Positions 1 through 36,519 of a DNA stretch of 36,519 nt are shown here, piece by piece. The position numbers and the translations under genes were made by a program. Source of the stretch: Armatimonadota bacterium. GTDB taxonomy: Bacteria; Sysuimicrobiota; Sysuimicrobiia; Sysuimicrobiales; Humicultoraceae. The notes below the pieces were generated by a model. The model was not told the origin of the DNA and searched no databases. It saw only the letters and a list, made by a program, of their open reading frames with translations. Position 1 is the first letter of the stretch; each line of letters opens with the position of its first letter. The DNA is taken from contig JBBIJB010000017.1 of NCBI GenBank assembly GCA_037446215.1, positions 1-36,519 on the forward strand, given 5' to 3'.

Positions 1-249
1 CGTCGTGCGGCTCTCGATGAACTGCGCGTGGCCGCCGAGCTGCGCCATGCCGGCCTCGAACGAGGCGCGCGTGCGCGTGCTCGAGAAGAAGAATAGCATC
101 GCCAGCACCTTGTCGCGAAGGTAGGCGTGCTCCAGCCCGAGCGCGCGCTTCCGCTTCAGGTCGAACGCCACGTCCAGAAGCGTGTCTATCTCTTCCTTGG
201 TCCACTCCTGCAGGGTGACCAGATCCTTCCCGCGCAGGTGAGTCTGCAT
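1..249 (-). CDS. Ornithine carbamoyltransferase-family protein, 5' part only (runs off the window edge; absent from the ORF track)
   Basis: Manual translation from the ATG at 249 gives MQTHLRGKDLVTLQEWTKEEIDTLLDVAFDLKRKRALGLEHAYLRDKVLAMLFFFSSTRTRASFEAGMAQLGGHAQFIESRTT. It contains the carbamoyl-phosphate-binding STRTR-x-SFE motif, and an AGGAGG Shine-Dalgarno lies just upstream. Confidence 0.9.
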   Translation of the reverse strand, partial: MQTHLRGKDLVTLQEWTKEEIDTLLDVAFDLKRKRALGLEHAYLRDKVLAMLFFFSSTRTRASFEAGMAQLGGHAQFIESRTT

Positions 250-294
250 GGTGCTACCTCCTCGTTGTGCTCATCCGGCCCTTCCCGGGGCGAC

Positions 295-1248
295 CTACTC
301 GGCGGCTCCCAGGATCAGCGCCAGCAGCGCCATCCGCACCACGACCCCGTTGAACGCCTCGGGCCAGTACCTGGCGTGCCGGGTGGGGTCGACGTCGGTC
401 GTCAGCTCGTCCATCCGTGGCAGCGAGTGCAGCACGATCGCGCTTCCCTTGCCCCGCTCCGCCAGCAGCTTGCGGGTCACCTTGTAGGCGGCCGGGGTGA
501 GCCCGACGTCGCCCGAGCGCTCGTCGCGCGACTTGGTGTAGTCCGGCTGGACCACCGGCTCCATGTAGATCACGTCGGCCTGGCCGATGACCTCCTCGAT
601 CGAGGCGACCTCCTTGTACTTGACGCTGCGCTCGTCCAGCTCGGCCTTGAACTCGGCGGTCAGCGACATCTCCGGGGGCGAGATCACGAACGCCTCGTTG
701 TCGAACTGGGACATCGCGTAGAGGATGGAGTGCATCGTCCGCATCCGCATGTCGCCCACGCAGGCGATCTTGAGGCCGTCTATCGTGCCGAGCTCCTTGT
801 AGATCGTGTAGAGGTCGATCAGCACCTGGGTGGGGTGCTCGCCCCAGCCGTCGCCGCAGTTGATGACCGGGACCGAGGCCCACTTGGCGGCCTCGTGGGG
901 CGCGCCCTGCTGGAAGTGGCGCATCGCGATCACGTCGCCGTAGTACTCGAGCATGTGGACGGTGTCCTTGATCGACTCCTGGTAGAAGTCGCCGGCGCGC
1001 GTCATCTTGGCGTCGGAGAAGCCGAGCACGCTGCCGCCCAGCCTTATCATCGCGGCCTCTGTGGCGAGGCGGGTGCGGGTGCTGGGCTGGTAGAACGCCG
1101 TCACCAGGGTCTTCTCCTTCAGCAGGTCCCCGTTGCGGCGGTCACGCGCGTAGTGCTTCAGGTCGTCTGCGACCTGGAAGACCCTGAAGAACTCGTTCCG
1201 CTCGAACTCCTTGAGCGAGAGGATGTCACGTCCCAGAAAGCTCCTCAT
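295..1248 (-). CDS. Aspartate/ornithine carbamoyltransferase-family protein (ATCase-like, substrate uncertain)
   Basis: 317 aa with FYQPSTRTR, ESIKDT, MRH, GDGWGEHPTQ, VGDMRMRTMHS and HSLPR motifs. GGAGG SD upstream. Confidence 0.9.
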   Translation of the reverse strand: MRSFLGRDILSLKEFERNEFFRVFQVADDLKHYARDRRNGDLLKEKTLVTAFYQPSTRTRLATEAAMIRLGGSVLGFSDAKMTRAGDFYQESIKDTVHMLEYYGDVIAMRHFQQGAPHEAAKWASVPVINCGDGWGEHPTQVLIDLYTIYKELGTIDGLKIACVGDMRMRTMHSILYAMSQFDNEAFVISPPEMSLTAEFKAELDERSVKYKEVASIEEVIGQADVIYMEPVVQPDYTKSRDERSGDVGLTPAAYKVTRKLLAERGKGSAIVLHSLPRMDELTTDVDPTRHARYWPEAFNGVVVRMALLALILGAAE

Positions 1249-1299
1249 CTATGCTCTACCTCCATGGTTGTCTCATTGCCTCTTGCGTGCCGTCAGCTC

Positions 1300-2748
1300 C
1301 TACCGCCTGATTCCCGTGAAGAGCACGACCACGTTCTCCCCGGGGGCCACGCCCCCCTGCCGGGCCAGCTCCACCAGCCCCGCGAACCCCGACGAGCCGG
1401 TGTGGTCCACGTCTATCCCCGTATCGGCCCGGGCCTGCTCGTTCGCCTCGACGAGCGTCTCCTCCGAGGCCAGGACCGGATAGCCGCCGGTGGTCACCAT
1501 CCCGCGCACCACCGCCACCCAGTCGTAGGTCTCGTCGTCTAGGATCCCGTGGGCGATGCTGCTCGGCTCCTCCTCCCACGGCCACATGAACTCGGAGCGG
1601 TGCGCCGCGGCGTAGTCGAGCACCTCCGCCACCGCCGGCGACGCCGCGTGCTCGAGCATGGCGTCGGCCGCCTCTCGGTAGCCGTCGCCCCGCGGCCGGA
1701 TCCCTTCTCCTGCGAGCCGCTCCAGAATCCGCGCCGCCACCAGGTCGTAGGCCCTCTTGAGGGGGAACCCGCCCCGGGTCTGCACGGCGTGGACGCGCGG
1801 CATGGCGCGAAGCGCGCCCAGCCGCACCGCGTCCTGCAGCCCCTGGATGCACGAGCTGGCCAGCGCCCCTCCGCCCACCTGAACGAACAGGCGGTCCATC
1901 CGGCATCCCGATGCCCGCATCTGCGCCGCGATCTCGTAGCCGAGCGTCAGCCCGCCTTCGATCGTCAGGCCGTTCTCGTTGCCCTGGCAGGTGAAGGGGA
2001 GGGCGCCCGCGGCCAGTGCCTGGCGCAGCCGGTGGTAGGTGGGGTCTCCGGGGACGCCCTCCCGGCGGGGACAGACGTTGAGCCGCGCCCCCAGCCGCCT
2101 CAGCCGCTCGACCACCCCGGGGTCGGCGGAGGTGGGGATGAATACGTCGAGGGTGCGGCCGCCCGCGCGCGCCACAACCGCGGCGGCCAGCGCGGCGTTG
2201 CCGCAGCTGGCGATCGCCAGGTCGCGGCTCCTCTCATCCTCGCCGACCAGGCCGCTCTGCTCGGCCACCTCGATCTGAAGGAGCAGCCCCATCAGGTGGC
2301 GGGCCTTGTGCGACCCCGAGACGTTGCCGGTCTCGTCCTTGATCCACACGCCCCCCTCGGCCGCGAAGCCGAGGCGCGAGCCCAGGGCATCGCTGCGGGA
2401 GAGCGGGGTGATCGAGAAACCCTTACCGTCGACACCCGCTACCGCGCGGTCGAGTTGCTCTACGAGCCCGACGTACTCCTCGTCGGAGAGGCCGTGGGAG
2501 CGGGCCTGATGGTAGGAGTAGAAGAGCCGGCGGAAGGCGAGGAATGGGTTCCGGCCCTCACTGGGGGGTTCCTCAGGGAAGCGAAGCAGCGAGGGGTCGA
2601 CCACCCTCGTCATCACGTGGTCGGCTCCGTCGCCGCTACTGGCGTTCGGGCACCTGTAGGGATAGGGCTCGTCCGATGGGGCGCGGTGGCCGCATCCCGA
2701 GCAGACCAGCGCCACCGGGGCTCCGCCCAGGCGGGTCGCCGTGCTCAC
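1300..2748 (-). CDS. Fold-type II PLP-dependent enzyme, threonine synthase-like (482 aa)
   Basis: The start is probably the GTG at 2748, overlapping the upstream stop as GTGA. Motifs: N-terminal CSGC...[17 protein letters not shown] (PLP lysine), [16 protein letters not shown] and C-terminal VVLFTG. The upstream 500 aa of the 982-aa track ORF are shadow of the neighbouring gene. Confidence 0.85.
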
Positions 2749-4244
2749 AGCCCGGCCAGGACCCCGGTCCTGGAGTTGAACTCCTCGATCATCCGGTCCC
2801 AGGCGGGCAGGACCTCCCGCATCCCCTTCCAGAAAGCCTGCGGCCGCCGCGCCACGAACTCCTCGACCGAGACTCCCTGCTGCTCGACCCAGGTGAAGTA
2901 GCCGAGGTTGAAGACACGCTCGCGGTCGCGCAGCGTCATCTCGACCAGGCTGTCTGTGGAGGCGCCGAGCAGGTACTGCCCGAAGGTCTCGCCCGCGGCC
3001 ACCGCGTCGAAGCCGCCCGGGAAGCACCGCGCGAGCGCCTTCTCGCGCTCCGTCCCGTACATCTCTGCGCTGTCGGTGGCGACGGTCACGATGACGTCCT
3101 CGCGGCCCATCCCGTAGTACTTGGCGGTCTTTATCGCGGCCAGGACGTTGCAGATCGACGAGAAGCCCAGCGACGACAGCCCCTCTATGGTCTCCTGGGG
3201 CACGCCTCTGCGCTCGCGCAGGTAGGCCCGCCCGGCGTCGGTGTTCAGCAGCACGTCCAGCCGGTCGGTGGCGTGGTCGGAGATCGCGACGGCCACGTCG
3301 GTGTTCATCACGTTGTGGATCAGGGGGATGTGCTTGTCCCCTATCCCCTGGATGTTGTGCTCGCCGAAGCCGTTGTAGAGCATCGTGGGGCACTCCAGGG
3401 CCTCCACCGCCACGACCAGCGCGCCGAAGGAGTCCTTGAGGTAGTCGCCGGCGCCCAGGGTCCCGGCGGAGCCGGAGGCCGAGACGAAGGCGCGCAGCCG
3501 CAGCCCGGGCTCGCCCTCTGCCATCCCCTCGAACACCCTTCCCAGGGCCGCCCCAGTGCAGGCGTAGTGGACGAGGTGGTTGCCGAACTCCGAGAACTGG
3601 TTGAAGATGATGCTGTCGGGATCGCGCGACAGCTCGGCGCACTTGTCGTAGATCTCCTTGACGTTGCTCTCCGAGCCGGGCGTACGGATGATGTCCGCGG
3701 GGTCGGCGACCCAGCGATCGAGCCAGGCGAACCGCTCCCTGCTCATCCCCGCCGGCAGCACCGCCACGCCGCGGCAGCCCATGATCCGTGAGATTGCCAC
3801 GCCCCCGCGCGCGTAGTTGCCGGTCGACGGCCACACCGCCCGGTGTCTGGTTGGGTCGAACTGGCCGGTGATGATCCGTGGGGCGAGGCAGCCGTAGGCG
3901 GCCAAGACCTTGTGGGCGCGGATCATCGGGAACCGATCCCCCAGCGCAACCACTATGCGCGCCTCGGTGCCGGTCAGCGAGGACGGCAGCACCAGGTGCT
4001 GCGGAACCTCCACGCGCGACCGCCGGTCCGCGCCGTTGTACCAGTGGACGCGGAACAGGTTCAGCGGGTGGGGGGCGTCCGGATCCACCGATCCGAGCAG
4101 CGTGTTGACCTTCTCCGGGATTCCATTCGGATCGGAGAGCTGCGCGAAGGTCGGGAGCACTATCTTCTGCTCCCGGAAGCGCCCGACAGTGCGATCGTAG
4201 CTGGTCGCGTCTACGAGCTTCCGCTCGAGTCCAAGTCGTTCCAT
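2745..4244 (-). CDS. Fold-type II PLP-dependent enzyme, cysteine synthase/tryptophan synthase beta-like (about 499 aa)
   Basis: Motifs [10 protein letters not shown] (PLP lysine), [26 protein letters not shown] and HNIQGIGD. The ATG at 4244 has GGAGGT 6 nt upstream. Confidence 0.85.
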
Positions 4245-4379
4245 CCACACACCTCCAGATTAGCCGGCACGAGCCCGGGTGGAGCCCCGGGGCAGGCGCG
4301 CCGCGGGCCGGCGCTCGCGCCGGCCGCCCGGTGTTCCGCAGGATATGGCATCGCTCTCGAAGGGATCCTATTCCGGTTG

Positions 4380-4388
4380 AGTATAGCA
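4380..4388 (-). promoter_or_regulatory. Putative extended -10 promoter (TGnTATACT) for the PLP/carbamoyltransferase genes
   Basis: The minus strand reads TGCTATACT in an AT-richer patch of the 164-nt gap between the LLM gene and the PLP gene. Confidence 0.5.
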
Positions 4389-4408
4389 GAAACCCTGGCC
4401 GGTCTGCC

Positions 4409-5425
4409 TCAGAACCGCCCGTCGGCGAAGGCGTCTATCATCGCCCCGACGTCATCGCCCAGCGGATAGAGCACCGGACAGGTACAGCCGGACTCAACAT
4501 ATTCGCGGACCTTTGCGCGGCACTCGTCGGGCGTACCCGATGCCGAGATCATCTGGACGGCGTCGTCGGGCACCAGCCGCATCGCCCTGTGGATCTCCTC
4601 CGGCCCGGCAGGCCAGGTCAGGACCTTCCCTATCTCCTCTATGAGGCCGGGATCTATGCCGCTCGCCTTCATTATGTGCGGCTGCTGGCCCAGGTACTGC
4701 GTCAGCAGCTCGCGAGCCCGGTCGAGCGCGACCTCGCGGTTCTCGTCCAGGGAGCAGACCACGAGCTGGGGCCGGTCTATCTCGGAGGCATCGCGGCCGG
4801 CCCTCTTGGCGCCGGCGGCCAGCGCCTCCATCGCGGCCCTGTTGTACGCGGGGCCCACCATGTAGTTCAGCAGCACGCCGTCGGCGATCTCGCCGGCCAG
4901 CTCCATCATCTTCATGCCCGTGGCGCCGATGTATATCGGAACGTCCTTGGGCGAGCGATCGCCGTGGACGATGTCTATCTCGATGTCGCTGACGTGGACG
5001 AACTCGCCCTCGAAGGTGACGCGCTCCATGGCGAGGAGCCGGCGCGTCACATCCACTACCTCGCGCATCGCCGAGAGCGGCTTCTTCCTGTCTATCCCCA
5101 CCTTGGAGGCCAGCGGATCCCACCAGGCTCCGATGCCGAGCATGATCCTCCCGGGGGCGAGGTCGTCCAGCGTCGAGAAGGTGGCCGCCAGCAGGCCCAC
5201 GTTGCGCGTCCAGTTGTTTACGACGCCGGAGCCGACCTTGATGCGGTCCGTGACCGCGGCGTAGGCGGCCATCGGCACCGTGGCCTCACGGACGAGGCGG
5301 CTCTCGGCCTGCCAGACCGCCTCGAAGCCGCGCTCCTCCGCGTAGCGCACGTACCCCATCCCGTCGCGGATCGGGTGCTTGTCCTGCAGGTAGAGGGCCA
5401 CCCTGCCCTTGCTCGACTGCGGCAT
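4409..5425 (-). CDS. LLM-class (luciferase-like) oxidoreductase, Mer-like, possibly F420-dependent
   Basis: 338 aa from the ATG at 5425 with a [27 protein letters not shown] and [25 protein letters not shown] closely resemble methylene-H4MPT reductase (Mer)-type LLM motifs. Confidence 0.85.
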
Positions 5426-5427
5426 CT

Positions 5428-6756
5428 CTAAAGTCCCTCCATTGGGTCGAATCGGTGAGGGCCGATCTCGGCCAGCCGCTCCCAAAGATCGATGCTCACG
5501 CATGTCGCCTCGGCGCCTATCTGATCCTGGTCCATGGCGGCCATCCGGAAGCCGAGGAGCGACCACTCACCCGCCACCATCACGTCGCGCACGAGGAGGC
5601 TGTCCAGCCCGAACACCCAGTGGCCGGCCAGGTTCCCCGCGCTGACAGGGGTGGGCGAGGGGTACTCCAGCACGACCAGGTCGGCCGGCGCGCCCGGCGC
5701 GATCGTGCCGAGCAGGGGCTCGCCGAAGAGCCGTCCTGCCAGCCTGGCGTTGGCGGCCATCCTCTCCAGCGGCCAGGTGATGCCCACGGTGGGGTCGTCC
5801 TCCCTCAGGCGGAAGTAGGCGGTCCTGGACTCATCCATCATGTTGGCGCCTATGCCGTCGGTGCCGATCACCACCCGGTCCTTGATCCTGCGCACGGGCG
5901 CGCGCCCGATCGAGTTGTTCATGTTCGAGGTAGGGTTGTGGGCGACCGACGCGCCGCTGGCCTCGAGGATCTCCATCTCGATCTCGTCGAGGTGCACGCA
6001 GTGTATCAGCAGCGCCTCGGGGCCGAGCGCGCCCGCGTCCTGGAACCGCTGCAGGACGCGCTTCCCGTGGCGGGCCACGCAGTGGCGCTGGTCGAGGGCG
6101 TCCTCCGCGACGTGGACGTGTATTCCTGCGCCCGTTTCGCGTGCCAGATCGACGCAGGCGGCGAGCGTCTCCTGCGAGAGCGTGAACGAGGCGTGGGCGC
6201 CGACCATGCCCCGCGCCATCCGGTGTCGCGAGCGGAGGAACCGCCGGTTCTCAACCAGCCCGGCGCGGGCGCGCTCCGGGCCGTCGCGGTCGGTCACCTC
6301 GTAGCAGAGCACCGATCGCAGCCCGACCTCCTGGAGGGTCTCGGCGATCACGTCGAGCGATCCGTCGATCGCGTTGGGCGAGGCGTGGTGGTCTATGATC
6401 GTCGTCGTACCCGAGCGCAGCGCCCCCATCGCCGCCGCCATCGCCGATGACCTGATGCTGTCCTCGTCGAGCGCGCGGTCGAGCCGCCACCAGATCCGCT
6501 GCAGTATCTGGAGGAAGTTGGAGGGGGGCTCGAGGTCGTAGGGCGCGCCGCGAGCGAGCGCGGAGTAGACGTGGGTGTGGGCGCAGACGTTGCCGGGCAT
6601 TACCAGGCACCCGGAGCAGTCGCGCCGGTCCAGGCTGGGGGCCGCAGGCCCCAGCGACTCGATCCGGTCGCCCTTGACGGTGATGTCGGTCTCGACCACG
6701 GTCACGGGATCTATCGAGGTGACCACCCGGCCTCCGCACAGCGAGTAGGTACTCAC
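5428..6756 (-). CDS. ssnA: SsnA-type metal-dependent amidohydrolase
   Basis: About 442 aa from the GTG at 6756. Motifs [62 protein letters not shown] and GTDG are characteristic of the SsnA subfamily. Confidence 0.85.
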
Positions 6757-6763
6757 GGCAACA

Positions 6764-9397
6764 TCATCCCTCGCCTTCGGTGGACCGGCCGGGAGCGGCG
6801 CCCAGCCTGGGGTTGGCGAAGCGCGCCGCCGGGGAGTCACGCATGGGCAGCCGCGTACGGCCCACCCCGTCGAACGCGCGCAGGGCACCCGCGACCGCGG
6901 CCGCGGTTGGAACCATAGTTATCTCACCGACGCCCTTGGCGCCGTAGGGGCCCTCGGGCTGGTGCTCCTCGACGAATATGCACTCGACCGCGGGCATCCC
7001 CGAGGGCGGCACCATGTTCAGCGACTTGAGGGTCGTCGTGACCGGCATCCCTGCCTCGACAACGAACTCCTCGGAGAGCGCGTAGCCGAGCCCCATGTGC
7101 ACGCCGCCCTCGACCTGGCCCTCCAGCAGCGTGGGGTTGATCACCCTGCCGACGTCGTGCGCTGCGACGACCTTCTCTATCCGGCCCTCGCCGTCGAGGA
7201 CCACTACCTGGGTAGCCCACCCGTACGCGAAGTGGGTGACCGGGCTCTCCACGCCCTCGGCCCCGGGCTTGGTGGTCCAGTCCACGACGACCTCGCCGTA
7301 GAACTCCCGGCCAGCCAGGTCCTCGAGGGCGCGGCCGTCCAGGGCGGCGCGAAGCTTGCGGGCCGCCTCGATCACCGCCCGGCCGCCGAGTGCCGTGGCG
7401 CGGGAGGCGGTGGTCTGGCCGGTCTGCAGCTCCCGCTCGGTGTCCACCCTCACCCTGATCGCCTCCAGGGGGATGCCGAGCTCCTCGCAGGCGATCTGCG
7501 AAAGGGCGGTGTGGCACCCCTGCCCCATCTCGGTCCACGAGTGGAAGAGGGTCACGGTGCCGTCGCCCTCGGGCCTCAGGATCGCCCTGCCGTACTCTGT
7601 CAGCCCGTTGCCCACGCCGGTGTTCTTCACGCCGCACGAGATCCCGGCGAAACGCGCCGAGCGGTAGGCGTCCCGAACGGCCAGCAGCGTCCTCTTGACG
7701 CCGACGCCCGGTCCCAGCACCTGCCCGGTGCAGTAGACATCGCCTTCGGCGAGCGCGTTGCGCCATCGGATCTCCCAGCCGTCGATCCCGACCCTGTCGG
7801 CGAGGACGTCGAGCAGCCCTTCGATCGCGAACGTGACCTGGGGTACGCCGAACCCCCGCATGGCGCCGCACGGCGGGTTGTTCGTGTAGACCGCCTTCGC
7901 CTCGACATCCACGTTCGGCACCTTATAGGCGCCGCAGGCGTGGCCGGCCGCCCTCTCCAGGACCTTGTCCCCGACGCTGGCGTAGGCGCCGGTATCCCCG
8001 ACGATCCTGGCGCGTACCGCGGTCAGGCGGCCCTCCTCGTCGCAGCCGACCGTGTACTCCATGGTGAGTGGGTGGCGCTTGGGGTGGAACCTCATGCTCT
8101 CGGCCCTCGAGAGGGTGAGCAGCACCGGGCTTCCGGTCCGAAGGGCGAGCAACGCGGCGTGCCCCTGCACGCTCAGGTCCTCCTTGGCGCCGAAGGCGCC
8201 TCCTGTGGAAACCTGCGTGACCCGCACCTTCTCCTCGGACAGCGCCAGCAGCGAGGCCACCTGGCGGCGGTCGTCCCAGACGCCCTGCCCCTGCGAATAG
8301 AGGTGGATCCCGCCCTCGTCGATCGGGACCGCCAGGGCCGCCTCGGGCTCTAGGAAGGCGTGCTCTATCATCTGGGTCCGGTAGGTCTCGCCGGCGACGT
8401 GGGCCGAGGCGGCCAGCGCCGCGTCCACATCCCCCCGCTTGACCCTCGAGGTGGACAGGATGTTGCCGCGGTCGTGCAGCCTGGGGGCCTCCGGGGAGAG
8501 GGCCTGTTGGGGATCGGTTACCGGCTCCAGGATCTCGTACTCGATCTCGACGAGCTTGGCCGCCTCCCTGGCCGCGAAGCGGGTTGTCGCCGCGATCGCC
8601 GCCACGACGTCTCCCACGTACGCCGTGGTCTCACCCTCGGCCACGAACTGCCGCCAGTCCCTGGTGATCAACCCCTGCGTCCGCTCTCCCGGCACGTCCT
8701 TCCAGGTCACCACGGCCGCGACGCCCGGGTGGGCCTGTGCGCGGGAGGTGTCTATGCGCACGACCCGAGCGCGTGGGAAGTCCGAGGTGCGAAGCGCGCC
8801 GTGCAGCAGGCCCGGTCTCCTCATGTCCGCCACGAACGGCTTCGTGCCCAGGACCAGCTCGCCGCCCTGGTAGCGGGCGCTCCGGCTCCCGACCCGCCCG
8901 CCGCGCTCCATCTCGGGGAGGAGCCCGTCACGCCGCGCCCTCGCGGCCATCTCTATCGCGTCGGCGATCTTGACGTAGCCGGTGCAGCGGCAGAGGTTGC
9001 CGGCGAGCACGCGGGTGATCTCGTCCCTGGTCGGGGCGGGACTCCTCTCCAGCAGCGCCTCGGCCTTCATCACTATCCCTGGCGAGCAGAAGCCGCACTG
9101 GGCGGCCCCGGCGGCCAGGAAGCACTCGGCCCACTGCCGCAGGTGCTCCGGCGGGAGCCCCTCCTGGGTCTTCACGTGCTTGCCCGCGAACCTGGTGGCC
9201 GGCTGGGCGCAGGAGACGACCGCCCGGCCGTCGACCATCACGGTGCAGGCACCGCACGAGCCCTCAGGCGCGCACCCCTCCTTGACCGTCGTGATCCCGA
9301 GCCGCTCCCTCAAGAGCTCGAGCAGGCTCTCGCCCTCCCTCACCTCGACCGTGATGGGCGTGCCGTTGAGCACGAACTGCACCGTCAGTTGCTCCAC
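6764..9397 (-). CDS. Fused 2Fe-2S + molybdopterin-binding hydroxylase, resembling the selenium-dependent xanthine dehydrogenase family (about 877 aa)
   Basis: GTG start at 9397 with a GGAGGAGG SD. N-terminal GCAPEGSCGAC...C, QCGFC and NLCRCTGY 2Fe-2S motifs are followed by Mo-domain motifs EHAFLEPE, GGAFGAKED, HPKRHP, GAMRGFG, GQTTASR and PYGAKGVGE. Confidence 0.85.
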   Translation of the reverse strand: MEQLTVQFVLNGTPITVEVREGESLLELLRERLGITTVKEGCAPEGSCGACTVMVDGRAVVSCAQPATRFAGKHVKTQEGLPPEHLRQWAECFLAAGAAQCGFCSPGIVMKAEALLERSPAPTRDEITRVLAGNLCRCTGYVKIADAIEMAARARRDGLLPEMERGGRVGSRSARYQGGELVLGTKPFVADMRRPGLLHGALRTSDFPRARVVRIDTSRAQAHPGVAAVVTWKDVPGERTQGLITRDWRQFVAEGETTAYVGDVVAAIAATTRFAAREAAKLVEIEYEILEPVTDPQQALSPEAPRLHDRGNILSTSRVKRGDVDAALAASAHVAGETYRTQMIEHAFLEPEAALAVPIDEGGIHLYSQGQGVWDDRRQVASLLALSEEKVRVTQVSTGGAFGAKEDLSVQGHAALLALRTGSPVLLTLSRAESMRFHPKRHPLTMEYTVGCDEEGRLTAVRARIVGDTGAYASVGDKVLERAAGHACGAYKVPNVDVEAKAVYTNNPPCGAMRGFGVPQVTFAIEGLLDVLADRVGIDGWEIRWRNALAEGDVYCTGQVLGPGVGVKRTLLAVRDAYRSARFAGISCGVKNTGVGNGLTEYGRAILRPEGDGTVTLFHSWTEMGQGCHTALSQIACEELGIPLEAIRVRVDTERELQTGQTTASRATALGGRAVIEAARKLRAALDGRALEDLAGREFYGEVVVDWTTKPGAEGVESPVTHFAYGWATQVVVLDGEGRIEKVVAAHDVGRVINPTLLEGQVEGGVHMGLGYALSEEFVVEAGMPVTTTLKSLNMVPPSGMPAVECIFVEEHQPEGPYGAKGVGEITMVPTAAAVAGALRAFDGVGRTRLPMRDSPAARFANPRLGAAPGRSTEGEG

Positions 9398-11850
9398 GAA
9401 CCCTCCTCCGCCCTGCCTCCGGCCTCTCCCGTACCGCCCAGCTCCCCCTGCCCCAGGGCCAGCCCGAAGTAGTGCGGGACCGGCTGGGGTCCGGGCACGT
9501 CGGGCGCGGGCGGCGGCCCGCCCGACCTGACAGGCGGCCTCAGGCCGATGAGGTCGTCCGGCCTGACCGGCGCCCGGTTCAGCTCCCTGCCGGTGGCGTC
9601 CCGAAGCGCCGCGACCACCGCCGCGGTGGACACCACCGTGGACATCTCGCCCACGCCCTTCGCGCCGAAGGGAACGTCGGGCTCGGGCTCCTCGACCAGC
9701 ACCGACTGCACCGGCGGCATGTCGAGGATGGTCGGTATCAGGTAGTCCGTGAAGGAGGCGTTGAGGATCCTGCCCTCGCGAAGCTGCACCTCCTCCATCA
9801 ACGCCAGGCCGATGCCCATCGAGGTGCCGCCCTCTATCTGGCCCTCGACGCCCGCTGGGTTGAGCGCCCTGCCCACGTCGTGCGCGGCCGCGATGTGTAC
9901 CACCCGCGCGAGCCCGAGCTCCTCGTCCACCTCGACTACTGCCCGCTGCGCGGCGAAGCCGAAGCAGACGTGGACGTCGCCCTGGCCCCTGGCGTCCATC
10001 GGCTGCGTGCGGCGGTGGTGGTAGGTGCACTCGCCCTCGACCGGCGGATCGAGGAGATCGGCCACGGCGCAGAGGGCCTCGTCCCCTGCCAGGACCATGC
10101 CGCCCGCCAGCGCCAGCCCGTCGGCCGTGAGTCCTTCCGACTCGACGCGGCGGAGCGCCCGGCTGAGGAGCTCGTCCCTGACGGCCCTGCAGGCCATCTG
10201 CACCGCGCCCCCGGACATCATAGTCTGCCTGGAGGCCGAGGTGGATCCCGCCGAGCCCACCGCTGTGTCGGGGCGGGTCACCACCACGTGCTCGATGCCC
10301 AGCTCCTCCCGCGCGATCTGGACCAGCACCGTGTGCAGCCCCTGCCCCACCTCGGCGGCGGCGCTGTGGACCTCGGCCACCGGCCCGGCCGGCCCGCCGA
10401 AGACCCGGACGCGCGCCGCGGCCGAGTCGTCGAAGCCGCCGCTGTAGGCGATGTTCTTGTAGCCCACCGCGAACCCCACCCCGCGCCGGATCCGCTCGCC
10501 CCGCGAGACGTTTCCGGCGCCTCCGGGAAGGAATAGCGGGTCGGCGGCACCGCGCGCCGCCTCCGGGATCGGGATCTCCGCGCAGCGCCGTATCACCTCG
10601 GCCACCGGGGCGCTGCCCGTGATCACCTGCCCGGTGGGCAGGACCGACCCCTGGGAGAGCGCGTTCCTCAGTCGCATCTCCACCGGATCGATCCCCAGCG
10701 CCTTCGCCAGCTTGTCCATCTGACCCTCGTACGCGAAGCAGACCTGCGGGGCGCCGAAGCCGCGCATGGCTCCGCACGGCGGGTTGTTTGTGTATACCCG
10801 GGTACCCTCGATCAGCGCATTGGGGACCTCGTAGGGCCCGGTCGCGAAGGTGCTGGCGTTGCTTATCACCGCGGCGCCCGAGGAGGCGTAGGCGCCGCCG
10901 TCCATCAGGATCCGCGCGTAGACGCTGACGAGCTTCCCGTCGCGCGTCGCCCCGTGGCGCATCCAGATGCGGGAGGGGTGGCGGTGGACGTGCCCGAGGA
11001 ACGACTCCTCACGGCCGTAGACGATCCTGACCGGCCTCTGGGTGCTTAGCGCCAGCATGCAGGCGTGGATGTGCATGCTGACGTCCTCCCTGGCCCCGAA
11101 CGCCCCGCCCACTCCCGCCAGGTAGAGCCGGACCTTCTCCTTGGGCAGGCCGAGGCAGGGCGCGACCTGCTCCTGGTCCACGTGCAGCCACTGGGTGGCG
11201 ACGTAGAGGTCGACCCCCCCGTCGTCCGCCGGTATCGCGAGCCCGGACTCCGGTCCCAGGAATGCCTGGTCCTGCATCGCGGTCTCGTAGTACCCCTCGA
11301 TCCAGACGTCGGCCCTGGCGAGCGGGTCGCCGTGCTCAATCCGGATGTGGCGCAGCACGTTGCCGTAGTCGTGGATCCTGGGAGCGCCGGGCAGGAGCGC
11401 CTGCTCCATGTCGGTGACCGGCGGCAGCACCTCGTAGTCCACCGCGATGAGCCCGGCCGCCTCCCGCGCCACCTCGAGATCCACCGCCGCCAGGATCGCG
11501 ACCGGCTCGCCCGCGAACCTCACCCGGTCCCAGGCCAGGACCGGCTGCTCTGCGAACTCCAGCCCGAAGGTCCGGCGGCCCGGAACGTCACCGGCCAGTA
11601 GGACGGCGTGCACGCCGGCGTGCGCAGCGGCCTTCGATATGTCCACCGACCTGATCCTCGCGTGCGGGTGAGGGCTGCGCAGCGTGTGGCCCCAGAGCAT
11701 CCCATCGGCCCACAGGTCGCTCCCGAACTGGAACGCCCCCTTGACCTTCGGCACCCCGTCTATCCGGCGAACGCTCTCGCCCACGCCGCCCCCGGCCGCC
11801 TGCCTGGCCTCAGCCGGCGATTCGCGCCGCAGCCCTGCGGGCTTCAGCAT
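9385..11850 (-). CDS. pucD: Xanthine dehydrogenase molybdenum-binding subunit (PucD type)
   Basis: Motifs GVGESVRRIDG, QAFLGPE, GGAFGAREDV, GAMRGFG, LPGGAGNV...RRGVG...KNIAYSGGFDD, GSTSASRQT and PFGAKGVGE. Start is ATG 11850 (GAGGAGG SD) or GTG 11784. Confidence 0.85.
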   Translation of the reverse strand: MLKPAGLRRESPAEARQAAGGGVGESVRRIDGVPKVKGAFQFGSDLWADGMLWGHTLRSPHPHARIRSVDISKAAAHAGVHAVLLAGDVPGRRTFGLEFAEQPVLAWDRVRFAGEPVAILAAVDLEVAREAAGLIAVDYEVLPPVTDMEQALLPGAPRIHDYGNVLRHIRIEHGDPLARADVWIEGYYETAMQDQAFLGPESGLAIPADDGGVDLYVATQWLHVDQEQVAPCLGLPKEKVRLYLAGVGGAFGAREDVSMHIHACMLALSTQRPVRIVYGREESFLGHVHRHPSRIWMRHGATRDGKLVSVYARILMDGGAYASSGAAVISNASTFATGPYEVPNALIEGTRVYTNNPPCGAMRGFGAPQVCFAYEGQMDKLAKALGIDPVEMRLRNALSQGSVLPTGQVITGSAPVAEVIRRCAEIPIPEAARGAADPLFLPGGAGNVSRGERIRRGVGFAVGYKNIAYSGGFDDSAAARVRVFGGPAGPVAEVHSAAAEVGQGLHTVLVQIAREELGIEHVVVTRPDTAVGSAGSTSASRQTMMSGGAVQMACRAVRDELLSRALRRVESEGLTADGLALAGGMVLAGDEALCAVADLLDPPVEGECTYHHRRTQPMDARGQGDVHVCFGFAAQRAVVEVDEELGLARVVHIAAAHDVGRALNPAGVEGQIEGGTSMGIGLALMEEVQLREGRILNASFTDYLIPTILDMPPVQSVLVEEPEPDVPFGAKGVGEMSTVVSTAAVVAALRDATGRELNRAPVRPDDLIGLRPPVRSGGPPPAPDVPGPQPVPHYFGLALGQGELGGTGEAGGRAEEGSWSN

Positions 11851-13174
11851 TGATCCCCTCCTCGTCGGCGCCGACCAGGCGGCCGTCACGGACGACCCGC
11901 CTTCCCTCGACCAGCAGGTGGCGGGCGCGCAGCGGCGTGCAGAACAGCAGCGCCGCGACAGGGTCGGTGCCGGCGCCGGCAAGCTCGAGCCTGTCCACCC
12001 CGAACAACGCGACGTCCGCCCGCCTGCCGGCGGTGAGCGCCCCGATGTCGTCTCGCCCGAGGCAGGCGGCCCCTCCGCGGGTGGCCACCCGCAGCGCCTC
12101 CCTGCCGCTCATCATGCCTGCGCCGCCCACGCGCGCGATCAGCATCCCTGTCCTCGCCTCGGCGAGCAGGCTGCCGCCGTCGTTCGAGGCCGAGCCGTCC
12201 ACGCCGAGCCCGACCCTGACCCCGCAGTCCAGCAGGCCGCGAACCGGCGCGACGCCCGAGCCCAGCCGCAGGTTGGAGGTGGGGCACCACGCCACCCCGG
12301 TCGCGCTGCCGGCCAGCAGCCGGACGCTCGGCCAGTTGAGGTGCACGCAGTGTGCCAGCCAGACGTCGGGCCCCACCCAGCCGAGGTCCTCCAGCAGCTC
12401 TATCGGCCTCCTGCCGAACCTCTCGCGGCAGTAGGCATCCTCGTCGAGGGTTTCGGCGATATGGGTGTGCAGCCTCACCCCCAGCCTGCGTGCGAGCACG
12501 GCGGACTCCCGCATCAGCCGCTCGGTCACGGAGAACGGCGAGCACGGCGCCACCGCGATCCGCACCATCGCTCCAGCGCCAGGATCGTGGAAGCGGCGCA
12601 CCGCCTCCTCGGTCTGGGCAAGGATCACGTCGGCGTCCTGCACGATCGCGTCCGGGGGCAGCCCTCCTTGGGAGGCGCCGAGGTCCATCGAGCCGCGGCA
12701 AGGGTGGAACCGCAGCCCGATCTCGCCGGCGGCCTCTATCTCGGCCAGGAGGAGGCCGATGCCGGATGAGGGATCGCTCCTGGGGAAGATGTAGTGGTGG
12801 TCGGTGGTCGTCGAGCAGCCCGACAGCGCCAGCTCGGCCAGCCCCAGGCGGGCGCCCGCTCGCACCCACTCCTCGTCCACGCCGGCCCACACGGGGTAGA
12901 GGGCGCGCAGCCACCCGAACAGCGGCTGGTCCTGCGCCATCACCCGGGTGAGGGTCTGGTAGAGGTGGTGGTGGGCGTTGACCAGCCCGGGGAGCGCCAC
13001 GGTGCCGCCACCGTCGATCCGCTCGGTCTCGCCCGCCGCGATTCGAGGAGGCGTCCCGCGCCCGACCCAGGCGATGACCCCGTCCTCGATCAGCAGCGAG
13101 CCGCCCGGTATCTCGGTCCCGGCGTCGTCCATCGTGACGACGACCTCGCAGCCCTCGATGAGGACCCTGCTCAT
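11810..13174 (-). CDS. 8-oxoguanine deaminase-like amidohydrolase
   Basis: Motifs AHHHLYQTLTR, DHHY, RGSM, APCSPFSV (typical of this subfamily), HTHIAET, CPTSNLRLGSG and GVDGSASND. Start is ATG 13174 or GTG 13192. Confidence 0.85.
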   Translation of the reverse strand: MSRVLIEGCEVVVTMDDAGTEIPGGSLLIEDGVIAWVGRGTPPRIAAGETERIDGGGTVALPGLVNAHHHLYQTLTRVMAQDQPLFGWLRALYPVWAGVDEEWVRAGARLGLAELALSGCSTTTDHHYIFPRSDPSSGIGLLLAEIEAAGEIGLRFHPCRGSMDLGASQGGLPPDAIVQDADVILAQTEEAVRRFHDPGAGAMVRIAVAPCSPFSVTERLMRESAVLARRLGVRLHTHIAETLDEDAYCRERFGRRPIELLEDLGWVGPDVWLAHCVHLNWPSVRLLAGSATGVAWCPTSNLRLGSGVAPVRGLLDCGVRVGLGVDGSASNDGGSLLAEARTGMLIARVGGAGMMSGREALRVATRGGAACLGRDDIGALTAGRRADVALFGVDRLELAGAGTDPVAALLFCTPLRARHLLVEGRRVVRDGRLVGADEEGINAEARRAAARIAG

Positions 13175-13207
13175 CGGCTCACGCTCCGGCACAGGCCATC
13201 TTCGTCG

Positions 13208-13681
13208 CTACCCGACTTCCGGCCGCATCCGCTCGGCGGCCAACCGCACCGCGTCCAGGATCTTGGCGTACCCGGTGCACCGGCAGAGGTTCCCCGAGAG
13301 CGCCTCCCGGATCTCTGCCTCGTCGGGCCGGGGGTTACGGGCCAGCAGGTCCGTGGCCGCGACGACGAGCCCCGGCGTGCAGAAGCCGCACTGCACCGCG
13401 CCCGCCTCCAGGAACGCTTCCTGCACCGGATGCAGTCCCTCTTCGTCCGCGAGACCCTCGACGGTTCGCACCTCGCGCTCGTGCGCCTGCGCCGCCAGCA
13501 CCAGGCAGGCGCACACCACCTCGCCGTCCAGCCAGACCGAGCAGGAGCCGCACTCCCCCTGCTCGCAGGCGTTCTTTGAGCCGGGCAGGTCCAGGTGCTC
13601 GCGCAGCATGTGCAGCAGGCTGGCCCCGGGCCAGACGTCGGCCGTCCTCCATTCACCGTTGACCTTCGCGCGGATCAGCAT
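13208..13681 (-). CDS. pucE: Xanthine dehydrogenase 2Fe-2S subunit (PucE/CoxS type)
   Basis: Motifs ACEQGECGSC...C, QCGFCTPG and GNLCRCTGY. Confidence 0.9.
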   Translation of the reverse strand: MLIRAKVNGEWRTADVWPGASLLHMLREHLDLPGSKNACEQGECGSCSVWLDGEVVCACLVLAAQAHEREVRTVEGLADEEGLHPVQEAFLEAGAVQCGFCTPGLVVAATDLLARNPRPDEAEIREALSGNLCRCTGYAKILDAVRLAAERMRPEVG

Positions 13682-14580
13682 CCCTCTACCCCGGAGTCGT
13701 GGCCGGCGGCCGCACCGCTGCGCCTGTCGGCGAGCGCCCAGGCCAACGCGCGGCGGGCGAGCACCGCGCAGACGTGGCGCCTGTACGCCGCGCTGCCCCG
13801 CAGGTCGTCAATGGGCGAGGATGCGGCCGCCGCGAGCGCGCCGAACTCCTCGACCGCCGCGCCGGGCACCGGGGCGGCGGGATCGTCCCACGCCCCGGCC
13901 TCGGCCAGGGCGGACGCGGCGAGCTCCTCCGCGCGCGGCGCCCTTAGGACGGTCGGGCCCACCGAGCCCATGGAGAGCCGCACCGCCCGCCGCTCCTCGT
14001 CCACGACCAGGCACAGGCTCGCCACGGCGATCACCATCGCGTTGCGGGGGCCCACCTTCGAGAAGGAGCCGGGGCCGCGGGTCGGCCGCCACCGCGCGCC
14101 GACTATCAGCTCGTCCGGGGCGATGGCGGTCTTCTTGGGGCCGGTCAGGAAGGCGTCCCAGGGCATTCGCCTCGTGCGCCCCCCTGACCGGGCAAGCAGG
14201 ATCTCCGCGTCGTAGGCGGCGAGCGGCGCCAGCGCGTCACCCGCGGGCGAGGCCGTTCCCAGGTTCCCCCCCACGGTGCCACGGCTGCGGATCTGGGGAG
14301 ACCCCACGGCGCGCGAGGCCTGCGCCAGGGGGGCGAACTCCGCCATCTCGCGCACCACCCTCGCGTAGGTCATCCCGGCGCCGAGAAAGACCCACCCGTC
14401 CTCCCGACCCCAGCGCCGCAGCTCCTCCAGGCGGCCGAGGTCTATGATGGCGGCGGGCCTCCGCCGCCCCGAGTTCAGCTCGACCATCAGGTCGGTCCCT
14501 CCCGCGATCGGAAGCGCCTCGGGCCGATCGGATTTCATCTCGAGCGCCTCGGCCAGGGTTGCGGGTCGCAGTATCTCCAT
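13675..14580 (-). CDS. pucC: Xanthine dehydrogenase FAD-binding subunit (PucC/CoxM type)
   Basis: Motifs PIAGGTDL, QIRSRGTVGGNL, ASPAGD and PIDDLRGSAAYR. ATG 14580 is preceded by a GAGGTG SD. Confidence 0.9.
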   Translation of the reverse strand: MEILRPATLAEALEMKSDRPEALPIAGGTDLMVELNSGRRRPAAIIDLGRLEELRRWGREDGWVFLGAGMTYARVVREMAEFAPLAQASRAVGSPQIRSRGTVGGNLGTASPAGDALAPLAAYDAEILLARSGGRTRRMPWDAFLTGPKKTAIAPDELIVGARWRPTRGPGSFSKVGPRNAMVIAVASLCLVVDEERRAVRLSMGSVGPTVLRAPRAEELAASALAEAGAWDDPAAPVPGAAVEEFGALAAAASSPIDDLRGSAAYRRHVCAVLARRALAWALADRRSGAAAGHDSGVEGC

Positions 14581-14598
14581 GATCACCTCGGCGTCCTT

Positions 14599-15180
14599 CT
14601 AGGGCGCGCCGGCATCGTCCTCGCGCCTGAACACCGGCAGCACCCCTAGGTGGTGGACGCCCTCGATCTCGGCCCCCTCCAGGAGTAGCGCCGCCGTGGC
14701 GACCACGGAGCCGCCGGCCTGCTCGACGAGCTCGGCCATGGCACGGAGCGTCTCTCCGGTGCTGACGATGTCGTCGACGAGGCATACGCGCCGCTCGCGG
14801 ACCTTCAGCGCGTCGCGGCCGTCCATGAACAGCTCCTCCTCGCTCTTGGCCGTGATCGGCCTGTATCTCACCGAGAGGGGCGAGAGCATGAACGGCCTGA
14901 TCTCCTTACGGCACACCACGTAGGGCTTCATCCCCGAGTAGGCGGCGAGCGCGTGGGCGAGCGGTATCCCCTTGGTCTCGGTGGTGACGAATATCTCGCA
15001 CCCGCTAACGGCCTCTACGAGAGCGCGCGCCGCGTGGTCTATGACCTCGGTGTCGCCCAGGCTGTAGTAGTAGGCGATCCACGTGTCCGGGGCGACCTGG
15101 ATCAGCGGCAGCTTGCGCGACACGCCGGCTATCTCGAGGTCGTATGTGGGCTGCCCGCGGTACGGAACGACGTGGGCCAT
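14599..15180 (-). CDS. Type I phosphoribosyltransferase (adenine/xanthine PRT-like)
   Basis: Motifs ETKGIPLAH, VVCRK and the PRPP-binding loop LVDDIVSTGET. Confidence 0.85.
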   Translation of the reverse strand: MAHVVPYRGQPTYDLEIAGVSRKLPLIQVAPDTWIAYYYSLGDTEVIDHAARALVEAVSGCEIFVTTETKGIPLAHALAAYSGMKPYVVCRKEIRPFMLSPLSVRYRPITAKSEEELFMDGRDALKVRERRVCLVDDIVSTGETLRAMAELVEQAGGSVVATAALLLEGAEIEGVHHLGVLPVFRREDDAGAP

Positions 15181-15319
15181 CTGTGGCTCCCTCTACGGCC
15201 CGTCGGGGGCCGCCTCCCGCTACCTCTGTTTCTTCCTCGGCGCGCCCTATGCCTCCTGACCGCCGGGGGGGCCGCGCCGCCGCAGGAAAGCGCGCGGACC
15301 CCGCGGAATCACGCGCCTA

Positions 15320-17041
15320 ATGGACCTCGGGAGGCTCATCAGGGTCGCACGGGGGAAGGAGCCCGCCGACCTCCTGCTCGCCAACGCGCGCGTCGTGGAC
15401 CTCTACGGCCAGAGGGTGCTGGAGGCGGACGTCGCGGTGCTCGGCAGCCGGATCGCCGGCCTGGCCGTGGGGGGGAAGCGGGGCTCCTACGGGGCGCGGG
15501 AGGTCAGCGATCTGGGCGGCTCGTACCTCGCCCCTGGCTTCATAGACGGCCACGTGCACATCGAGAGCTCCATGGTGGGGGTGGCGGAGTTCGCGCGCGC
15601 CGTGGTCCCGCGCGGCACGACGACCGTGGTCGCCGATCCTCACGAGATCGCGAACGTGCTCGGGATGAGCGGCATCCGGTACATGCTGCAGGCGGCCAAG
15701 TACAACCCGCTGAGCGTCTACCTGATGGCCTCCTCCTGCGTTCCGGCGAGCCCCTTGGAGAGCGCTGGCGCCGAGATCTCGGCGTATGACCTCGAGGCCC
15801 TGATGCAGGACAAGTGGGTGCTGGGGCTGGCCGAGATGATGAACATGCCCGGGCTGCTGGCCGGGGACGCCGAGGTCCTGGCCAGGATAGCGGCCGCCGG
15901 CGGCAGGCCGATCGACGGCCATGCGCCCGGGATGGAGGGCCTCGACCTCAACGCCTACGTGGCCGCCGGGGTCCGCTCGGACCACGAGAGCACCACACCC
16001 GAGGAGGCCAGGGAGAAGCTGGAGCGGGGGATGGTGGTCATGGTGCGCGAGGCCACCGCCGCGAGGAACCTGGAAGCCCTGCTGCCACTCGTCACCCCCG
16101 CCAACGCCAGGAGGTTCCTGTTCGTCACAGACGACCGCACTCCCGAGCACCTGCTCCGCGAGGGCCACATCGACTCGATGGTCCGCCAGGCGATCGGGCT
16201 CGGGCTCGACCCCATGCTCGCGCTGCAGATGGCCAGCCTGAACGCCGCGGAGTACTTCGGGCTGCGCCACCTGGGGGCGGTTGCGCCGGGCCGGACCGCC
16301 GACCTCGTGGTCTTCGACGACCTGACCGCGCCGCGGCCGCGGCTGGTCTACAGGGCGGGCCGGCTCGCGGCCCGCGACGGCGAGCTGCTTCCCTACGAGC
16401 GGCCGGAGCGGCCGCCGGCGCTGCGCAGCTCGATCGACGTGCCGCGCGGCGCGCTCCGCTTCAGGATCCCGGCCTCGGGAAGCCGCATCCGTGTCATTGA
16501 GGTGGTGCCGGACCAGCTGGTGACCGGCTGCGCCGAGGCCTCCCCCGCGGTGGAGGGCGGCGAGGTCACCGCCGATGTCGGGCGCGACCTCCTGAAGCTC
16601 GCCGTCATCGAGAGGCATACCGGCAGCGGCCGGGTCGGGCTCGGCATCGTCCGGGGCTTCGGCCTGAAGCTGGGGGCGCTGGCCTCGTCGATCGCCCACG
16701 ACGCCCACAACATAGTGGTGGTGGGCACCAGCGACGAGGCGATGCGCGAGGCCGTCGAGATCGTAATCGAGATGCGGGGCGGCGTTGTGGCGGTGGCCGG
16801 CAGGGAGACGGCCCGGCTGCCGCTGCCGATCGCCGGGCTGATGTCCGAGGAGCCGATCGAGGCCGTCGCCGGCATGATGCGGGAGCTGCTGGCGATGGCG
16901 AGGCGGATGGGATGCTCCCTCGAGGACCCGTTCATGACGCTGTCGTTCATGGCCCTCTCGGTCATCCCGGAGCTCAAGCTGACCGATCGCGGCCTGGTGG
17001 ACGTGCGCAGCTTCGAGGTCGTTCCCCTCTTCCTCGACTGA
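15320..17041 (+). CDS. ade: Adenine deaminase
   Basis: 573 aa with DGHVHIESS, ADPHEIANV, LAEMMN, IDGHAP, SDHE, TDD, IERH, SSIAHDAHN and LSVIPELKLTDRGL. Confidence 0.95.
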   Translation: MDLGRLIRVARGKEPADLLLANARVVDLYGQRVLEADVAVLGSRIAGLAVGGKRGSYGAREVSDLGGSYLAPGFIDGHVHIESSMVGVAEFARAVVPRGTTTVVADPHEIANVLGMSGIRYMLQAAKYNPLSVYLMASSCVPASPLESAGAEISAYDLEALMQDKWVLGLAEMMNMPGLLAGDAEVLARIAAAGGRPIDGHAPGMEGLDLNAYVAAGVRSDHESTTPEEAREKLERGMVVMVREATAARNLEALLPLVTPANARRFLFVTDDRTPEHLLREGHIDSMVRQAIGLGLDPMLALQMASLNAAEYFGLRHLGAVAPGRTADLVVFDDLTAPRPRLVYRAGRLAARDGELLPYERPERPPALRSSIDVPRGALRFRIPASGSRIRVIEVVPDQLVTGCAEASPAVEGGEVTADVGRDLLKLAVIERHTGSGRVGLGIVRGFGLKLGALASSIAHDAHNIVVVGTSDEAMREAVEIVIEMRGGVVAVAGRETARLPLPIAGLMSEEPIEAVAGMMRELLAMARRMGCSLEDPFMTLSFMALSVIPELKLTDRGLVDVRSFEVVPLFLD

Positions 17042-17050
17042 CCGCGCCGG

Positions 17051-17221
17051 CTAGACGTCGTCGGTCATTGCCGGCTTAGGTCTCCTCCGCGCGAGCGATA
17101 TCAGGTAGGGCGCCGCAAGCGACAGCGCCGCGAGCGCGATCAGCGTCCCCGAGATCGGCCTGGTCACGAAGGTGGACCATGCTCCGTCGGCGACTGTACG
17201 TCCGTGGAACTCCCGCCCCAT
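17051..17221 (-). pseudogene. Remnant of tripartite tricarboxylate transporter TctA (last helix only), possibly fused to the first codons of tctB
   Basis: Manual translation gives MGREFHGRTVADGAWSTFVTRPISGTLIALAALSLAAPYLISLARRRPKPAMTDDV*. The (D)G-x-W-x-x-F-x-TRPIS segment matches TctA C-termini as I recall them. Confidence 0.65.
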
Positions 17222-17273
17222 GCGGACGTAGACGACTGCCGCTATCCGGTCGGCGCGCGCATTGCGCCCGCGG

Positions 17274-17576
17274 CTACCGCATGAACCCGAGGTCTACGAG
17301 CAGCCGCTGCGTCGAGTCCAGGTCCTCATCCAGGAACTTCCGCAGGCGGTCGCCCATCATCACGAACGGCGCCCACCGGGTCTCCTCCAGGATCTTCGCC
17401 CAGGACTTGCTCTTGACCATCTTGTCGAAGGTCTCTTCCCAGAACTTGAACACGTCGGCCGGGACGTCCGGGGGCAGGTAGTAGCCCCTCCAGTTGACGT
17501 AGACGAAGTCCACGCCCTGCTCCCTGGCCGTGGGGATCGGGCGCAGCGGGCAGTCCCCGGGGGCGCGACCAGGTGC
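17274..17576 (-). pseudogene. C-terminal fragment of a TctC/Bug substrate-binding protein
   Basis: The frame reads ...PIPTAREQGVDFVYVNWRGYYLPPDVPADVFKFWEETFDKMVKSKSW...LLVDLGFMR*. PTxxEQGxD...NWRG is typical of TctC. An in-frame TGA lies upstream, and there is no signal peptide or N-terminal lobe. Confidence 0.75.
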
Positions 17577-17596
17577 TCAGTGATTCCACCGGCCGC

Positions 17597-18793
17597 CTAG
17601 CTCTTCCTCCGGCCCGCGGCCCCGAGGGCCTCCTCGAAGTCGGCTATGAGGTCGTCGGCGTCCTCTAGCCCTACCGAGACCCGGATCAGGCCGTCGGTTA
17701 TGCCCGCGCGCTCCCGCTCCGCCCTCGGTATGCTCACGCTCGTGGTCGAGGCGGGATGGGTGACCAGCGTCTCCGCGCCGCCCAGGCTGACCGCGAGGGT
17801 CGCGGTGCCGAGGGCCTCGACGCAGTTGACCCCTGCCTCGAACCCCCCCCTCACCTCGAAGGAGAGCATTCCCCCGAACCCGCGCATCTGCCTACGCGCG
17901 ATCTCGTGCCCGGGGTGCGACGGCAGCCCCGGGTAGAAGACCCGCTCCACCATCGGGTGCCCTGATAGGAACTCCGCCAGCCGTGCCGCGTTCTGGTTGT
18001 GGCGCTCCACCCTTATCCCGAGCGTCTTAAGCCCGCGCAGCAGCAGCCACGACGCGAAGGGGTCGGGCACCGGGCCGAGCACCCGCAGCGTCGGCACCGC
18101 CCGCCTGATCGCCTCGGCGCGGCCGACGATCACGCCGGCCGTGACGTCGGTGTGCCCTCCCAGGTACTTCGTGGCGCTGTGGGCCACAAGGTCCACGCCG
18201 AGCTCCAGCGGCCTCTGGTTGTAGGGGGAGGCGAATGTGTTGTCGGCGATGGTCAGGGCGCCCGCGCCGCGCGCCAGCGCGGCCACCGCCGCGATGTCGG
18301 TCATCTGCATCAGCGGGTTGTTGGGGGTCTCGATGTAGAGCAGCGAGGTCTCGGGGCGCAGCGCCCTCTCGTAGGCGGAGACGTCCACCCCGTCAACCAG
18401 GGTGACCTCCACGCCCTGCCTCGGCAGGACCTCGGTGAAGAGCGTGTAGGTGGCCTGGTAGATCGCCCTGGGGGAGACCACGTGGCCCCCGGGCGCCACC
18501 GAGCTGAGCACCGCGGTGGAGATCGCGCCCATGCCCGAGGCGGCGGCCAGGGCGTCCTCGCCGCCCTCCAGCAGCGCGATCCGCTGCTCGAACAGCCGGG
18601 TGGTCGGGTTCCCGTACCTGGTGTAGTACCAGCCCTCACCCTCGCCCGCGCCCAGCCTGGCGCCTTCCTCCATGGTGTCGAAGCGAAAGGTGGAGGTCTG
18701 GTAGATCGGCGGGCTGACCGACTTGAGGGGATCGTGCACCGTCCCGCCCCGGATGGCCAGCGTCTGGAAACCCGGCTTCCTGTCGCTACTCAT
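17597..18793 (-). CDS. Trans-sulfuration PLP enzyme (cystathionine gamma-synthase/lyase or methionine gamma-lyase family)
   Basis: Motifs PPIYQTSTF, YTRYGNPT, SGMGAI, ETPNNP, DNTFASP, HSATKYLGGH, VSLG and LIRVSVGLED. Confidence 0.9.
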   Translation of the reverse strand: MSSDRKPGFQTLAIRGGTVHDPLKSVSPPIYQTSTFRFDTMEEGARLGAGEGEGWYYTRYGNPTTRLFEQRIALLEGGEDALAAASGMGAISTAVLSSVAPGGHVVSPRAIYQATYTLFTEVLPRQGVEVTLVDGVDVSAYERALRPETSLLYIETPNNPLMQMTDIAAVAALARGAGALTIADNTFASPYNQRPLELGVDLVAHSATKYLGGHTDVTAGVIVGRAEAIRRAVPTLRVLGPVPDPFASWLLLRGLKTLGIRVERHNQNAARLAEFLSGHPMVERVFYPGLPSHPGHEIARRQMRGFGGMLSFEVRGGFEAGVNCVEALGTATLAVSLGGAETLVTHPASTTSVSIPRAERERAGITDGLIRVSVGLEDADDLIADFEEALGAAGRRKS

Positions 18794-19733
18794 CTGCGCC
18801 CTCCCTGAGACCCGCTGCGGCGGGGGGGCGCTCAGGCGCTCCCACCCCCTGGTTGACCTCCGAGATCACTATCCCTGCCAGTATCAGCGCCGCGCCGAGG
18901 GCCTGCCAGCCGCTCAGCACCTCGCCGAGTATCACGAACGCCGCGCCCGCGGCCGCGACCGGCTCGAGCGTGAACATCAGGCCGGTGTGCGACGGGCTGG
19001 TGAACTTCTGGGCCCACGTCTGGGTCACGAAGGCGAACACGGTCCCTGTGAGCGCGAGGAAGGCGATGATCCAGAGGATCCCCGGCCCCACCGAGGCCGG
19101 GGCGGGCAGTGGCCGCTCGAAGAGGGCGGCGGCGACGGCGGAGAGCGCCATCACCGTCACTATCTGCGATGCGGCGAACCCCACCTGGTCCAGGTCCTGC
19201 GCGTAGCGTCCCACGAGCACGATGTGCAGCGCCACGGCCACCGCGCAGCCGAGCACCAGCAGGTCGCCCCGGCTCATCGCCGCGCTGCCCTGGAGGGTGA
19301 GCAGGGCAAGCCCGACCGTGGCGGCGGCGATCCCGGCGATCACGCCGGGCCTGGGCGCCCGCCGCAGCCAGAGCGCCGAGATGACCGGCACCATCGCCAC
19401 CGATAGCCCGGTGATGAAGCCGGCGTTGGAGGCGGTGGTCATCCGCAGCCCCACGGTCTGGAGCGCGTAGGCGGCGAACAGCACCGCTCCCACAGACACC
19501 CCCACCAGCCAGTGGCCCGCCCGAAACCCGCGCACCCTCCCGAACCCCCCCGCGGCCAGCAGCGTCGACGCGATCGCGAACCGAACCGCCAGGTAGGCGA
19601 ACGGCGGCAGCGAGGCGAGCACCAGCTTGCCGAGCGGGAAGGTCAACCCCCAGAACGCGGCGACCGCGAGCAGCGCGAGATCGGCGAGGAGGCGGCGCGA
19701 GAGGGCAGGGCGCAGAACAGCTGGGCGGGCCAT
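18786..19733 (-). CDS. DMT/EamA-family transporter (315 aa)
   Basis: From ATG 19733: about 10 hydrophobic segments with FWGLTF, RF, LQTVGL...TASNAGFITGL, GDLLVL, QTWAQ and LEPV...ILGE. The longer track ORF is an upstream extension. Confidence 0.9.
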   Translation of the reverse strand: MARPAVLRPALSRRLLADLALLAVAAFWGLTFPLGKLVLASLPPFAYLAVRFAIASTLLAAGGFGRVRGFRAGHWLVGVSVGAVLFAAYALQTVGLRMTTASNAGFITGLSVAMVPVISALWLRRAPRPGVIAGIAAATVGLALLTLQGSAAMSRGDLLVLGCAVAVALHIVLVGRYAQDLDQVGFAASQIVTVMALSAVAAALFERPLPAPASVGPGILWIIAFLALTGTVFAFVTQTWAQKFTSPSHTGLMFTLEPVAAAGAAFVILGEVLSGWQALGAALILAGIVISEVNQGVGAPERPPAAAGLREGADE

Positions 19734-19826
19734 GACCCATCCATGATAGGAAGCGCGCGGCGGGGGCGCAATGCCGCCGCTCCCCAGGCGGCAGGCATAC
19801 GGCCGGCGGCAGTGAAACCCCTCCAT

Positions 19827-20990
19827 GTGACGCCGATCTCCCCGTCGACGACGACCCTCGTCATACTGGCCGCCGCGGCCTTCGCCTTCGCCTGGGGACG
19901 GATGCGCCCGGAGATAGTCGCAATGGCGGTGGTGCTCGCGCTCGGGCTGAGCGGCGTGGTCGAGCCCGCCGGCGTCTTCGCGGGCTTCGGCGACCCCACG
20001 GTGGTGACGATAGCGTGCCTGCTGATCCTCAGCGCGGGACTGGAGCGTACAGGGGCGGCGGCGCTGGCGGGAAGCACTCTGCTGCGCGCGGTCGGGTCGC
20101 GGGAGGGCGTCCTGACCGTGGCGCTGATGCTGCTGGCCGGGCTGCTCGCAGCGGTGATGAACATCGTGGGGGCGACGGCGGTGCTGCTCCCGGTGGCGAT
20201 CGCCCTGTGCAGGGAGGCGGGGATAGGGCCGTCCCGGCTGCTCATGCCTATGGTCATCGGGAGCCGCCAGGGCGGCGCGCTTACCCTCATCGGCAAGCCC
20301 TCGAACCTGATCGTGAGCGGGCTGCTCGCCAGGGCCGGCTACGCGCCGCTCTCGTTCTTCGCGTTCCTGCCGGTCGGCGCGGCGCTGCTGGCCGCCGGCA
20401 CCGCGTTCACCGCGACAGCGGGGCGCCGCCTGCTGCCCCGGCACCGGGCGGGGCTCGCGACGCCTTCGGGCACGCCCCGGCGCAGCCTGCTTGAGACCTA
20501 CCGCCTGCCCAAGCGCGTCTTCCGCGTGGGTGCCGGCGGGTCATCGCTGCTCGCGGGCCGCTCCATAGCCGAGGCGGAGAGGCTCGGCGCGGACGCCGGA
20601 GTCGAGGTGATGCCCGAGCCGACCGAGGGGAGCGAGGCCCTGGAGCGGGGCGACGTCGCCCTGGCAGAGGTCGTGATCGCGCCGCGCTCGGACCTCGCCG
20701 GCAAGAGCCTCAAGGAGATCGAGTTCAGGCAGCGCTACGGGCTGAACGTGGTGGCGATCTGGCGGGAGGGAAGGCCGCACAGGGCGTGGCTGGCCGAGAT
20801 GCCGCTGCAGCACGGCGACGCCCTCCTGCTCCAGGGTTCCCGCGACGGCATCGCCCACCACCCGGCGAGCATGATGGTGATGGGCCCAAGCGGCTACCGC
20901 TACCGGGACTACGCGCGCCTGGGCACGCCCCTCACCCTGCTGCTCTGCGCGGTCCTCCTGGCGACCGTCCTCCTCTTCTGGAGCTTCTAG
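19827..20990 (+). pseudogene. SLC13/CitMHS-family permease with TrkA-C (RCK_C) domains, apparently internally deleted
   Basis: The N-terminal membrane half is present (GFGDPTVV, GLERTG, MNIVGAT, PSRLLMP, LTLIGKPSNLIV), then one broken and one intact TrkA-C domain (EVVIAPRSDLAGKSLKEIEFRQRYGLNVVAIWR). The frame then jumps directly to the terminal HPASMMVMGPSGYRYRDY helix. About 387 aa, much shorter than usual for this architecture. Confidence 0.65.
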
Positions 20991-21081
20991 CCGCGAGCAG
21001 GGCAGCGGCCGCGACAGGGAGAACCTCACGATCCTGCGGGGGGGTGGAGCACGGAGGGATCCGGAGGAAGGGAGGCGGCAG

Positions 21082-21951
21082 ATGAACGCCGACCGGTACG
21101 CCGAGGTCAAGGGCGCGCGAATCCGCTACCAGGTCGAGGGCAGCGGCCCGCCCGCCCTGCTCATACACGGGATTGGTGCCTCGCTCGACTACTGGCAGTG
21201 GACGGTCCCGGCGCTGCGAGGCAGCTACACCACCTATGCGCTGGACTTCCCGGGGTTCGGGCTGTCCGACCCGCTGGAGTCGGCCGACACCCCCCTGGGG
21301 GCGGCACAGACCACGCTGGGCTTCATGGACTCGGTCGGCATAGAGGCCGCGGTTATCGTGGGCTCGTCGCTCGGCGGCGGGATCGCGGTGGCGACCGCCG
21401 GCACCGCGCCCCGGCGGTGCGCCGCGCTAGTGCTGGCCGCGCCCGCGGGGTTCGGCACAGGCCTGGGCCTGTCGATGCGCCTGACCGCGCTTCCGCTGGT
21501 GGGCGAGGCGCTGCTCGCGCTGACGGCCCGGTTCCCGATCCTGGGGCTCCGCGACGCCTTTGCCGACCAAAGGAGGATCCCTGACGCGCTGTTCGACCTG
21601 GTCAGGCGCGACTCGGCGCGACCCGTGACCGCAAAGACCTTCCTGCGGGTGCTGCGGGCCTCGGCCTCGCCGCGGGGCATCAGCGCGGAGACGGTCTCGC
21701 GCATCCACGCCGCCGCCGCCCTGATAGAGGCCCCGACCCTGCTCGTCTGGGGCGACCGCGACCGCGTGATCCCGCCCGGCCAGGCGAAGACCGCGCTCGG
21801 GTTGATACGTGACTCCCGCGTCGAGGTGCTCGCGGGCATCGGGCACGTTCCGTTCATCGAGTCCCCATCCGAGTTCAACTCCATCATGACGTCGTTTCTG
21901 CGGGAGGCCGCAGGACTGGGCGGTGCCGAAACTGAACAGACGGGCATCTGA
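21082..21951 (+). CDS. Alpha/beta fold hydrolase
   Basis: IHGIG oxyanion loop, DFPGFGLS, GSSLGG nucleophile, WGDRD and GHVP. GGAGG SD upstream. Confidence 0.9.
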   Translation: MNADRYAEVKGARIRYQVEGSGPPALLIHGIGASLDYWQWTVPALRGSYTTYALDFPGFGLSDPLESADTPLGAAQTTLGFMDSVGIEAAVIVGSSLGGGIAVATAGTAPRRCAALVLAAPAGFGTGLGLSMRLTALPLVGEALLALTARFPILGLRDAFADQRRIPDALFDLVRRDSARPVTAKTFLRVLRASASPRGISAETVSRIHAAAALIEAPTLLVWGDRDRVIPPGQAKTALGLIRDSRVEVLAGIGHVPFIESPSEFNSIMTSFLREAAGLGGAETEQTGI

Positions 21952-21972
21952 CCAGGGAAGCGAGGGCATGGA

Positions 21973-22215
21973 GTGAGCCAGATCAGTTGCGCCCACCATC
22001 CAGACCGCACCGCGCTCGCCTACTGCGCGGGCTGCGGCAAGGCGCTCTGCGGGAGCTGCGTCGTCCGGCTGAGCGCAGGGAACTACTGCCAGGCGTGCGC
22101 CGAGACGCCGGACCTCAGACCCATTCCCCAGAAGGCGGGGCGAAGCCGCCGCTGGCTGTGGGTCGTGGCGGCCCTGGCCGCGATCGCAATCCTGCTCGCG
22201 ATGAGGATCTTCTAA
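21973..22215 (+). CDS. Small B-box-type zinc-finger protein with a C-terminal membrane anchor
   Basis: CAHHP-x6-CAGCGKALCGSC-x8-YCQAC followed by a basic patch and a hydrophobic tail (WLWVVAALAAIAILLAM). GGAG SD before the GTG. Confidence 0.7.
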   Translation: MSQISCAHHPDRTALAYCAGCGKALCGSCVVRLSAGNYCQACAETPDLRPIPQKAGRSRRWLWVVAALAAIAILLAMRIF

Positions 22216-22262
22216 GGCGGTGTGCGACCGGCCCGTGTGGGCCGACGAAAGGGGGCAGGAAG

Positions 22263-23843
22263 ATGTACAGGTGGTTCCCGGTCCTCGTCCTCGCAGCGTC
22301 CGTGGCAATGCTCTCGGCCGGCACGCTGGACACCTCGGCCGCGCCCGCGCGCGGAGGCACGCTCACGCTCGTGACCGGATCAGACCCGCCCTCGCTCGAC
22401 CCGCACAGGACGCCCTCGGTCACCGTGGCGCACTACGTGATGTACGAGACCCTGGTCACGGTGGACCGCAACACCGGCGAGTTCATCCCGGGGCTCGCCG
22501 AGTCGTGGGAGGTGTCGCGCGACGGGCTGGCGATCACCTTCAAGCTCAGGCGGGGGGTCAAGTTCCACGACGGCACGCCGTTCAACGCCGCGGCAGTGCG
22601 GGCCACCTTCGATCGCCTGACAAGCAGGGAGATGAACGCTCCCGGGGCCTCATGGGTGGGCACGCTGACCCGCACCGAGGTCGTGGACGACTTCACGGTC
22701 CGCCTGGTCTTCTCCAAGCCCTACGCGCCTATCTTCTCGTCGCTACGGATCTCGTTCCTGGCCATCCTCTCGCCCGCCGCGATAGCCAAGATGGGCGCCG
22801 ACTACGGCCAGAACCCGGTGGGCACCGGCCCGTTCAGGTTCAAGCAGTGGATACCCAACGACAGGATCGTCTACGAGCGCAACCCCGACTACGCCTGGGG
22901 CCCTTCCCACTACAAGAACCGGGGCGCTGCCAACTTCGACCAGCTCGTGATACGGATCATCCCGGACGAGTCCACCCGGGTCATAGCCTTCGAGCGGGGC
23001 GACATCGACCTGCTGCCCGCCGCGCCCGCCAGGGACGCGCGACGGCTGATGCGCGAGGGGAAGTTCCCCTTCGTCCAGATACCCACCACCAGCGGCACCT
23101 ACCTCGGGCTCAACGTGAAGAAGGCGCCGCTCAACGACGTCCGCGTCCGCAGGGCGATAGGCCACGCCGTGAACAACGAGGAGGTGGCGCGCATAGCCCT
23201 CGAGGGGCTGGCGGTGCCGATGCACAGCCCGATCGCGCCGACGATCTGGGGCTACTGGGACGGGGTTAGGCAGTTCGCCATCAACCACGACCCGGAGAAG
23301 GCACGGGCGCTGCTGGCGGAGGCCGGCTACCGGCCCGGGGCCGGCGGCGTGATGACGAAGGACGGGAAGCCGCTCGAGTTCACCGTGTGGACCTATGCCC
23401 GCATGACGAACGTCCGGATCGGGGTGGTGCTGCAGTCCCAGCTCCGCGCCGCCGGCATCAGGATGAACATCGAGCAGATGGAGCCCGCCACGCTGCTCTC
23501 CTCCACGCAGAGGGGCGAGCACGACGCGCTGGTGATCTCCTACGGGTGGCCCGACGCCGACATCCTCTTCTACTTCTTCCACAGCAGCCGGCTGCCCACG
23601 ACCAACAGGGTGCACTACTCCAACGCGCGCGTGGACAAGCTGCTGGAGGACGGCCAGACCACGGTGGAGCCGGCCAAGCGGCTCGAGGTCTACAAGGAGC
23701 TGCAGCGGATCCTGCTGGCGGAGGTGCCGTGGGTTCCGCTGGCCAGTGAGCTGTCGGTCAACTTCAACCAGCCCTACGTGGGCGACCTCTACTACGACAA
23801 GTTCGGGAACATCCTATTGCTGGACGCCTTCAGGACGCGCTAG
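22263..23843 (+). CDS. Family 5 (Dpp/Opp/Nik) ABC transporter substrate-binding protein
   Basis: ATG 22263, a signal peptide, SLDP, PGLAESWEVS, FKLRRGVKFHDGTPFNA, PVGTGPF and DVRVRRAI. Confidence 0.92.
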   Translation: MYRWFPVLVLAASVAMLSAGTLDTSAAPARGGTLTLVTGSDPPSLDPHRTPSVTVAHYVMYETLVTVDRNTGEFIPGLAESWEVSRDGLAITFKLRRGVKFHDGTPFNAAAVRATFDRLTSREMNAPGASWVGTLTRTEVVDDFTVRLVFSKPYAPIFSSLRISFLAILSPAAIAKMGADYGQNPVGTGPFRFKQWIPNDRIVYERNPDYAWGPSHYKNRGAANFDQLVIRIIPDESTRVIAFERGDIDLLPAAPARDARRLMREGKFPFVQIPTTSGTYLGLNVKKAPLNDVRVRRAIGHAVNNEEVARIALEGLAVPMHSPIAPTIWGYWDGVRQFAINHDPEKARALLAEAGYRPGAGGVMTKDGKPLEFTVWTYARMTNVRIGVVLQSQLRAAGIRMNIEQMEPATLLSSTQRGEHDALVISYGWPDADILFYFFHSSRLPTTNRVHYSNARVDKLLEDGQTTVEPAKRLEVYKELQRILLAEVPWVPLASELSVNFNQPYVGDLYYDKFGNILLLDAFRTR

Positions 23844-23864
23844 GGCGAGGCCGGCAGGGCGGGG

Positions 23865-24785
23865 ATGCTGCGCTACCTGGCGCGGAGGCTGCTGCACACG
23901 ATCCCGGTGCTGCTCGGCATCTCCTTCCTCGTCTTCCTGCTGGTCCACCTGGTCCCGGGGGATCCGGTGCGCGTGATGCTGCAGGACACCGGATCCCCCG
24001 AGCAGATCGAGCGGATGCGCAGCCAACTCGGGCTCGATAGGCCGCTCCACGTCCAGTACGCCTCGTTCGTAGTGCGGGCCGCCCAGGGGGATTTCGGCCG
24101 CTCGATCCACACCCGCAGGCCGGTCGCGCAGGAGATCGGCTACCGCATGCCCCACACGGTCCGGTTGGCGCTCGCGGCGACGGCCGTGGCGGTGACGATG
24201 GGCGTGGTGCTGGGCGCGATCGCCGCGATGCACCACCAGTCGGCGCTGGACTACGGCACCATGGTCGTCGCGCTGGCAGGCGTCTCGCTTCCGAACTTCT
24301 GGTTCGGATTGGTGCTGATCCTGGTCTTCTCGCTCTACCTGCGCTGGCTGCCGCCGGCCGGCGCCGACACCCTGGCGCACCTGATCCTTCCGGCGGTCAC
24401 CCTGGGGACGAGCGCCGCCGCGATCATCGCGCGGCTGACCCGCTCCTCGATGCTCGAGGTGCTGCGCCAGGACTACATCCGCACCGCGCGCGCCAAGGGC
24501 GTGCCCGAGCGGCGGATGGTCTACCGCCACGCGCTGCGCAACGCCATGATCCCGGTCCTCTCGATGGTGGGGCTGCAGTTCGCCGGCCTGCTCGGGGGCG
24601 CCGTGATCGTCGAGACGGTCTTCGGCTGGCCGGGGATCGGGCGGCTGGCGGTCGATGCGATCTTCACCCGCGACATACCGGTGATCCAGGCGGTGGTGCT
24701 GGTTGCGGCGGTGATCTTCGTCTTCGTCAATCTGCTGGTCGACGTGCTCTATGGGCTCGTTGACCCGCGGATCAGGTACGGGTGA
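23865..24785 (+). CDS. Peptide/nickel ABC transporter permease (DppB type)
   Basis: Motifs PGDP, LGLDRPL, GDFGRS, RSSMLEVLRQDYIRTARAKG, ETVFGWPGIG and DPRIRY. Confidence 0.93.
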   Translation: MLRYLARRLLHTIPVLLGISFLVFLLVHLVPGDPVRVMLQDTGSPEQIERMRSQLGLDRPLHVQYASFVVRAAQGDFGRSIHTRRPVAQEIGYRMPHTVRLALAATAVAVTMGVVLGAIAAMHHQSALDYGTMVVALAGVSLPNFWFGLVLILVFSLYLRWLPPAGADTLAHLILPAVTLGTSAAAIIARLTRSSMLEVLRQDYIRTARAKGVPERRMVYRHALRNAMIPVLSMVGLQFAGLLGGAVIVETVFGWPGIGRLAVDAIFTRDIPVIQAVVLVAAVIFVFVNLLVDVLYGLVDPRIRYG

Positions 24786-25651
24786 TGGCCGGGCGCCGGG
24801 GCGCCGAAGCCGGGGTCTCGCACTGGACGATCGGGGCGGGGCGGCTGCGCCGCAACCACGGCGCGATGGCCGGGGCGGCGGTCGTCCTTGTGTTCATAGC
24901 CGCGGCGGCGGCCGCGCCCTGGCTGACCGACACCGACCCGATCCAGGTGCAGTTCGACCGCCGCTTCGAGCCGCCGTCGCTCCGTCATCCGCTCGGCACC
25001 GACTCGTTCGGCCGCGACCTCCTCAGCCGCGTCCTCTACGGGGGCCGGCTCTCGCTCTCCGTGGGGCTGATCGCTATCGCGATCTCGGACGCGATCGGCA
25101 TCCCGCTGGGGCTTCTCTCGGGGTACCGCGGCGGCCGGTTCGACGACGTGATGATGCGGATCGTGGACCTGTGGCTGGCGTTCCCCGGGCTGCTGGTGGC
25201 GATCGCGATCGTCGCGGTGCTCGGGCCCGGCCTGCAGAACGTGATGATAGCGATAGGGATCGGCGGCATACCGGGACTGGTGCGCCTGGTGCGCGGCAAC
25301 GTGCTCTCGATCCGCGAGCAGGAGTTTGTGGACGCGGCGAGGGTCATCGGGTGCAGCGACACCCGCATCCTCCGCTCGCACATCCTACCCAACGTGCTCG
25401 CGCCGATCGTGGTGCTGACGACGCTGCGCCTAGCGGGCGCGATCCTCTCGGGCGTGGGGCTCAGCTTCCTGGGGCTGGGCGCGCAGCCGCCGACGCCGGA
25501 GTGGGGAGCGATCGTAGCGGAGGGGCGCGCCTACCTGCGCGAGGCGTGGTGGGTCTCCACCCTGCCCGGCGTGGCGATCTTCGTGACGGTGATAGGGTTC
25601 AACCTGCTCGGCGACGGCCTGCGGGACGCGTTCGACCCGAGGCTGAGGTAG
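24782..25651 (+). CDS. Peptide/nickel ABC transporter permease (DppC type)
   Basis: Motifs HPLGTDSFGRDL, EFVDAARVIG, HILPN, LSFLGLGAQPPTPEWG and GDGLRDAFDPR. Confidence 0.93.
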   Translation: MMAGRRGAEAGVSHWTIGAGRLRRNHGAMAGAAVVLVFIAAAAAAPWLTDTDPIQVQFDRRFEPPSLRHPLGTDSFGRDLLSRVLYGGRLSLSVGLIAIAISDAIGIPLGLLSGYRGGRFDDVMMRIVDLWLAFPGLLVAIAIVAVLGPGLQNVMIAIGIGGIPGLVRLVRGNVLSIREQEFVDAARVIGCSDTRILRSHILPNVLAPIVVLTTLRLAGAILSGVGLSFLGLGAQPPTPEWGAIVAEGRAYLREAWWVSTLPGVAIFVTVIGFNLLGDGLRDAFDPRLR

Positions 25652-25671
25652 AAGGCCCTGGGCGGCCCCAT

Positions 25672-26754
25672 CTAGCCCTTGGCCGCCAGCGACTCCCCGA
25701 AGGAGAGGAACATCCGCTCCAGTGCCATCTGCGGGCTGACGTTGCGGCGCAGCGACTCCTTGGCCGACTCCACCGACTCGATCCGGGCCCCCAGCATCGC
25801 CTCGCCGTAGCCCTCGGCCAGCGAGGCGATCTGCTCCTGCCGGTCGCGGTTGGTGAGCAAACCGGGCTGTCGGAGCTGCTTCCAGACCAGCAGGTCGCGG
25901 TACCAGAGCACCGCGATGTCCAGCAGCTCGGCGAGCAGCTCGCTCTCCCTGCGCTGCGCCTCGCCCGAGGACTCCTTCTGCAGCTCCCTGGCCGCGGCCC
26001 GCAGCGACTCGGCGGCATCCAGGCGCCCCAGCACGTCCGCCCTCTCGATCGAGGGAAGGAGGTCCAGCAGCGTCTCTCGCGCCGCCGTACGCTCCTCCGA
26101 CCCGGCCCACCGCAGCGCCCGCCCCAGGCTGCCGTCGGCGAGGGCCGCCAGCACCCGCGCCCGCTCCTCGGGGATCTTCCACCGCTCGACCAGCGCCCGC
26201 TCGATCTCATCGGCCCGCAGGTAGGTGCAGCGGACCAGCTGGCATCGGGATACGATGGTCGGAAGCAGCGCGACGCTCGACTCCGATACCAGCACGAACG
26301 TCACCCTGTTCGGGGGCTCCTCTAGGATCTTGAGCAGGCTGTTGGCCGAGCTGGCGTTCATCCTCTCCGCGTCCGCGATGATGTAGACCTTCCTGCGGGC
26401 CTCGTAGGGCGGGAACGCGGCGTCCTGGCGGATCGCCCGTATCTGCTCGACCGGGATCTCCTTGCCCTTGTACTCCTTGGCCGGGATCTCGATGAGCCGG
26501 CCGCGCGCGATGTCGAGGAGGCGGACGTCGGGATGGTTGCCGGCCGCGATCCTCCTGCAGGCGGAACACCCGCCGCAGGCGTCCAGGTCGGGGTGCTCGC
26601 AGTTCAGCGCCTGCGCGAAAGCCAGGGCCAGCATCCGCCGCCCGACGCCGGAGGGGCCGACGATCAGGTAGGCGTGGCCGACCCTGCCGGTGCGGAGCGC
26701 CGACCTGAACAGGAAGACCGCGTGGTCCTGGCCTACTACTTCTCGGAACGCCAT
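25672..26754 (-). CDS. holB: DNA polymerase III subunit delta'
   Basis: HAYLIVGPSGVG, C-x6-CGGCSAC zinc module, NHPDV, ANSLLKILEEPP and LLPTIVSRC. Located downstream of tmk. Confidence 0.93.
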   Translation of the reverse strand: MAFREVVGQDHAVFLFRSALRTGRVGHAYLIVGPSGVGRRMLALAFAQALNCEHPDLDACGGCSACRRIAAGNHPDVRLLDIARGRLIEIPAKEYKGKEIPVEQIRAIRQDAAFPPYEARRKVYIIADAERMNASSANSLLKILEEPPNRVTFVLVSESSVALLPTIVSRCQLVRCTYLRADEIERALVERWKIPEERARVLAALADGSLGRALRWAGSEERTAARETLLDLLPSIERADVLGRLDAAESLRAAARELQKESSGEAQRRESELLAELLDIAVLWYRDLLVWKQLRQPGLLTNRDRQEQIASLAEGYGEAMLGARIESVESAKESLRRNVSPQMALERMFLSFGESLAAKG

Positions 26755-26777
26755 GGCGGCCGGATTCCCTCGCCCTG

Positions 26778-27107
26778 CTAGACGCGCTCTATGCGCTCCA
26801 CGTTCAGCACGAAGACTATCGCCCCGCCCACCTCGACCTTCATCGGGTAGGTAACGTAGGAGTCCACCGGCTCCACGACCGGGGGTATCGGCGTCATCAG
26901 CTGCTCGCGCCTCTGGCAGGTGCGCTCGACGACGGCCACCACGGCGTCCACCCGCGAGTCCTCCACGCCGGTCAGGATCGTGGAGTTGCCCTCTCGCAGG
27001 AACCCGCCGGTGCTGGCGAGCACCGTGGCCTGCACCTCGGCCTCGGTCAGGGCGTCGATCAACCGCCCGGCGTCCTTCTCCTGGACGATCGCCAGCACGA
27101 GCTTCAT
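26778..27107 (-). CDS. darA: Cyclic-di-AMP receptor DarA/PstA (YaaQ, PII-like)
   Basis: 109 aa, MKLVLAIVQEKD...LASTGGFLREGNSTILTGVED...VEVGGAIVFVLNVE. ATGA overlap with the tmk stop. Confidence 0.92.
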   Translation of the reverse strand: MKLVLAIVQEKDAGRLIDALTEAEVQATVLASTGGFLREGNSTILTGVEDSRVDAVVAVVERTCQRREQLMTPIPPVVEPVDSYVTYPMKVEVGGAIVFVLNVERIERV

Positions 27108-27892
27108 CGCGCTTCCTCCCCGCCTGCCTCCGGTAGCCTCCCCGGTCCCGTGGCTTTCTCCCTCTCGGGATCGAGGAAGCCGCGGCCCTCCAACAGCCCG
27201 CGGACCGCCGCGGCCAGGAGGGCGTGCACCTCGTCGGCGGGCCGCGTCCCGTCCGCGATCACGAACCGCGATGGCTCTTCGCGCGCAAGTTGGAGGAATC
27301 CTTCGCGGACGCTCCGGTGGAACTCCAGCCCCTCCTGCTCCAGGCGGTCGCCCCTGCCGGGCGTCCCCTCCTTGCCCTTCGCCCTCCGCGCGCGGGCGAG
27401 CCCCACCTCGGGCGCGACGTCGATCAGCAGCGTGAGGTCGGGGGTGAGGCCCATCGTCGCCACCTCGTTGACCATGCGCACGGTCTCGACCGGAACCCCC
27501 CGCCCGTAGCCCTGGTAGGCGATCGAGGCGTCGGTGAACCGCTCCGAGAGCACGCACGTGCCCGCCTCGAGCGAGGGCAGCACCAGCTCGCGGACGAACT
27601 GCGCGCGGCTGGCCGCGAACAGCATCATCTCGGCCTCGGCCCGCATCCCGCGCAGCCGCTCGTCGAGCAGCACCGCCCGTATCGCCTCGCCGACGCGGGT
27701 GCCCCCGGGCTCGCGCGCAAGCACCAGGGGCACGGGCTCGCGAAACGCCTCGTAGAGCCTCCGGGCGTGCGTGCTCTTGCCCGACCCCTCGGGCCCCTCG
27801 ACCGTGATGAAAAGCCCACGCCCCGGGCGCGACGCGGCCGGGGCGGGCTCTGCGGCGGGGTCCGGCGCGGGAGGAGAATACGAGGGGATCAT
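27104..27892 (-). CDS. tmk: Thymidylate kinase
   Basis: Motifs FITVEGPEGSGKST, REPGGT, LFAASRAQ, ERF..ASIAYQGYGRG, PDLT and DRLEQE. ATG 27892 with a GGCGGTGG SD-like element. Confidence 0.95.
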   Translation of the reverse strand: MIPSYSPPAPDPAAEPAPAASRPGRGLFITVEGPEGSGKSTHARRLYEAFREPVPLVLAREPGGTRVGEAIRAVLLDERLRGMRAEAEMMLFAASRAQFVRELVLPSLEAGTCVLSERFTDASIAYQGYGRGVPVETVRMVNEVATMGLTPDLTLLIDVAPEVGLARARRAKGKEGTPGRGDRLEQEGLEFHRSVREGFLQLAREEPSRFVIADGTRPADEVHALLAAAVRGLLEGRGFLDPEREKATGPGRLPEAGGEEAR

Positions 27893-27903
27893 CGGGCCAC
27901 CGC

Positions 27904-29463
27904 CTATTTGGGGTAGATAACGAGGCGTCGGAACGGCTCGTCGCCCTTGCTCTCGGAGGCCAGGCCGTACTGCTGGACGAGCTGGTGCTGCAGCCTGCGG
28001 ATGTAGGCGTTCTGGGCACCGAGCTCCACCGGCTGCTCGGACTCCAGCACCTTCGCTATCGCCGTCTCCACCTCGGTGAGAGCGGCCTCGTGCTGCTCGC
28101 CGGGGACCTCGGGCAGGCCGAACGCCTCGCGCAGGAACTGGTGGATCTGGGTGACCGTGTTGCTGCGCAGGACGTGCACCGGCATGCCGCGGGAGGCGGC
28201 GTCGCGCAGCCGCTTCGGCTGGCGCTTCTCCTGCGACTTCAGGGTCAGCACGATGTCGGCGTCGCCCAGCGACTCCGTCAGGTAGGCCGGCACCCCGAGC
28301 TCCCTGATCGCCCTCTCCAGGCGGTTCTGGCTGACCGCGTAGGGGAAGATCCGCAGGATCCCGTGGCGCCGCCCCCGTCCCTCCTCGGGCGGCGCGGCCG
28401 CGAAAGGACCCTCCGCCGCCGATCGCGGCGCCCACCCGGGCGCCAGGTGGATCTCCGGCTCCGAGATCTCGACCCCGCCGTCCTCGGTGCGTACCCGCAG
28501 CTCGGGCCTGGGCGCGGTTCCCCGGAGGTAGCGGTCCACCACCGTGGCCACGTCGTGGTGGACGACCAGGCGGTCCCTGTCCTGGATCTCGATCAGTACG
28601 TCGAAGGTCGGAGGGGCCTTGCGCTCGAGCACCGTCTTCTGGGTGCCGCGCCGGCGCGCCTCCTCGTCTGAGAGCGTCACCGCCTGGATCCCGCCCAACA
28701 GGTCGGAGAGCGTCGGGTTCTGCAGCAGGTTGTCCAGGGTGTTGCCGTGGGCGGTGGCGATCAGCTGCACGCCGCGCTCGGCGATCGTGCGGGCGGCGAG
28801 GGCCTCGGCCTCGGTCCCGATCTCGTCGATGACGACGACCTCGGGCATGTGGTTCTCAACGGCCTCGATCATCACCGCGTGCTGCAGGGCCGGCTGCGGC
28901 ACCTGCATCCGCCTCGCCATGCCGATCCCCGGATGGGGGATGTCGCCGTCACCGGCGATCTCGTTCGAGGTGTCCACCACGATCACGCGCTTGCGCAGCT
29001 CGTCCGCGAGAACGCGCGCCGCCTCGCGCAGCAGGGTGGTCTTGCCCACCCCGGGCCGCCCCAGCAGCAGTATCGAGCGGCCGGACTCTATGACGCTCCT
29101 GACTATGTCCACGGTGCCGATCACAGCGCGCCCCACCCTGCAGGTGAGGCCGACCACGTCGCCCTGCCGGTTGCGGATGGCGCTGATCCGGTGCAGCGTG
29201 CGCTCGATGCCGGCGCGGTTGTCCTTGCCGAAGGTGCCCACGCGCTCGGCGATGTAGCGGAGCGTCTCGCGGTCGACGAACGCCTCATCCAGGTCGAGCG
29301 TCTCGCGCGGAAAGCGCGCCTCGGGCCGCCGCCCCAGGTCGAGGACGACCTCGAGCAGCATGTCGAGGTCGGGATGGCGCTCGAGCGCCGCGCGCAGTTG
29401 GACCGGGAGCACGTCCAGCAGCAGGTCAAGGTTGTCGGTGATGCGTATCTGGCGGCCGGCCAA
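27904..29463 (-). CDS. Ycf45/SpoIIIAA-like AAA+ ATPase with a C-terminal R3H domain
   Basis: DNRAGIERTLHRISAIRNR, Walker A GRPGVGKTT, DTSNEIAGDGD, EAVENHMPEVVVIDEIG and C-terminal YIRRLQHQL (R3H). TTG start with an AGGAG SD. Confidence 0.9.
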   Translation of the reverse strand: MAGRQIRITDNLDLLLDVLPVQLRAALERHPDLDMLLEVVLDLGRRPEARFPRETLDLDEAFVDRETLRYIAERVGTFGKDNRAGIERTLHRISAIRNRQGDVVGLTCRVGRAVIGTVDIVRSVIESGRSILLLGRPGVGKTTLLREAARVLADELRKRVIVVDTSNEIAGDGDIPHPGIGMARRMQVPQPALQHAVMIEAVENHMPEVVVIDEIGTEAEALAARTIAERGVQLIATAHGNTLDNLLQNPTLSDLLGGIQAVTLSDEEARRRGTQKTVLERKAPPTFDVLIEIQDRDRLVVHHDVATVVDRYLRGTAPRPELRVRTEDGGVEISEPEIHLAPGWAPRSAAEGPFAAAPPEEGRGRRHGILRIFPYAVSQNRLERAIRELGVPAYLTESLGDADIVLTLKSQEKRQPKRLRDAASRGMPVHVLRSNTVTQIHQFLREAFGLPEVPGEQHEAALTEVETAIAKVLESEQPVELGAQNAYIRRLQHQLVQQYGLASESKGDEPFRRLVIYPK

Positions 29464-29490
29464 GGCGCTCCTCCCCGTAGCTCCGATCCC

Positions 29491-30747
29491 TCAGAACAAC
29501 TTCGTCTGCGCCGGCCCGTCGGCCTGTGGGGATGCTTGCTGGATCTCCTCGACCTCCCGGAAGAGGCTGATCTCTCCGAAGAGGCCGTCGTAGCCGGGCG
29601 CGATGTGGACGCGGCCCTCCCTGACCCTCCGGAGCCCGTCGGCCGTGCGCGCCGAGGAGTGCTTCGCGACCTCCTCCGCCGGGGCGTCGAGCAGCACGCC
29701 GAACTCCCCTCCGAGCGCATCGCACAGCTTGAGGTACTCCTCGCGCACCCCGGCCGTGCCCGGCTGCGCGCCCCGCGCCTCGGCGACGATCTCCTCCAGG
29801 GGGATCAGGCTCCTGTAGGGCACCGCGCCCTCGGGCACGTACCCCTCCTCGCGGTCGGAGAGCGCCTCCACCCTGTGCAGCACGCCGACCGTGGGCGGCC
29901 TGCCGCAGGCCGGGCACCTGCCGCCGGCGGCCCTGGTCTCGGCGGGCGTCATCCTGCGGCCGCAGGCGCGGTGGCCGTCGTAGTGGTACTTCCCCTCCTC
30001 GGGGAAGAACTCGATTGTGTAGAGGAAGCGCGAGGTGTCCTTCTCGCGCAGGACCCTCGCGATCTCGAAGTAGTCGAGGTCGCAGGTGAAGACGTTGGCC
30101 TCCCTACCGAGCTTGGACGGCGAGTGCGCGTCGGAGTTGCTGATCAGCGCGACGCGGTCGAGCTCCGAGAGCCTCCAGTTCATGGCGGGGTCGCTGGAGA
30201 GCCCGGTCTCTATGGCGGCGATGTGCGCCGCCTGGTCGCCGAAGCACTCGGCGATCGAGTCGAATCCGGACATGCTGCCGTAGAGCGAGAACCAGGGCGT
30301 CCAGGCGTGGGCCGGCACCACCATGCAGTCGGGCGAGATCTCCATCACGTACTCGACCAGCCGGTCGGACGGCAGGGTGAGCGTGGGGCGGCCGTCGGCG
30401 AGCAGGTTGCCGAACCGCCCGATCACCGCGTTGATCCTGTCCACGGCCTCGAACGACGGGGCGAACAGGATGTTGTGGATCTTGCGCAGCTTCCCCCCCG
30501 CCGAGTAGATGCTGGAGACCTCGCCGCTCAGCATGAAGTGGGAGCCCTCGAAGACGAAGAGGCCGCGGTCGTTGGGGCGCAGCTTGGCCTTCAGCTCCCG
30601 CAGCCAGACCGGGTGCGTGAAGTCCCCTGTCCCGAGCAGCGTGATCCCCTTGATCCGCGCCCAGCGGGACATGTTCTCGACGTCCATCTCCTTGCTCGTC
30701 GCGCGGCTGTACCTGGAGTGGACGTGGAGGTCGGCGATCAGGCGCAT
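29491..30747 (-). CDS. Endonuclease Q-family PHP-domain protein
   Basis: DLHVHSRYSRATS, GTGDFTHP, PAHAWTPW, ETGLSSD, NSDAHS, LGRE, GKYH..GHRAC...CPAC, GVLHRV and PGYDG. Confidence 0.88.
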   Translation of the reverse strand: MRLIADLHVHSRYSRATSKEMDVENMSRWARIKGITLLGTGDFTHPVWLRELKAKLRPNDRGLFVFEGSHFMLSGEVSSIYSAGGKLRKIHNILFAPSFEAVDRINAVIGRFGNLLADGRPTLTLPSDRLVEYVMEISPDCMVVPAHAWTPWFSLYGSMSGFDSIAECFGDQAAHIAAIETGLSSDPAMNWRLSELDRVALISNSDAHSPSKLGREANVFTCDLDYFEIARVLREKDTSRFLYTIEFFPEEGKYHYDGHRACGRRMTPAETRAAGGRCPACGRPPTVGVLHRVEALSDREEGYVPEGAVPYRSLIPLEEIVAEARGAQPGTAGVREEYLKLCDALGGEFGVLLDAPAEEVAKHSSARTADGLRRVREGRVHIAPGYDGLFGEISLFREVEEIQQASPQADGPAQTKLF

Positions 30748-30752
30748 CCCGG

Positions 30753-32036
30753 CTAGACCCCGCTCCCGGTGGGAGTCGCCTCGCGCGCCAGCCCGAGCAG
30801 CAGCGCACAGCCGGCCGCGACCGCCGCGCCCGCGAGGCGGGGGCGGCGAAGGCCCGCCCTGGCGAAGGAGGAGAGCAGCGGAAGCATCACGCGCGACTGG
30901 TACTGCGTGTCGCCGTGATCCTCCACGGCCGCGCGGATGCCGCCGTCCTCGGCCAGGGCCCGGACCACGGCGCTGATGTGCGCGTCGGAGAGCCTGTTGA
31001 GGGCCTGCCTCGCGACCGTGGTGAAGCGGATCTCGCGGCCGAACGCGGCCTTCCAGCCGCGCTCGTACCCTTCGAACGCTCCCGCGCCGCCGCCGACGCG
31101 GCCCGCGGCCGCGGCGGCGGACAGCTCGCCCGCGATCATCGCGAAGTAGATGCCGCCGCCGCTGGTCGCCTTCACATGTGCCGCCGCGTCTCCTGCCACC
31201 AACATACCTTCAGTATACGTCGGGCGGCGCGGGCCGAGTATCGGAATCCGCCCCGCGAGCCGGGCCGCGATCCGCGCGCGTCGAAGGCGCGGGGCAACGG
31301 CGGGGTGCGAGGCGATCAGCCGCTCCAGGTAGTGGGCCGGCGGGCGGAAGGTCAGGCGGGGATCCACCGCGACCCCTACCCGGGCGCGCCCCCCTCCGGC
31401 GGGCATCACCCACCCGAAGAAGCCGGGCGCGACCTCCCTGCCGAAGACTAGGTCCGGGGAGTCGTCGTCCCCCGGCCCCTCCACCCCCTCCATCTCGTAC
31501 TGCATCCCCCGCACGCACAGGCGGCGGGGGGCTATGCCCAGCTGCCGCAGAAGGACGGGCGAGACCCCCTCCGCGTCGATGACCACGGAGGCGACGACCT
31601 CCACGCGCCGACCGCCTAGCTCGACTCCCACGCGAAGCGGGCCGGCCGCGCCGGCGGCCCTGCCCCTCGCGCGCTCCACGCTCATCGCGCGCGCGCCGGT
31701 CAGGAGCTCGGCGCCGGCCTGCGCGGCCCTCTCGGCCAGGAACCTGTCGAAGGCGCCGCGGTCCACCACGTAGGAGTCCGCCTCGCGGCGCCGCACCTCG
31801 GCCACCGTCCCGTCGGGCGCGTGCAGCCGCGCGGCGCGCAGCGCGCACTGCGCGAGCCGGAGGGGGAGATCGAACCGCCCGAACGCGTGCACCGGCACCT
31901 TGCCCGCGCAGTGCGCCGGAGAGCCCACCAGCGGGTGCTCCTCGACCACGATCGTCCGGAGCCCGAGCCGGGCGCAGGTCAGGGCCGCGACGGCCCCGGC
32001 AGGGCCTGCTCCCACGACAAGCACGTCACAGTTCAC
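30753..32036 (-). CDS. Geranylgeranyl reductase-family FAD-dependent oxidoreductase (about 427 aa)
   Basis: From GTG 32036: DVLVVGAGPAG, HCAG, DRGAFDRFLA, IDAEG, PGFFGWVMP, AGDAA and SGGGI. Confidence 0.85.
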   Translation of the reverse strand: MNCDVLVVGAGPAGAVAALTCARLGLRTIVVEEHPLVGSPAHCAGKVPVHAFGRFDLPLRLAQCALRAARLHAPDGTVAEVRRREADSYVVDRGAFDRFLAERAAQAGAELLTGARAMSVERARGRAAGAAGPLRVGVELGGRRVEVVASVVIDAEGVSPVLLRQLGIAPRRLCVRGMQYEMEGVEGPGDDDSPDLVFGREVAPGFFGWVMPAGGGRARVGVAVDPRLTFRPPAHYLERLIASHPAVAPRLRRARIAARLAGRIPILGPRRPTYTEGMLVAGDAAAHVKATSGGGIYFAMIAGELSAAAAAGRVGGGAGAFEGYERGWKAAFGREIRFTTVARQALNRLSDAHISAVVRALAEDGGIRAAVEDHGDTQYQSRVMLPLLSSFARAGLRRPRLAGAAVAAGCALLLGLAREATPTGSGV

Positions 32037-32188
32037 CGGCGGCTCTTCCCCCTGGAAGCCGTTCGCATCGCGCCCGCCGCGCCTCCGCGGCGGCCTCCCC
32101 GCCGCTTCGCGCAGCCTCCGGGGCAATCCTGCCCGGGGGGTCGCGGGCGGCAGGTCACTGCGCCTCCCCGGCGAATCCCATCCGCGCC

Positions 32189-32737
32189 ATGCAGTCACAC
32201 TCGAAACCGCCGGCGTTCAGAAGATGGGATGCCCGGCCGCGCACCACGCGGCCCGCGGCCGCCGCGGCCTGCGCCCTGGTCATGCTGCTGCTGGGGCCGG
32301 CGGCGCCGCATCTCTCACCCGCCCCGGCCGGCCAGGCGCCCGGGGACGGCCGCGGCACCCTGCTCATCCACCAGGACGGCCGGAGCGTCTCCCTGAGCGT
32401 AGAGATCGTCGCCACGCCGGAGTCGCGCGGCAGGGGCCTGATGTTCAGGACCTCGATGGCCGAGAACGCCGGGATGCTCTTCGTCTTCGAGGCCGACGGG
32501 CGCTGGGCATTCTGGATGAAGAACACCTACATCCCGCTCTCGATAGGGTTCATAGACAGCAGGTGGCGCCTGCTCGAGGTGCTGGACATGCAGGTCGCCC
32601 CGGACCCCGCAAACGGCCCGTTCACCGTCTACGAGCCCAAGTCGACCTACCGCTACGCCCTCGAGGTGAACCAGGGGTACTTCAGGCGCCACGGTATCAC
32701 CCCCGGGGCCCGGATGGAGCTGATCCCGGCGAAGTAG
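32189..32737 (+). CDS. DUF192-domain exported protein
   Basis: Motifs VEIVATPESRGRGLMFR, GMLFVF, FWMKNTYIPLSIGFID and YALEVNQG, with an N-terminal hydrophobic segment. Exact start uncertain. Confidence 0.88.
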   Translation: MQSHSKPPAFRRWDARPRTTRPAAAAACALVMLLLGPAAPHLSPAPAGQAPGDGRGTLLIHQDGRSVSLSVEIVATPESRGRGLMFRTSMAENAGMLFVFEADGRWAFWMKNTYIPLSIGFIDSRWRLLEVLDMQVAPDPANGPFTVYEPKSTYRYALEVNQGYFRRHGITPGARMELIPAK

Positions 32738-32768
32738 GGCAGATCGGTGCCGAGGCGCCCCGCCCCCC

Positions 32769-33449
32769 CTACGCCTGGATCGGCTCGGGAGCGGCCGGCG
32801 GCGAGCCCTCGAGCAGCCGCCTGTAGACGTACGCCGACGCCAGCAGCGAGGTGGGCAGCGTCACGAACAGGCCCACCACCAGCGCGAGCACGCCCAGGAT
32901 GTTGATCCCGAGGAGCAGGAGCCCGAAGAGGAACAGCTCCCACCGCACGCCCTTGGTCAGCGCCGAGCTGGCGCGAAGCGCCTCGACCGGGCGCATCCCC
33001 TTGTCTATCACGAGGAAGCAGTAGAGGCCGAACTGGATCGCCCAGATGATCCCGGGGACGACAAGCAGGACCAGGCCCGCTGCGACTATGAGCGCGTAGA
33101 CGATCGAGGCGAACAGGAAAGGGAAGAAGCGGGGGACGGCCCCGAACAGCTCCTCGAAGCCGGGCTTGCGGCCCTCTGCGAAGATCACCGAGATCCTGAC
33201 CACGCCCATCCCGACGATCTGCTGCGCCACCCAGTAGGCGATCATGATCATGAAGGTTATCGAGGCGAGCCCCGCGGGCATCCGGGTGCGGTCGCCGAGC
33301 AGGCCGTTCGGTCCTGATATGAACTCGGGCGCGGCGTTCACCGCGAGCCAGATCAGGAGCACCGCGACGAAGAACCCGAGGTTGGCCTTCGCCGTCTCCC
33401 AGCCGAACGCTATCGCCTCCCTCTTCGAGAACCTGGGCGCGGTCACCAT
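32769..33449 (-). CDS. Integral membrane protein (DUF975/GDPD membrane-domain-like), 226 aa
   Basis: ATG 33449 with a GGAGG SD. Pattern LLVVPGIIW...EALRASSALTKG.RW...YVYRRL and about 5 transmembrane segments. Confidence 0.75.
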   Translation of the reverse strand: MVTAPRFSKREAIAFGWETAKANLGFFVAVLLIWLAVNAAPEFISGPNGLLGDRTRMPAGLASITFMIMIAYWVAQQIVGMGVVRISVIFAEGRKPGFEELFGAVPRFFPFLFASIVYALIVAAGLVLLVVPGIIWAIQFGLYCFLVIDKGMRPVEALRASSALTKGVRWELFLFGLLLLGINILGVLALVVGLFVTLPTSLLASAYVYRRLLEGSPPAAPEPIQA

Positions 33450-33471
33450 GCTTCCTCCCCCTTCCCCCGTC

Positions 33472-34281
33472 TCAGCCACGCCTGCGCTCCGCACCCACGG
33501 CGCCGGCCACGCCGAGCAGCGCCAGCGCCACCAACACGATCGCTCCCCCGGCCGCCACGTCCAGGTAGTACGCCGCGACCAGCCCGAGCACCGCCGACGA
33601 GACGGCGAACGCCACCGCCGCTCCGAGCGTGCCGCGGAACGACGGCGCCACCTGCATCGCGGACAGCGTCGGGATCACCAGCAGCGCGCTGACGAGCAGC
33701 ACGCCGACGATGCGCATCGCCAGGACCACCACCAGCGCGGTCAGCACCGTGAACATCAGGTTGATCGCGGCCACCGGCAGCCCGCTCGTCCGGGCCGTCT
33801 CCTCGTCGAACGTTATGGCGAACAGCTCCTTGTAGAAGAGGAGCACCGCGCACGCGGCCGCGACGCCGAGCCCGCCTATGACCCAGAGGTCCAGAGGCGT
33901 CACCGTCGTGATCGCGCCGAAGAGGTAGCCGAACAGGTCGACCGTGAACCCGCGCGAGAGGCCGATCAGCACTATCGCAACCGCGAGCCCTCCCGACAGG
34001 AAGACCGCCAGCGCCGCCTCGCCGAAGAGCCGGCCCCGCGCCCGCAGCACCTCGATCCCGACCCCGCCGGCGGTGGCGACCACGAGCGCGGAGAGGATCG
34101 GCGGAAGCCCCGCGAACAGCCCGAAGGCGATCCCCGCCAGCGCCACGTGGGAGAGGGTGTCCGCGATGAGCGACAGCCGGCGCAGCACGAGGAAGACGCC
34201 GATCATCGGGCAGACCACCGCCACGACGATCCCGGCGACCAGCGCCCTCTGCATGAAGCCGTGCTGCAGTATCTCGGGCAT
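33472..34281 (-). CDS. znuB: Zn/Mn ABC transporter permease
   Basis: Motifs FMQRAL, LRRLSLIADTLSHVALAG, YLFG, FDEE.A and VGVLLVSALLVIP. Confidence 0.9.
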   Translation of the reverse strand: MPEILQHGFMQRALVAGIVVAVVCPMIGVFLVLRRLSLIADTLSHVALAGIAFGLFAGLPPILSALVVATAGGVGIEVLRARGRLFGEAALAVFLSGGLAVAIVLIGLSRGFTVDLFGYLFGAITTVTPLDLWVIGGLGVAAACAVLLFYKELFAITFDEETARTSGLPVAAINLMFTVLTALVVVLAMRIVGVLLVSALLVIPTLSAMQVAPSFRGTLGAAVAFAVSSAVLGLVAAYYLDVAAGGAIVLVALALLGVAGAVGAERRRG

Positions 34282-34288
34282 CCCCGCC

Positions 34289-35044
34289 TCAGTGCACGTG
34301 AGACACGATCCGCACGCCCGTGTGGTAGAGCACGCGCAGGGCGTCGCTCTCCACGAACTCCTTGGGATTCCCGTGGTAGACCATGGTGCGGTTGAGGCAG
34401 GCGAGGGTGGTCACCTCGGAGGCGATCACGCCGATGTCGTGCGAGACCATCACCAGCGTCACGCCGAGGTCGGCGTGCAGGTGCCGCAGCAGGTCGTAGA
34501 AGCGCTCCTGCGCCTCGGTGTCGACCCCCTCGAGCGGCTCGTCCAGCACGAGGAGCTCGGGCTCGCTCGCGAGCGCGCGGGCGATCAGGGCCCGCTGCTG
34601 CTGCCCGCCGGAGAGGTGGCCGATCGGGCGCGACCCGGCGTCGCCGAGCCCGACGATCTCCAGCGCGCGCCCCGCGGCGCGGCGGTCCTCGGCCCCGAAG
34701 CGCCTCAGCAGCCCGGCCCTCCCGGCCCGCCCGCTGACGACGACCTCGTCCACCGTCGCCGGGAAGCGCGGGTCGAACGCGGTGGCGCGCTGCGGCACGT
34801 AGCCGATCCGCCTCCACTCGGTGAACTGAGCGATCTCCGTCTCGAAGAGGCGCACCTTTCCGCACGAGGGGCGCAGCAGGCCCGCGATGATCCTCACGAA
34901 GGTGGACTTGCCCGAGCCGTTGGGCCCTATGATCCCGAGGAACTCGCCGGCGTTGACCGTGAGCGTTATGTCCTCTATGACCCGCTCGCGGGAGTAGGCG
35001 TAGCAGACGCCCTGCACCTCGATGACCGGGCCGCTCATCTGCAC
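34289..35044 (-). CDS. znuC: Zn/Mn ABC transporter ATP-binding protein
   Basis: Motifs GPNGSGKST, IGYVPQ, LSGGQQQR, LDEP and SHD, with C-terminal HVH. Start is 35044 or 35038. Confidence 0.9.
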   Translation of the reverse strand: MQMSGPVIEVQGVCYAYSRERVIEDITLTVNAGEFLGIIGPNGSGKSTFVRIIAGLLRPSCGKVRLFETEIAQFTEWRRIGYVPQRATAFDPRFPATVDEVVVSGRAGRAGLLRRFGAEDRRAAGRALEIVGLGDAGSRPIGHLSGGQQQRALIARALASEPELLVLDEPLEGVDTEAQERFYDLLRHLHADLGVTLVMVSHDIGVIASEVTTLACLNRTMVYHGNPKEFVESDALRVLYHTGVRIVSHVH

Positions 35045-35955
35045 CCCAGCCCCTCGCGGAGCGCCTCCAGGTTCCTCTCCATGACCGAGAAGTACCCCTC
35101 GCCCGTGGCTATCCTCTCCTCGCTCAGGCCCTCCAGCGGGTCGAGCTCGACGAGCCGGGCGCCGACCTCGCGGGCCAGCGCCCCGGCGGGTCCGGGCGAG
35201 GCGAGCCGCTCGACGAAGACCACGCGCACGCCCCTCTGGGAGAGCATCGCTCCGAGCCGGGCCATCTCGCCGGGAGCCGGATCGGCCTCCGGGGCCAGGC
35301 CCGAGATCCCGATCTGCTCCAGCGAGTACCTGCGCGCCAGGTACGCGAACGCCGTGTGGGTCGTCACCATCAGCCGCCGCTCGCAGGCGGCGAGTCCGGC
35401 CTCGAACCGCGCGTGCAGCTCGGCGAACCGCGCCGCCGCCTCCTCCGACCGGGCGCGGTAGTGACCGGCGCCCGCGGGATCAATCGCGGCCAGCGCGATC
35501 CCGATCGCCTCCACCATCTGCGAGGCGAGGAGCGGATCGACCCAGGCGTGCGGGTCGTGCTGGGGCGTACCGCGACCCTGCGGCGGCGCCGCCAGCACCA
35601 GCGGAAGCCCCGCGGTCGCCCTCAGCACGCCGACGCTCGGCGGCAGGGTCTCGAGCATGCGGCCCACCCAGGGCTCGAGCCCGGCGCCCGCGTAGACGAA
35701 GAGGCGTGCGCGGCCGATCGCGGCGACGTCCCTGGGGCTCGGCTCGAAGTCGTGGGCGTCGGCCCCGGACGGCACCAGCGTCCTCACCTGGATGCGATCG
35801 CCCCCTGCGATGCGCGCGAACTCCGCGAGCGGGTAGATCGTCGCGACGACCAGGGGCCGGGGGTCCCCGGTCGCCTCCTGGCGGGACCTCACAGCGGCGA
35901 GGATCAGCAGCGGGATCGCCACCACGGCGACGACCAGGGCGACCCGGCGGCTCAA
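35035..35955 (-). CDS. znuA: Zn ABC transporter substrate-binding protein (AdcA/ZnuA)
   Basis: Motifs DAHDFEP, GAGLEPW, HDPHAW, THTAFAY and LDPLE (His/His/His/Glu metal site). Confidence 0.88.
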   Translation of the reverse strand: MSRRVALVVAVVAIPLLILAAVRSRQEATGDPRPLVVATIYPLAEFARIAGGDRIQVRTLVPSGADAHDFEPSPRDVAAIGRARLFVYAGAGLEPWVGRMLETLPPSVGVLRATAGLPLVLAAPPQGRGTPQHDPHAWVDPLLASQMVEAIGIALAAIDPAGAGHYRARSEEAAARFAELHARFEAGLAACERRLMVTTHTAFAYLARRYSLEQIGISGLAPEADPAPGEMARLGAMLSQRGVRVVFVERLASPGPAGALAREVGARLVELDPLEGLSEERIATGEGYFSVMERNLEALREGLGCR

Positions 35956-36386
35956 CGCCGTCCCCTCCGCCGCGGCGCCGCGCGGCGCCGCGGACCGGCC
36001 GCACCCTGGCAGTCGAGGCAGTAGCCGAAGTAGTCGAGCCGGTGGCCGGTGATGCGGAAGCCGGAGGCAGGCCGCCGCGGCCCGCGGGGAGCGGTGCAGC
36101 GTGCGAGCGGCTCGGGCCGGCCGCAGTTGAGGCAGACCAGGTGGTCGTGGTGGTTGGCGGCGAGCCCGTACCTGACGCGGCCGTCGGAGAAGCGCGCCTC
36201 CTCCACCGCGCCCGCGCGGACCATCGCCTCCAGCGCGCGGTAGACGGTGGCCAGCCCAACCGGCCGGCCGCCCCTGGATACGCTCCTGTGGATCTCCGCT
36301 GCCGTCGCGTGACAGGGCGAGGCCCCGACCGCCCGCGCGATTGCCTTCCGCTGCCAGGTCTCTCGCGTGCGCGCGGGCTTGCGCAT
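35952..36386 (-). CDS. zur: Fur-family regulator, probably Zur
   Basis: T.QR, GLATVYRAL, HHDHLVCLNCG and GYCLDC. First gene of the zinc ABC operon. Confidence 0.8.
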   Translation of the reverse strand: MRKPARTRETWQRKAIARAVGASPCHATAAEIHRSVSRGGRPVGLATVYRALEAMVRAGAVEEARFSDGRVRYGLAANHHDHLVCLNCGRPEPLARCTAPRGPRRPASGFRITGHRLDYFGYCLDCQGAAGPRRRAAPRRRGRR

Positions 36387-36399
36387 GGCCCCCCCTTGT

Positions 36400-36414
36400 T
36401 GAGAACGATTATCA
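36400..36414. promoter_or_regulatory. Zur/Fur box (7-1-7 imperfect palindrome)
   Basis: TGAGAAC-G-ATTATCA, reverse complement TGATAAT-C-GTTCTCA, 14 nt upstream of the zur ATG. Confidence 0.75.
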
Positions 36415-36435
36415 GTTAGGCGGACTCTGAAGTAG

Positions 36436-36465
36436 ATGGTACCCAGACGCGAGACGGGGTGTCAA
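36436..36465 (-). promoter_or_regulatory. Sigma70-type promoter of the zur-znuACB operon
   Basis: Minus strand TTGACA (36465-36460), an 18-nt spacer, then TACCAT (36441-36436). Confidence 0.65.
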
Positions 36466-36519
36466 GAGGACCGCGGCCCGCCGCTCCCTGAAGGATGTAG
36501 CCGTCCCCGGGCGAAACCG

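Follow-up and report, generated by a model that had tools for sequence, protein, structure and literature searches.

The reductive urate ('yanthine') pathway of E. coli and Clostridium, which was solved only in 2025 and in gut bacteria, comprises XdhD-YgfM, YgfK, SsnA, HyuA, YgeW, YqeA, YgeY and YgeX in the accessible text of the reports (PMC12507026; bioRxiv 10.1101/2025.04.24.650524; PMC12990295). In the available part of the preprint by Liu et al., YgeW and YqeA formed ATP from 2,3-diureidopropanoate in vitro and the product of YgeW was 3-amino-2-ureidopropanoate (bioRxiv 10.1101/2025.04.24.650524), whereas the available text of Li et al. 2025 has YgeW cleaving the 2-ureido group, with only a small product peak (PMC12507026). 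The same text notes a luciferase-like protein in exchange for YgfK in Chloroflexota, and its gene neighbourhoods were coloured by PF00185 and PF00291 with the subfamilies undivided (PMC12507026). The pathway intermediates were proposed, in those parts of the literature that were accessible, to have the R (D) configuration. The exchange of YgfK for a luciferase-like oxidoreductase is already in print; nothing was found in print on an exchange of YgeY for an ATCase-like enzyme, and a literature search that extended to the main text of Li et al. gave no publication describing an additional carbamoyltransferase or a pair of PLP enzymes in this pathway.

The window analysed here (the whole stretch of 36,519 nucleotides) begins at base 1 of contig C17 of the source genome (G000, 91% complete), and the two carbamoyltransferase genes at its start, designated ATCl (ATCase-like) and CT2, close an operon of reductive urate (2,8-dioxopurine) type (Table 1). 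Of the genomes compared, G006 is 95% complete and G011, G013 and G014 are 96-98% complete. Pfam scans of the 32 window ORFs contained no pyr or arg gene, as the first-pass annotation had stated. No gene of the allantoin pathway appeared in the scans of the window either, and an oxamate carbamoyltransferase of the allantoin route, which was also considered, was set aside.

Table 1. Genes of the operon and its surroundings, and active-site motifs of ATCl, in window coordinates
Feature	Position	Strand	Basis
CT2 start, first 83 aa, YgeW-like carbamoyltransferase	1..249	-	OTCace_N 1.9e-20
ATCl, ATCase-like carbamoyltransferase, 317 aa	295..1248	-	OTCace_N 2.2e-44, OTCace 3.6e-25 (Pfam)
ATCl motif HSLPR, for HPLPR	415..429	-	alignment; 81/81 sequences
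ATCl motif YMEPVVQPDY, for ATCase YMTRVQ (R229, Q231)	538..567	-	alignments, conservation, model
ATCl motif (G)DMRMRTMHS, R167 equivalent kept	727..753	-	alignment; R167 equivalent in 81/81 sequences
ATCl motif HPTQ	826..837	-	motif position in ATCl
ATCl motif D-F-Y-Q-E-S, 80s loop, for ATCase K83-K84-G-E-T	973..990	-	1ml4 and PyrB alignments
ATCl motif STRTR, carbamoyl-phosphate motif, kept	1069..1083	-	alignment and orthologue conservation
Fold-type-II PLP enzyme, distantly threonine synthase/dehydratase-like, ~454-480 aa	1300..2748	-	PALP 9.2e-36; start uncertain, 2715-2748
Fold-type-II PLP enzyme, distantly cysteine synthase-like, 501 aa	2745..4250	-	profile matches
Luciferase-like (Mer-like, F420-type) oxidoreductase (LLM)	4409..5425	-	Bac_luciferase 2.1e-71
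SsnA-like amidohydrolase	5428..6759	-	NF005540 423 bits vs cut-off 444; 35% identity to E. coli SsnA, 251 bits
Fused 2Fe-2S and molybdopterin subunit, XdhD-like architecture	6764..9382	-	Fer2, Fer2_2, Ald_Xan_dh_C, MoCoBD_1/2
Second molybdopterin subunit, XdhA-like	9385..11982	-	XdhA 31% identity, 249 bits; start probably near 11800
8-oxoguanine deaminase family amidohydrolase	11810..13192	-	NF006055 618 bits vs cut-off 532
XDH 2Fe-2S subunit (13208-13681) and FAD subunit (13675-14586)	13208..14586	-	Pfam scan
Phosphoribosyltransferase	14599..15180	-	Pribosyltran 1.4e-10
Adenine deaminase, divergent	15320..17041	+	Adenine_deam_C 5.5e-65

The gene order in complete relatives was PLP-PLP-ATCl-CT2-carbamate kinase-XdhD-like-SsnA-like-LLM, and the carbamate kinase gene followed CT2 in all of them, as it does on contig C100 of the source genome. 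A tblastn comparison with XdhD matched the fused subunit at 218 bits over residues 1-918. The LLM gene occupies the YgfK/UacX place of the known clusters; its product scored 184 and 179 bits with the Mer models, below their cut-offs, and for YgfK/UacX itself G000 gave only a partial 162-bit YgfK match, on contig C61. Searches for CofD, an enzyme of F420 synthesis, found none in G000 and none in most other genomes of its genus, so that the upstream reductive step is less certain than the LLM family label suggests. In tblastn searches of G000, YgeY had no match at E<=1e-3, and for YgeX the sole match scored 56 bits. Comparison of the two PLP enzymes with proteins of solved structure yielded only remote matches, the best at 45 bits for the threonine synthase/dehydratase-like enzyme and at 58 bits for the cysteine synthase-like one, which was present in 55 of 80 related loci. 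HyuA hydantoinase homologues (42% identical; TIGR02033, 586 bits) are encoded outside the operon, on contigs C83 and C30.

CT2 is incomplete in the window because the window starts at the first base of its contig. The 83-residue product contains FFFSSTRTRASFE, and residues 170-324 are encoded at G000:C100:2-469; these pieces were identical to the G006 orthologue at 73 of 83 positions (residues 1-83) and 135 of 155 positions (residues 170-324), respectively. Residues 84-169 are missing from the G000 copy, and the gap between C17 and C100 is expected to span about 258 bases. The description of this gene as OTCase-like in the first-pass annotation was only partly right: an N-terminal carbamoyl-phosphate domain cannot separate the families, and the complete orthologue is nearer to YgeW than to OTCase. 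Full-length CT2 was 35-38% identical to E. coli YgeW, which it matched at 197 bits (ArgI, 123 bits), and was sister to YgeW in the IQ-TREE analysis (SH-aLRT 94, from a quick search with this support only). The G006 orthologue scored below the cut-offs of both the YgeW models (NF005538, 193.8 vs 453; TIGR03316, 182.1 vs 500) and the OTCase models (NF001986, 257.6 vs 306; TIGR00658, 240.3 vs 280.85). The ornithine-site motifs of OTCases are HCLP and DxxxSMG, and the CT2 orthologue has HPLP and YAKSWG where these are expected. On the full-length scores, the motifs and the comparison with YgeW and ArgI, an OTCase reading of CT2 was rejected. Separate OTCases are encoded in G000, one as a fragment on contig C111 and one on C118, which is 63% identical to E. 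coli ArgI, of ArcB type, and has its own carbamate kinase.

ATCl, annotated as a protein-coding gene in the first pass, is a real ORF (317 aa, GC3 0.97) with matches to both Pfam carbamoyltransferase domains. Its product scored 262 bits with the ATCase model TIGR00670 (cut-off 236.95) and 226.8 bits with NF002032, below the cut-off of 263; it matched the P. abyssi ATCase 1ml4 at 252 bits and was 38-50% identical to ATCases (P. abyssi 1ml4, E. coli PyrB). The AlphaFold model (pLDDT 95.4) had the ATCase fold, with Foldseek TM scores of 0.88-0.90 to the ATCases 1ml4, 1ekx and 5g1n. In the tree ATCl formed a clade of its own (SH-aLRT 99), placed apart from the canonical ATCases in a clade of 35 non-canonical rows, the labels 'canon' and 'noncanon' having been set by regular expression with some rows mislabelled.

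The active site was compared by alignment of ATCl to E. coli PyrB (MAFFT) and to 1ml4. The HPTQ and GD...RT.HS segments pointed out earlier were located in the protein, and the two exchanges described with them were both seen, HSLP for HPLP against PyrB and in 81/81 sequences, and Y-M-E-P-V-V-Q for Y-x-T-R-x-Q in both alignments. S52-T-R-T-R, R105, H134, Q137 and R167 are kept in the PyrB alignment and invariant in all 81 orthologues; the position that follows R105 is the one exception, with H in 80 of the 81. Beyond the changes reported before, the 80s loop has gone from KKGET to DFYQES with the loss of K84. D87, Y89 and E91 of ATCl are invariant (81/81), and YMEPVVQxDY is invariant or nearly so across the same set. 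K84, R229 and Q231, which we take from the ATCase literature to be the binders of the aspartate side chain, are all absent from ATCl, whichever register is used for R229 and Q231. A second register given by MAFFT for the 240s segment, with TKSRDER of ATCl against TRVQKER of PyrB, was rejected as the functional one because the orthologues differ at its positions (K, Q or A at K239; R, A or V at R244) and the modelled strand stops at M229, with E230-P231 filling the position of T228-R229.

These replacements bear on whether ATCl could be the housekeeping PyrB of the organism, merely lying beside catabolic genes, which is very improbable. The pass of TIGR00670 (262 vs 237 bits) would agree with such a role, as would the gene content of G000, where pyrD, pyrF and a phosphoribosyltransferase are present and no canonical pyrB, nor any other ATCase candidate above any cut-off, was found; but all three side-chain binders are replaced, the NF002032 score is below its cut-off and no PyrI was found. 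Canonical pyrB was found in 0/24 genomes of the same family, including genomes without an ATCl gene, and G011, G013 and G014 had one carbamoyltransferase apiece, of which only that of G014 was classified, as an OTCase; the lack of pyrB is therefore a lineage trait, and carB and pyrC were likewise not found in G000 or G006. Carriers of ATCl in other groups had a canonical pyrB elsewhere in the genome in 5/5 cases (356-406 bits), and ATCl is therefore not PyrB, a reading rejected on the active-site residues, the tree and this coexistence. The first-pass annotation had asked whether the two genes are the only pyrB and argF of the genome: for argF they are not, given the OTCases on C111 and C118, and for pyrB the answer is divided between the source genome and its family, where no canonical gene was found, and the five other carriers, which have one.

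In our main reading, to which we assign a probability of about 0.6, CT2 and ATCl each take one ureido group off 2,3-diureidopropionate by phosphorolysis, ATCl replacing YgeY and allowing a second ATP. The earlier proposal that both transcarbamylases are catabolic agrees with the reductive-urate-type operon, the carbamate kinase on C100, the failure to find YgeY or YgeX in G000, and the separate OTCases. Gene content, gene order, conservation and residue changes were read directly, and from them the substrates of all the enzymes and the ATP yield are predicted. Purines would be converted to urate by the adenine deaminase, the 8-oxoguanine-type deaminase and XDH, the ring would be reduced and opened by the XdhD-like enzyme, the LLM reductase and the SsnA-like hydrolase, and a hydantoinase encoded on C83 or C30 would give 2,3-diureidopropionate. 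CT2, encoded by the window piece and C100, would remove one ureido group with phosphate and ATCl the other, a step for which E. coli uses hydrolysis by YgeY, and both carbamoyl phosphates would be used by the C100 carbamate kinase to yield two ATP per purine. Deamination of the remaining 2,3-diaminopropionate would follow, probably by the two PLP enzymes in the place of YgeX. At one locus (L063) the gene immediately upstream of ATCl encodes a YgeX homologue (39% identity) and the PLP pair is absent, which fits diaminopropionate as the product.

ATCl is proposed as probably the second phosphorolytic ureido-cleaving enzyme. In the assignment that we favour, it would act on the N-alpha (2-ureido) group of 3-amino-2-ureidopropanoate, because the carbamoyl-phosphate site and the alpha-carboxylate arginine are kept while the basic beta-carboxylate binders have become invariant neutral or acidic residues. 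A more specific proposal, put forward tentatively and at somewhat less than even odds, is that ATCl is an N-alpha-carbamoyl-2,3-diaminopropionate phosphorylase that replaces YgeY and would double the substrate-level ATP per purine. As ATCase chemistry is N-alpha-specific, the swap would then mark the substrate of the YgeY step as 3-amino-2-ureidopropanoate and settle the dispute over the first cut by YgeW. The genus also appears to be without a CPSase, and under the same proposal the operon may be its main source of carbamoyl phosphate as well. An anabolic module, which would make a ureido compound from carbamoyl phosphate or provide carbamoyl phosphate for arginine synthesis without a CPSase, is most unlikely: searches of G000 and G006 (91% and 95% complete) did not turn up carB and the kinase and transferase reactions are reversible, but the operon is made of catabolic enzymes (XDH, deaminases, SsnA) and genomes whose pyrimidine genes are ordinary carry this module too.

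Relatives of ATCl were confirmed in species-representative genomes in 587 cases, the best 80 of which were 74-91% identical and came from genomes labelled Actinomycetota, Chloroflexota, Spirochaetota, Planctomycetota and others; the setting of ATCl was kept across several phyla. Among these best 80 of 587, the 47 loci flanked on each side by 6 kb or more included CT2 in 42, the kinase in 36, an XdhD-like gene in 33 and an SsnA-like gene in 31, with a YgeY-like gene in 2 and a YgeX-like gene in 0. Loci without XdhD and SsnA still had the ATCl-CT2-kinase trio beside adenine deaminases and a PnrA-type nucleoside transporter. A YgeY-like gene was alongside ATCl in 2/80 loci, so the replacement of YgeY is not strict. 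CT2 was the next gene after ATCl in 46 of 74 loci; an XdhD-like gene took that position in 17 of the 74, only the kinase was beside ATCl in some, and CT2 was not seen in 5 of the 47 long loci, from which it follows, against the main reading, that ATCl may be the main carbamoyltransferase there rather than the second.

The adjacency in those 46 loci would also suit a hetero-oligomer of the two carbamoyltransferases, or a pair in which one protein serves the other as a non-catalytic partner or as a regulator, and the active sites of this family do lie between the subunits of a trimer. Such an arrangement is extremely doubtful, given that both proteins have complete carbamoyl-phosphate motifs and belong to different branches of the family and that many loci have ATCl with no adjacent CT2. 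With the pathway and both phosphorolytic enzymes as in the main reading, it is possible, although rather unlikely, that the roles or the order of the two are swapped, or that the substrate is another one. ATCl might, for example, produce albizziin by making the first cut, at the 2-ureido group of diureidopropionate. CT2 would cleave this albizziin like a short citrulline, or, where CT2 is missing, urea might be eliminated from it by a PLP enzyme. Another option is that the LLM-type route may give a different ureido intermediate. A first cut by ATCl would agree with the loci that have it without an adjacent CT2 or with the kinase only, with the PLP pair as its commonest upstream neighbour (the threonine synthase/dehydratase-like type lies directly upstream in 33/77 loci), and with the need of a PLP enzyme for a free alpha-amino group, provided only by 2-ureido cleavage. 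However, K84 and R229 have given way to invariant acidic residues (E230, D236 and D87), a better match for a positively charged side chain than for an uncharged ureido group, CT2 is present in nearly all of the long loci (42/47), and YgeW makes 3-amino-2-ureidopropanoate in the available text of Liu et al. (bioRxiv 10.1101/2025.04.24.650524).

Several observations also count against the main reading of two phosphorolytic cleavages with ATCl in the place of YgeY. The hydantoinase lies outside the operon, and ATCl passes TIGR00670 in a genome with no other ATCase candidate. ATCases use L-aspartate, and the accessible literature proposes R (D) intermediates for the pathway. Phosphorolysis of a ureido group is thermodynamically poor. 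Together with the small YgeW peak in the accessible text of Li et al. (PMC12507026), this means that doing it twice would need a strong pull. If YgeW cuts the 2-ureido group, as that text has it, ATCl would be left with a citrulline-like 3-ureido substrate, contrary to the N-alpha assignment.

The variant occurs in genomes labelled with at least 5 phyla, mostly environmental metagenome bins, and suggests energetics unlike those of E. coli, which forms one carbamoyl phosphate where this pathway would form two. The order in which the ureido groups are cleaved is disputed, and for this question the variant offers a natural experiment. Since ATCl (74-91% identical across phyla among the best 80 of 587) passes TIGR00670, pipelines that rely on that model will probably call it PyrB, and reconstructions of the pyrimidine pathway would be distorted as a result. 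A two-ATP module might be of interest to engineers of urate-degrading strains.

Compared with the E. coli/Clostridium urate pathway, the common parts are the fused XdhD-like Mo enzyme, the SsnA-like hydrolase, the YgeW-like carbamoyltransferase with carbamate kinase, and the HyuA homologues, whereas here a luciferase-like oxidoreductase stands for YgfK, an ATCase-derived enzyme is in the place of YgeY, and two unrelated fold-type-II PLP enzymes are found instead of YgeX. The nearest characterised relative of CT2 is E. coli YgeW, a knotted carbamoyltransferase with which it shares the blocks WAYxxSYxKPxSVPQ and VYxKSW and a following carbamate kinase, for CT2 within an SsnA/XdhD cluster; CT2 is about 70 residues shorter and has HPFQ and HPLP in contrast to HPTQ and HCLP of YgeW. 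ATCl has the fold, the carbamoyl-phosphate site and R167 in common with the ATCase catalytic chain (PyrB; 1ml4, E. coli), and differs from it by the replacement of K84, R229 and Q231, by HSLP for HPLP, and by a setting with neither PyrI nor pyr genes. The arginine deiminase pathway, with its catabolic OTCase and carbamate kinase, follows the same logic of ureido phosphorolysis to ATP; its substrates differ, and in the present system a single kinase is apparently supplied by two distinct transferases.

The host genome (metagenome-assembled, 149 contigs totalling 2.16 Mb, completeness 91%, contamination 1.9%) contributes the window as its contig C17, which has a G+C content of 68-74%. The window starts at base 1 of C17, and the two carbamoyltransferase genes, ATCl (ATCase-like) and CT2, therefore lie at an assembly break. 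They end an operon whose genes all share the minus strand and point towards base 1 of the contig, with an adenine deaminase gene divergent to them (see table), and the gene set is that of the reductive urate pathway. The order in the same-genus genome G006, where the locus is unbroken, was PLP-PLP-ATCl-CT2-carbamate kinase-XdhD-like-SsnA-like-LLM, LLM being a luciferase-like oxidoreductase and PLP a pyridoxal-phosphate enzyme.

Features of the window, of other host contigs and of one relative's locus
Feature	Position	Strand	Remarks
CT2, N-terminal part	C17:1-249	minus	at contig start; 83 aa
ATCl	C17:295-1248	minus	317 aa, GC3 0.97
Fold-type-II PLP enzyme	C17:1300-2748	minus	
Fold-type-II PLP enzyme	C17:2745-4250	minus	
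LLM, luciferase-like, Mer-like oxidoreductase	C17:4409-5425	minus	
SsnA-like hydrolase		minus	423 bits vs 444 cut-off; 35% identity to E. coli SsnA
Fused 2Fe-2S + Mo protein, XdhD architecture		minus	
XdhA-like Mo subunit		minus	
8-oxoguanine-deaminase-family enzyme		minus	618 bits vs 532 cut-off
XDH FAD and 2Fe-2S subunits		minus	
Phosphoribosyltransferase		minus	
Adenine deaminase		divergent	
Second island	C30:10776-26692		outside the window
Acetylornithine CTase-resembling carbamoyltransferase	C30:19875-20897		
ATCase-like carbamoyltransferase	C30:25763-26692		TIGR00670 200 bits, below cut-off
ArgI-like OTCase and carbamate kinase	C118:2573-4683		
YgeX homologue, Frankiaceae locus	L063:1386-2580		39% identity

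The part of CT2 in the window covers only part of the carbamoyl-phosphate domain, and its remaining C-terminal part was recovered by a family search of the host genome at the very start of contig C100, upstream of a carbamate kinase gene. Relative to the 325-aa orthologue of G006, the first piece was identical at 73/83 positions (residues 1-83) and the C100 piece at 135/155 (residues 170-324), with about 86 residues lost in the gap between the contigs. The first-pass annotation had called this gene OTCase-like. The complete orthologue fell below every curated cut-off (OTCase, 258 vs 306; acetylornithine CTase, 243 vs 288; YgeW, 194 vs 453) and was closest to E. coli YgeW (38% identity, alignment A2), for which the tblastn match scored 197 bits (35% over 347 residues) and that for ArgI 123 bits; CT2 was also sister to YgeW in the tree (SH-aLRT 94). 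YgeW-like is therefore the better label. A search for carbamate kinase, suggested at the same time, found two in the host genome, the one on C100 and another on C118.

Both carbamoyltransferase domains were present in ATCl (Pfam OTCace_N, 2.2e-44; OTCace, 3.6e-25), which scored above the cut-off of the NCBI ATCase equivalog TIGR00670 (262 bits, cut-off 237) and below that of the bacterial PyrB model NF002032 (227 bits, cut-off 263). The closest solved structure was Pyrococcus abyssi ATCase 1ml4 (252 bits), and an AlphaFold model computed with 65 sequences (pLDDT 95.4) superposed on ATCases with TM scores of 0.88-0.90. Alignment with E. coli PyrB showed STRTR, R105, H134, and Q137 of the carbamoyl-phosphate site to be retained, along with R167, while the 80s loop KKGET was replaced by DFYQES, YMTRVQ by YMEPVVQ, and HPLP by HSLP. 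An alternative register produced by MAFFT placed TKSRDER against TRVQKER, at positions that are variable across orthologues; E230, P231, Q234, D236, and Y237 were invariant in 81/81 sequences, and the modelled strand stops at M229. Under both registers, ATCl has lost K84, R229, and Q231 of PyrB, the aspartate side-chain binders of ATCase, whereas the retained R167 is the alpha-carboxylate residue. The residues that replace the three binders are invariant, and several of them carry an acidic or a neutral side chain (D87, E230, D236, Y89, and Q234). The ORF, its domains, and the HSLP and YMEPVVQ segments from which an altered substrate site had been proposed were all borne out.

An alternative to a catabolic pair is that these genes are the genome's only pyrB and argF. 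The argF half of this alternative fails because the host has separate OTCases, namely an HCLP-bearing fragment on C111 and an ArgI-like enzyme on C118 (63% identity to E. coli ArgI). The latter is directly followed by the second carbamate kinase and by appearance forms an arginine-deiminase-type module. For pyrB the answer comes from comparison with other genomes: a canonical copy (356-406 bits) was found elsewhere in 5/5 other carrier genomes, whose ATCl scored 211-225 bits. None was found within the host genome. Nor was one found in any of 24 family relatives searched, some of which lack ATCl (0/22 if the unpublished genomes G015 and G024 are set aside), and PyrI was not found in the host. 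Three relatives (G011, G013, and G014; 96-98% complete) had one carbamoyltransferase each, and that of G014, the one scanned, was an OTCase. In the host and G006, pyrD and pyrF were present despite carB and pyrC not being found; all four were present in G013 and G014. Near pyrD-pyrF, the G006 (contig C33) and G014 (contig C1) loci encode SLH-domain proteins, and the former also a TonB-dependent receptor, which hints at a diderm envelope in this lineage.

In a quick-search tree with SH-aLRT support, ATCl formed a clade of its own (99) within a set of 35 non-canonical ATCase paralogues that have in common an (S/T)R(A/S)GD 80s loop, and E. coli PyrB occupied a separate branch with all 41 rows labelled canonical by a motif filter. 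The paralogues with this loop and no TRxQ (P0008-P0057 and others) are broad and diverse, and ATCl is one tight branch among them.

Orthologues of ATCl (81-91% identity) were found in 14/24 same-family relatives searched, and CT2 adjoined it in all 14 (13/13 without the unpublished G015). Across GTDB, taking one genome per species, at least 587 relatives were confirmed, the best 80 of which were 74-91% identical; the labels of their genomes include Actinomycetota, Chloroflexota, Spirochaetota, Planctomycetota, and Verrucomicrobiota-like. In a 50%-identity library, full-length orthologues fell into two clusters (at 83% and 78% identity), beyond which no full-length protein exceeded 51%. Among those best 80 loci, 74 had room downstream, and the gene following ATCl was CT2 in 46, XdhD-like in 17, a kinase in 3, a PLP enzyme in 2, and other or nothing in 6. 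Where at least 6 kb was available on both sides (47 loci), the neighbourhood contained CT2 (42), PLP-497 type (37), kinase (36), XdhD-like (33), PLP-454 type (31), SsnA-like (31), LLM (22), YgeY-like (2), and YgeX-like (0) genes, and at least one purine-cluster marker was present in 44/47; CT2 was not seen in some ATCl loci. Of the loci lacking such markers, two that were examined (L105 and L112) have the ATCl-CT2-kinase trio flanked by adenine deaminases, a regulator of the GntR type, and a nucleoside transporter of the PnrA type. Two Spirochaetota loci (L097 and L117) pair ATCl with a more divergent CT2 (50-51% identity) and carry a homologue of YgfK (50-51% identity) but lack LLM, so the twin-transferase module is not tied to the LLM variant. 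The YgeX homologue of the Frankiaceae locus occupies the usual place of the PLP pair, and L042 and L046 each have a YgeY-like gene beside ATCl-CT2-kinase (40% and 55% identity). This conserved context and the urate gene set support the catabolic interpretation given at first pass.

The Mer-like LLM gene lies inside the urate operon even though a search for CofD, a protein of F420 biosynthesis, found none in the host (nor in G001, G002, or G006). CofD scored above cut-off in 1/7 same-genus relatives searched and, among 15 family relatives searched, only in G005 and G010; the F420 label of LLM therefore amounts here to no more than a family resemblance.

The C30 island contains a further two non-canonical carbamoyltransferases. 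They are accompanied by a HyuA-like hydantoinase, an Amidohydro_3 enzyme, a protein with a polysaccharide-deacetylase fold, an ABC transporter of the Liv type, genes that look FixC- and ETF-like from their sequences, and a putative DAO-like oxidoreductase. The island may encode a second catabolic route, for ureides or N-heterocycles.

As described in 2025, the reductive urate pathway proceeds through XdhD-YgfM, YgfK, SsnA, and HyuA to 2,3-diureidopropionate, from which YgeW phosphorolyses one ureido group and YgeY hydrolyses the other; YgeX then converts diaminopropionate to pyruvate, and YqeA makes ATP (PMC12507026; bioRxiv 10.1101/2025.04.24.650524; PMC12990295). According to a commentary, two groups are at odds over which ureido group YgeW removes, and D stereochemistry is proposed for the intermediates (PMC12990295); phosphorolysis is described as thermodynamically poor (PMC12507026). 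The main text of Li et al. (PMC12507026), as far as available, notes for Chloroflexota that a luciferase-like oxidoreductase takes the place of YgfK but makes no mention of a second carbamoyltransferase or different PLP enzymes, and a full-text literature search found no other paper on either. By tblastn with E. coli queries, HyuA had two homologues in the host (42% identity, on C83 and C30), YgfK a partial match only, YgeX a 56-bit match only, and YgeY no match at E<=1e-3; because the genome is 91% complete, the latter three are regarded as not found rather than absent. From its retained and replaced residues, ATCl would bind an N-alpha-carbamoyl amino acid with a non-carboxylate side chain, most simply 3-amino-2-ureidopropanoate, and cleave it with phosphate. 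CT2 would carry out the YgeW step, carbamoyl phosphates from both enzymes would pass to carbamate kinase, and the PLP pair would perform the YgeX step. Such a scheme fits the ureido order of Liu et al. (bioRxiv 10.1101/2025.04.24.650524), in which YgeW makes 3-amino-2-ureidopropanoate, better than that of Li et al., in which it cuts the 2-ureido group.
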